Source: Carcharhinus amblyrhynchos
Lineage: Eukaryota
Direction of reading: 5' to 3'
Assembly (NCBI GenBank): GCA_965287045.1
Contig: OZ336885.1
Span: 63,488,001-63,552,000 of the forward strand
Length of the DNA stretch: 64,000 bases
Shown: positions 1 to 64,000 of the stretch, piece after piece
How the letters are laid out: every line of letters starts with the position of its first letter
How positions within the stretch are numbered: position 1 is the stretch's first letter
Notes under the pieces: generated by a model
What the model was told of the DNA's origin: nothing
What the model saw: the letters and a program-made list of their open reading frames with translations, nothing else
The model's database searches: none
Position numbers and translations under genes: made by a program

Positions 1-372
1 TAGGGGTGAGAAAGTTGACAAATATATCTGAAAGTGTTCACCGCACTATTCATGGATGCATCGATCCTCAGATTCAAACATTGTTCAGATGCTAGTTCTA
101 TCCACCTCTGATTTTTTTTAGTCTAACTCCATAGACAATTGAATGAATAGGTACAGCTGCCTGCTTGTTTCACATTTCAATGCAATGCATTTCGAAAACA
201 ATTGTCACCTTTTCTGGAAGGAGGTCATTCAATTACATTTTCGAAGTGCAAGTGGTCTCTTTGCTCTGTGATAAATCACAATACAGCCGATAGAACAATC
301 ATTATTCTACTGTTGCTGGCAAGCTTGAACGTGGTTTCATGTCCTCTTTGCATAAATGAGCACGAACCTTTC

Positions 373-470
373 GAACATAAGAACATAAGAACATAAGAAA
401 TAGGAGCAGGAGTAGGCCATCTAGCCCTTCGAGCCTGCCCCGCCATTCAATAAGATCATGGCTGATCTGT
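373..470 (-). mobile_element. Very short 5'-truncated CR1 LINE 3' tail (young subfamily)
   Basis: Reverse complement (ACAGATCAGCCATGATCTTATTGAATGGCGGGGCAGGCTC...CTATTTCTTATGTTCTTATGTTCTTATGTTC) is nearly identical to the 3' UTR/tail of the CR1 at 14825-14907 and ends in (TTCTTATG)n repeats. Confidence 0.9.
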
Positions 471-2057
471 CGTATGTACATTCGGCGGGAATGTTACGTG
501 CTACATTTTGTGGTGGTAATACAACAGACCAAGTTAATCCAAAATATTTTATTTTCATCAATGTATTAAAATTTGATGTTCGTGGGTTAAAACAAAATTA
601 TATTTCAGCGAGTGACAAGTCCTGTAAACATTGCAAACATGGTGGATCAAAAGAGGACAAATATTAATTTCAAAGAATTGCAAACCATGCCACTTGCCTA
701 ATTCTTTCAATACATATTGGCAGGCGCTGTGCTCTGCAACACAACAAATGGCATGTCAAATTTTGTTCCCGAATATTTATTCTTCAAACAAAATTATTTT
801 GCAATATCTCTGGCATAGTCATAATACAAAAGTCGGTGTTCATTTTCTTCTTCAGAAATCTGGATTCCACTCACACAGTTGAATGAACTGAAATTTTTGA
901 GAAGGAAGTGTTTGCCAAAAATTATTCCACAACATTAATAAAAAATGCTGCGTTATTGAAATATGCGAAGTGATGAAAAAAAACTTACAATCTTGAATTT
1001 GAAATTCCTGTTTATAATTTTACCACCATGTTTTGCAGAACTGTAGACGCTGAAAATGCTAAATATGGGCTCCCAGAAGCATAATTGAAATCGCCTGCCG
1101 AACTCGCCATTTCCAATGCCGATGCTGCATGGAGCATCCCAATGAGGTGTCGTTGCATACAACAAAATGTCATTAGAGACTCAATGATCAACAGTGTTGG
1201 TGCCGCCGGGCAGGAAAGCCGTGTATTGAGGCAGGCGAGCAGTAGACGCAAGGAAACGAAGCCCAGGTAGCAGGGGGTGAGGTCTGAAACCGAGTAATGA
1301 AAGGCTGCCTGTCAGGCGGGACGCAAACTACGATCTTAACACGCACAATTATCTTCATTTATCGTTTATTTATTTCATTTTTTATATCAATAGCTGATCT
1401 TTAAAATAAGTCTATGTGCATGAATGGGCGCTCCACCATCTCCTGAGGACATCTTCGTATTTACTTCAATTGTTCATTGTTGAAATATAGGACTTTTTTT
1501 GTGACGGGAGGTCTATGCATCCATCGTGGAACAATGTCTGAATGGACATATAATTAACATGAACATAGATCATTGATGGGCGTTATTTGACCAATACAGA
1601 ACAGGCCAAGGAACTGCAAAACACATCGTGTTCACGATGTGAACTGTCCATACAATAGGACGGCGAGTTTGAGGTCTTGAGTCGCACAAGATCTTCGAAA
1701 TGTTTTTTTTTTCGTTTGGGCGTCGTTACCGAACGCCTGCCTCTGTGTTATTTTTTTCAGGTACTTTGTCGGAAATTGCAATTAAACCCCGTGCAATATT
1801 AAATCATCTAAGTTGTCGTATTGGCTTCACGTAATTTGCCCGAATTTTGTCTGCTGATACTTCAAATATACCAGTGTGGCCTCTGACTTCACCGTGCATA
1901 ATTTTAAACACATCATGTTACAAATGTTTTCGGTTTCCTTTGCTCGAAAGAAGCAAGAATTAAGAATGTTTCCATTTTTTTGTTAATGCTCTGTGTTGTA
2001 CATGTGAATTCTCAAAATATTTTCGACCAGTTTGCTTACTCCAATTGTTTACCCTGG

Positions 2058-2851
2058 TGTCTTCATTTGCAAGATGGGCAAAGGGCAAACACAAGTAAAG
2101 GTTCAACAGTGTTATTAATAACACGACTAACCCTTACAATACCTAAATTAAATAAGAGGATACCCGAGATTCAAGTATATTACCCGTTAAGATGTTTTGG
2201 TTAAAACTGCAGGCTCGAATTCTCTGAGTCCGTCTGGTCCACCGTCACCAAGCTGAGTCTCGATGGCAGCTTCTTCCTTCCATTCTTATCTGGTGGGTCT
2301 TCCGAATGGTCAAGGGTAGAGCCCTTCATCGAGTCTTCGCCCCTAGTGTACTTGAAAATGTCTCCGTGTAATGCCTGTCTGCTTGCCTTTCAAGAAACTC
2401 CTCTGGTTTCCAGCCGATGAGGGCCCAGGAGGGGGTCCCAAGACCCGGTGGGTTTCTCAATGTCTGCCTGACAGGACACCAGGGTCACCACCCCGCTCCC
2501 CCTCCACCCACCCCATAGCGCCCTCCGGTGTCCATCTTCATGCTGTTCCTGGCATGCAACCTGTTATCAGATTAAGCAAACTGTCGGAACTCGCGGTGAC
2601 AGAAAGTCTGGCCCGTTCTGGGCTTCTAACAATAGGCCCGTGCATTTCAACAGGGTGCAATGAACTCCTGCGAAGTATCAGTCGGATGCAACGATCTTTG
2701 ATGGACGATTAATGAATCAGGCCGAGCCGGTATTGTCTATTATACAAATGGCTGCCCGAGATTTGACAGTGTTTGTTTTTAATATGTCCAGTTCTTTAAT
2801 TTAGGATATCCAATGTTATCTGCCTTAAAACTAGGCCCTGTTTATATCACA
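2058..2851. mobile_element. Possible solo LTR
   Basis: A ~790-bp GC-richer block in AT-rich DNA, starting TG and ending CA, flanked by CCTGG/CCTGC (4/5 match, possible 5-bp TSD). No coding content and no family recognised. Confidence 0.35.
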
Positions 2852-5800
2852 CCTGCGTCTGTGGGCAGCAGAACTCCATGCAGCTTTCCAACTCGGCCAC
2901 AACTGGAGATAAGTGAACGTTTCAGAGAACTGCATTATTTGGTATGATGAAGACACGTCAGCTATTGTGTTCTGGGCACCATGCCAATCTATCTGCATAC
3001 TGCACATAGATGCCACATTTTCTTAATTGCCAAATTTATCTTCAATCATCCTCACGTTCCCACGATCTATTCTGCAAGACGCTCTGAGACACAAATACAT
3101 GAAACATTTCACACTTTTAGACTTCAATTTCAATTTTTCACTGTGTTTAACATATTAATCCGTTTGTTTATTACTTTGGATTTTACATTATTTGCTGCAT
3201 AATGTTCAAATTGTTCAAATGTATGCTGACCGACGTTATGTTTACGGTAACACATTGTTTCCTCAGTTTTATCAAATGCATTGAAGCAGCCACTTCCAAT
3301 GCAGGAAATGTGCACAAATTGTGATTGCAAAAAAGGTCTTGTAGGCTCCACGAAAAGCATGAGCATTGAGCCCAAAGTGTAACCACGCTAAAAAAAAGAT
3401 TGGTATTTACATTAAGTGCTTTATGTTTGACTGTTGAAGGATATATTATGGAGCATGCTTCTCTAGTGTCCCCCACGCCCCCCTCCCCCCACCCCACCCA
3501 GTTCTTTATCACAAACAATATCTAGACTGCCCGTGATGCAATTTCAGTTGGATATTTGATTAAAGTGGACAAATTGTGAGCTTTTCACATTTAAATGTGG
3601 CACGCTATCCTGGAATCAAATACAGCCATATTATATAGCTAGCCTACAAAAATAATTTCCTCAGTATGCAAAAAAAAGAGATGTGTGCAATTCCTGCAAC
3701 GAGTGCAGTGACACGTTAACCCTAATTTATGACATATCCCGCCTCCACCCGATTCTTATCCTCTCCATGCATAGACAAAAACAACATCAGTCCAATTCAA
3801 ACATTGTTATATTGGAAGCAATCATTGCAGAAAATCGACCAACTTTCTTCAGTTCCAAAAACTGTGCAAGGCACATGGCTCCGTTGGTGCTAACATCGGA
3901 TAGGAAAAATTTGCATGAAGATCTACCAGAATACATAACAGCCGAGCTATTTTAATGTTTATAAATGATCACAAATTTGTCAGCATTCGGATTATGTTTG
4001 AGTTGCATACTCCAGAAAATTTTGCATTACATGTGTCGTATGCCCTGACTGCGTTGTTTTCTTTCTTCATACGTATTCCAATCAACAGACAAGTGTGGTC
4101 AGAATCAAAGGCACAATCCCAAATGTCACGTAAGTCAAAAGCTCAGTTACTACAAAAACCGTGGATGTCTTCACCAACGGCAGTAAACAGACTGCAAAAT
4201 GGATGGAAGCTGAACTGTTCTGTTGCTTTGGAGTCATTTGTTCATGATCACTTGGCAAGTGAGTTTCATGAAAGAGGTCGATATCGAAAGCATAAAGGAG
4301 GAAATTAGCGAAGAAGTCATCTCGCTTACAATTTGACGAGGCTCGGCTGCTGTGTCCCACTACAGACAATTATCCTGCAGAATCCACGTGAATTAAGCTG
4401 TAATCTGGACGCATGTTTCCTTGCCTCCATGTATACTATGAAATTTCAGACTATAAAATGGAGCATAATTAGGGTATTCGGCCGATCGAGCCTGTCCAGC
4501 CATTCGATCTTGATTGATATGCTCCCCATCCCCATTTTTGCTGCCTTCTCCCCATAACCCTTCAAATCATTACCAATTAATAATCTGGCAACTCGTCCTT
4601 AAATATTGTCACTATCGAAACAACCAGCGCACTTAGTTTAGATAAATCCATAGATTGCCAGCCCTTTGAAAGAAGTATGTTCTTTTTTCCTTATCTCTCT
4701 CCTAACATTGCTACCCATTATGCTATGTCCACAACCTTTCGTTTCAGAATGCACAACAAGAGAAATTTTCCGCTCCACGTCGACTTTATCAATAAATTTG
4801 ATCATCTCACACATTTCAAGCGGGTCTTCCCTCATTCCACTAAATTCAAGACAGTAAAATGGTGACATGTGTAATCTATCTTCACACAATAAAAACAAGT
4901 GTTTCTCTGGAATCAATCTATTGAATGGTCTTGAATGCCGTTACATCATTTCCCAAATACGGAGACTAAATCATTCCAAAGCAGTGCAGATGTAGTCTCA
5001 CAAATTCCTTGTTGAATTGCTACAATATGTTATTTTACTTCTACTCTGTTTCATTAACATTACTGCCAACAATCAATTTGTTTTCTTTCTTATCTACTGT
5101 ACCTGCAGGCTCGTGTTCTGTGACACTTGAACAAGTACACACAGATCTCTCTGCAGTGGATCAGCCCCAAGTATCTCCCCATTAGAGAATAAGTCGTCTT
5201 AAATGCATGACCTGAGATTATCCACTTTAAACGCCAGGTGCCTCATTTGGCCCACTCTCCTAACATATCAATATTCACTTACAGTGTTCTTATTCCCTCA
5301 TTATAAATATTGGCCCGTTTATTTTTGGGTCATCGGCAATTTTGGTCAGACAGCCTTCCAAATTTATATCTATGTCATAGATATACATTGTAAGTATTTG
5401 GGCAAAAGAGCTGAACTCTGTGGTACCACACTAGATAACCCTTGCCATCAGGAAAAAAACAACTTTATCCTGATAATCTTGCCTATTTCCGTCAACCAGT
5501 AGCCTAACCAAGCTAATAGATTACTCCAGTCCCAATGTGATCTGAACTTGTGAATTAAAATTCTGAGCGGAGGCTTATCAAACGCCTTCGAAAAGTCGAT
5601 TGTCTACATCTGCAGCATCCCCATTACTCTATTTGTTTGTCCCATCTTCAAGAAAATCTAGCAATTTAGTCAAACATGAAATGCCCTTCACAAAGGTATG
5701 CTGTTTCTGATGTATAACTTTTTTTTTGATTTTCCAATTGACCTGATATTGTTTCCTTGCTGATTAAGTCTTACACTTTCCCATCAACAGATATTGCCCT

Positions 5801-6807
5801 AACTGGTCTATCATTTTCCACATTTGTGCCCCTTTCCATTTTTGAAAAGCAGTGTCGCATCAGCAATCCAATGAAACCTATCCTGTGTCCAAGGAATTTT
5901 AGAGTATTACAACTAATGGAACCATTATCTTCACCGCCACTTCGTCCAACACCTTAGGATGTTGGCCCACAGGGTCGGGGTTGGGGAGCGGGGGGCAGAA
6001 ATGTCTGTCCTCAATTCCAATTGTTTTCGAAGCTTTTTTTTGAACAATGTTGACTTTCTAAGTTTGACTCTTCCTATTACTTCTGACTTATCCATTTCTA
6101 TAGGGATGTTGCGAGTGTCCCCAACTGTGAAAACTGAGGAAAGTTTGTTTTTAGCAACTATGCCCTTTAATTGTTCCACATCTTATAACGCGCCAGTATA
6201 ATGTTCCAAGGGACCGACATTCACCTTAGCGACTATACTCCCTCTTATATACGTATCGAAAATATTGCTATAATCTTTGATATGGTGCATTAGTTTGCTT
6301 TCGTAATTTGCTTTCGTTCTTCTCATTTCTTCAGTATTGCTTCATGTTTGAAATTATTCTTACCTGTCAGCCTGTCACTGGCCTTTTCAATGTGATAAAT
6401 CTTAGTGTTCATCTTTATATTGTTCCTGACCTCCTCTTTGAATGATGATTTTGTTTACACCATCCCTAAGCACCCCCCCCACCTGCCCCCACCTCCCCCC
6501 CGCCCCGCCTCGCCCCGCCTCGCCTCGCCTCATCCCCATCCTCCGCACCCGCTTCTAATGTTCCTTCCCACTCCCACTGGGGTGCATTTTAGTGGTGAGC
6601 GATTGAACACATCCTGAAAAAACTGCCATTATTCTTCCACTGTACTGTTAGGCTTCCTACCCAAACAGCTCGGGCCAAATCTGTCCTCGAGACTATGTAA
6701 CTTTCACAGTTTAGTTCCAATCTGCAAGTGTGAGACTCCACCTTCTCACAATCAAACTAAATTTTGAACAAAATCAAAGAATGCTCATAAATTAATGATG
6801 TTTAATA

Positions 6808-7856
6808 TGATTTGATTTGATTTATTGTTGTTACATATATTAGCATGCAGTGAAAAGTACTGCCCCTTGTACGCTACTCAGACAAGGCTTACTGTTCAGA
6901 GATAAAGAAACAAAAGAGTGGAGAATGCAGTTTTTCCCCTTTCGTAGCTAGAGTCTAAAGAAAGATCAACATAATGCAAAATAATTCAATGCAAAAGTTT
7001 GATAGCAACAGGGAAGAATATGTTACTGATGTGGTTGGTATGTCTCTTTCCTGGAGGAAGAAAGTGGCAGAGAGATTGTCGGGGTGCGCGCTGTCCTTAA
7101 TTCTGCTGGCAGCTTTGCCACGGCAGCGGGAGGTGTAACCAGAATAAAAGGATTGGAGGTTGGTTTGAGGGATGGATTGGGCTACATTTAATACGTTTTG
7201 GACTTCATTGTGGTTTGAGCAGGGCAGAAGCAATACCAAACTGTGACATAACCAGAAGGAATGCGTTCTATGGTGCATCTGAAGAAGTTGATGAAACTCG
7301 TAGCTGACATGCCAAATTCCCTTCGTCTTCTGACAAAGTACAGGCTTTGGTGGGCAGTCTTAACTGCAGTGTCATCGTGGGAAGACCAGGGCAGTTTGTT
7401 GATAATTTTGACACTTTAAAAAAAACTTGAAACTCTCGGTTTCAAGTTTTCTACTTAGGCGGCACAGTAGCACAGTGTTAACACTGCGGCTTCACAACTC
7501 CAGGGGCCTTGGGTTCGATTCCCTTCTCGAGCTACTGTCTGCGTGGAGTTTGCATATTTTCCTCGTGTCTGCGTGGGTGTCTTCCGAGTGTTCTGGTTTC
7601 CTCCCTGAATCCAAAGATGCGCGGGTTAGGTTCATTGGTCATTGTAAAATTGCCCCGTAGTGTACTAGGAGGCTTAGGTTAGAGGGATGAGCGAGTGAAA
7701 TATGTAGGGATATGGCGATAGGGCCTGGGTAGGATTCTGGTCGGTGCAGACTCGAAGGGCTTCTTTCTGCACTGTAGGGCTCTATGACTCTTCTACTTCG
7801 GCCCCGTTAATTTAAACTGGGGCATGTTTTCCTTTACACTTCCTAAAGTCGATGAC
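6808..7856 (-). mobile_element. Rex1/Babar-type LINE, 3' part
   Basis: Minus-strand translation gives VIDFRK..HAPV.INGAEVE and NVAQSIPQTNLQSFYSGYTSRCRGKAASRIKDSAHP, typical of the Rex1/Babar C-terminus. It ends in AATAAATCAAATCAAATCA at 6808-6826. Confidence 0.75.
7457..7790 (+). mobile_element. tRNA-derived V-SINE (shark HE1-type) nested in Rex1
   Basis: GGCGGCACAGTAGCACAGTG head with a B-box (GGTTCGATTCC), V-domain GTGGAGTTTGCATATTTTCCTCGTGTCTGCGTGGG and a CR1-like tail. Exact 8-bp TSD TTCTACTT at 7449-7456 and 7791-7798. Confidence 0.9.
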
Positions 7857-7874
7857 TGACTAGCACAGTTCAAC

Positions 7875-8900
7875 TTAGCTAGAAGCAGAATTTAAAAGAT
7901 GATAATTTGTGTATTGCGACCTGAAGTAAGAGCTAATTTGCAAAAGGTCAAAAGGATCATGTTAATATGTGGTTTAAACATTGCTGTGGGAGAATTGGGT
8001 TTGTATCAATGGGGCACTGAAAAATGAAAGCAGTATTGGGGAAGATGGTACCTGTTCCGATGGGACAGGCTTCATTTGAATCATGTTGGATCAGCATCCG
8101 AGCGAATCGCATAACTAGGGCTCTGGAATTCGATTTTAACTGAATGGGGTCAGTGTTCAGTTATATGGAAAACTAGAAAACTAAATTAAAGTAGGAGTGA
8201 AGAGTGCCAGATAGTGATGTGCTGGATGATTACAAGACTATAAAGGTGAGAGGCAGAACGGGTGAACGTCTTTCTGGACGAATTAATTATAAAAAATAGG
8301 GGAAATTTCCTAGTAGAGCAAATTGAAAATGCTTGCATCTAAATGCGCGAAGCGTTCGGTAAACAAAATGAGTTATGACATATACAGAATCAAAACTTTA
8401 TTACTTGGACGTGATGACTGATACGTAGTTACAAGGAGACTGCTTCTGGAAATTGAACTTCAAAAATTACTCAGAATTTCGGCAAGATAGGCGGAATGGA
8501 AATGGAATGTTACTGGCGAAGAAAAGGATTAGTGTTGTAATGAGAAATGGCGGAAGTACTGAAGCTTAAAATGTGAAATAAGTCTGGGCAGAAATAAGAA
8601 GTAGCCTGGGCAAGAAGCACCTGTTAGGAGTAACCTTAGGTCTCAAAGCAGTTGTTCAAATTTAGGGCAACCGGGAAGTACTGATGCTTGCAAAAAATGC
8701 ACAACAATATTCAGGAGATATTTTAATATGCACCTCGATGTCGAGAATACATATTGACGAGGGGAGTTCTGAGGCAGAATTAATTGAATGCACTAGCGAT
8801 TGCTCCTTGGAACAGCATGTTGTGGAATCAATCCGGGAGCAGGCTATTCAGGTGTTGACAATGTCGAATGAGGTGCGACTGATTCATAACCTCATGATTT
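7875..8900 (+). mobile_element. Inverted internal segment of the old CR1 (ORF1 end + ORF2 endonuclease)
   Basis: Plus-strand remnants WDRLHLNH (SGNH block V, ~8061), LNARS (APE endonuclease start, ~8339) and LEQHVVESIREQAI (8684-8914 ORF). Orientation is opposite to the flanking CR1 parts. Confidence 0.75.
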
Positions 8901-8904
8901 TTCA

Positions 8905-9022
8905 GGTTTGCTGATGGCACCAGCTTAGTGGGTCGGATGACGAGGCAGAGAACAGAAATGAGCTCGGGAATCTGGTGAACTGGCGTAGCAACATTAATCT
9001 CCGCCTCAACGTCAACAAAACT
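8905..9022 (+). mobile_element. Rex1/Babar RT fragment (5' part of the 6808-7856 element, inverted)
   Basis: Translates as FADGTSLVGR..EAENRNELGNLVNWRSNINLRLNVNKT (degenerate FADD motif region) and ends where the minus-strand piece resumes (VIDFRK). Confidence 0.75.
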
Positions 9023-12000
9023 ATCCAGCTTCTTCCCTCTCAGCTCAGCTCCTGAAGTGAAGGTCGAAAAGGCCAGAAGTTGTTGATAACCCTTAACAGA
9101 ATATCTGCCATTGTCTTATCTATGTCATTGCTACCTACGTGGGCAACAACAGCTGGATATTTACACACCCACTCCAAGTTACTCTGCAGCCCAGATGGGA
9201 TACCCTATTCCCGAGCACAAGATAGACAACAAAACGTTCAGGACTCCCCATCCTGCTCACAGAGAGCAGTGTCTATGCACTAACAATCCTAGTCCCACTG
9301 ATAATGTCATTTATTTTCTCTCCACCACTTTAGCATTTCCCCGCACCACGGCGCTGGGTCAGTTGGCTCACCGTTCCTGCAGTCTCTCTTCCTAACTTCA
9401 CAGGGAGCAATAACCTGGAGATTGATGGACAAGGAAAGGGGCTCGCAGCTAAACCTTCCTCTCCCTGATCACTGAGCAAATGCATGTTAGTCGTCGAAGG
9501 GGTGCCTTCTGAATGCCTTTTGAGCCACAGTGGCCAGGTAACGCTCCTCTTCCCGGAAGTTTTGCACCGTCTGAAACTCAGAAGACAGCTCATCAAGTCT
9601 GAGCTTGAGTTCTTCGAGCAACAAACATTGACTGCTGACGTGGTCACTTGGGACTGCAATGGGTTCCACCAGCTTCCACGTGCAGGAGCAAATACATCAT
9701 TTGTTTTGAATTCGATTTTTTTGTTTACATATAGATCGATCTGTTTTTTGCTCAGTTTGTTACCTCAGTATGATCACAACATTTAGCCGTTGATTTATCA
9801 CAGTTTCAAGTTTAACACACATTCAATTTTAACACAGATTACGTATAAGCCAGACAGCAGCCTTCTTGTTCCATCACTTTTCAGTTTCACCCCCAGCCGA
9901 AATCAATCAGAATCAGTAAACATTTGCTTCCCCGTCGGACCTACTACTCGCTTCCTCTCAGCTCGTCCCGTGAAGTGCACATGCAAGTTCCCGAGGTATT
10001 GTATTTAAAAGCCATACGTTCCCAGCATGCTCTCTTGGGTGCTCCCCGATCAGCTCCGCCCTGAAGTTGTTGATGCAATTAATGGGAGATGTGCCAAGGA
10101 AGGGCTGAGAGTCCGAAATGTAACAACATATTTTCGAAATCGGACTTCCCTTTGAAGATTTATTCCATTTGAAATTGTTTGTGCGCACAAAGATTCTCTA
10201 TTTCGTCCGAAGCCGATTGCAAATGTTGGCGGCAATCATCAATCCCACATCGCAGCTTGATTAATTGCGGGGAGACCCTTTGTTTTCACTTGATTTTCGC
10301 CTTTGGGAACGTCAAGGGCAACGGCACCGGCAAAAGGCATATGGTGCCTTATTCGATCTGAAGACAACATTCAACAGATCATATTATCAGAAATAGAACA
10401 CTACTTTGCTGAAATATTTTCTGTATCCGTTCAATTTGTTCAGCCTAAGACACTTCCAAAACGAAATGAACATGAATTTAGGCCCTTAAAATGACAGATC
10501 CGAATGGTTCTAGATCAACTGAGCACTCAAGCGAAGTTGTTTTGAATGGTCATCAATCAACGAATGCATTTTCAATTTTTGTTTGTCATTTCCCATGAGG
10601 GCAACCATACGTGTTGTCAAATTCAGTACAAAAATTACATTCAAAACAATGAGCTGCTCCGTGTTCATGATTACATTCTGACAAGAAAGGATGTGACACG
10701 CCTTAAGCAAAACATGGCTAGATCGCCAAATTGCAGAGGTTGCGTTTACGATCAGCAGCAGGAATGCAAATACACAAGGCTGAGGGGAGACCATGGTAAA
10801 CATTGATTAGTATTGCCACTGCCATTTTGCCAATGTCTGTCATATTCATGTAGTTTAGATCAGTAACAACATGTCACACTATGATAAAACGAAAAAGAAG
10901 AACACAGTGCAATATCCATCAGTGTAAACGCAAATCGTGTGTATAGATTTTGAAAGAACTGTCTCTCTACCACGAATACAAAATTATAAACCCACCAATC
11001 GGGCAGCAACAGTGAATTTCTGTCTTTTCTTGAGGATAGAGCAATTCAGTGCCATAGACTGTGGTGGAGCCTTTGACTCCCATCAAAATGAAATGTCCCA
11101 ACGGAGGGCTTAAGAATTATTAATTTCAACAATGCAGTTTTAGGAGGAAGAATACCGCTCTACGTTGTCTCTGTCATATCTCATAATAGGGGCGGGGTGG
11201 GGGGGAGGGGCTGGTGGACCGCAGTTGTTTGCGAAATCAATTTCAAGGGAGAAAATTAACTACAGAATGACACTGTGGGTGTATTAACAAAAATATTAAA
11301 ATTAAATAATGTGCTTCCTCCTAGCAAAAAAAAGGAGGCCCACATATACACATGGGTAAAAATAAAAATGATAGTTATTGTCGTGATAAACTGTTATTGA
11401 AAAAAAATGATATGGAATTCTGGCGCAGATCAGTTCTGCTAGGAATTAATGGTGGAAATGTTTCTGTGACCGTTCGGCCACCGTTTGTTCTCTTTTTTTA
11501 AAAGTTTAACAGAATTATTTTATTTGCTCCATCATATGGACCAAATAAAATTGCAACAATTAATTACTCAGCGTTCTGCATAAGGCAGCACGCTGCTTAC
11601 ATTTTAATTACGATCACTGCATGTGCAATATGCTGGAAAAGAACAATTACAATATTGAACGGTATTACGAATGAGCCAAAAACCATTAAATATTAACTAA
11701 GTAAATATTGGAAGCCATGTACCTTTCTCTTTTTCCCTCAGTTTTCTCTCTTCATTAGACAAACATTTGATTTTATAAATATATAACTCTAAAGATACAT
11801 TAGCGAACATTTTAAGGTTATCACACAAAAACAATCTGCTACTTACTTTCAGAAGACCATGTAGAGGGAACATTTTAAAGTAAAAATGCTCCCCGGTTTC
11901 CTCATAATTTTCGATAATGGAAAGTAATGTGCAATTTGATTAATTATTGTCACTAGCGACACGGACATTTTCAAAATAAAATTTAAACTGCTGAAACAAA

Positions 12001-13082
12001 TAGTGCAATAATTCTCAAGAACGTAACATATTGCGGGTGATGAAAGAAAACGGACAGATTTGGATAGTTTTTCTTTCAACGATTTGCTGAGGTGAATTAA
12101 AAGTGCGGAATGACGTACGGAATAAAATTCCACAAATTGAAATTTTGCCGCATGAAGCAATGAGCTAACGCTGAGCGAATATTGGCATCAGATTAACATA
12201 ATATGTTTGGAGGAGTTTGGTAATGTGCATATGTGTCACTGCTGGAAGCCGTCATCAGGATTTCGGACATTTCTTTTCACTACAAGGTTCAGCGGCAATC
12301 AGTCGACCGTTTGTAAGATGGCTTATATTGGGCAATTATTTCCACCATCAACTTGGCTGAAAAAGTGAAATGCTATTCAGCACATAATCACTACAATGAG
12401 TCTTCCAAATCTCGAGAAAGATAATGCCAAGCATTTTGCCGCCGTTAGAGGGCAGGTAAAATGGCAGGTCGAGGACGGTTGGAACATAAAACGAGCGTCA
12501 TTTCAAAATTTCAATTTTGCACTGCACAATTTGCTTTCCACATCGAAACCACGTTCGTTTACCCGCTGCCAAATGGTTTGCTGACGGACGCCAGTCAAAG
12601 TGATATTAATGTACCGCGGCCAATCGTTACCATGAGGTTGGCTTACTGCCCGTTAGTTGTTCTCAAAATAATCTCGCTATTTTACTCAGCAAAACAAACC
12701 GAATGTAACCTTGTAAGACATGTTTTTTTGATTGTGTTGAACGGAGAACTGCTCATATCTTAAATGAACAGAATTTATGGCAGTAATCAAACACCTTTTC
12801 TCAGAAGTCACACTCTGACATCACGACTGAACATCGTCCTGAGCCCATTCATTGTGCCTATGAAAAATTATACGGTGCCGGTTGGTTAGGGACGGCTGCC
12901 ATTGCACTGTTCACAACGCTTTGAAAATAAAGGGTTGCAGCCTTTTTGTGAAATTCGGCGGCAAATATCTGGGCGAACTGAATCATGAGGTTGAGTTCGG
13001 ACTCTCACTAAAAGAAGGGTAGAACTGCCGACTTTCTGGCATAGACAAATTCTTCTCTTTCTTGTCTTCTGGTCTTGACTTC

Positions 13083-13239
13083 TGGCCTTGTCTGTACCTT
13101 TGAAACATGATTAACTGTTAAACTCGCATTCCAACTAATATTTCGTAACATAGTGTCCTTATATGTCCTGGTTGTGAATTGAAATCCCACTCACATGACG
13201 AAGGGTCAACGGTCCGAAAGCTGGTGGCATATGCTACCA
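13083..13239 (+). mobile_element. Penelope-like-element-derived terminal repeat fragment (continues at 14908-14937)
   Basis: Resembles the abundant shark repeat recalled as ...CTCGCATTCCAA...CCCACTCACCTGACGAAGG...CCGAAAGCTAGTGGC..TGCTACCAAATAAAC...TTGTGAGACTT. Here it is split at GCTACC(A)|AAATAAAC by the CR1 insertion. Confidence 0.6.
13195..13222 (+). ncRNA. Degenerate minimal hammerhead-ribozyme-like motif
   Basis: (A)UGACGA-A-GGGUC-AAC-GGUCC-GAAA-GCU. The core boxes nUGANGA and GAAA enclose a 5-bp stem II (2 G-U pairs). The first core C is A here. Confidence 0.4.
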
Positions 13240-14907
13240 TGGAAAGGTGGTAGGAATGGAGGGTGTTAATGACATTACTGTTACTAGAGAGGTGGTGCTC
13301 GACAGACTGGAGGGGCTGATTGTGGACAAGTCCCCAGGACCGGATGGAATGCATCCGAGGGTTCTGAAAGAAATGGCGGAGGTTATAGTGGATGCCTTGG
13401 TGGTTATTTTCCAGACGTCGCTGGATTCCGGGGAAGTGCCGGAAGATTGGAAAACGGCTAATGTTACGCCGTTGTTTAAGAAGGGTGCCAGGCAAAAGGC
13501 GGGGAATTATAGGCCGGTTAGTTTAACGTCTGTGGTAGGTAAAATGTTAGAATCCGTCATTAAGGAGGAAATTGCGAGGCATCTTGAAGGGAATTGCTTG
13601 ATAGGGCGGACGCAACACGGTTTCATTAAAGGGAAGTCGTGTCTGACAAATTTACTGGAGTTCTATGAGGATGTGTCTAGGGCAGTGGATAGAGGAGAGC
13701 CGGTGGATGTGGTCTTTCTGGATTTTCAGAAGGCGTTTGACAAGGTACCTCGCAAGAGGTTATTGCAGAAGGTCAGGGGACATGGAGTTGGGGGTAGGGT
13801 GTTAGCGTGGATAGAGGATTGGCTGTCAAATAGGAGGCAGAGAGTGGGGGTCAATGGGTGCTATTCGGATTGGCGGTTGGTGACTAGTGGGGTGCCCCAG
13901 GGGTCGGTGCTGGGGCCTCAGCTATTTACCATTTATATAGATGATCTGGAGGAGGGAACCGAGTGCAGGGTGTCGAAATTTGCTGATGACACCAAGATTG
14001 GGGGAAAGGCAAATTGTGCGGAGGGTGTGGAGAGTCTGCAGAAGGATCTAGATAGGCTGGGCGAATGGGCCAGGAAATGGCAAATGGAATTTAATGTTGG
14101 CAAGTGTGAGGTGGTCCACTTTGGTAGGAAGAATGGTAGGAAGGACTATTACTTACGTGGCGAAAAACTGCAGCAGGCGACGGTGCAGAGGGACCTCGGG
14201 GTCCTTGTGCATGAGTCGCAAAAACCCAGCTTGCAGGTGCAGCAGGTGGTCAGGAAGGCGAATGGGATGCTGGCCTTCATAGCGAGGGGGATTGAATATA
14301 AAAGTAGGGAGGTCTTGCTGCAGCTGTATAGGGCATTGGTGAGGCCGCAGCTGGAGTACTGTGTGCAGTTTTGGGCGCCGCACCTGCGCAAGGATATTTT
14401 GGCCCTGGAGGGAGTGCAGAGGAGGTTTACTAGGCTGATGCCGGAGTTGAGGGGATTGAGCTATGAGGAGAGGCTGAATAAACTAGGCTTGTACTCGTTA
14501 GAGTTTAGAAGAATGAGGGGAGATCTCATTGAGACGTATAAGATGATGAATGGGATGGATAGGATAGAGGTGGAGAGACTCTTCCCGCTCAAAAAAGACA
14601 GTAGGACTAGGGGGCACAGCCTCAAGATAAAGGGGAGGCGGTTTAGAACGGAGTTGAGGAGGAACTTCTTCACTCAAAGGGTGGTGAATCTCTGGAATTC
14701 TCTGCCCGTTGAAGTGGTGGAGGCTGCCTCGCTAAATATTTTTCAGAAGCAGGTTGATGGGTTCTTGATAAGAGAGGGGATTAAGGGTTATGGGGAGAGG
14801 GCGGGAAAGTGGAACTGAGCCACAACAGATCAGCCATGATCTTATTGAATGGCGGGGCAGGCTACTACTCCTGCTCCTATTTCTTATGTTCTTATGTTCT
14901 TACGTTC
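13240..14907 (+). mobile_element. Young 5'-truncated CR1 LINE
   Basis: Uninterrupted ORF2 C-half, followed by a short 3' UTR and a (TTCTTATG)n tail ending at 14907. Base composition changes sharply at both ends. Confidence 0.95.
13247..14818 (+). CDS. CR1 ORF2 reverse transcriptase domain + C-terminus (5'-truncated, no endonuclease domain)
   Basis: 523-codon open frame with KSPGPDG.HPRVLKE, YRPVSLTS, DFQKAFDKV, GVPQGSVLGPQLF, catalytic FADD and CR1 C-terminal FFTQRVVNLWNSLP. The start is a truncation point, not a true initiation codon. Confidence 0.92.
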   Translation: MVGMEGVNDITVTREVVLDRLEGLIVDKSPGPDGMHPRVLKEMAEVIVDALVVIFQTSLDSGEVPEDWKTANVTPLFKKGARQKAGNYRPVSLTSVVGKMLESVIKEEIARHLEGNCLIGRTQHGFIKGKSCLTNLLEFYEDVSRAVDRGEPVDVVFLDFQKAFDKVPRKRLLQKVRGHGVGGRVLAWIEDWLSNRRQRVGVNGCYSDWRLVTSGVPQGSVLGPQLFTIYIDDLEEGTECRVSKFADDTKIGGKANCAEGVESLQKDLDRLGEWARKWQMEFNVGKCEVVHFGRKNGRKDYYLRGEKLQQATVQRDLGVLVHESQKPSLQVQQVVRKANGMLAFIARGIEYKSREVLLQLYRALVRPQLEYCVQFWAPHLRKDILALEGVQRRFTRLMPELRGLSYEERLNKLGLYSLEFRRMRGDLIETYKMMNGMDRIEVERLFPLKKDSRTRGHSLKIKGRRFRTELRRNFFTQRVVNLWNSLPVEVVEAASLNIFQKQVDGFLIREGIKGYGERAGKWN

Positions 14908-17900
14908 AAATAAACTTCCTGGGCTTGTGAGACTTCCAACCTATTCAAAGAATAGAGAGCAATTTTTGGCCTCACGATATTCTCCCTGAGACCAATATCA
15001 GATACTATCTGCTTTACGCCGAAAATTGCAAATGTATTTTGAAGTTGATGTGCACAAAAGATTCGCGATTTATTCTGGGGAAATGTACAAACTTTAATGG
15101 TAGGAGCTGAATGTTTTTCTTACCTAAGTCGTCTAAATATTGCTGACAATTGTTTAGCTCTGCAAATGAAAATGTTTTTTTTTTGTTTCTCGATTAATGC
15201 AGATAAAATGACTTGTTATTGTTCCTTCTTGTTTCCCGAAGAGCAAACTAACAATTGACATTCATTGTCCTTTGAAACTGTCCCAAATTATTCACTATTA
15301 GAACTGCCACGCTCAACAACGCTGTTAACATTATTGGATAACGATTCGGATAATAGGAGCATAATGGTGCTGAGTCTGTGCATTTTCTGCCCGAGTTGTA
15401 AATGTGTACGTTAGGACACAATATTTGCCTTCAGCAATCTGAAAATAAAAGCATTGTTGTGATTTCCGATCAAGATGGTGCATTCATCGTCTGAATGCAG
15501 AACCCCCTCTAATCTTGGTCGTCTTGAAAGCAAAACAATGAAGATGATTGCGCGAATATCATTTCCTATATCAAGACATGCTTCCTGAAGATCAGTGAAA
15601 TCTGTTTAAACAGACGTAAAAAAAAATAAAAAATTGGTATGAAGTACCTTGTACAATAGTGGACGTACAAATCGTTACCTTGATTTTTCGCTTTTAGCTT
15701 CCCACCTTATGAAAACCATATATACAATTTGTTTTCATTCAAAGCGCGATAGTTTTGATCATTACATGAAAAAGTATACACATAGAGGCAATATTTAAAC
15801 CGGGCAGCGACATTTGCACGGGAAGATTTAATGAAGAAACGCATGAAATTTCTTGGTGACGTAGAATTTGAGCATTGCTCAAACAAGGAAGGTAATAGCG
15901 AAAATATTTGTCTTATGCTTTCCAAGTTATATTACTAGAAAATGGAACATGCATGACAACGAAGTTTGATTGCTCAGCAGGAGGATTTGCAGTGGTATAT
16001 TCCGTGTAATAGAGAATGCAATACGGAACGATTACATTCGAAAATATTGCTCAGAGCAATCTAGACATGCCACAATGATTGGTAAGATCATTGACGAGTT
16101 CAGAAATGCAGGACATTGCTTCCATAGAGGCTTAATTTTACCTGTTACAGCACCGTGCCGCACGTTCGGTTGCAAGACAATCAGCCTTGTGTGTAAATAT
16201 ATTTAGTTTCTCGCATTCGTGCTGAAATACACAGTGATTCCGAATTATAATGCCAAATTGATGTCAGTGTATTTTTGAATGCAAGCGTTAGAGAAATTCG
16301 AAGTATTTAACATGCGTCATGCATTTGCACAATCTCGTCGATGTTTGGCAGAATAACTATAAGTTCATCACTCCCTGGTTCAGGATTCCGGGTTCACCTG
16401 TAATTCGTCAGGAAGTTAGTGCCAGAGAGGTTCATTATTTCCTTAGTACAACTTAATCGGAATGGGTGTGATCCAGGCATCAATTTGCAGCATGGAAACC
16501 ATTGCCAAATGAGACATAAATTCCTTGGTCTGGCAATTGCCTTAGAATTCGGTTTGAGAGTGGGCCCATTGTTTTTTTGTACCTTACACTTCATTAAGAT
16601 TCTGGAAAATGCCATGTATTCCGAGTTCATAGAACGATGCATGCTATTGTTTATTGCGGGGTGGCAACAGTCACCTCCGTTGTTGTCCATGAGGGTTTTT
16701 TGGTTGCGTATAGTTGTATGTTGATGCTAACCGTTAGACTGTGGTTTGTTTCATTGGAATGGTTGCTCAGAAGGTAGACCTCTTTTTTGTTTTGTTTCGA
16801 AATAATAATTGGCCTAGCGGAATTGGAAACAAATGCATTTTTTTTTATGCACCGCAATTTCATGGAGGAGTTTGCTATCATTAGGCGAAGTTGTCCACAC
16901 TTTTAGTTGCGAAGTTCCGAGGGGTTTCCCAATTCTACCGGAAGGTTGGAATTCATGGCTTCATTTGAGATTCTTGGACATAGATTGTTCATATATATCA
17001 GTTCTTATTCTTTGATGCAAACCGCTTGATGGATATGATGCGAAATTTGCAGGACACTTGTTTCAACAAGACTACGAAAAGAATTACACTGGAATTGAAT
17101 AGTTCCAGTTAAGGGATGCACATTTTGGATTTTGACATGCAGTCCGTGAAGGAGCCGCCTACTTGTATTCAGGTTATCGTCTGGTATATTTAAATTCGAA
17201 TTGAGAATATCGATCGGGAGATATTTCGAAATGTATTCTGACTAATGATGTATTACCATTTACATCGTTGAAGTGTGTTTGAAACTATGTTAAATGATCC
17301 CACATATTTGACTTTGGTTTTCGATCATGGGATCCATGCGTCCCTCCATAAACTAACATGAATTTCCACCTCCGTAATGTTATTCAGTAGATAGTCGCGG
17401 CCTTACTCGTTGTACGTTACAGCAAATGTCTTGTCGGAATACCGTGAATCCTTCTGTGAAGGCACGCAACATTGCCACACTGATTGCGAAAGAATTGAGT
17501 AATATTCAACTTAGCTTGGAGGGGAATTTTCAGTTGATCACGTTCCCATGCCTCTATTGTTCGAATCTGGCTATTTTGAATAGATTATGGATTATGATGG
17601 TGCTGTACATGGTGACGATGTTCAGATTAAAAGAAAACAATGGGTACATAAGAGGTGACGCATCGTATGTTATCATTTGTTCACCACAAGTTAGAAGGTT
17701 ACTCCTTCATCTGATCGCACATTTGAAGGTCTTTCTTTTTGTTTTATTCCGTATTAAGCATCTAGGTCCATGTTTCAAAGAGGCATGAAGTAATTTTCTC
17801 ACCTAATTCATTTAAATAGTCTGACAACTTCTTCTGTCCTACAGCATTGAAACAGCAATATTTCAGCCTCGTCTGGAATGCAGTTGTTTATTGATCACAC

Positions 17901-18249
17901 TGGCGCAGATGTAACATTCGTGGGAATCATTTTGTTACACCTCTTCAATAACGAACAAAATAAATCAACAGTTTTTGATATTGAAATAGAAGGATTTGGA
18001 AATGATGTAAAAGCGGAGACAACGGTATGTCATTCCTTGTCAATTATTACAATACCTACACTGCAATGATCCACGCAACGGACAGTAAGTTTTCAAATTT
18101 TTATCATCAAATGCCATTTCACAGCAGCTTCTGATGTAACCCAGATAATCGCAACAATGCCTTAAAAATACAATACACCCCCCTCACCCTGCCCCCTCCC
18201 CATCCCCCAATCACAGTCAGTTTCTAGATTAGTCACAGATGGGTGACAT

Positions 18250-18900
18250 TAGTCCTATCTTGTCAATGATAGCTTGAGAACTCTGGATGTCATGTTTAAT
18301 CACCCTCACTGAATCCGGCTCATTACAATGACTCTTACAAGCTGCATATCTTAGAACTTCTGACAATGGTGTAGTATTTCTCTTTCAACCATCAACTCAA
18401 GGAGTACATTTGATACATCCACCACCTTTTGTGGAAAACAAACGGCAACATCCTCTGCACCATCTCCAGAACAATTACCTCCATCCTAAAATATGACAGC
18501 CAGAGCTGTACAAAAGGAAACTCTAATGATGCTCTCATCAGTGTTTTATTCAGTTCCACCATCACAACCTGACATTAAATCATATAGCTCAGCCATTGAA
18601 GGAGAGCATAACAAATGTCGTGCACATAAACTTCTCACCATGAAGTGCCAATTTGTGGGTCTGGCCATTTGGACGCAAATATCTCTCGCTTTATCCAACA
18701 TTCTTAGAATCTTTCCATTGATTGCGTAGTCTTTTCTTTTGTTTGACCTCTCTCATTTTAGTTATCTGTATTGCAAACCAGCTGTGTTTTCCCTCCCAAT
18801 CCACCAAACCACGGTTAACGTTTGTAGCTATTAGCTATCCTCTACACTAGAACCACTCGGCCAATCTTTGTGTCGCCTGCACCTTATTTTCCAAGCACCA
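18250..18900 (+). mobile_element. Highly degenerate L2/CR1-group LINE 3' remnants
   Basis: Weak resemblance to recalled shark LINE 3' regions (e.g. ...TTTGATACATCCACCACCTT..., CCACGGTTAACGTTTGTAGCTATTAGC). No clean reading frame. Confidence 0.3.
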
Positions 18901-21900
18901 CCAAGTCTTGTAAAATTCCAATTCACGTGCATCAAGTTACCTGTAAGTCTTCCCTGTCCACCATCCTTTCAACCAAATTTCTGAAACCACATGTTCTTGG
19001 CAATGTCCGAAACATATTGTCATCACACTCTGCCTACACCTTTCACCTCCCAGCCCCCCAGCCCCCACTCCCCAAACACACACACAATAAACACACGCCA
19101 TAATCACACACACACACACACGATATATTTTATTCAGCAATTCCTGTAATGACTCGTTCTGGCTTTGCAAAGAAAAACTTGTTCTCATTTTTTTTTCCTA
19201 CGAAAGCAGTCATTCAATATCTGATCATGCATTACTTTCTAGCAACAACCCTTCCATTGAAAGCCTGCTGCAAACCTTTGACAAATAACATACATCATTA
19301 TTATAACGCTGCTATTAAATATCTTATACCAGTTGTCAATGCTTTGACGTTATCCCTGGCCTGTACTCTAAGAATCGGGTATAATTCTTCAACAACAAGC
19401 CAAATTAGTGGGTGATTGACATATTGCATTTTACATTGTTTCAAGCAAGTGTTCTTCATGTCCCACAAGGACCACAGACAATCTCTTTCAACATGTGTTT
19501 CTGTATTAATTTTAAAGGTCTCAAATATGTTTTGAAAATACCTTTCACTTTTGCATTCAACATTTCGTCTGTTGCGGAAGGAAACGTTTAACGAGGCAAG
19601 TCAGAAGAAAATATGACAATGCGTATTGGCAGAATTGGAATCTGTGTGCCGATGGCCTTCATGAGTGGTCAATCAACGAAATTAACAAATATCATGCTTC
19701 CAAGCGCACATAACTCGTCCGATGTTGTTGCTATACTGGCAACACATTGTCTAATGTTATCACAATGTTATTCTACGTCCAAACGTAACATAGAAAACAG
19801 ATATGTGGCGACTTTTTCTTTCCGTTCTTGGCATTTGTGCAAGGACTGTAGACAATATGGAAATGATCTGACAGATAAAACGCATGATATGCAGGATCAC
19901 AAATGTTCAATGTTGAACCTGATGTAATAGATAGTCAACCAGACAGCCACGTTACATTGCTCGCATTCATCCACTATTTTCTTCATGTTTTGCTTTATTA
20001 CGCATTCCATTTTTTTTCTCTCTCTGCAATGTGGACTATGAATGGCACAATGAAAAGTTACATCAATAGTACAAGTCTAAAGTGAAGCGGGGAAAATAAG
20101 ATGTCACATGTAACAAATTATTAAACAAAATTAGATAGAAAATCGGATTATTTCCCAACCTAATTCTTCTGATCGTCCTTCACATTCGGATAATTCTGGG
20201 AATGATAAACATTTGTGTTGAAGCATTTATATTTAAAAAAGAAAATATCCAGCTCCTTCATGCTTTCCTGCCTTTTTTGTCAGTTGGCGTCAGAGTGGCC
20301 AATGTCATCTCAGCATTCTCAATTGATCTAACATTAATGGGAATCATGTCAGTCATTGCAATTCGTTGGGTTGTTTTCTCCAATTGCGAAAGTAATGAAG
20401 TCTAAAATAAATAAGATTTGGAAAACAGATGCCTAAATTTTCGGCTATTATCATTTTCCCCTAAGCTTCACAAAACGGTCGTGCAGTCTGCTACAATTTC
20501 GTTTTCGACATTTAGCTCTTGTTTAAATGTCTCCAACCTAACTAATAAACGTTTTTTCAATGTTGATGTTGCAATTTGTCACTGCACTCTAATGCGGACA
20601 ATGTTTCACCAAGGCACCATTAGCTGTGTACATATGAGGCACAATTACATGCAATTCATGCTTTGAAATACTCCCAATAATTGAAGCAATTCCAAAGATC
20701 TGTTCTTTTGTTTTCTTTTTACACCTCCGTGCAGTGAAGAGGAGAAATTAAATCAAGTAGAGGAAGCTTGAGTGTGGCAACCAATAACTGAAGCTGTCAG
20801 CGGCCAATGCTAAATGTTGTCCTATGACAACAATACATGTTCCTCCATCCTTCATATCCGAAACATTATGAAATGACTATCAAGCAATAACAATAAGAAA
20901 GAGATCTGAGGATGCAATGTGTTAAGTGCACATAAACATACTTTGGAAGAAAGACGTTTTAGCCTCTTCTCGCGTAAAGACTCAACTCTGGTCTTTGCAA
21001 TTGCATGCCGTCGTCTCCAACCTCGTATATTGAAATCTCCTTACTTCCACGATATGCATTCTGAAACGTATTTCTTCTGTGCCGCAGTATGCAAGCCGGT
21101 GAGCTCTCGGATCGCAATTCCCAGATTAGAACGGATAAGTGCTGAAGCAATTTGTTGATAACCTACGTTGTTGGGTATATTCATCCTCAGATTGAAGCTA
21201 AGATTTAGGGAATAATCGTAAAAAAAATCACTACTGCCAGTAGAATCGCTCATGAATGGTGAAGCTTGGTGAAACAGTCTTGATAATGCGATTGAAAACA
21301 TCAGTTAAATTTATGAAAAAATGATTATTAAGAAAAGGAGCATTCATCATTTTATGGAGTTATCAGATGGACTTCGAGTTTCTTTTCGTAAACTGCTTAC
21401 CTTTGACTTTCGATTTCAATTTATTTTCTGTGAGATTAAAAATGACACATCCAAATTGAAACAATGTAATGCTGGATTGTTTCTTGCATCGCATAAATAT
21501 GTAAATTTTAGGAAACTTTTTTTTATTTCTTTCTTCATGATGTGCTTCTCAGTCTGTTCACGTTCCCAGTTTTGATTTAACAATACAAACAGTGTAATGG
21601 CCTTTTTTTACAAACAATGTCCAATTAACAAGGTTGACTTATTATTTTCAGTTAGCGCAAACAAATTGAAGTTCGCTAATTTTGAGTGTCGATATAGCGG
21701 CAGATGCGATACAAATATTAGTGCCATTCAGCTAAATAGGCCACCTATATCCATGCATGTTTTGGACTATATGCTGCAATGTACCCAGAGAAAAAAAAAT
21801 GTTCTCTAGTTTTTTTGAAGTGACGCGTTCTGCGTTTATTGTAACAAAATATTTTCAGCAAGTGGAACACTCATCAGTCAAGAAGAATATATGTGGTTCT

Positions 21901-22993
21901 CCGTACTCGAAGTCAGACGATGGAAGATTTGGCGCACTCTGCAATGTAAAGTCCATTGGCATTCCAAGAGTTTGCAGTGCAATTACCAGATATGCCAAAA
22001 ATAAACTCTGAAAACTCCGCTTGTAGCCGACAGCTAAATACTGCCGAAACGACGCAGTGACTTGCAAATCCAACTAACTTAGAATGGCGGCTCTTTTTTT
22101 TCGTAGTAAACTGGCTGTTGAAATGTGGTTTATCATAAATATTTCGGTGAACCTGAAATGCCATCAAGCAGGCAAATTCCTGTTTGATGCATAGAATTTG
22201 CTGGGGTATATTACGATAATCGTACGCATCCCTTTTAGTTAGTGGCTGGGAAGGGTTCTGCCTGGTATGTTCGATGGGTGAGATTCGCTTCTGAGCGTGC
22301 TCCAGCGCACATTCTGCACACATTAAGAAGGAGGGGGATTCAATTGCTATCCCATTTCCATGGGGTAGAGTTTTGGATCTTTGTGGACTCGGCTATTGGG
22401 TATAGGTACAATCATGGAGTGAGGAAATATGTTCCAGTCTGGGAGAAGAACTTATGTTCGGAATTGGGGTATGATCGAGTTGGATGAGGTGATTAAACGA
22501 GTGGGCTTTAATACATTCCCTATGAAACTTTGAGCGGAACTCTGCAACACAACACTGTATGTCTCCATAGGGACGCTGTGTGAGACAAAGCGTTAGTAGC
22601 GTGTTTTTTTTTCATCACCTGGCGAATCAGCGGTGTCTCATTCAAACAGTAGTGAAGTATTTACGCCGTGCCTTAGTGACAATGATATCATGCTTCAGGC
22701 TATCTGGAATATTTGACAGAACAGATATTAAGACTAAGACAAAGTATTATTCATAGACAAAGTTGCTACCAACTCTGCGTTTAGTTATTTTTGCGAAAAG
22801 ATCAGTGAAGATTGAGTTTCACATAACTATACATGGATATGTGGCCATGCGAATATGTTTGTGTTTACCCAATTCTATGTGCACAGGTGTGTTGTTGCAT
22901 TCTTCCGATACCTATGAAAATTACGTATGAATTATACTGACCTGTTTTTTTTTCCTTCTGTTGCCTGATTCATTCAGAATATATGCCTGCCTC

Positions 22994-22998
<5 letters not shown>

Positions 22999-23050
<52 letters not shown>

Positions 23051-23340
23051 CTTTGTGCTTGCAGATCTTTTTTTTCTCATCAGATGTGGATACATTTGTT
23101 TCGGCCGTCGTGTGCAAGTTTGTGTCTGTGCCTTCGACTGTGTGTATATATGTGTTTGCTTGTGTATGTGCTTTCATTGTTGTTTGTTTGCAAGGTGTAT
23201 GTGTTTCCATGTATCTTCGCTTGTGTTCGCATGCCTTTGTATCTCTCTGCATAGCCGGGATTATATGCAAATATATTTGTGTGTTTGTGTATTGCATGTT
23301 TTGTGCGCATCTGAACATGTGGTTATTTGTGAGTGTGCAG
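22999..23340. repeat. (GT)25 microsatellite followed by ~290 bp of degenerate GT-rich low-complexity sequence
   Basis: Perfect GT run at 22999-23048, then an interrupted TGTG-rich tract. Confidence 0.95.
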
Positions 23341-25199
23341 ATAGATTCATCGAATCACATGATCCCATGAATGCAGAACGAGGGCACTCGGTCCATATGT
23401 TTGCAGATGTTCTTTGAAATAACATCTTAACAAGGCAACGCCTTGCCAGCCCAAAGTAATCACCACTCAATTATCAGTGCTGGAGATGAACCATGCTTTT
23501 TCTGCACAGATGTTACCTAGTCAAACGCCTGCATGAATCATTTTCGTTTGTTCTCCCATCTAGTACCGCAATGTTTTCAGTAGTTTGCATTGAAGACTCA
23601 AACAATTAGTGATATCATTGCTGCAAAGTAATGGATCCTCAAAAAGTATACTTCCGTCTAGAAAGCGAACTAGTAAATCATATGAATGTGATGCAAATTG
23701 TGCAAGTAAGAAACCGTTTCAGGGCTAATTAAATACATCAAAATATAGAATCACATTGGTACTCCTTTCATTGAAACAAATGAAATATCGGAGAACAAGC
23801 AAAACAATAATTCGCCATTGCCCTGCAGGCTCTCAGTGTAACAGGTACATGATCTTCTTTGGTGTCTTCGTTGCGCTACCGAAAACCTGCTGACTGACGC
23901 TAAAGCATTATTTTGTTTTTGCTCCTATATTGTCATCGAAACCTCAGCACTAGTATTTGAGAAATTAATTGAATGATGTAAAATGTTTCCAGAAGAGAGG
24001 AAATATTTGCAACGCAAAGTCAGGTCTTCTTATTTCTGTCGACTGATATTGTTTTGCAAAACGTGGAACATTATGGAACTGAGCACTTATTTCAGTCTAT
24101 GAAAGAAGACCAAACGTGATCCCATCCAGTGGTATATTTAAACGGTTATGAATCAATTCTCCTACTGCACGATATAGATCACATTCATTACTAAAGTCTT
24201 CGAAGGCCGCTTATGGACCCCTAATGTGCAACTTGAGAAATAACGTTAAATCTGCCCGTCCCGGGCCATCGGTCTCATCCTAGGATAAACAATTAACCAT
24301 AATAACCCCTCCAGTTTTTGTGATATTGCAGACTCCTTGTCAAAGAATTCTTCACACCTAGGAATACTGAACAATATGAAACATCCTTTATTGTTTAAAG
24401 ATAAAATATGTGCAACAACAATAATCGTTTTCTTTAGCTTTCAATGTCTCACCAGATAGGGATCTGTGGTGAGAGTCCACATCACAGATAACAATGAAAA
24501 CGCATTTGTGAAAAAAAAGATTGATTCATTTATTTGCAGTATTCAGTATACAGCACTATCGCACCTGCCACATTTACGGCCAAAAAGTCCATCTTTCTTG
24601 CAGAAGTTTGACTAATTTGCAGTAATGCAAATTGCATGCATCTTGAATATGCGATATACGTGGAGTTGAGATTTCAGTCTCGTGTGGAAATATTTATTTA
24701 AACCACGTGTGAAGGTTAGTGCACCGTAATAACGAAAAAAAGAAATGAAAAGTTGATTCTCATTGTATATTCTAGACATATATATCCGTGTCCTGATTTC
24801 CGTTGATGGTCTGTGTGGGTCTTGCACCCGGATCTTTTTTTTCATTCAATCCATTTTCTGGATGAAAGCATCTCTGGCTGGATCATCACGTTTTATTTGA
24901 GAACATTTATGTGTAAACGTTCAGTTGTGTACTTGAAGCGAATATTGCCAAGAGCAAGTAAAGATAACCTCTATCTTTCTCGAAAAATATCGATGGCCCA
25001 CGATCAAGAATCACTCCATTGTTATTTGTAGATATTTAATTCCATTATGTATATTAATCTCACCACCAGCCATGATGATACTCGAACCTGCATCCCTCAC
25101 ACCTTATCCCGTATCTCCGGATAATTATTCCAGTCGCAACGCTCCTGTTTATCTTAGTAAAGTTTTAGACGAAGGATTCCATGATATCATTTACTATTC

Positions 25200-26570
25200 A
25201 GTCTGATGGCATGAATCTTCCGTCGGGAACGATTGTATTTAGTAATCACCGCTGAGATGATGTGAGGGCTTCGTTTACTGAAGTGGACTGACAGGTAAAT
25301 TGAAAAGAAGACAAGGAAGCATTGCAGACATTAATGGATGCAGCACGTTACTCAAAGCAAAAATGATGCCCAATAAGAAGGATTATATTTTTCTCTTGGA
25401 AACGCGAAAATGAAAAACAAAGTGAATAACCGAGGAGTTAAAAGGACAGTGTATTTGATAGAGAAAGTACGCATTTCAGGAAGTTAAGGTCAAGGATCAT
25501 CTCAATTTCAGAATTCAGTAAAGGAGGACTAAACACGGTATAAAGAGATGAAATGAAAGTACTTCGCAAGAATGATCGAGAGCGGTTTGTGGTATGATCC
25601 ATTGTCTTTGGTGACATTAGGAAAGTAGCAAAATAATGAGACTAAAGATAGATAATTCATCTCATCTTGTGGCATGCATTGCTCAATTTTAACAAAGAAT
25701 AGGGACACAGAAACTGGACGCACTGATTGTAATTCTCCAAAATATGCTTGCGCTCTGGGTTACTAGCCGAGGACTGGATAACTGAAAAAAAAAAGGCGCT
25801 CCTAATCAAAATGGGGTGAGACACAATAAACGAGAGAGACTGACATCTATTGTTTGAAAAACAATGAATCAATTATTAAGGATGTAATAACATGATATGT
25901 GGAAATATATAATCAAACTAAGAATGGTAGACAATGTTCCGTGAGAGGCGATTCATTTTCTGATTTTTTTTCTGAGATTTTTCGTAATTTTTTTTTTCAG
26001 AAAGAGTGGAGAAATTGGAATCAATTAATGTATTGTTGCACAAAATAGTAGGGCGAACTCCTCCGAGGTACGTTGCAATTTTCACCTCGCATATAAGGAA
26101 ACGCGTTTATTTTTGTTATTGGAAACAATACATAAAAAACAAAATATTGAGATTATCCCTGATGTGGAGGATTTTTTTTCAAGGAAATGTGAACCAAGTA
26201 GGACTCTGCTTATCGGAACTCAGAAGTCTGCAAGACTACAACACTCAAAAATATCGAATTCTGCAGCGACTTGGCGAATGTGGCAAAGTTAAGGAACACA
26301 CGGCATTGCTTCAGACTAAAGGGGAGATAAATTAATGATATGATTCAGAGGAGTTTCTACTCTTCGACGATTATGAGTGTCTACGATTCATTGCCAAACT
26401 GGGGCGAATTTTACATTTAACGCTGACCGAGATATATTTATGATCAGTCAAGGAATCAAAAGTCCTGGCGAAGCATTTGAAAATGATCATGGGAGATAAT
26501 TGATCAGCTATTATGGCACTGAATGTTAGAACCTAATTTCGGGACGAAAAGGTCTATCTCTGAGTCATTT
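25200..26570 (+). mobile_element. Old degenerate CR1 ORF2 fragment with 3' tail
   Basis: Decayed CR1 ORF2-like sequence (e.g. GAAACTGGACGCACTGATTGTAATTCTCCAAAAT, TGTTTGAAAAACAATGAATCAATTATTAAGGATGTAATA) and a 3' UTR-like TGATCAGCTATTATGGCACTGAATG...GGGACGAAAAGGTCTATCTCTG. Confidence 0.6.
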
Positions 26571-26904
26571 GGCCTTGTGCTGATAGGAGGTAAACATAGC
26601 ATGTGTTAGCCGCAGCCCAAGTACACGGCAAATGCTGGAACTTGTGAACCGGTAGGGATACCTTTTCCTGAATAATCAGTTTGTTTCCTGTATGTTCTAC
26701 ATTTCCTGCATACCGTCATTGTTGTCTATAGGTTATGTCATCATTAATGCAGTATTGAATCACGGAAGTAAGCACACTGAGTCTATCCCCCGAGTAAGGG
26801 GGTGTCTGCATGCAAATGTATGTTTTATTCCATGGTGGATTGTTTTGCGTGATTATGTTGCCGGGTAGGTTGGACGTGGTAGGTTATTGACGAATCCGTC
26901 TGAG

Positions 26905-27020
26905 CTATCGACCGGAAATGTATTTGGAACATGACAGATGCCTAATCAAGATCGCGCTTAACCTCATTTTTTGATTGGCAGCAGCATGTTTCAGGGTTGG
27001 ACAGATGTTGGGGGCGGGCG
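26905..27020. promoter_or_regulatory. Promoter-like motif cluster (ETS, CCAAT, GC box)
   Basis: ACCGGAAAT (26911), GATTGGC (26973) and GGGGCGGG (27011) within 110 bp of CpG-containing unique DNA. No linked gene identified. Confidence 0.25.
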
Positions 27021-28529
27021 TTCATCGATGACGAGGTGGTTTGCAATGTCTCTTGTTAGTCATGCACTTGTGGCGGTGTCTGATGCTGGGCTCAGCCTTG
27101 GACTTTCAAGTGGTTATTGGGAAGTTAGAAACATACATTTCCCTTACAGATTTCGCAGAGCCCTGTCATTGAAACGGCCATATCAATTTTCAGTAAAGAA
27201 CGTAACCCAATTTCGCCACCACGCGTATTGTGCACCGGACATCAGACCTTCCGTATAAAATGCTGGTCAACTCTTACATTGCGACTTTGAGCAGGGCTTC
27301 CCCAGAACATAATTGCCATGTACCCGAAGACTATACAGCAAAGCATTCAAACTATACCCCGAAACATTTCATATTAATACAAACGTTTGTAGGGCAAATA
27401 CTAATCTTAAATTCGAAAAGTTTTGAAGAACAGATTTATGTTTCATAACCTACAGAATGTGCTGGGGATTTTGCTATTGCCACTGTCAGACGGTACACAT
27501 TGTTTTGAAACAACAATGAAATGTTTATGAAAAACAATTTTTTCTCACTGGGCACTTCCAATGTCTCATTGTATTTCTTCAGCTCTGCATGAAACTAGGG
27601 AGGTGAGGGGGAGGGGGAGTGGGGGTGGGTGCGTGGAGAAGATAAAGTTATTGTGTATATTTGAGCCGACAATAGATTGGAGTGAATTCCAAAACATTTG
27701 TACTTCGTTAAACCGAGCAACAGATTAGAAGGGGATATTTTTAAAACAGGCCATTTTTGCATCAGCACATTTCATCTGAGCATCTTTCACCCTAATAAGC
27801 GGACATATTTGAGATTTATGTTTATTCCTTGCTACATTTTTTTTTCTTACTGTTCAAATAAACCCTGCTTTCTGATCAAATATGAATGACCTCCATTTCA
27901 GCATTCATCAGGTTATTTTGATGCCCATTGAGCTAATCTATTTTATTCGAATTCATATCATTCGATTCCTTTGCGTCATTATGTACCGTTTCTTTTTAGT
28001 ACAAAACATATCCCTTGAATCGTCACAATGATACCATTTGCCAGATTCGAAAAAAAAAATCCAGATTTAATTTCCAAGGCTTACTGAACAATGTCAAGTT
28101 CAAGACTGCGTGCAACGGTCTAATATGTTTTTCATCTCTGAGGTTGTTTTTGAATAAATAATAGGATTGTACGAATATTATTATGACGAATAAGAAGCTG
28201 CCAGGGATGGTTTGATGATACTTACATACAAAAAAAAAATGTAGCCCTCAAAGTGAAGGCAACTGTTGAAAATAATCACAAGGACAGCCCATGTATCTCT
28301 GGAAATGCAATTTATCCAGAAAAAAGGAAAGTGACAAGTTAAGACAAAACCACGTGGTTAAGTAAGGATTGTAGAATCTAGAGAAATGAAGAGTAGGGAT
28401 GAAGTGAGAAAGGAACAAGACAGTATGACGTGGGAAAATTATGTTGTTGGAACATTGGAGAAGTATAGCACAATATGGCATTTCGAGTCTAAATTAGCAC
28501 TAAATTAACAGTGCAAAGGCCGATGATAA

Positions 28530-30600
28530 CGTAGGCGATAGGAACAGAAGTACGCATGTTTACAATTTGGGCCGGCTAAGCCACTCAATTTTATGTCTGA
28601 TCACTCCCTTGTTTCAAATGATCTTCTTACCTGCACCATCGATCACATTATCCCATTGTTTTAAACAGATATGCATTTATTTCCTTCTTGAATCAATGTA
28701 ACGATTGAGATTTCGTCACTCGATGGCAGCAAGTTCAGGAAATTCATGACACTTGGTGAAAAGTAATTCCTCTTCATCTCCGTTTTATATCGACTGCCTC
28801 CCAATTGATGCGTCCAAAACCTTGTTCTATTTGCCCCATATGAAGAAACCTTTGATCTAGTCTATCAATAACTTTTTGCAATCGTAGATATCTCTGCCAG
28901 ATCCAACACATACATGTAATCTCCACTGAGAAAAAAAAACGAAAATTGCTTAATCTCTCCGCGTTTGTCAACTCCTTGATATGTGGATCGGATTTATTGA
29001 ATCTCCTCCGTAATTTGTCCAATTCCACTCCATCCTTCATCAAATAAGGAGGCTGAAACTTGAAGAAAAAAACATTGATCAAGTTATGGTATCAACAACA
29101 CTCCATACAGCAGCAAGATATATTCTCAAATATTCGACTCCGGTCATTTTTGCAATAAATGCCATTTTCAATTTGCCTCGTTTATCAAATGTACCTGCTA
29201 ACAGAATTTCTACTATGCAAGAACAAAGGCAATCAGATCTCTGCCCAGGAGTATTCCGAAGCGTTTCTCCTTTACGGAATAATTTGTCTTTCTTTGTTTT
29301 TTTTTCTGTCAAAATAAATGAACTCACATTTACCCACATTGCACTCTGTAAATTTTGGTCCATTCTCCTAGCTGATCTTTTACCATTTTCAGAATCTGAA
29401 TTCCCCCAATTTAAGTATCATCCGCATGTTTTACTAACTTACTGTTTGTCCCTTTTTGCACATCATTCGCTTGCATTGTAAAAGGTTGAGTTGCGAAGAC
29501 TAACCCTCTGTTACTCCCCCACTACAATAAGTCAACCAGAGAAGGATGCGTTTATTCCTACTCTCTGCTTTTGTAAGCGAGCCAATCCTTAATATAATCC
29601 AAAAGTCTAAACCAAATCACCTGCAACCTCGCCTTCCGGGTGACCTTCTTTGCAACACCCTGTCAAACAGCTTCTTGAGGCTCTGAGGCATGACAACCAC
29701 ATGTTCTTCATTCTCTGCCATGCTGGTTTTGTCCGTAGGGAACTGAAACACATTTGTCAATCATGACTTTCCCGTCATAGAACCACTCTAACAACGTTAT
29801 ATTGCACTTTCTCTTTTGAACTGCTATGCCACCAGATCCTTAACGATTGCTTTCAGAAACTCCTCCACCAAAGGCGTCAATCTAACTGGTTTCCTGATAA
29901 ATATGTGTGTCTCTCCCTTTCTGAATATTGGCTTCATATTTAACATACTCTAATCAACAGCAGCCATAATAGAATCCGAAAAGTTTAATGTCTCGCCAAC
30001 GAATAGTTCACAATCTCTGCTGAAGCTTCCTTAAACAGAGTAGGGTGGTCGTCCTAGATACGGATTTGCCTTTAGTACCCTTCGTTTATTCAAAGCTACT
30101 GCCCCGAAGTTTCCTCTGCATTAACGGCATTTTTGAGGAATAATTACAATTCTCTCCTGTGAATAGAGAGAAAATGTTGGTTTCGTGCATCCACCATCTA
30201 CGTCTTCACATGATCATCGCGCCAGTACTTTGGGCTCAAGGGCTAACATTTACTTTTGTTATTCTATTTCTTTTTACGTACTGAATAAACTTTTGGTGTC
30301 GATGTTTATATTTATAATAGTTCCCTTTCGAAATTTATCTTGCCTTTTTTGACTCAATTTTAATAGTCTAATACTGAACCTCATGTTTCTCCCAGTTTTC
30401 CTTTTCTTTCTTTCAAGTGAAATCATCAGCAATTCTTCCTCAAAAGTCCCTCCTTCAATTATCTGTGATTGTTTTCTTAGATCTATTCTTCCCGCACAAA
30501 ACACTGGAGCTCAGCATCAATCAGTGATTAGAATACGGCACACATGCGGAGTCGATGCAAACTACGACCTGAATGTCCTCTATCTTCCTTCAAGTTCCCC
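28530..30600 (-). mobile_element. Old degenerate CR1 ORF2 3' half
   Basis: Minus-strand remnants (LRRRFNKSDPHIKELTNAERL; MAFIAKMTGVEY..YLAAVWSVV; LFRKGETL) and a CR1-like 3' tail near 28535-28600. Confidence 0.7.
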
Positions 30601-33600
30601 AGCATTCTATGTGCCGATTTCGGGTTAGTTCCAAACGGTGACAACATGAGTTGCAAACATTGAATTTCCTGATGGTAAAAGTTCAAATATCTGCATCAAA
30701 ATGAATTGAACAATAATCTGAATAGAGAAAAAAAAAACAAATGAACTTCGACATGAATAGATGAGTATGTCGCCCATAGAAGTGAAAGAGGCAGAGCTTT
30801 TTGAATGAGATATGTTTGCGTGGAAACTGCCCACTGATCGTTTTGTGTTCAGTCCTATCGTACTCAGTCGAATGCATTGGTTCTTTCCAGATATATCAAC
30901 CTGATGGTGAAAATTCCTCTGCAATGTGCAGCCATGTATTAGCCTATATTATAATCACATGCTTCCAGCCTGATCACTTGGACGGAAAGCGACACTGTTA
31001 CAGTAAATATATAGTTAATATATAGTTCACATTATAATTAAGTGCCACCGCAAAGTACTCAGCTGGAATACTCAAAAAAAAGTCAAAATTGAAATCTTAA
31101 GATAAATGCAAGATTTGGCTATCTCATTAGCTAATTCTTCCCAAGCAAATCTTTATATTTCGCGTCCAGCTTCTCTTCTTTGAAAGGCAAAACAATGCAA
31201 GTGGCAAATACGAACATAAATAGTTGCCAGGAAACCCACATCAGATGACATTAGACTTGTGTTTCGATTTCGAGCACACACATATTGCCTGCAATAGAGG
31301 AAATGGACGATTTTTGAGACAGTTCAGGCAGGAGTGACTATGTCCGGTGACAGAATGACATCACAAATAGCCGATTAACAGGAGAATAAGCACGAAAATC
31401 GTTTAAGAACATTAAGTGAAAAACGGATCGAGCAGAACACATGCATTAAAAAAAAATGTTATTTTGGTCACAGCATATTTGGGGACCGGTTGTATTGTTT
31501 GCAATATGGAGAAATTTCACGAAGGTAGAGGAAAATGCTTATAGGAAGTTCGGTAAATTGCAACAGTTCAAACTCGCAATTCAGGGGCGTAAGTTTATCG
31601 TTCACAGATATGTGTGTGGCACGGACCAGGCATCATCAAATATTGTTACGGGGAATGTCTTTCCCGGATCACGAATTCAAAAATCGACCACAAATTAAGA
31701 TTTCAGATTAGTGAATTGCCATCTGTAACAGAAGAAGAAGCTCTAAAATACAAAGATGCTTGGAGGCAGCTGACGATGAAGACACATTTACACAATTAAT
31801 TTCAGAACACATGAATAATCAGAACATCATGGCAACTGAAGTCAAATACAAGGAGGCGAAGTGAAGCGTTGCCGATGTATTGTACAATAAAATATCAAGA
31901 TGACGTGTTTGATTCCATCTTCAGGAGCTCCTAATTCAATTTCCCCCCGGAACAGCTTTGGAACACATCTCACAATCCGATACAATTCTGAATGATGGGC
32001 ATGAACGTGTACGAAAAAAGAAAAAAAAAACTGAATAACAAGAGCAAACTTAAGTTTTATAGAGCCGCGTCTGCAATAACGAAGGCATATGATTAGCTCA
32101 TGGACTAAAATTTGTACATCGAGGCAGAAAAAAAAATGGGAACTTCATAGCTTCGAATCACAGTCTTGTGCAGTAATAAATGCAGCAACACGATTGCGAG
32201 GAATTGAAATCTTCTGTGGCAAATTATGCTTTATTGGAGCATTTTGATGTTTCACAAAATGAGAAAATATCTTCTGTAGAAGTTACAGAACAAAAGAAAG
32301 GCGTGGTGCCAACATAATTAATTGACAAGTATCTCAAATGCAGATTCACCATTGGGATTAATTGAATGCAAACTAAAGTTGCAGGGATGTGATGCATGAT
32401 GTGGAAATAATTTAAAAAATACAGAAAATGTTAGTGTAGTGAAATGAACATTGGGCATTCAAATTCAGCTTTTTCAGCGCAACATGCAGAATTAGAATAT
32501 CTGTTGATTCTGCTTGATTAGTGGAATCACATATCTCCATAAATGTTTTTTTTGTCAGTGTCAGCATTCAAGGAGTCATGAGTTAAAATGCTACCGCATC
32601 GGTGCATCACACGCACGGATGTGAAAACTGTATGTTGTTGGAAAATAATGAAGGACATAGTAGCATGATTGTCCGAGGGGGAAAACGACTGCTGTTGACA
32701 GAGAAAAAAAATCACAAAAACCATTTGCTAACATTTCAGGAAGGAAATGAAGTGTAGCGTTACTCTGTGAGACCTGATCAAATTGTTCGAAAAACGGCAG
32801 AGCACAGACCTCTTCGAGAACATCACAAATATAATGCAAAGTATTTTCTATAGCGAACCATTACATTGTTGTTTTCTACGTAATGGTGAATGAACAGTGC
32901 CGACATAAATTTCTATTCCGTGGAAATGCATTCTCGAAATTAACAAATGCAGAATCATGAGGACATTTTATAAATTGTTACTTCGTGAAATTTTGCAACT
33001 GTGGTCGGGAGTGCTTTTGGTGAGGCATGTAATTCACGGGACCACCGTCCCAAATCTTATAGAGTGGCAGTGAATATGAAAAAGGGGGGAAATAGGCATA
33101 GAAAATCGATCGTGGAATTGGGCCAACTTCCTGCCATGTGAGCGATATCCCTGTGTTTGAGGGGAACAAAGCGCAAAAGAGAAACATGTCTTAAAAATGA
33201 GGATTTGTGGAGGAGCAGATGCCACGAATCATTAATTGACGGCAGTTCAAATTAACTCCAAACCTCTTTGAATGTCAATGAAGTATTCAGAACAAGTAAT
33301 AAACGTTGTTAATTTGTAAATCAATTGACGTTTTGAAGTTACTGGCACATGAAATATCGCATAGTCAGATGGTTAATCAGACTTTCCAGTAAAGTTCTTG
33401 AGACTAGAGTGGCTGCAGGGATAACAATAACGTAAAAAAAAACTGCTGGCTTCAAGTCAGTAATGGCCCATTTGCTCAACAAAGAAAATTACTGAGGCTA
33501 CCATATCAATATGCTACTTAATAGCCTTTTACGATGAAAAAACACTGCTAACACTATTTCCGTGAACGCTGAATTCTTAGAGGAAATTAGTTGGCAGAAA

Positions 33601-33901
33601 GGACAGGTAAAAATGGTTGTGTTTCCTCTGGTAAGTCTCCTGATTTGGACTGTTGAAATCACAGTTCGTTAAGTACAATGTGTTTAGAGATAGAACACCA
33701 TCCTTAATCCCAAAAAAAAAACAAAAACGTGTTTTTGGATGAAACCAATATACTGTGGATGCTGGAATCTGAACCAAAAATAAACTGGAATCTGAGCAGA
33801 AACCGAAGCTCTGGCGATGTTCATCCGGGTTCGAAAATGTGGCTCCAATCTGATCACAATAATGTTACCGATGAGGTCAAATTTGTTCAGGCTGTCAAGC
33901 A

Positions 33902-33927
33902 TTGTTGTTGTTGTTGTTGTTGTTGTT
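33902..33927. repeat. (TTG)8 microsatellite
   Basis: Direct reading. Confidence 0.95.
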
Positions 33928-35253
33928 TTGTGTAAAAAAAAACTGTTTGCGATAGATGAGTCAGAATATAAATGTTTCGAGGTATGCAAATGCAACAAAA
34001 CTAAAAAAACAAAGCGGAACTACGGGAATTTCCAATGGGAGTTAACTGATGCTGGTTGGCCTCCTTCTCGAGGTAAAATATTAAGGAAAGGGGCTTGGAT
34101 GCATAACAAAACTCAACCAGTCTCTCAAAATAATACAAATTTGGAACACCCGTTTGTAAAACAATCGAGATTAATTGCTTCATTTGACATGTATTATGAA
34201 GTTCCCTTGATATTGATGATGGACTTTCGATTGTTTCGTCTACATGGATTGATAGAACATGTTTGGAAAATCACAGGTGAAAATGTGTTAACGTAAATGA
34301 TGATGCAACTGAAGAATCAATGTCACTGAGCATTAAAAAAAAGCTGACGGTATATGAAAATGAATGATGCCAGTTGTGTTTTTTTTTTCAGATTGCAGGA
34401 CAGTCGACACAGTACATGATGCCGAGAACATTAGATTTACTAATGTTCCACACTGGAGATGAAGAGTGAACAATAAATCACTTGAGATGAAGGGTGAAGA
34501 ATGTTACATTTAGTTATGTTCCGCACTCGAGGTGAGTCGTGATTTGTTTGGGACCTATATGAATATAAGGCAATGAAGGAAAATAAAGTTTTCCCTTTAA
34601 GCAAATATTCATATTCCGAGCAGCACACATCTGTTTAAGGATTGAACCTCGAATTTCGGGGCGCAAGTGAGATGGAATGCAACATTTTTCATCAGTACCT
34701 GATAGTGATTGCATCTCATTGCCGATCATGGAAGCAGAGATGGGTCGTTAAATTGAAATCTATTCAGTCGGGCACGTTAGAGAATTAAGCATGAGTTGTA
34801 ATACTTATTGAAATAGTGGTGAATCGGTGGCTCTGTCGAACCTCGGCTTAGCGTTATAACGAAAAAAAAAAACACTTGACTCTACAACAACAGATGTATC
34901 TATATCAGATCATAAAGAAACCATCAAGTGTTGCATAAAATACTTCCCTCCCCTCCTCCACCACTCCCCCCCCCCCCCCGTTAATTAATATGAGGCAATA
35001 GTGGAGAATGCATTTATCGTTATCTATAGAAATCTATCTTTGAAGAAAAATATGCACATAGCTTTATGAAATACAGTACGATATTTATTCATTCCATTAC
35101 ATATTAAAATTTTTCCACTACCGAATAACGTGGTGCAATAAACAATAATTATACTAATGGAAAAACTGAAACGATTCCTTCCCGGCTTAAAAATAAATTT
35201 CAGCCACTGGTGACTGATTCGCTATTCCCGCTGCCCACTATGCAAGTCTTTAT

Positions 35254-36514
35254 GATGTGCAAAACATTCCACTGGGAAAAAAAAAATCATTATGTGTTTG
35301 CACTTTTTCATGCCTGTTTTGTCTGGAGGCTGAGAGCTGAAGAAGCATGCCAATATTCACAGATACATTCTTATCAATGAATTTTGACTTGGTTATTGTG
35401 TATTTTTTTTTGGTTAAAAATAATACAGGGTTATTGGCAGGAATTATCAGAAATAACGTTCTTTCCTTTTTGGCAATGATAGGTTTGAGCATATAATTTA
35501 AACCAGTGAAATTGCATTCAAATAGAACCACGACTAAAAACGAAATAGAATTTGAATGCAAGAAAAACACAAAAATAAAATTAAAGCTAAACTTTCAAAC
35601 TCATGTATTTTCCATGATAAGCCAGCTCTTCTTTCAGCGCCAATAGAAAATATTTCCCCAAACCTAGTTAAGCTTATAATTTAAGGATGTCTTCATCACC
35701 GCTTCCTTCCCAAAAGGAACACAGGATATCGCTGCAGTGTAGAGGAAGACCATTTGGGCCATTCTCTCTGTATTTAAATTCGAGAAGAAGCCACTCTGGC
35801 CTAATCACGATCCTCTCCCTGTGCGTTTACATAGTTATTCAGTTTATCTTAAACAATTTTACACGGCCAACTGACAAAAAAATCAAGTACGCTGGTCCGT
35901 GAAAGAAAAAACTGGAGCATCTAAAGAAATACACCTGGACATGCGGAGAATGTGCAACACCCCTCAAAGATTATCGCCAAAATTGGGCGCAAGCATTGGG
36001 CCCTGGCAGTAAAAACTCCGCCACTCTGTGGTCCAAGTATCACTCAGTCCAAATGTTTTCCTGTTTGCCATTTCCTTTTCTGAATATTACAACATTTACA
36101 TATGATTTTTTGAAAGGGTATACTGGCCTTTACTGTTTCCAATTCATCTGATGTTTCCCATCTCTTTTCTTGTTTTTAAAGTATGTTCTGCCTTTACCCT
36201 TAATTGTACGTTCGTGTTCAAATTCTATTTCGTTTTTAGTTGTCGCTCTATTCGAACGCAATATCACTGGTTTAAGTAATATGCTCAAACATAGCTCAGC
36301 AAAGAGGCACGAACATTTTTTTTTTCTGACTAATTCCTGTCATAAACCCTGCATTGTGGTTCAGAATCACGAAAAAAAAAATGCATTGTTAAGGATTGAT
36401 TTGTGAATACGTGCCATGTTTCTTCAGCTTTCAGCCTCCAGAGAAAACCAACATAAAACGTGCAAACAAATAATGTATAATTATTTGTTTCAGTGGAATG
36501 TTTTGTACAACATC
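35254..36514. repeat. Diverged inverted repeat: ~300-bp arms (35254-35556 and 36217-36514), ~660-bp spacer
   Basis: The arms align as reverse complements, e.g. GACTAAAAACGAAATAGAATTTGAA vs TTCAAATTCTATTTCGTTTTTAGTT, and CAAAACATTCCACTG vs CAGTGGAATGTTTTG. The ORF track shows matching peptides SNSISFLVV.LFE.N.TGL..MLK on opposite strands. Confidence 0.9.
35710..36030 (-). mobile_element. Degenerate V-SINE remnant in the inverted-repeat spacer
   Basis: Reverse-orientation remnants: tail-like TGCAGTGTAGAGGAAGACCATTTGGGCC and V-domain-like GGACATGCGGAGAATGTGCAAC. Confidence 0.5.
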
Positions 36515-37746
36515 CTTTCAGTGAAACATTTATGTTATTTCAAATCCGTCCAAAATGTGTCTATTTAGTTGTGTTTTATATTGTCCTTACCTATTTCGTC
36601 GAATGACTTCTTGTATTTTTCGAGTTCTGCGAAGTCATTATTACATCATTTTAGTTCCCTCCTTGAAATAATTATTCGTGACGTTCCACTATAATACTGC
36701 GTGAAGAAAAGAACACAATCTTGTTCGGGCTCTTCTGCCAATATTGCTGGTGGAATTAAATTGTTGACAATGATACTTCTTTTTTTGCTAAGTCAGATCA
36801 GTGCAGGATTTTTCGCCAGACTTTTTTTTTAATTTAAGATGACTCAATAACCTTGATGCATCGCAAGGAAGGACAGAATTTCAGGAGTTCTACAATGCTG
36901 TGTACTCAATTGTAACCATTGGACGTACAACATTTCCATGATAAGAATGTAATTTGTTGCTTGGTGAAGTGTGATACCTTCAGTATGAGAGTCCTGCGTG
37001 AGGAGATATTAAATAATCGATCACTGAAGTCCATGAGTTTCAATTTCATTATGCGTATTTTTTTTGTGTAAAGGGGTTATGGTATAAAGAGGGATAGTTA
37101 ACATATATAAGCAAACATGTGTCCGTTCTTTTGTGCTATTGATAAACATAGTAATACGCAAAATATGAGAAGAAAAATGCTATTGACCTATTGAACAGTG
37201 CACCGATAGTGAATAACAACATGGCGGCGCTGACGTTTGGACGTCATTCACCATTGCAAAATGGAATATTGAGGCGAGAGATTAGGAAATAGTTCGAGAC
37301 AAAAGGTAAAGCAAAATATGGAAATAATAATGATGATTGACCGATGGGACATAAACATGCATCGAATGATTCAGGTGTTTATTTGGCGTGATCTGGGCCA
37401 CAGCATAATTGCATCAATCTTCTCTTATGTCTCCCATGACTTCATCACCCCACCCAAGTGTGAGTCAATTATATACAATCTGTGCACAATATTCCACGTG
37501 TGCCCTCAGTTATGTTTTGTGTAATTACAGCAGGGCCAAGACGCCGGAGGTGGGATGAGGCACAGTGGATGACCAGGGCGTCTTCTGTGTCTTGTCCAGC
37601 TCTTCACATTCTACGATGCTTGCAGAAACCGATTTATTGACCGTTGGATCTTCCATTGGTCTCTTCCGCTGAATCCGCCGGAATCTGTCTCCACATGCTC
37701 GGGTTGACATCTCCCTATCTCACCGAGGGTTGAGACCCGTCGTCTA

Positions 37747-37940
37747 CCCTCACCTGGTGTAGCCGGCTTGTCGAGACCGCTGTCCGGGGCGTGGCCGCTG
37801 TCGCATGCACACAGCTACTGGGAGCCACAGGTGAGAGCTAACTGCCAGGTGGGGACGAAATATGGACAACCGCTCTGAAAGGACTCCACTTGTTCCCCCG
37901 CCAAAGGTGTTACCCCTCCCTGATACCCCATACACGCCCC
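37747..37940 (-). ncRNA. HDV-like self-cleaving ribozyme fold at the RTE 5' end
   Basis: Minus strand. P1: GGGGCGU (37940-37934)/ACGCCCC (37792-37786). P2: CUCUCACCUG (37837-37828)/CAGGUGAGGG (37756-37747). P3: GGC/GCC. L3 starts UCCCAG. P1.1: CC/GG (37785-37784). P4: CGGU..GCCG. J4/2 is GCUAC, with the catalytic-C equivalent at 37762. Confidence 0.75.
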
Positions 37941-38489
37941 CAGAGGAATTCAAGTGTTGAAGAGGACAGTGATGATGATGATGATGATGATGAAGACGAC
38001 TAGAGTCAAGATGGCTGGAGGACAAGAGTCAAGACGACTGCAGGACAAGAGTCAAGACGGCTTGTCTTGCCATTGGATCTAGGTGGGAATTGGGAAGAGA
38101 GTGTGAGGCTGACGGTGCACAACTCTCCCTCACTTCAATCCAAATCAAGCGCTAGTTTCGACACCATCGTCATCAGTGTCCTCTTCAACCCTTGAAGTCC
38201 TGTGGCGATGGACGAGTGGTGAAGCAGCAGGTGTGGATACACTGGGAGCTGTAGTCACGGACCTGCACCAAGGCAGCTCAGGTCTAATGTTTTCCGCTGA
38301 CAGACACAGCAGTGGAACTCGGCGTCTACCTGGGCGACTGAGCAGCTCTCTTTAGGAAGGCATTGATCACTTCGGTAGATTGAGGATGGGGCAAGAAAAT
38401 GTGCCTCAAACATGGCCTGTTTCACGACACCCTGGCCAGTTTACCGCGGCTGGCGGGGATCCCACCTTGCGGTCGAACGCACAAAATAA

Positions 38490-41400
38490 AACACCAAATG
38501 ATACGGCTCACCACTGGCACATGGAACGTGCGCACGCTTTTGCACAACCCTACTGCAGACAGACCAGAGAGAAGAACAGCCTTAGTTTCCAGGCAGCTTG
38601 CAAGATACAACACTGGGATTGCAGCCCTGTGCGAAAATTGTCTTGCTAACGTGGATCAGTAGACTGAACCTGGAGGTGGATACACTTGTTTTTTTTTTAT
38701 TCTTCTGGAGCGGTCGAGCTAGCGATGTGCGTCGTGATGCTGGAGTTGGATTCGCCGTCATGAGTCGACTTGTTCGGAAACTTGATTCTCTACCCAAGGA
38801 TGTGAACGACCTGCTTCTGACATTCCAGCTTCTGCTACAGAAGTCAAGCTACCCTGATCAGCGGCTATGCCACTACAATGAATAACCCGGACGAGATGAA
38901 AGACAAGTTCTACGAAGAACTAGACACCCTACTATCAGCAGTGAGCAGCAACTTCAAGCTGATCTTGCTTGGCGATTTCAATGTAGGTTGTGACTCTGCA
39001 ATCTGACAGGGAGTCACTGGGAGTCACAAAGTGGGCAAGTGTAACAGTAATGGCCTACTCTTAATGAAGACCTGTGCAGGCATGACTTCCTCATCACCAA
39101 CACAACGTTCCTTCTGCCTACCCATAATAAGACCTCCTGGGTGCATCCCCGGTCTAAGCATTGGCATTTTATCAACCATGTCATTATCAGGAGAAAAGAC
39201 AGGCAGGATGTCAGAGTGACGAAGACCATGCGTGGTGCTGACTGCTGGATAAATCACAGTCTGATTGTCTCCAAAACAAGGCTCCGCATCAGACGCAAGA
39301 GGTGACCACAAGGAAGCAAGGTTATGAAAAGAATCAATGCGGCCAAGCTACAGAGCCCCAGCATAGCTTCGGCAACTGCTGAAGACTTAGAAATCAAGCT
39401 TGCTGACCTACACCTCGCAGGCAACGCTAAGGACGTCTGGGAACGCTTCCAGGATGCCATCCATACATCAGCGCTGACGACGCTCGGGCCCTCTACCCGC
39501 AAGCAGCATGATTGGTTTGAGATGAATGATGAGGAGATACAGGGTCTACTCTGTGAAAAGCACCATCTTCATCGGGCCTTTCAGAACGACTCATCTTCAG
39601 CTGCCAAGAAAAATGTTTTTACCAATGCTCGCAGGACAGTCCCGAATAAATGCAGGATAACAGTCTGAGCAGATAAAATACAAGGATTTGCTGACAGAAA
39701 CGACTTGAAACTGCTCTATGAAGCCCTCAACACTCTCTATGGACCTCAGCCTCTTTGGAGTTTCCCCGCTCCTGAGTACAGATGGTACAACTGTCATTAC
39801 AGAGAAGGCTCAGATCCTGCATAGATGGGCTGGAAACTTTGAAGCCGTCCTCAACCGACCATCATCTATTAATGATGAGGCAATAGACCTGATTCTCCAG
39901 GTTGACATCAACAGGGCCATGGACGACCCACTGGTAGTAGCCAAAGTCACTAAAGCTGTCAGCCAGCTATCCAGTGGCAACGCCCCAGGGATAGATGTCA
40001 TACCCGCAGAGATCTATAAAACTGCTGGTCCTGCCCTTACGGTGAAGCTCGCTGAGTTGTTCCAGTCCTTTTGGAAGCAAGGATGTATTCCTCAGGAACT
40101 TAAAAATGCCTGCATTGTACACCTCTACAAGAGGAAGGGCAATGGCAAGTATGCAACAACCACTTGCAATCTCGCTGCTCTCCATCACAGGAAGAAAAAA
40201 AACCCTTGCAAAAGTGCTGCTAAATCGCCTGGTCACTCATCTGGTGCTCGGTTTGCTTCCAGTGTCACAGTGTGGCTTCCACACAGGTAGTGGGACGACT
40301 GACATGATTTTTGCTGCACGGCAACTTCAGGAGAAGTGACAGGAGCAGAATCGCGAGCTCTACACAACCGTTGTTGACCTCACGAAAGCCATTGACACTA
40401 TAAGCCGACAAGGCCTGTGGACGATCATGTCAATGTTCGACTGCCCCCACCCCCTCACCCCCAAATTCATTCACATCGTACACCAGTTCCATGATGGCAT
40501 GATTGTCAGATTACTGGATGGTGGAGAATCCTCTGAGGTATTCCCAGTCACCAATGGTGTCAAACAGGGGCGTGTGCTCGCACCCACACTTTTCAGCATG
40601 ATATTTACTGTCATGCTGAATGATGCCTTCCATGACAGTGTTGCTGGAATCAGCTTCAAATACAGAGTGGAAGGGAAGGTTTTCAACCTGAGGCGACTTC
40701 AAGCTATTAGCAAAGTGAAATAGACTGTTCCGAGAGATTTCCTCTTTGCCGATGACTGTGCCATGTATGTTGGCTCGGAGCCAGGGATGCAAGTCAGTAT
40801 GAACAGATTTTCCACGGCTTGTGTCAAATTTCGACTCACCGCCAGCATTAAACTGACCAAAGTCATGCACCAGCCAGCTCCTCATGCACCGTACACAAAA
40901 CACAGAATCACAATCAAAGTGCAGAAACTACAGACAGTGGAGCAGTTCACTTATCTTGGCAGCACCCTCTCCCAAGCCCTGACTATTGATGTAGAAGTTA
41001 ACTGCAAAATAGAAAAGGAAAGTTCTCCTTTTTGGTAGACTGCGTTCCACTGTGTGGAAACGTCGAGGAATCATCCCAGCAACAAAACTGAAGGTCTACA
41101 GCGCCGTGGTACTCACTACTCTCCTGTATGCCTGTGAAACGTGGACTGCGCATCGAAGGCATGCATGATAGCTCAATTATTTCCACATGACTTGTCTTCA
41201 CAGAATATTACACATCCCTTTCCAAGACAAAGTACCAGACATTGATGTTCTCTCAAGAGCAAGTCTACCATCAGTCCACACACTGCTGATGCGATTGCGG
41301 ACTCGGTGGGCAGGTCATGTCATCTGTATGTCACACGAGCGCATATCTAAGCAGTTCCATTTTGGGCACATCTCCTCTGGAAGACACTCTCATGGAGGGC

Positions 41401-41703
41401 AGAAGAAACGTTTCAAAGACAGACGCAAAGCTTCCCCGAATCGCGTGACTTTGACACGACCACCTGGGAAACACTGACACAAAACGGCCCTACCTTGCGC
41501 TGCCTCATCCGCAAAGGTTGTCAAGCTCACGAAGCAAGCTGCACTGCGGAAGCACAATTTAAGCGCGAGCTGCACACGTCCAGGGCCACCAGCGCAGTAA
41601 CTACAGTGTCTACACAAGTCTGTCCAGCATTTGCCAGGACTTTCCGTGCCCGATTTGGCCTGATCAGTCAAATTCGGACACACTGCAACCAGCCTCAAAA
41701 TGA
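38490..41703 (+). pseudogene. Disrupted RTE endonuclease-reverse transcriptase ORF
   Basis: Motifs across shifting frames: GTWNVRTL..RPERRTALV, GVGFAV, LLGDFN, APGIDVIPAEIYK, QCGF..GTTDMIFAARQLQEK, GVKQGRVLAPTLF, FLFADD, RWAGHV, GGQKKRFKD, and a C-terminal CPAFARTFRARFGLISQIRTH zinc-finger-like motif. Many frameshifts and stops. Confidence 0.9.
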
Positions 41704-43044
41704 CGAATGGTGTTGAGGTCCTCATCGATGACGATAGGGGGACAACAATTACAACAGGGGTTCCCAACTGCTGTATTCAATGTCCTACACAATTAAACCA
41801 AGCCTGTGTACCCGTGACTCAACTTTCAAGGAACTATAAATCTTTATTCCCAGGGTCTACTTGTTTTATAACTCTTCCCAATGTCACAAAGAAACTGAGC
41901 AGGCCCTGTCCAGATTCAATTACAAGAAATGCATTGCATTATATTTATCTAAATTAAAATCAATCTTTCATTCATTGGCCCACTTGCCCAATTCATGACC
42001 ATCCTTTCGCAATCCAAGTTGACATTCTGCCCTGTAGATTATACTACCAATTTTGGTGACAACTGCAAAGGAGGAAAACATGCCCCCAAAATTTCGCATC
42101 CAAAGCATTCGTATTAATAACAATTGCGGTGAACCTAGCACCAATCCTCGAGGTTCACCGCCAGAATGACTCTACATTTTGAAAATCAATTCTCCATAAC
42201 CAGCCTCTAGCCTCTGTCGTCAAAGCAATTTTGCATCCAGTTCGTTCCTTCACTCTTGATCCCGCGAGAATTCACCTCATGAAGAAACCTCACATAAAAC
42301 ACCACCCCACTGAGGCCTTGCTAAAATCCATGCAGTCAACTTCGCTTCCCTCGTTTACCTTCCTGGATATCCCCTCAGAAATTCAATCTAATTCATGAGA
42401 CATGATTTTCCACTCACATTGCCATGCTGACTGTCCATAATCACTCCTTGCAACTCTGAATGCCTGCAGGTTTTTTTCTCCTTCAGTTACAAGTGCATAT
42501 AATAGGCCCACCAGTGTGTTGTTCACACATGCTTCCACGCCACCCTTCTTAAGCAAAGTTAATACATTTACTACCTTCCAGCCATTAGGCATCTAACTTG
42601 TTACTGCTCATTATTCAAAATTATTTGCTAGTGGACCCACAATGTTTTCCCCACGCCACCTGCAACCTTCTGGGAATCATTTGATAAGAGCCCGGTGATT
42701 TATCGAATTTGATGTGTTTTAAGACTAACAAGCATACCTTTCTCAACATTAAATACCTCTTTAGCATCTCGAGTATCTCTTGTAGATTCACATTTTGCGA
42801 AGCATGTTGATCCTTAAGAGCCCTACACTTTCCCGAGTAAAGCTTTTATCCATTGTGCATTTTCAAATGTTCTTGGATTAATTTTGTTTTGGCTTTGTCT
42901 GTCAAAGCAATCCATGACCCCATTTTGCCATCCTCATTTCCCTCATATCTCTGCTCCAACAGCCTCTATATCATTTAGGGTATCTATTTGATCACAGTTG
43001 CCTATGTTTTTCATCTGTCTCCAAAATCTTTTTGAACAGTTCTT

Positions 43045-43417
43045 TTTTAAAATTATTGATTTTACGGGTTGTGGACGTCGCTGGCTTGCCCAGCATTTAT
43101 TCCCAATTCTTAAGCACCCTCCATTTCAAAGAGGATTTGAGACTCACCCACTTAGTTGTGGCTCTAGTGTCACATGCCAGTCAGAACAGGCAATGGTGTC
43201 AGATTTCCTTCCCTAAACACATTAGCGAAACAAACTTTGAGTTATGGCAATTGAAAATGTTTTCACGGTCATCATTGGGAATTAATTTTCAGATTTTTTT
43301 AAATGATTTTACATGTCACCGTCTGATATGGTGCGTTTCGAACATAGGACCCCAACGCATTCCCCGGGGTCTCTGAGTTACGAGTCCAGTGATAATACCC
43401 TCATGTCACTGCCTCCC
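43045..43417 (-). mobile_element. Deu-domain SINE (SacSINE1-type)
   Basis: Minus strand begins GGGAGGCAGTGACATGAGGGTATTATCACTGGACTCGTAACTCAGAGACCCC, contains TTTAGGGAAGGAAATCTGAC and ends AATAAATGCTGGGCAAGCCAGCGACGTCCAC, matching the recalled shark Deu-SINE layout. Confidence 0.75.
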
Positions 43418-45384
43418 TATAGTCTGAATATTCTGATCCATCCAGAATTCCCTCATTCTACAAGCCTTGCATTTCACGCTGATAAAATGCGTATACCCTG
43501 AGCGATGTTTAACAGATTTGGAAAGCCTCACTCTTAGCAGCCCTCCCTCTGCCTGGCAACAGACTCCTCCAATCAACTTTTGAGAGTCCTTGTCCAACAT
43601 CATTAGAATTGGCCTCACTCAAATTTGGAATGGTCACCATTGGAATGGAGCTAACCCTTCTGTCACCTGACCTCCTTATTTCCCAAGAAGTTTTCATTTT
43701 TTTTTGCCCCATCTTGTCGGCCCACCCACACATTGAATGAGAAAATCTTCTTGAATGGATTCAACATATTTCTCTCCATTCAAACCACAAATGATATGGA
43801 TGTTCAGTCATTGTTGGAAAATATAAATTTTCCTTCAATTACTGCAATATTATTCTTGTAACATTCTGTAATCTCCTTGAGCAGCGTTCCTCAATTTATC
43901 GCTGGGTATTTTCGGGAGGTGGACGGGGTTGGTGGTGGGGGTGGCGAAGTACAGTCCAATCAAATTGATCTCTCATTTTGTTTTCACTTCTACAAATATA
44001 GACTCATTGGGAGGCCTCTCGGATATATCGCCGCTCAGTGCACCCTGATGTTCTCTCGAATTAAAACCGTAACCCCCCTTCAACTTCAGCCTCCTGTTCT
44101 ATATTTCCAAGTGCAACAGTACCTTGAGACATTCAGCGGCAAGTTTTGTCCCTGATGTGGTCATGTTTCAGTACTTGCTCTATCATGTCAATCCCATGTT
44201 ACGATTCATGCCCCGAGTTCATCAGCCGTGCCCATCAGCCTTGTTGCGTTGAAATATATACAACTTAAACCAGACTTCCATTGCTCTCTGGACTGCTACC
44301 TCAAGGCAACCTGCTGTTTTTTTTTCTCCGTATAATCTGCCGATTTGTTTATTTGTTCATTCAGTTCGCCTTCTTGACCCTTTCAGTGAGTTACCATAAT
44401 CACAGTTTACCGGCCTGTGGCCTGTTTCGACTTTTAGCTTTGGTTTCTCAGCCCTTCTGTTTTCCATTTCTGCCCCTTTGTTTTATTCTCTCCACTTAAG
44501 TTTCCTCTGACTTCCTGTCGCTGTTTCCATCGCACTGCGTCATTAATTTAAACCATCCCCAAAAGCACTAGGAAACACTCCTCCTGGGACTTTGGATCCA
44601 GTCCTGCCTAAACCGCACGACTTGCGCTGGTCTCACCTCCCCACAACTACGTCCATGCCCCAGGAATAATAATCTCTTTCTCGTTCGCCATTCCCCAAGC
44701 CACGTTTCCATGCCAGTTTTCCTAACATCCTTAAGGTAACTCTCACGTGACACTGATTGCAATCCTAAGGTTACGTCATTTGATGTCCGACATTTTAATT
44801 TAACTCCTGGCTCCCTAAAATCAGATTGTGGGACCTCAACATTTTTTTTTTGTTTATTGTTTTGCCCATGTGGCTGATGCCTATTTGCAAACACAAACGC
44901 TGTCTCTGCACACCCAACTTCCAGAATGTGCTAGAGCTGCTGGGAGACAAACCTTGATCCTTGCACCAGGGTGTCTCGTTTTGCTTGCGGCCCTTATAAT
45001 CAAGTCTCTTTTTACATTAGTTCTGTCAATCCTTTCCATGTCCCTCTGTGCAACAGAGCCAGCCACGGAGCAATGAATCTGTCTACTTCCAACTTCCCCT
45101 TGTGAGAATACCTCACCAACATTATCCAAACCGTTATATCAGTTTAGGAGACTGATAATCTGTTTCCGAAGCAGGCGGGTTAATTAATTCGCTACCTCAA
45201 AATTTAGCTACATTTGCAGAATCGTAAAGTTAGAATCATATAGTTGCCGAACATTATCATAACTTTCCCACACTACATAAAGTGTATTCTCGCCAATCAA
45301 GTCTAAACCGACAGCAATCCACAAGCCATGTTACTATAACCTTATTATTTTATCCCAGCTTGTCACCTTAAAACTCAGTGACAG

Positions 45385-45700
45385 TTTAGCATGGCCTATC
45401 CACCTGACTTGCACATGTTTGGTCTGTAGCAGGCACCGGACGACTCCAATGAAACCCATGCAGATACGGGGAAAATATGTATACTATACACGGACAGTGC
45501 CTCAATCTCGGAATCGAACCCAAATCCCAGGCACTGCAACGCAGCACTGCTAATGAATGTGACACCCTGAATCTCCAGAAGAAGTTCATTTAGTCCACTG
45601 AGCTTGCAATAACAACAACCACACACAGGCCCAGTCCCTGTGTTTACACAGCTAATCCCCATATCTCTAAGGCCATTCAAGCTAACCCGCACCTCTTTGA
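45385..45700 (-). mobile_element. V-SINE (HE1-type) fragments
   Basis: Minus strand has a B-box GGGTTCGATTCC and V-domain CCCCGTATCTGCATGGGTTTC. A second tail-like piece lies at about 45620-45700. Confidence 0.7.
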
Positions 45701-46184
45701 AGAGTGAGTGGACACTTCTTAAAACTCACAAATTATAGCCCTTCCGTTCTCTATGCTTTATTTCCCTCCCTGTTCTCGATCTTATGACTGGAGCCTTCAC
45801 TATCATCTCACAAACTTTCTTGCATATCTCTAATTTCTATACAAGTTTGTCTTTATTTTGTCGACGTTTCCAACAGTTGATGGTCAATGTATTAGAGCGA
45901 TCAGTGCTTCAGAAAGAACACGATTTCAATATCTACTTACGGAGGGCTCCAGTGAATAAATTGCACCTCTTTACGTAGAAACTTCTTAGGGGTTTTCTTT
46001 GATATTAAGAATTAGTCTTTTGCAAAAAAAAAGTCAGGGCAGATGCCCAGAACGGCCACTACCAAGCACGTTTCTCCTTCAGGAAAAGGGCCTCAGTTTG
46101 ATAGAGATTTACATAAATGAACATTGACAAATATATGATAGGTTTCACAACCGTTAAATCCAACGTACTTCCATTCTTTCAGAC

Positions 46185-46260
46185 ATATATGGCGCTGCGT
46201 CTGCAAACTGACGTAGCGCATTGATACGCGCATGCGTTTACGTTTGTGCTATTGGTAAAT
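46185..46260. promoter_or_regulatory. Housekeeping-promoter-like motif cluster (CRE-like, NRF1, CCAAT)
   Basis: TGACGTA (46209), NRF1-type GCGCATGCGT (within 46226-46237) and ATTGG (46251) in a CpG-dense 75-bp patch. No transcript can be assigned. Confidence 0.35.
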
Positions 46261-49200
46261 CATAAGTATCATTGACCTCACAACAAAATATTGTGTGGGA
46301 ACACTTTCGTAGCAACGATTTAGGATGTTCAAAAGCAACTCCCTGTCATTTGTGTAACTCGGATATTGTTGGAGGAAAGCAGTCAGAACAATTTTCCCGT
46401 CGTTCGAAGAGTTCGCATTTCGCAAAACGTTCCCCCCTCCCTTCAGAATGTCGGTTGAAACCAGTTTCAACTGAAGAGATTAACCTGTATGTGTCTGAAG
46501 ACAATACACTTCTTAAAAGAAAAGTTTTACTTCGCTTACTTGACACTGTTAACAAAACTGCAACTGTCCCTGGATTTGTGTCTGCTCGCATTCAAGTTAA
46601 ATAATTTGCAACGATATTAGTAGTAATCTGTTTTGAAAGATGCCGCTCTCTTTGATTTTGGCTGCATCTTCTGAAAATAAGAACGTTTGCAGAAGTTTGG
46701 AAATACAGAGGAACAATTCTGAGAAACCAGTTCGACGAACATTGATAAATGACGTCTGTGATTTGTCTTGCTATTCCTGAAGTAGGTGTTGGGTTTTGCT
46801 GAGACAAGAACTATTGTGATTTATCATGTTCATCTATCAGGAGGAAATTACTGACATTGGCGCAGTTTCACCTCAGATTGACGAGATTTATGCCACTAAG
46901 GGCGTGATAGTTTGTACCTTTAAGGAGATATTCATGAGCCTCTGCCTTTATGTCTCAGAACATTCGGCTCGGTGTTCCCTGGGTGCCTTATGTTGTGAAA
47001 TGTTTTGGGATTGCACACTAGGCGACAATATTCAGTGACGTGCAGAGTAGTTTAATCAGGACACAAATATATCTGTAAAATAAAAAGTAAATGCGTTAAT
47101 CAGTTACGTTTCCCGCTAAGAAGCTGGTGAAAATAAGGGATCAGCCAAAAATTTAATTATCTCTACTGTCCATGCAGGAGGGACTAAGATGCCTGAAGCA
47201 CTTAACATCGAATTGTTTCGAAACACCAAATACCTTCTACTTTCTTTTTGAAATTGCTTTCTGTTCGTAAAGAAAATTTCACCATTTTAACATACTTTTA
47301 ATTAACTTTCCAAACAGTCTCGCAAGCAGATAAGTTTCTTATTAAAATTGGCATAGCATTTCCGACAAAGCATTTGCAACACATGAACAATAAAACGTAG
47401 ACAAAACTTTATTAGCAATGCACATAATTTTTTGGACTTTACAAACTTGTCAGGTCCGCCATATTGGATTCCACCACAGCACGCAACTCCCAATTTATCC
47501 CGCATATGGTAACATCATTTATAATCAGGCAGATTTTCAAATTAAAATACAAAAAAAAGTTTATGCCAAGTCCTCAGATATTACATTCACTCGAGGGATA
47601 CATCACAGTCTTCTAGAATATCAATTCGATTTGTCATTCAGCATATTGCACATATTGTGAACATGAACACAATCAATAGTTTCTTCCCTAACTTTAAATC
47701 ATCAGGGGAAAAACGTGCTATTTTCATTCATTTGTCTTTTTTTGTAATATTATATCCACCTCTAAGTTTATACATATAACCCACGTATTTCCATTAATTG
47801 TAGGTCGGCGCTATTAAAAGTAATGAAAATGTTTTCTCATTACTGTGAGATTTCAATCAATTCAGCTGCTAAGGTGAAAAAAAAATCATTATTTTCAACA
47901 ACACAATACATGACGCAGCTATCCTATTTTTAATTGTGCATCTATATTAATTTAGTTTTGACTGTGCATTTGTGAAAAGCCGTCCCACTGTTGAAAATGG
48001 TGGTTGACATTTACTATTTAGGTGTTTTGAAAAAAAAAGTGCCGGGACACGTCTTTCGAACTGGCCAGATAATGAGAAGAGGGAATGCTATAGTTTCCCA
48101 ATCTTTGCATTAACGTTGAGGGTTAATATTAACGGTATTGAACGTTCATGCTTCATTACATAAAATAGGCCTTGACTTTTGCATGTGCCTGAAGCACCGA
48201 CATCTATACTTAAATTGCAGTCCTACACAAATCTTTTATTTTGCCGCACACGCATCACTCCATAATGATCGACGACTTCGCATCAAATATTGATTAAACT
48301 TAAGATGTTATTAGTAAGTCCTTAATGCCTGGCCTGGTGTCTTAGCGTACAATTTGATGAACGTTGCTTCTGCGTAACGCTTTGCTTCCCACTGCCTCTA
48401 AACAGTACACTGCCCTCTTTGAATTACAAGTTACCATTTTGAGATTTTGTGGTAGGTTGCAGAAAACTGAACTCTTAGATGTCTAAATTCATTGCGATTT
48501 TCCTACCAGAGAAAAAGGTTTTGGTCGTTAGGCACATGAGCAAAAAGCAACCGAAATGTTGAATACTGACTAATTATCGAAAATATAAGGATTGTGCATG
48601 TTTCAATGAAGGGAACAGAGGACTCAGGAAACCAAAAGTAAGCACGAAAACAAATTCCTCGGAAGGGGTGAAAATGTCATGTCCAATGTCAGAAGCGAAC
48701 AAGTTAAGTTTGATATTGTTATCCCATGAATTACTAAAGATAAAACGTGATATTATGATAGCATGAACATGGCACAGAAGCCAGTGGTTTTGTGGAAAGT
48801 GCTGACCATTCCAAATCATTAGAAATACAGCAGGGCCACATGACTACTTCGCATGATGGAAGGTTAGCGCATTTCCGTGCACAGATAAAGCTCTATTACT
48901 CTACTTGTATTGAATATGTTCCAGGATACTGTCCAGCAATTGACGAAAACTGAGGTAAAAACAACCATGCTAAGGGGTATGATTGGAAACAAATAACCTC
49001 ATACAATATCACAAGATCAATATTTATTCCAAAATCTTTTTGAATTTTTCTCGGATTTATTGGTACACCCAATATCTTATAACATTTTCAGATATTTCTC
49101 TACACAGATTCATCGTGCTCTCATTAGTTTTCCCAGCACTTTCTCCGCCTACTCGTGTTTCTTACCTAATTCATTCAGGTCTTCTTGACACTTGGCGTGC

Positions 49201-50289
49201 TCTGCAATACGGGAAATACGAAATTAGATGTAATTTCCATTTCCTTGTGCAAAACAATTTGTCAACTTGAAAAACGCAGTCATGTGCATTTGTTGTATCT
49301 GCTACTAGAGAAGTCGGACATGGATTGTTAATTTCGTTAACAAAAAAAAAATATTGATTTCCTTGTTGTGTGGATAACATCTATTGACGAGATATCCAAT
49401 GGAAAGACAATTGGAATTTCCACGAAGATCAGGCACGGAGAGTTGCAAACAGGTGTTCGGGAAAAAATATCACAAACGGCAACATGTCTGACAAAGTTTG
49501 ATTTTAGTCTCCGTGCGCAAAGTCCCTTCAAATGAGGCGCATTTCAGCTTTAAAAAAAAATCGATCTAGGTTCATTGTCTGCGCCAGAAATACTCCAAAG
49601 AAGAATTCAAGCAATGATGGTCATAAATATAAACACCCAGTAATAACACATAGGATTTTACTGTCAGAGATTGAATAAGTGTGACGTTTCTGTATGTGGT
49701 CTTAGAGGGTAATCTGCAGATATATGCAGGCCACATATGGTTGCCTTTTCGGTATCGATTTGAGTTACTATCTTCTATATATTTTTTATACTTTCTCTGC
49801 AGAAACAGTTAAAAACAACGGTAATTTCACAACTCATCAGAATAAACAGTGCTAAATTCCCAGAATGAGACAGTAATACGTTTTATTCTTTTGTAGTTTC
49901 AACATATAAATAAAAATACATGATACCGAAATGCAACACCCGGTAAAATTTTGGTACCACTTGATAATGCTTGCATCAAAATAGGAACTTTGTAACTTTC
50001 ACTGTTCCATTTGTTTGAAGCAATTGTATCATAATGTATTATCCAAATTCATATTGTGACATGTATCATTGACTACAATGGATGTACAATTGGATTGCAA
50101 AGCCGTTATCATGTTTTTGCCACAATTTTCAACAATAATTCAGCTTTAATCATATTTGATAATCAATTCAGGTGCAGCAGCTGGCGATTAGCAATGAATT
50201 CATTTTCAGAGTTGGAATCAAACAGGGGATCAGTCAAGATTGGAAAATCCCCCTTCCACTGGGATGTGACGTTCCTAGCCGAAGAAACA

Positions 50290-51885
50290 TAGGGTATATA
50301 CGCAGAAGTTTACCATTCTCTTCCCTAGCCTCTTAGGGAATCCTAAGATAAATCCCATCCGGACCAGGGGAATTAAATATTTTCACACTTTCCAGATTTG
50401 CTAACACCTCCTCCTTATGAACCTCAATTCCATCTAGTCTAATAGCCTGTATCGCAGTATTCACCTCGACAACATTCTTTTTCTGTGAAAACTGACAAAA
50501 AATATTCATATACGGTTTCTGCTACCTCTTCAGACTCCACACACAACTTCCCACGAGTGTCCTTGACTGGCCCTGATCTTACCTTTGTCATTCTTTTATT
50601 ACTGGTATACCTACAGAAATGTTAGTGTTTTCTTTGATTCTACATGCCAAAGACTTCTCTTTCCCCCCTTCCCCTCCCACCCCCTCACCTCCCACCACCC
50701 CCATCACCTGCTCTTCTTAGCTCTCTCTTTAGGTTATTCCTGGCTAACTTGTTACTTTCAAACTCCTTAACTGAGCCTTCACGTTTCATCTCGACGTAAT
50801 TCTCCCTCTTCCTCTTCACAAGCGATTCAAATTATTAAGTAATCCACCGTTCCCTCGTTTAATTACCCCGAGGTACTTACTTATCAAGGACACACAGTAG
50901 CTTTTCCTGAAACAAGCTCCACATTTCAATTGTGCCCATCGCCTGCCGTTTCCTTCCTCGCCCTATGCATACTAAATCTCATCTAATGACAACATAATTT
51001 CCTATAACTCGTGCCCTGTGGTAATTACTATCCCTTTCCAACTCCAATGTAAACGTAACTGAATTGTGGTCATTATCACCAAAGTGTTCACCTATCTCCA
51101 ACCCTAAAATCTGGTCTGGTTATTACCAAGTACAAAATCCAAATAAACCTCATCTCTTGTTAACATATCTACATGTTGTGTCAGGAAACTCTCTTGCACA
51201 CAACGGACAAAAACTGACCCATCTAAAGCACTCAAATTATAGTTTTTGTTTCAGTCACTATTTCCCTAACACCGACCCCAAGGAGCTGGAATTCCGTGCA
51301 CTTCATGCAAGTGTATTCACTAGGAACACGAATGGCGTCCATCACCCCGAGCATCCTACAGGAGGAATATTGCACTGCCTGCACTGCCATCCCTACTAAA
51401 TTCCCTTACTACGAAGCGAAAGAGAAAAATAGGGAAAAAAAACTGATCTGCTCTCACGCCACGATTTTTTTTTTGTTGTTCTCGTTAGAGGTGGGAGAGT
51501 CCACACGTGTAGTGTGTCGGATTCCACCCCCTCCCCCCCCCCCCCCCCCACCGCTCCGTTCAAACTTACTGGGCAAAAAAAAAATTCCCTGGTCTCCCTA
51601 GTGCCTACTTCCGGTACTCTAGGAAATCTCCGAAGAAAAGGAAAGTTAAGAATCAACACGCCTACGTATCAACTGTCCTCATAACAATCGCCTCTCTGCC
51701 TGTTCCCCTTGAATAATGAGGTCTAAACCTCGAAGTAACTTTTTTTTTGAACGAAAAACTTCCCAGGTCTCCCAAGGTCCTACTTCTGGTTGTCTACATA
51801 AAACTCCGAAAAAAAAAGTAAGTTAAGAATCAATACTCTTACCTATCAGCTCTCCTCAAAAGAGCCACCCCTCTGCCTGCTCCGC
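50290..51885 (-). mobile_element. CR1 5' part with internal deletion and tandem 5'-UTR repeats
   Basis: ORF1 start at ~51390 on the minus strand (MAVQAVQYSSCRML..EYTCMKC, CR1 zinc-finger-like N-terminus) jumps at ~51255 into ORF2 remnants. Two ~175-bp-period repeats lie upstream. Confidence 0.7.
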
Positions 51886-52380
51886 TGGAACAATCTTGTC
51901 TTTTTGAAGAAAATGCAGACCTTAGATTGTCGCAAAGAGATGTTACAGGTTTCAGTGCATATCCCCGCTAGCTGACCCATGCAAGATCTGCGTGTTCGCC
52001 TAGGTACACCATATGGCCTGTTGCTTTCTGTGGGTTGACTCTCAAAAAAGCTGCTCTGACATCTCACTTATAGGTCCATACAGGGCTTCCAGGGTGAAGA
52101 CATCTCGTTCTTAATGGACATAGAATTCATTGTGCTCATCAGCAAGGGGTGCGTTGGAGTTGAGCAATTAATATGTTTTCATCTTGTAGCCTCTATGACT
52201 GGCAGATCTCGCCATAGTCGTAAATAGTTTGCATCGCTAGCCTGTGACTATAGCTTTGCCCGGTACTGTCTTTCAGCATCTGTGATGGATCTCGTTAGAT
52301 CGATCTTGATTTACTTGATATGTGAGGGTCGCCTGACTTAAATGCCTCTGACCTGACTCACCCTGGATCTTGAGAGACAA
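51886..52380 (-). mobile_element. Rex1/Babar internal fragment
   Basis: Minus-strand remnants RSEAFKSGDP and PYGVPRRTRRSCMGQLAGICTETCNISLRQSKVCIFFKKT resemble the Rex1 pre-RT region. Confidence 0.65.
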
Positions 52381-52384
52381 CCTG

Positions 52385-54060
52385 ATGTAGAAATCTGCCA
52401 TGTTATACCTTGTCAAATGCATTGTTAAGGTCCATGCAGGCAGAGTCGAACGTTTTTCCCTCCTCCACGTTCTTGGTTATCCCTTCCACAATCTCAAAGG
52501 AGTTTCGAGGCACGATTTTACACTCACGAAGCTGTGCTGACTGTCCCTAATCAATTCTTGCTCAATTAAATGACTCTTGATCCTGTCTGTCCCTAATCAC
52601 ATTCCTATTAACTTACCAACTACAAACGATATGTTCACTGCTCTTTAGTACCCTTTCTTTTCCTTGCAACCCTTCTTACAGAAGGGTCACATCGTTGCCA
52701 CTCTCCAAACGCCAGGCACTTAACCTGTGGCTGTAGATGGTTGAATGATCTCTCCTCGGGGAACCATAGTTTCACCTCTAGGCTCCCAAAACTTGTTGCA
52801 ATACATTTATTCAGGTCCAGATTTTTTATATAACTTAATGTGTTTCTTGGTTTCCAGCACTTCCTTCTCTGGAATGCCTACAGTGCTCAAGAGATTAGTA
52901 TGCTTTCCCGAAATTCCCAATACCCACACCTTTCTAAACAATAAATACTAATGAGAACTATTCAAGTTGTAGCACGCCCGCCCTTCAGTGCTGCATTCTC
53001 TCTCTGGTGACTCTGTTGCCTTTATGCGTTTGTAAAATATCTTTTGACTCCTCTTTGCCTTGTATGCCAAAGCGAACTCGTGCCCCCGCTGCCCTAATAA
53101 TTTATCTCTTCACTCTACTCTGATGTCCGCTCTATCCTTCAAGGAATGCACATAAACACAGATGTTTATGCATGAATTAAGCCGGCAGTCTGTTCTTGAA
53201 TTTGGCTGCAGCGTACTAGTCTTCAATTGTCCCTTACGTTTACTAGCATTCTGGAATGCTTCTTCACTTTGGAATGAATTCTTTTATCCTAAACTTTGGT
53301 TAACACGTTGTTGAAAGACAGTCATTTATCAGACATTCCTTTGCTTGGACACACACTCATCCAATCAACTTTTCAAACTGCATGTTTAATACCATCAAAA
53401 TTGGCCACTATCCAAATGTGGAACTTTAACTTTTGAGCCAGACAGAGCATACTCCACAGCCATCTTTCAACTGATGGACTTATGGTCACTGGTCCAAAGT
53501 AATCCCTCACACACACTTCTGCCATCTACACTACCTTATTTTCAATAAAGAACTCACTTGTTGCAAACACTCCAATCACGCCATCCACATAATGCATGAG
53601 AATTCCTCCTGCCTACACTCAAAACTATTTGCCTCCAAGTCTCTAGTAATATTGCTGTCCCAGTCCGTGTTAGGAATTTTAAAGTCCCTTACTAGGAGCG
53701 CACTATATTTCTTGGAGCTCTATGCATTCCCTTACTTGTTTGCTCCTCAATTTCCCACTGATCCTTTGGGGACCGACAACACAATTCTATCTCAGTGATC
53801 CCACTGCTTTATTTGAAAGTACTATCCATTCATAGTGTGGAGGCGACCAGTTTGCATTGTCCCCTCTCAGAGCTGTTGTGATGTTCTTTTTAAACAAACT
53901 CCAGCTCCTCTCTTGCCTCTTGCTCTATCTTTCCTTTAACATCTATATCCTGAATTATTGACCTGACAGTACTGTCCTTCCCTTAGCCACGTCTCAGTAA
54001 TCTCTATAATGTCCAGTTCCACATACACATGACCTGCTTTGACGTGACTTGACTTGCCTC
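52385..54060 (-). mobile_element. Old degenerate CR1 ORF2 fragment
   Basis: Decayed reverse-orientation CR1 ORF2-like sequence (e.g. CACTCTCCAAACGCCAGGCACTTAACCTGTGGC, TTATGGTCACTGGTCCAAAG). Confidence 0.65.
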
Positions 54061-57000
54061 ACCCATTCTGCCTCATGAATTGAACAACGATCATCATCTC
54101 TCTACATTCACGACAACTGTTCCTGTACCTTCAAAAAAAAAGTTAACTTTTTTACATGCTTCTCCTGTCAACTTGCATAAACCTTAAACACACCAGAAAA
54201 GTCGACAGATACATCTGACACTTTGCATCAATCAACGGCCATTACGCTGTAAATTTACTCGTGCACTTCGCTCAACGGAGCCTCTCTTTACCACGTGAAG
54301 AGACGCAGTATTTTATTTTTCTATTTTTCCATTCTGCCTTCCCAGAATTTTTTTTTCTGGAGTCACCGAAACTGCGACTTTGCGTGTCAATTTTCATTAC
54401 CGTGAAACGAGCTGACATATTTGATTTCTCCTCCAACCTGATATGCTTCTTTTTTTTAGCCTGAAAATCATTTTCCTCATTATGTTCCAGAAAATATGTT
54501 TTACGGTTACCAGTGGAGGATTTCTGTTTTCCCCAATTACTATACCTCACAGGCTGAAACTGTTGCGGGAACATGAACTTTGATGGGCTAACTTGTAAAA
54601 AGCCTGGCAATCTTACTGGCAATCCCGCAGTTTTAACGTTCTGCCCGCCCATGTGATTTCTAATTACTTTGCCAAATAAATATTACTCGCCTCCTAAATA
54701 ACGATTTCAGTGTTAGGATCATGCATTTCATTTATTTTCAAGTCTTGTATCTATTTATCAATTTCACTCTCTTTGAACATTTACAATTCAATGTATGTTT
54801 GACGAACTTCCTTGCCGAGATTTCGAAAGAATTATATGCAGTCGAATGGTATCAGGCTATATGCACTTAAGAGGCGTGGTTTTCTGGCCTCCCACTCCCT
54901 TCAAACAGCTGGCGGGATGCAGCGCATTATTTGTCATTGCTGGTATTCTCTGGTCCTGCCACTGCAAATTGGAATTCAAATTCGCGTCAGTCCTCAACAG
55001 CGGCAAGCTGCAGGCGGGTCGACCTCCAGCACACAGGAGCATTCCGCTGCAAGAGGATTCTGGTGAACGTTTTTTTTTACCTGAGCATTATGTCTAGGCA
55101 TTTATTTTTGGTCGTGCATGAAACAGCTCACTAACTCTCCGTACCAACTTCCTTTGAACAAAAGTACACTTAATTCCACTGTGGTCATTTCATTTACGAA
55201 GCAACTTTCTGGAAAGCATACGAAAAAAAACAACATTCCTCTCATTAAACGTTGGCAAACCATATTTAAACAAAACTAGAATCGTCCTTTGCCGATGATA
55301 AGTTGCTTACCCTCATTATTTAACTGCCAGACTTAATATTTACTTTCCTCATTTAAAGTTGAAATTGATGTTTCATTGTCGTTTCTAATGCTTAAGTTGT
55401 ATTTTTTGTTTGTTTTTTTGTTTGCGTTTACAAAATCGATGGTTTTTTTTGCCGTTTCAGTTACCTGGAATTCAAGCAGTTTCAATCCATTGGCGTGCTG
55501 TTCCCCTCCCGTTTCTGTCCTGTGAAATAAGTCCGTTTCATTTGTCATTGTGTTCTCGTCATTTCCAAGGATTCTGACTTTGCTTCTGGCAATTTTAAAT
55601 GCTGACCTGTCACTGCAACTATCTCCGAAATGCTCATCCCTTCATCAAATGACAGATTAATATAGCTTGCAAATTTCGAAATGTTTGTTTTAATCATTTG
55701 TTGCAAACCATCCCAAGGAAGTGAAACGAAAAATAAAACCATTTAGAAACAAAAATACCCATCCCTTGCCAAGGCATTCGAATTAAAATCATCAACGAGC
55801 AACAACTAAAATGAAAACACAGGTAAACTCTCCAATCACTGTCTTTGAGTTTAGTTTTCCAAAAGCAAACGAGATACGTAGATTCTAATTCTGCGCAGAC
55901 AACCCCCTCAAACATCACCCCATCCCTCCATTTCTGTGGAGAATTCCAGGAATTCTGATTTTTTTTTCCTTTTAAACATTAGCTAACGCCCTAAGTTTAC
56001 TATTTGGTTAGGTCATTTTTGTGAGCATAAGTTCTTCATTCAGAACACCTTCTGGGAAGATTATTTCAATCAATTTTTGTGAAAGAACACGATCAGAATA
56101 CAACAAAATCATCTCCATATATTAACCAATCATGTTATTTAACACAACACATATTTATTGCCAATTATTCCAATTTGCAATATCACTGATAGACAAAACC
56201 CTTCCACTATCATGCGTTCGCATCAAAATATCAGCTTGCTCCGTTATGTTCGATTTCCAAACTTTTGGATTCTGGCCAGAGACCCAGGGAACAGTTTTCA
56301 GAGAATGATATATCCTCGGGTACACTAAACGTTGGGAGTTAATCCAATCTAGCTGTGCCCTGCTTTTGGCAAGCAGAGACAGAAAGGGATGTTTTTGTCT
56401 GAAGTTTCTAAAACAGTCACTCTCAGTGAAACGTCGATTCCCATGGAACAGCATCTCTGAGTAATAGAATTACCTCCTGACGGGATGGGTCTCAGTCTCC
56501 AACTCCAGAGAAGTGAAAAGGGAGACACTCTTCTGTTAGATCACAACATCAGCATATAACCTTGAATCTTCTATCTTTACCCAGTCACATGCTCAAACTG
56601 TGCGATCATCACAATTGAGCCCCACTCTGCAAAATTCAAGAGAAAGATCAAAACGTCGTAACAACATAAGTTCACATTAAGCAATTATGTTACAGCAACA
56701 ATACAGGATGCAGGTTGCAGGTGGGAAGTTCCCAAAGGCATTGAACTGCTTCCGCAGACTCTGAACAACATGTTTCAATTAATTTCCCAATGGAACAGTG
56801 TCTTCATTCATCAGATTCAGCGATGTTCCTCATTTTGTGAGCTCAACAATGATATTTGTCATGTTTTTTTTGCAAGCACAGTAATTCGTTACAACGACGA
56901 TCTTTTCATGTATTGGTAACTGACTTGCCCATTTGTTCTGTGATACGAATTCAAGCTGTATGAATCAGAATAATCTCTGCTCAGTAACCCGACCGAATAT

Positions 57001-57789
57001 ATACTCTTGATCGCAATGTGAATAGTTGTGCTCTTGCACTGCATCTTTCGTAAATCTATAATTCATCGATAGTCCAGCTGGGACTGTTTCAATCTAATAT
57101 TATTTTATTCCTTGTGCTGCACTTCCTGCACCTGATCCCCTCATTACACCAGTATTATTGTTACGCCATGAGGTCATCTCTGCCTGTTGTTGTTTTTTTT
57201 TGTTGCAACATGTTTCGTATTATCATGTAACGATTTTATTTTATATTTCTCCCCAAATTTCAACTTTTGGTCATGAATAAAACTATAATAATATCATGGC
57301 TATCATTAGTGTGACCAATTGGTTCATCATGTTTGGTACGCTATCAAGACAACTTGAAGAATTGATTGTCTTATAACACTTGTTGAGCATCTGTTCATGT
57401 TGAAACTAATTTCAGAAAATACAATGCAGCCGTCATCAGAATTCTTCCATGTTCTCTATTGGCAACATGATTCAAAATAAACTCTAATCATTTTTAGCCA
57501 AGCTGTGCCATCCAAAGACTCACTCTTCTCAGGTCGGATGATGTTCACCACACTCACCCAAAATAAAATGAAAACAATACTCAGTTGCACACAGTTTCAT
57601 GTGCATACATGCAACACCTTTTGCAGCCAACGATCAAATGATCCGTTAATTAGCATTTCATCACTGCCTATTGTAACATCATTTTCTTCAAAACATATCA
57701 CCCGTCGATTTTTTTTTCTCCAAACTGTTCGATTGATGACGCTCCTTCCAACATGCTCATTTAACGATATACATTTTGAAAAGACAGTG

Positions 57790-60480
57790 GCCATAGAATC
57801 ATGGAATCTAGAATACAACAGGGCAGAATAGACCATTCAACCAATTGAGTCTACACGCTTACCTAAAGCCATTTGGCATCACTTGACCTGTAGCCTGTGT
57901 TGTTACGATGTGCCAAGTGCTTATCCAGACACGTTTTTTAAAGAATGTACGGCAAACTATCACTTCCTCCCTCCCTGCCATTGTGTTCCAGACTTTCACC
58001 ACAATTAGGGTAACACATTTTTTCCTCAAATGTCTCCAAATCTCCTGACCCTCTTCTTGAACACACGTTCCGTCGTGAGCGAATGGTCACACAGCAGGAA
58101 TGACTGTTCCTTGTCCAAACTGTCCATATATCATATAATCTTGCAGACTTCGAAATTATTGTTCCACAGTCTTTTTCTGCTCCAATGAAAACAACACAAC
58201 CTAATCCAACCTTTCCACGTAATAAAATCCTCCATCACAAGAAGAATCCTGTGAATGCCCTTTGAACCGCTTCCAATGCAATCATGTTCTTCCCGTGATG
58301 TGTCGAGCACAACTGGTCTCCGTAAAGTTCGACACAAATCTAAGATGTTTTCCTTGTTTTTGCAATCTACGCATCGATTGATAAATCCAAGTGTACCACA
58401 TGCAGGTTTCATCAACCTACTAATGTGTCCTTCCACTTCCAAAGTTCTGTGGACAGTGACGGCAAGGTCGGTTTGTTCCACAGCACTCCCGAGTGTCCTT
58501 ATCATTCATTGACTACCTTATTGTCAAAGTACTCCGATGAAAGTGTTGGGAAAATAACAATCTCATTATTAGATTCCATCTGCCACTTAGCTGTCCGTGT
58601 GTGCATTCAGTTAATGTCTTCTTCTTACCCAAAACACCCCGCCTTACTGTTAATGACAAGATCAAACTTTGAAGAATCTGCGACCTTACGAATCATACTT
58701 CACATAGCCACCAATGTAATTTGCGTACATGGCAAATAATAGTAGGCAGGGGGAATGGGCAACAAAAATTTCTGTGGTCTGTCACAAGAATTGGCTTCCA
58801 CATTTGAAAGCTGCCGTCACCATCTGCCTCCTCCGCTGAGTCTATTTTGAATCTATGTTATTAAATAGCATTCTATCCAACGTGAATTTACCTTTTTTTT
58901 TGCAACTGCCCCATGCCAGAAATTGTCAATAGATTTCCTAGCATCCATATAAATTGTATCAAATGCGACACCCTCAAATATATACCTGGTTAGCTCCTCA
59001 AAAATCAATGAAATGTTTTCGACATGGAATTCCCCTGATGAAGCCTTCCTGAAGATCACTGATCAGATTGCCAAGTGGAGAAATCTCCTCTCCTCCACTC
59101 GTCTCTGAGAAAGTTTCCCTACAACAGACGTGAGATTCTCTGTTCCGTGGAACCCTCGTTTATTTCTACACCGATGTCTGTTTTCTTATCCGCCCGGCAC
59201 TTTCACATTGACCGCAAGGATGTGAACATTAGGCAATCATACATGAAGAATCTTCCATTGAACGCAACGCATCAGGGGTCACATTTCAGCTTGACCTGTA
59301 AGTGTGTTCATTCTTGAGACAGCAAACACTTGAAATACCTATTCCTTTGTTATGTCAATTTGCTCAAGAGCTACAAAGTTTTTTTTTTCGCTTAAATTCC
59401 ATGCCGCTGTCCTCATACATCAACATCTTCCGTTTGCAATCTAATTTTGCCCCATTCGTCCCTAAACGACCTTTTTTTTTTCAGGAAATCCTCTTCACAT
59501 TGATCAACTTAGAACACATTATGTGCTTCCCTATGCCAGAACTTCCTCAAGGTTTCTCTGTGTATTCCTCATTTCTTTATGAAGATGCACCCACACTTTC
59601 TATGCCTCATTAATTGCCCCTCTAATGATGCCCCTTGTACCTTTGAAAGATTTTATTTTCATCGACTCATATAATTCTTACAGTACGGATGGCGGCCACT
59701 CGACACAACGAGTCTATACCGACCACGATCCACCTCCTCCCCCACCCCAGGTCCTATTCCCATAAATCCACATATTTGCTCTGCTGATCCCGCTGACACT
59801 ATTGGCAATTTAACATGTCTAATCAACATAACCCACACATCGTTTGACTGTTGGATGCAACCGGAGCAGCCACATTTGCTTCTCATTAAATCGTGAATAT
59901 CCCTGGTCGTCATGGTTCTCTTGCCCCCGCCCCCCCGCCCCCCCCCCCCCCCACACACACACACACATCACCCATCTATCCCCTGAGAGAAAAAACTATT
60001 GTGCTTGCACACCCCTCATTCTTTTTTTGGAATGCCCCCATTGCATTTCTGCGCGTTTTCTCAGTATCGTCTGATTTCAGTCCAGATTGTCCAGGTCCTG
60101 TCTCATTTTGATAAAACCCGCACTCCCCAAGCAAAAAAAAAGTTTTTGAGGTTTGTCTATTTCCTATTCCAAGCTGTGATTGCTTTGAGTAGAATTCTCC
60201 CCCACTGTCAACTCAACTACCTCCTCATCTTTACTCTCCAGCAGCAGGTCCAGCGCAATCTCTTCCTTTGCTGGACCCTTCACATAATTTTTCTTAACGT
60301 TTGCTGTACACATTTTAAGAAATCTATTCCATCCAAGCCCTTTGCACGATGTATACCTCAGTTAATATTCGGAAAGTTGAAAATCTCCTGATATCCGATT
60401 GTAATCCACAAACTGAACGTACAGGTTTTTTTTTTCTATGCTCAACATCTAATACCTGGAGATCTGTAATAAACACCTGG
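57790..60480 (-). mobile_element. Old degenerate CR1 (3' tail + ORF2 remnants) with a nested SINE remnant at ~59655-59915
   Basis: Tail CATAGAATCATGGAATCTAGAATACAAC at ~57792 and minus-strand remnants LGFINRCVDCKNKENILDLCRTL and FDTIYMDARKSID. Confidence 0.7.
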
Positions 60481-62696
60481 CAGCGCCCAGTTCGGGAAGT
60501 TAACAAATAAAATAATATTTCCCACTTTTGCAGACGTGTCAGATAAAAGCATTGTAGTGAGAAAAGTGCGGGAAAATTTGGGGGGGGGGGGGCGCAGGGG
60601 AAGAGGGGGAGGGTGGATCACACATTTTTTATTGTAAGGCGATTGCAAAGTATCTAATTTTTGGTGAAGAACACTGTGGGGCTCAGCAGATAAATTGTTA
60701 TTACTAGATTCCTTTTAATCACTTCGTGTTGTATTCTTGGCCAAAATCGAAGTGGTAAAGTTTAATAATATAATTTTCACAGCAGCATCATCACTAATTC
60801 AGAAAGGTTCTGACTAATTATCAACGGCGTGTTGTGAACATGTGAACTTGGTGAAGTTTCTCAATGTATGCAATTCCCATTTTCGATGTCATATGAAATT
60901 AAAACATAAGTTTACATAACTGAGTTCCCGAAGCAACGGCTATCATCTATCTCTGTCGTTTTTTTTAAAGTTCGAAATTGTCAACAAAAAAAAATGTTCC
61001 TGACATCAAACTTTCTCCACAATTATGCCATTTTCCAGAGGATACCATAATTTAAAATATGTTACTCTTTCAAATATAGTCAAGGAGAAAGGGATATCGG
61101 AGACATTACCCTACCCATCACCGCAGCAGCACAAACAGTGCACGGGCTTTTTTTTTTCGGTGCAGCAAACAATAGGGTTATTTTTCACAACAAGTTGCAT
61201 ACTTTGCTTATGTTCTGCATTTACTTCATTTAAACTAACTTAAAAAGTATGGACTTTATAAAGGGCAGTCTTTTTTTTACTGTTTCATCTCAGCCAGTAT
61301 GACTCTATTAACCTAATTTCATGTAATGTTTTTTAAAGATTGTGCCCCCTCCCAAATATGACAACGTTCCTTTGCATGCATTGCTGCCTGAAATAATGAA
61401 AATTTATGGATATTGATACATGTGCGATGAGTTAATTATTTACACATGCGGCTTGGAATCAAACATCTTCTATGGCAAGCAAAGATAATAGTTGTCCTTT
61501 GGTTTCCTAGCCCTAACATAACAACAATGGATGAAGACTTAATGACTGTCATTTCTGAACACAACTTTCTATTTATTGATTGAACTGAAACGGTAGCAAG
61601 TGCCATGATGAGGTTTAAGTGCAATCCTAAGACTGAGTCTCTTGATAAGGCGTCAATTAGATTAACAATGTACCTTCAGAAATATCGATGTCAAAAGCAA
61701 CACTTAATATTCCATGAATTGTCTCATGGTGCCAACGTATCTCATCTAATTCTGCTGCAACAAAAGGAAGAGTAACATATATTTTGAGACGACCTATAAA
61801 TGAAATCACAATTCTAATTCCATTTCAATTGAGATCAACACCTGCGTTCTTTTTTGAGCAGACACAGTTGTGTCTTGACTACTGTATTTACAAACATTCA
61901 TATTTTTACAGACATTCAACTGTTCCATGATTATTCTAAAAATGGCAATCACATTTCGATACATAATAAATTATCTGTAAACTCATTGTTGTTTTTGTTG
62001 ATATAATTTTTGCTGTCTCCCTATTTCTGTCTCAAAGCCTACCTTTTCAGGTTAAGTATAGTATTACAAACCTTTCCCATATTACTACCGATGTAGGTAA
62101 AATAATTCATGTTGTTTATAAACAGCTCAAAAACCTGAGCTTGCAATTGTGACACATCAAACTTAGAAATAACCAAATTGACCTTCTATGTCCATGCAAA
62201 CTGTCACATTCCTTTGTAATAAAAAGTTTCTCCACCAAATCTAATAGGCTAATTCCTGTAAAAATACTAACATGCATATTTACGTTCTTTTGACAGCAGG
62301 TTTTTGACAGCTTTTATAAATTTCGCACGAAAACAAATCAATCGATTATCCTTCTTGTGATCACTGTAAGCATATCTTAAACGAATTGTTCAGAAAATTC
62401 TCAAACTATCTGTCTTCTGCAAATCGTGTTTAGCTGCCCTGTGCATATTGTGTGTTTCAGTCTTTGATTTTGAAAACGACTTGCGTTCCCATCATTCCAC
62501 TGATTTTTCTAGTTATCTCACTCTTTTGATACTTGAACAATGTTTTAATTTTTTACAGTTGCAAGTTATGCTGTTTCCAAATGAATGGAATTTTGTAAAG
62601 TTAGCACCAGCACATCCACTATTGCATTTTGACCTACAGACTATAAGTTCAAAGGATGTGTCGAATCTGATACAGTTACGTTTGTCTGGTTTAGCC

Positions 62697-62995
62697 ATGG
62701 TGGCACAATATTTAGTACCACTGCCTCACAGCGCAAGGGGCAGGGATTTGATTCCAGGCTTGGATCACGGTCTGTGTCGTGTCTGCACGTTCTCCCCGTG
62801 GCTGCGTGGCGTCCCCCCCACCCCGCGTAGTCCATTTTCTTCCCACAATCCGAAAAAATGTGCAGGTTAGGACAATTTACCATGTTGAATTCTCCTTCAG
62901 TGTCCCCGAACAGGCGACTGAGGATTTTTCACAGGAGCGTTTTTGCAGTGTTAACATAAGCCTACTTGTGATTAATAAACGAACTTTAAACTTGT
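62697..62995 (+). mobile_element. tRNA-derived V-SINE with alternative 3' tail
   Basis: GGTGGCACAAT..CACTGCCTCACAGCGC..GATTTGATTCC head, V-domain TGCACGTTCTCCCCGTGGCTGCGTGG and tail GCAGTGTTAACATAAGCCTACTTGTGATTAATAAA. Confidence 0.8.
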
Positions 62996-63825
62996 TTGTC
63001 AAGTGCGTTCTTTATCTTTGGCTGTTAATGCATAATACCGTGAGGCTGCGTTGCAGGCATCACGCCCTTTAACTCTGGTATGGAGCTCGTATCTTCCACT
63101 TCCAAATGGAGTAAAAAAAATCCAATGTATCTGCCACTTCCAACTTTGATATGATGGTTTCGCGAATTCCAGTTGATGTTTCCACAAATGGCACAATTCA
63201 CATCTGGTTCATATGCGCACTATAGGTCTGAAAATATTATATCTTGGCTGTAGCATTATTTTGTCAATTCTTTTATGTTTAACAAATGTCTAATATCCCA
63301 TATAATTTGTCTAAATGATTGCAATTCTCAAAAATGTTCTTGTCTACAAGAATTACTTGTGGGTCGAATGACCTGTTTGTGTTGTAGTCTTCTAATATAA
63401 TTATAGTTTAATACTTCATTGTTATTATCCTAATAATAGCGTGCTCATATTCTGGTGTCTGTTGATATAGAATATCTTTTGGAAATAGAGGAAACAGGAT
63501 CACTGATACATCCACTCGATATTAAATTTCCATTTGTATCAACATTACCATTCAAAGAGCAATCGTGTTCCAAGTTAATACTGAGTATTATATTGGAAGA
63601 TTGCTTTTGTTTCCGTATGCATGTAATGAATCCTCACCTGAATCATTAGATATTTTCTTGCGAACTTCAGGTTCTAAGGTGTGAAAGAAGAAAACTACTC
63701 GTGCATTACAGCACAGGAAATATTTTGCATAAAGACGATTTTCCCTTTCAACAAATGTTCATATTATTGACCAAAGTTGTACTGCTTTTAAAAACATAAG
63801 TATATCTCATGTCTCTTGAAATACA

Positions 63826-63826
<1 letters not shown>

Positions 63827-63875
<49 letters not shown>

Positions 63876-63877
63876 CA
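63827..63877. repeat. (AC)n microsatellite, one interruption
   Basis: Direct reading. Confidence 0.95.
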
Positions 63878-64000
63878 ATGTGTGGTAACGGTCATTATTG
63901 GCATTGAAAGTAGGAAGAGGAATGAACATTCTCCCCACCGAAAATATTTTCAAAAGCGAGTTAAACGTCATTGCTTATGCTTTTGTCGTCATAAGTTTAC

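Follow-up and report, generated by a model that had tools for sequence, protein, structure and literature searches.

An HDV-type ribozyme fold with an extra hairpin in L3, predicted to have been self-cleaving, at the 5′ end of a shark LINE family

The window analysed here, a 64,000-nt stretch of the genome of the shark Carcharhinus amblyrhynchos, carries a rearranged LINE copy between two target-site duplications of 13 bp (37523..37535 and 41747..41759, + strand) that are identical at 12 of 13 positions. The first ~400 nt of the element, its 5′ UTR, are inverted (37537..37939, − strand) and bear a ribozyme-like fold. Next come a 121-nt filler at the inversion junction (37940..38060, − strand), assembled from UTR fragments of the element itself (about positions 390-413 and 512-542), and the remainder of the LINE (38061..41746, + strand), with the rest of the 5′ UTR, a broken endonuclease-RT frame and a short (ACA)n-type tail. 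In other full-length copies, the 37939-37537 block has the sense orientation and runs straight into the 38061 block. This joining, the one duplication around the whole and the origin of the filler together indicate a single insertion with its first 400 nt inverted. A 5′ inversion of this kind is the expected product of twin priming. The first-pass annotation had noted rearranged filler at the end of the UTR block; the filler is present, but it is an internal inversion junction and not upstream flank. The 5′ end of the RNA is thus captured at the inner junction of the inverted copy, and the fold is antisense to the copy's own ORF, which lies on the + strand.

The element has one long frame coding for an APE-type endonuclease and an RT. 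Pfam identified Exo_endo_phos in another copy, L109, and RVT_1 in the broken frame of the window. (ACA)n tails followed by target duplications of 8-15 bp were found in 37 of the 85 copies examined. Protein homologues are labelled 'craniofacial development protein 2-like', a label that we take to be linked to RTE elements. We read the LINE as an RTE element, from its architecture and from the link of these homologue names with RTE. Copy L109 also harbours, between its endonuclease and RT parts, a unit of about 50 codons repeated four times in tandem and in frame (L109:998-3298). Elsewhere in the window, an open frame of 539 codons with an RT domain (E 1e-33) belongs to another retroelement (13199-14815, +), and a weak match to the TRAPPC8 C-terminal domain (62752-63069, +; E 7.6e-5, below the curated cut-off) is possibly a host exon.

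Rearrangements of the 5′ part are not limited to the window copy. Inverted 5′ parts or such junctions are also seen in L025 and L219, and the junction sequence is found in L075, L054 and L093. In L025 and L075, a UTR piece (about element positions 512-550) immediately precedes the first G, as it does in the window; this shared piece is suggestive of template jumps from the RNA 5′ end that happened more than once. Six copies (L005, L006, L008, L010, L012 and L013) are short, at about 525-640 nt, and have target duplications; they keep the ribozyme-bearing 5′ part, and they either stop at an internal (CAT)n run or skip from that run to the final ~100 nt. They look independent, as their junctions differ.

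On the minus strand, five HDV-type helices can be paired in the nested order between 37940 and 37747, at all the positions that the first-pass annotation had given. They occupy the first ~195 nt of the element, which supports the proposal that this LINE begins with an HDV-type fold. Position names follow HDV numbering, in part as given in PMC1874588. All of the following features are on the minus strand. The upstream 5′ strand of P1 is at 37932..37939, with the predicted G1 at 37939 and, in the family, a bulged C at 37936. An internal, second P1-like strand is found at 37923..37929; it pairs with the P1 3′ strand perfectly in the family and with one mismatch here. The J1/2 domain (37840..37928) is closed by a helix, P1.2, of 10 bp in the family, 8 of which are kept here. 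Sequence pairing places the P2 5′ strand at 37827..37837, and the P3 5′ strand (37824..37826) pairs with 37795-37793. L3 comprises 28 nt (37796..37823), with U20 at 37823, C21/C22 at 37822-37821, G25 at 37818 and the insertion next; the latter includes a 19-nt hairpin (37797..37815) of 5 bp here and 6 bp in the family. The segment 37786..37795 contains the 3′ strands of P3 (37795-37793) and P1 (37792-37786). It is followed at 37764..37785 by the GG of P1.1 (37785-37784), J1.1/4 and P4 (37779-37764), by J4/2 (37759..37763), with the C75 equivalent at 37762 and a C instead of the A78 equivalent at 37759, and by the P2 3′ strand with one bulged C (37747..37758). The UCCCAG-type U20 and G25 bases, the CC/GG P1.1 and the J4/2 cytosine at 37762 noted earlier are present, and the family majority keeps them.

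A relaxed HDV descriptor allowing an L3 of up to 45 nt, as had been suggested, was composed after the site was known. It found one core only in the 64-kb window, none in 40 dinucleotide-matched 64-kb resamples scanned on both strands and none in 3000 resamples of the local 404 nt. The HDV-type fold on the minus strand is real. That it represents chance pairing in a G+C-rich UTR is very improbable. Such an explanation would fit a whole-strand folding energy no better than that of shuffles (z 0.01) and the lack of a relevant Rfam match at the site. Against it stand the empty controls and the homology with canonical folds showing compensatory changes described below. Rfam also misses the canonical relatives L125, L129 and L139, which makes its negative result uninformative.

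We collected copies of the family with a DNA search (985 candidates, 40 of them scored) and with an internal pattern (74 exact matches), and conservation was counted in 93 distinct copies. U20 is found in 91 of 93 copies and G25 in 79 of 92, the exceptions being mostly CpG decay. P3 is paired in 98% of cells, the catalytic C (C75) is conserved in 89/92 copies and A78 in 91/92. The C noted at the A78 equivalent of the window copy was confirmed, and the family base there is A. Within the fold, this copy departs from the majority at 20 places, among which are A78, the two changes in J1.1/4 relative to the family and two pairs of P1.2. It is decayed and likely inactive, and it cannot have been of use to its own ORF. 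The mean divergence of copies from the majority is 8%, mostly at CpG, and the full descriptor is satisfied by only 29 of the 93 copies, which counts against self-cleavage.

The covariation test on genomic copies proposed in the first-pass annotation yielded nothing, with no two-sided change among 21 copies picked for their closeness to the majority. The reason is that the copies descend from few sources and have decayed neutrally, at CpG. Two-sided changes seemed to be present in P4, but they are compatible with paired CpG decay and were rejected as covariation, and a lower substitution rate in the fold than downstream was discarded as ascertainment bias. The same family, boundary and core were found in four other DNA runs from four studies. 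In these, the depth drops roughly 70-fold or more in the bin just beyond the 5′ end, and no core change of 8% or more is seen except those of CpG type. No RNA run was present among the sequencing-run matches listed. A second ribozyme family was sought in the genome with two patterns, and with the descriptor in 1.73 Mb of retrieved DNA, a figure that counts both strands; only the known family or chance matches came back. Some copies are clustered: ten near-identical ones lie on one strand, 53-153 kb apart (G000:C4:70685185-71353903), likely as a tandem segmental duplication, and a similar arrangement is found on C9 at 71.8-73.2 Mb.

The L3 hairpin is a family trait, as had been proposed, with arms present in 88 of 93 copies and a folding energy of −6.6 kcal/mol for the family L3. 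A pattern leaving the length of L3 free gave 144 matches; among the 100 listed, 98 have an L3 of 28 nt, one of 26 nt and one of 29 nt. The same pattern with an L3 of 7-9 nt had no match. With an L3 of 28 nt and not the canonical 7-8 nt, the family is classed as an HDV-like variant. No compensatory change in the hairpin was found in the family copies, the 21 near-majority copies or the four other DNA runs, and this counts against our preferred interpretation, self-cleavage. So does the modelled ability of the last L3 base, a G, to pair with U20, which would break the U20-G25 contact. The hairpin loop of the window copy (37802-37810, −) contains the 6-nt self-complementary word GCAUGC, with a chance of about 6% by a rough estimate; it is a possible candidate kissing-loop site.

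We then compared the fold with sequences upstream of related elements. A metagenome scan gave 80 loci, and the upstream regions of 71 of them were scanned with a strict descriptor. Four cores were obtained (L125, L129, L136 and L139), compared with one in a threefold larger amount of shuffled sequence. With looser scans, L126, L131, L124 and a partial L194 were also recovered; another loose match, L159, with an L3 of 21 nt, was taken as chance. The credible relative cores have an L3 of 7-8 nt. Run on the 80 loci, a covariance model of the family core matched L126 (E 1.2e-9) and L125 (E 3.2e-9), in both cases with the insert absent, and L139 weakly (E 0.16). The hairpin is hence an addition to a conserved core and probably derived. 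In five relatives, 58 of 60 P2/P3 cells pair, 19 of them with changes on both sides. Two-sided changes are found in P2 of L125 and L126, in P3 of L126 and in P1 of L125; only these three P2/P3 changes and the one in P1 are firm, as the registers of L124, L129 and L136 were fitted.

L125 and L126, whose endonucleases are 63-67% identical to that of the family, have near-identical P2, P3, P1 3′ strand and J4/2. In contrast with the family, they have a 7-nt L3 and a different P4, and only one P1 strand is seen in L125; the sequence of L126 does not extend upstream beyond P2. L125 shares the layout with short linkers and a base helix, its linkers being of 1 and 2 nt. A J1/2 motif at L139:864-953 is similar in L124, L129 and L136, and L139 gives a sub-threshold Rfam match to int-alpA (E 0.019, 28.4 bits vs 35.8). 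No protein relatives were found in viral and prokaryote collections. Among 53 pattern matches there, one bacterial locus passed the loose core scan off-pattern and was taken as chance.

Element 5′ ends were mapped relative to G1, as had been advised. They stop sharply at the start of P1, with no common sequence further upstream; the 74 pattern-picked copies have background composition upstream of the 37940 equivalent. We also chose 30 loci by their endonuclease domain alone, two of which have a common flank. Element positions 1-9 are reached in 21 of them, truncation at position 35 or later affects eight and one has no match; none starts at positions 10-34. These 21 of 30 endonuclease-bearing loci (L200-L229) represent a high full-length share for a LINE. 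Among 85 copies checked at both ends, no 3′ end was located in 17 and no duplication of at least 8 bases in 31, and 37 have a defined junction. The whole 10-nt leader from G37939 is kept at 21 of these 37 junctions, in counts that include microhomology with the target duplication. The base preceding the full leader is T in 13, A in 6 and G in 2 cases (n=21). The G1 initially placed at 37940 is thus a junction base, since family copies begin at the 37939 equivalent and a G precedes it in only 2 of the 21. The commonest base before the family leader is T, and U is the best −1 base before G1 in the genomic HDV ribozyme according to PMC1874588.

The mapped end reveals an unusual P1. In the window copy, the 7-bp P1 described in the first-pass annotation is perfect, but only with the junction base and a private G at 37790; A occupies that place in 90 of 92 copies and G in only 2/92, and the family P1 is imperfect. 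The G at the mapped 5′ end can start seven P1 pairs only with a one-base bulge, while a perfect strand, overlooked when a single P1 5′ strand was proposed, lies 10 nt inside. This internal strand (37929-37923) pairs perfectly with the P1 3′ strand (−15.9 kcal/mol) and is the homologue of P1 in L125. It is also, in the predicted fold, the 5′ arm of the 10-bp helix closing a J1/2 rod of −42 kcal/mol, two bases before P2. Comparing the two registers, 37 of 38 copies have the lower energy with the terminal strand (mean difference 5.2 kcal/mol), these energies being nearest-neighbour sums without pseudoknot terms. Two observations count against self-cleavage: the chance estimate for the six extra P1.2 pairs goes no lower than about 0.017 and was made post hoc, and in predicted nested folds an alternative helix takes up the catalytic C. 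A leader variant without the bulged C, giving a perfect terminal P1, is present in 8 of 68 classifiable copies. It is found in L109, L213, L217, L222 and L309 and in the loose-end majorities of three of the four other runs (X4-X7); it does not track any subfamily.

The ribozyme might be active but cut at 37940, where P1 would have a C-A mismatch if a G precedes, at 37938, with a C-C mismatch (−8.8 kcal/mol), or at the internal 37929, with only uncut RNAs being inserted. The helix of register 37940 (−12.0 kcal/mol) equals that of 37939 with its bulged C (−12.1 kcal/mol), and the internal helix taken alone is stronger, its 5′ strand being the one homologous to the P1 of L125. However, the rarity of G at the 37940 equivalent in full-leader junctions argues against the first of these sites, and no copy starts at the internal G among the 37 defined junctions, the 74 pattern-picked copies and the 30 endonuclease-picked loci. 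We consider such other sites improbable.

RTE, Baggins, R2 and L1Tc elements are established carriers of HDV-like ribozymes at their 5′ ends (PMC6765202, PMC7761336). In the available parts of PMC6765202, they are likewise 5′-terminal on non-LTR elements, with conserved downstream and variable upstream sequences, and their release from co-transcripts is proposed; unlike in our family, no L3 hairpin is described in those parts. R2 elements provide a parallel for the P1 strands. In the account of R2 by Eickbush 2013 (PMC3774820), duplications of the P1 5′ strand extend the element 5′ ends and lengthen J1/2, as in our family. There, the internal P1 must mutate before the upstream site wins, whereas here the internal strand is perfect and predicted to be hidden, and the upstream one is imperfect. 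The same account reports that P1 mismatches are uncommon and go with loss of cleavage in vitro, and the imperfect family P1 thus counts against activity. Further literature covered comprises PMC11331408, PMC13635239, PMC6326823 and PMC6007223. Among the matches listed by our full-text literature search, none describes a hairpin in L3 of an HDV-like ribozyme; an earlier description may exist in Ruminski 2011, Webb 2009, Weinberg 2015, Riccitelli and Luptak 2013 or supplements.

The Agam-2 ribozyme reportedly sits on an RTE element. According to Webb 2016 (PMC4908430), drz-Agam-2-1 is faster when short linkers are combined with a stable P1.2 and with an extended P2. As described there, that ribozyme resembles our family in its long structured J1/2 closed by P1.2, its short linkers and a cleavage site at the first P1 base, with an extended P2 of 12 bp compared with 11 bp in the family. 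The family differs from it by the 28-nt L3 with its hairpin and by the duplicated P1 strand, the predicted working one being bulged.

We think it more likely than not that the source element self-cleaved before G37939 and that the hairpin was tolerated. This predicted cleavage is argued from the significance of the descriptor matches, the homology with L125 and L126 including two-sided changes, the conservation of the core bases and hairpin arms, the sharp boundary at 37939, the energy of the upstream register, the layout of L125 and the agreement of the four other DNA runs. The source RNA would have been cut free of host read-through transcripts just before G37939. The long J1/2 rod would fold first, its 10-bp base helix hiding the perfect internal P1 strand, and the duplicated upstream strand would then form P1 with 7 bp and one bulged C. 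Linkers of 3 and 2 nt and a P2 of 11 bp would complete an arrangement like the one that makes drz-Agam-2-1 faster. The 21 extra nt would enter after the G25/U26 positions, at a site expected to point outward in HDV, and loop out of the core. Cleavage would yield an uncapped RNA that is copied to its end, an untemplated T being added now and then at the new junction.

An internal promoter would be equally expected to give a sharp 5′ end. The fold could then be a relic or otherwise non-catalytic, the L3 insertion or the imperfect P1 having ended cleavage and the 5′ end being the promoter start; the first G could be cap-derived and the fold could be kept for RNA stability, protein binding or translation. 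Survival of the 10-nt leader upstream of the perfect P1 strand is simplest to explain if no cutting takes place, and the hairpin without covariation and the alternative nested folds fit as well. Nevertheless, we regard loss of cleavage as unlikely, as no core base or helix is disrupted in the family majority, the internal strand is predicted to be masked in the J1/2 helix, with short linkers remaining for the upstream strand, and the 5′ end coincides with the first G able to begin a 7-bp P1.

HDV-like ribozymes at LINE 5′ ends were known; what appears to be new here is a family-wide hairpin in L3, on a fold whose activity is predicted from sequence. In HDV, the active site is formed by L3, which search descriptors assume to be short. 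With about even confidence, we propose that an active HDV-type ribozyme with a sixth helix in its catalytic loop prefers an imperfect upstream P1 by hiding the perfect internal one in the J1/2 helix. Through this predicted activity, the ribozyme would have fixed where the elements of a vertebrate LINE family begin, and such L3-insert ribozymes, missed by standard descriptors, may be common in retrotransposons. If the 21-nt insertion in L3 is compatible with cutting, current searches undercount HDV-like ribozymes, and L3 would offer a new graft site for aptamers or tags in a widely used ribozyme scaffold. If the fold does not cut, the family would be a LINE that retained a ribozyme fold after changing how its 5′ end is made. 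The arrangement with two P1 strands represents a natural test of how folding order may choose a cleavage site and thereby lengthen the 5′ end of a retrotransposon.
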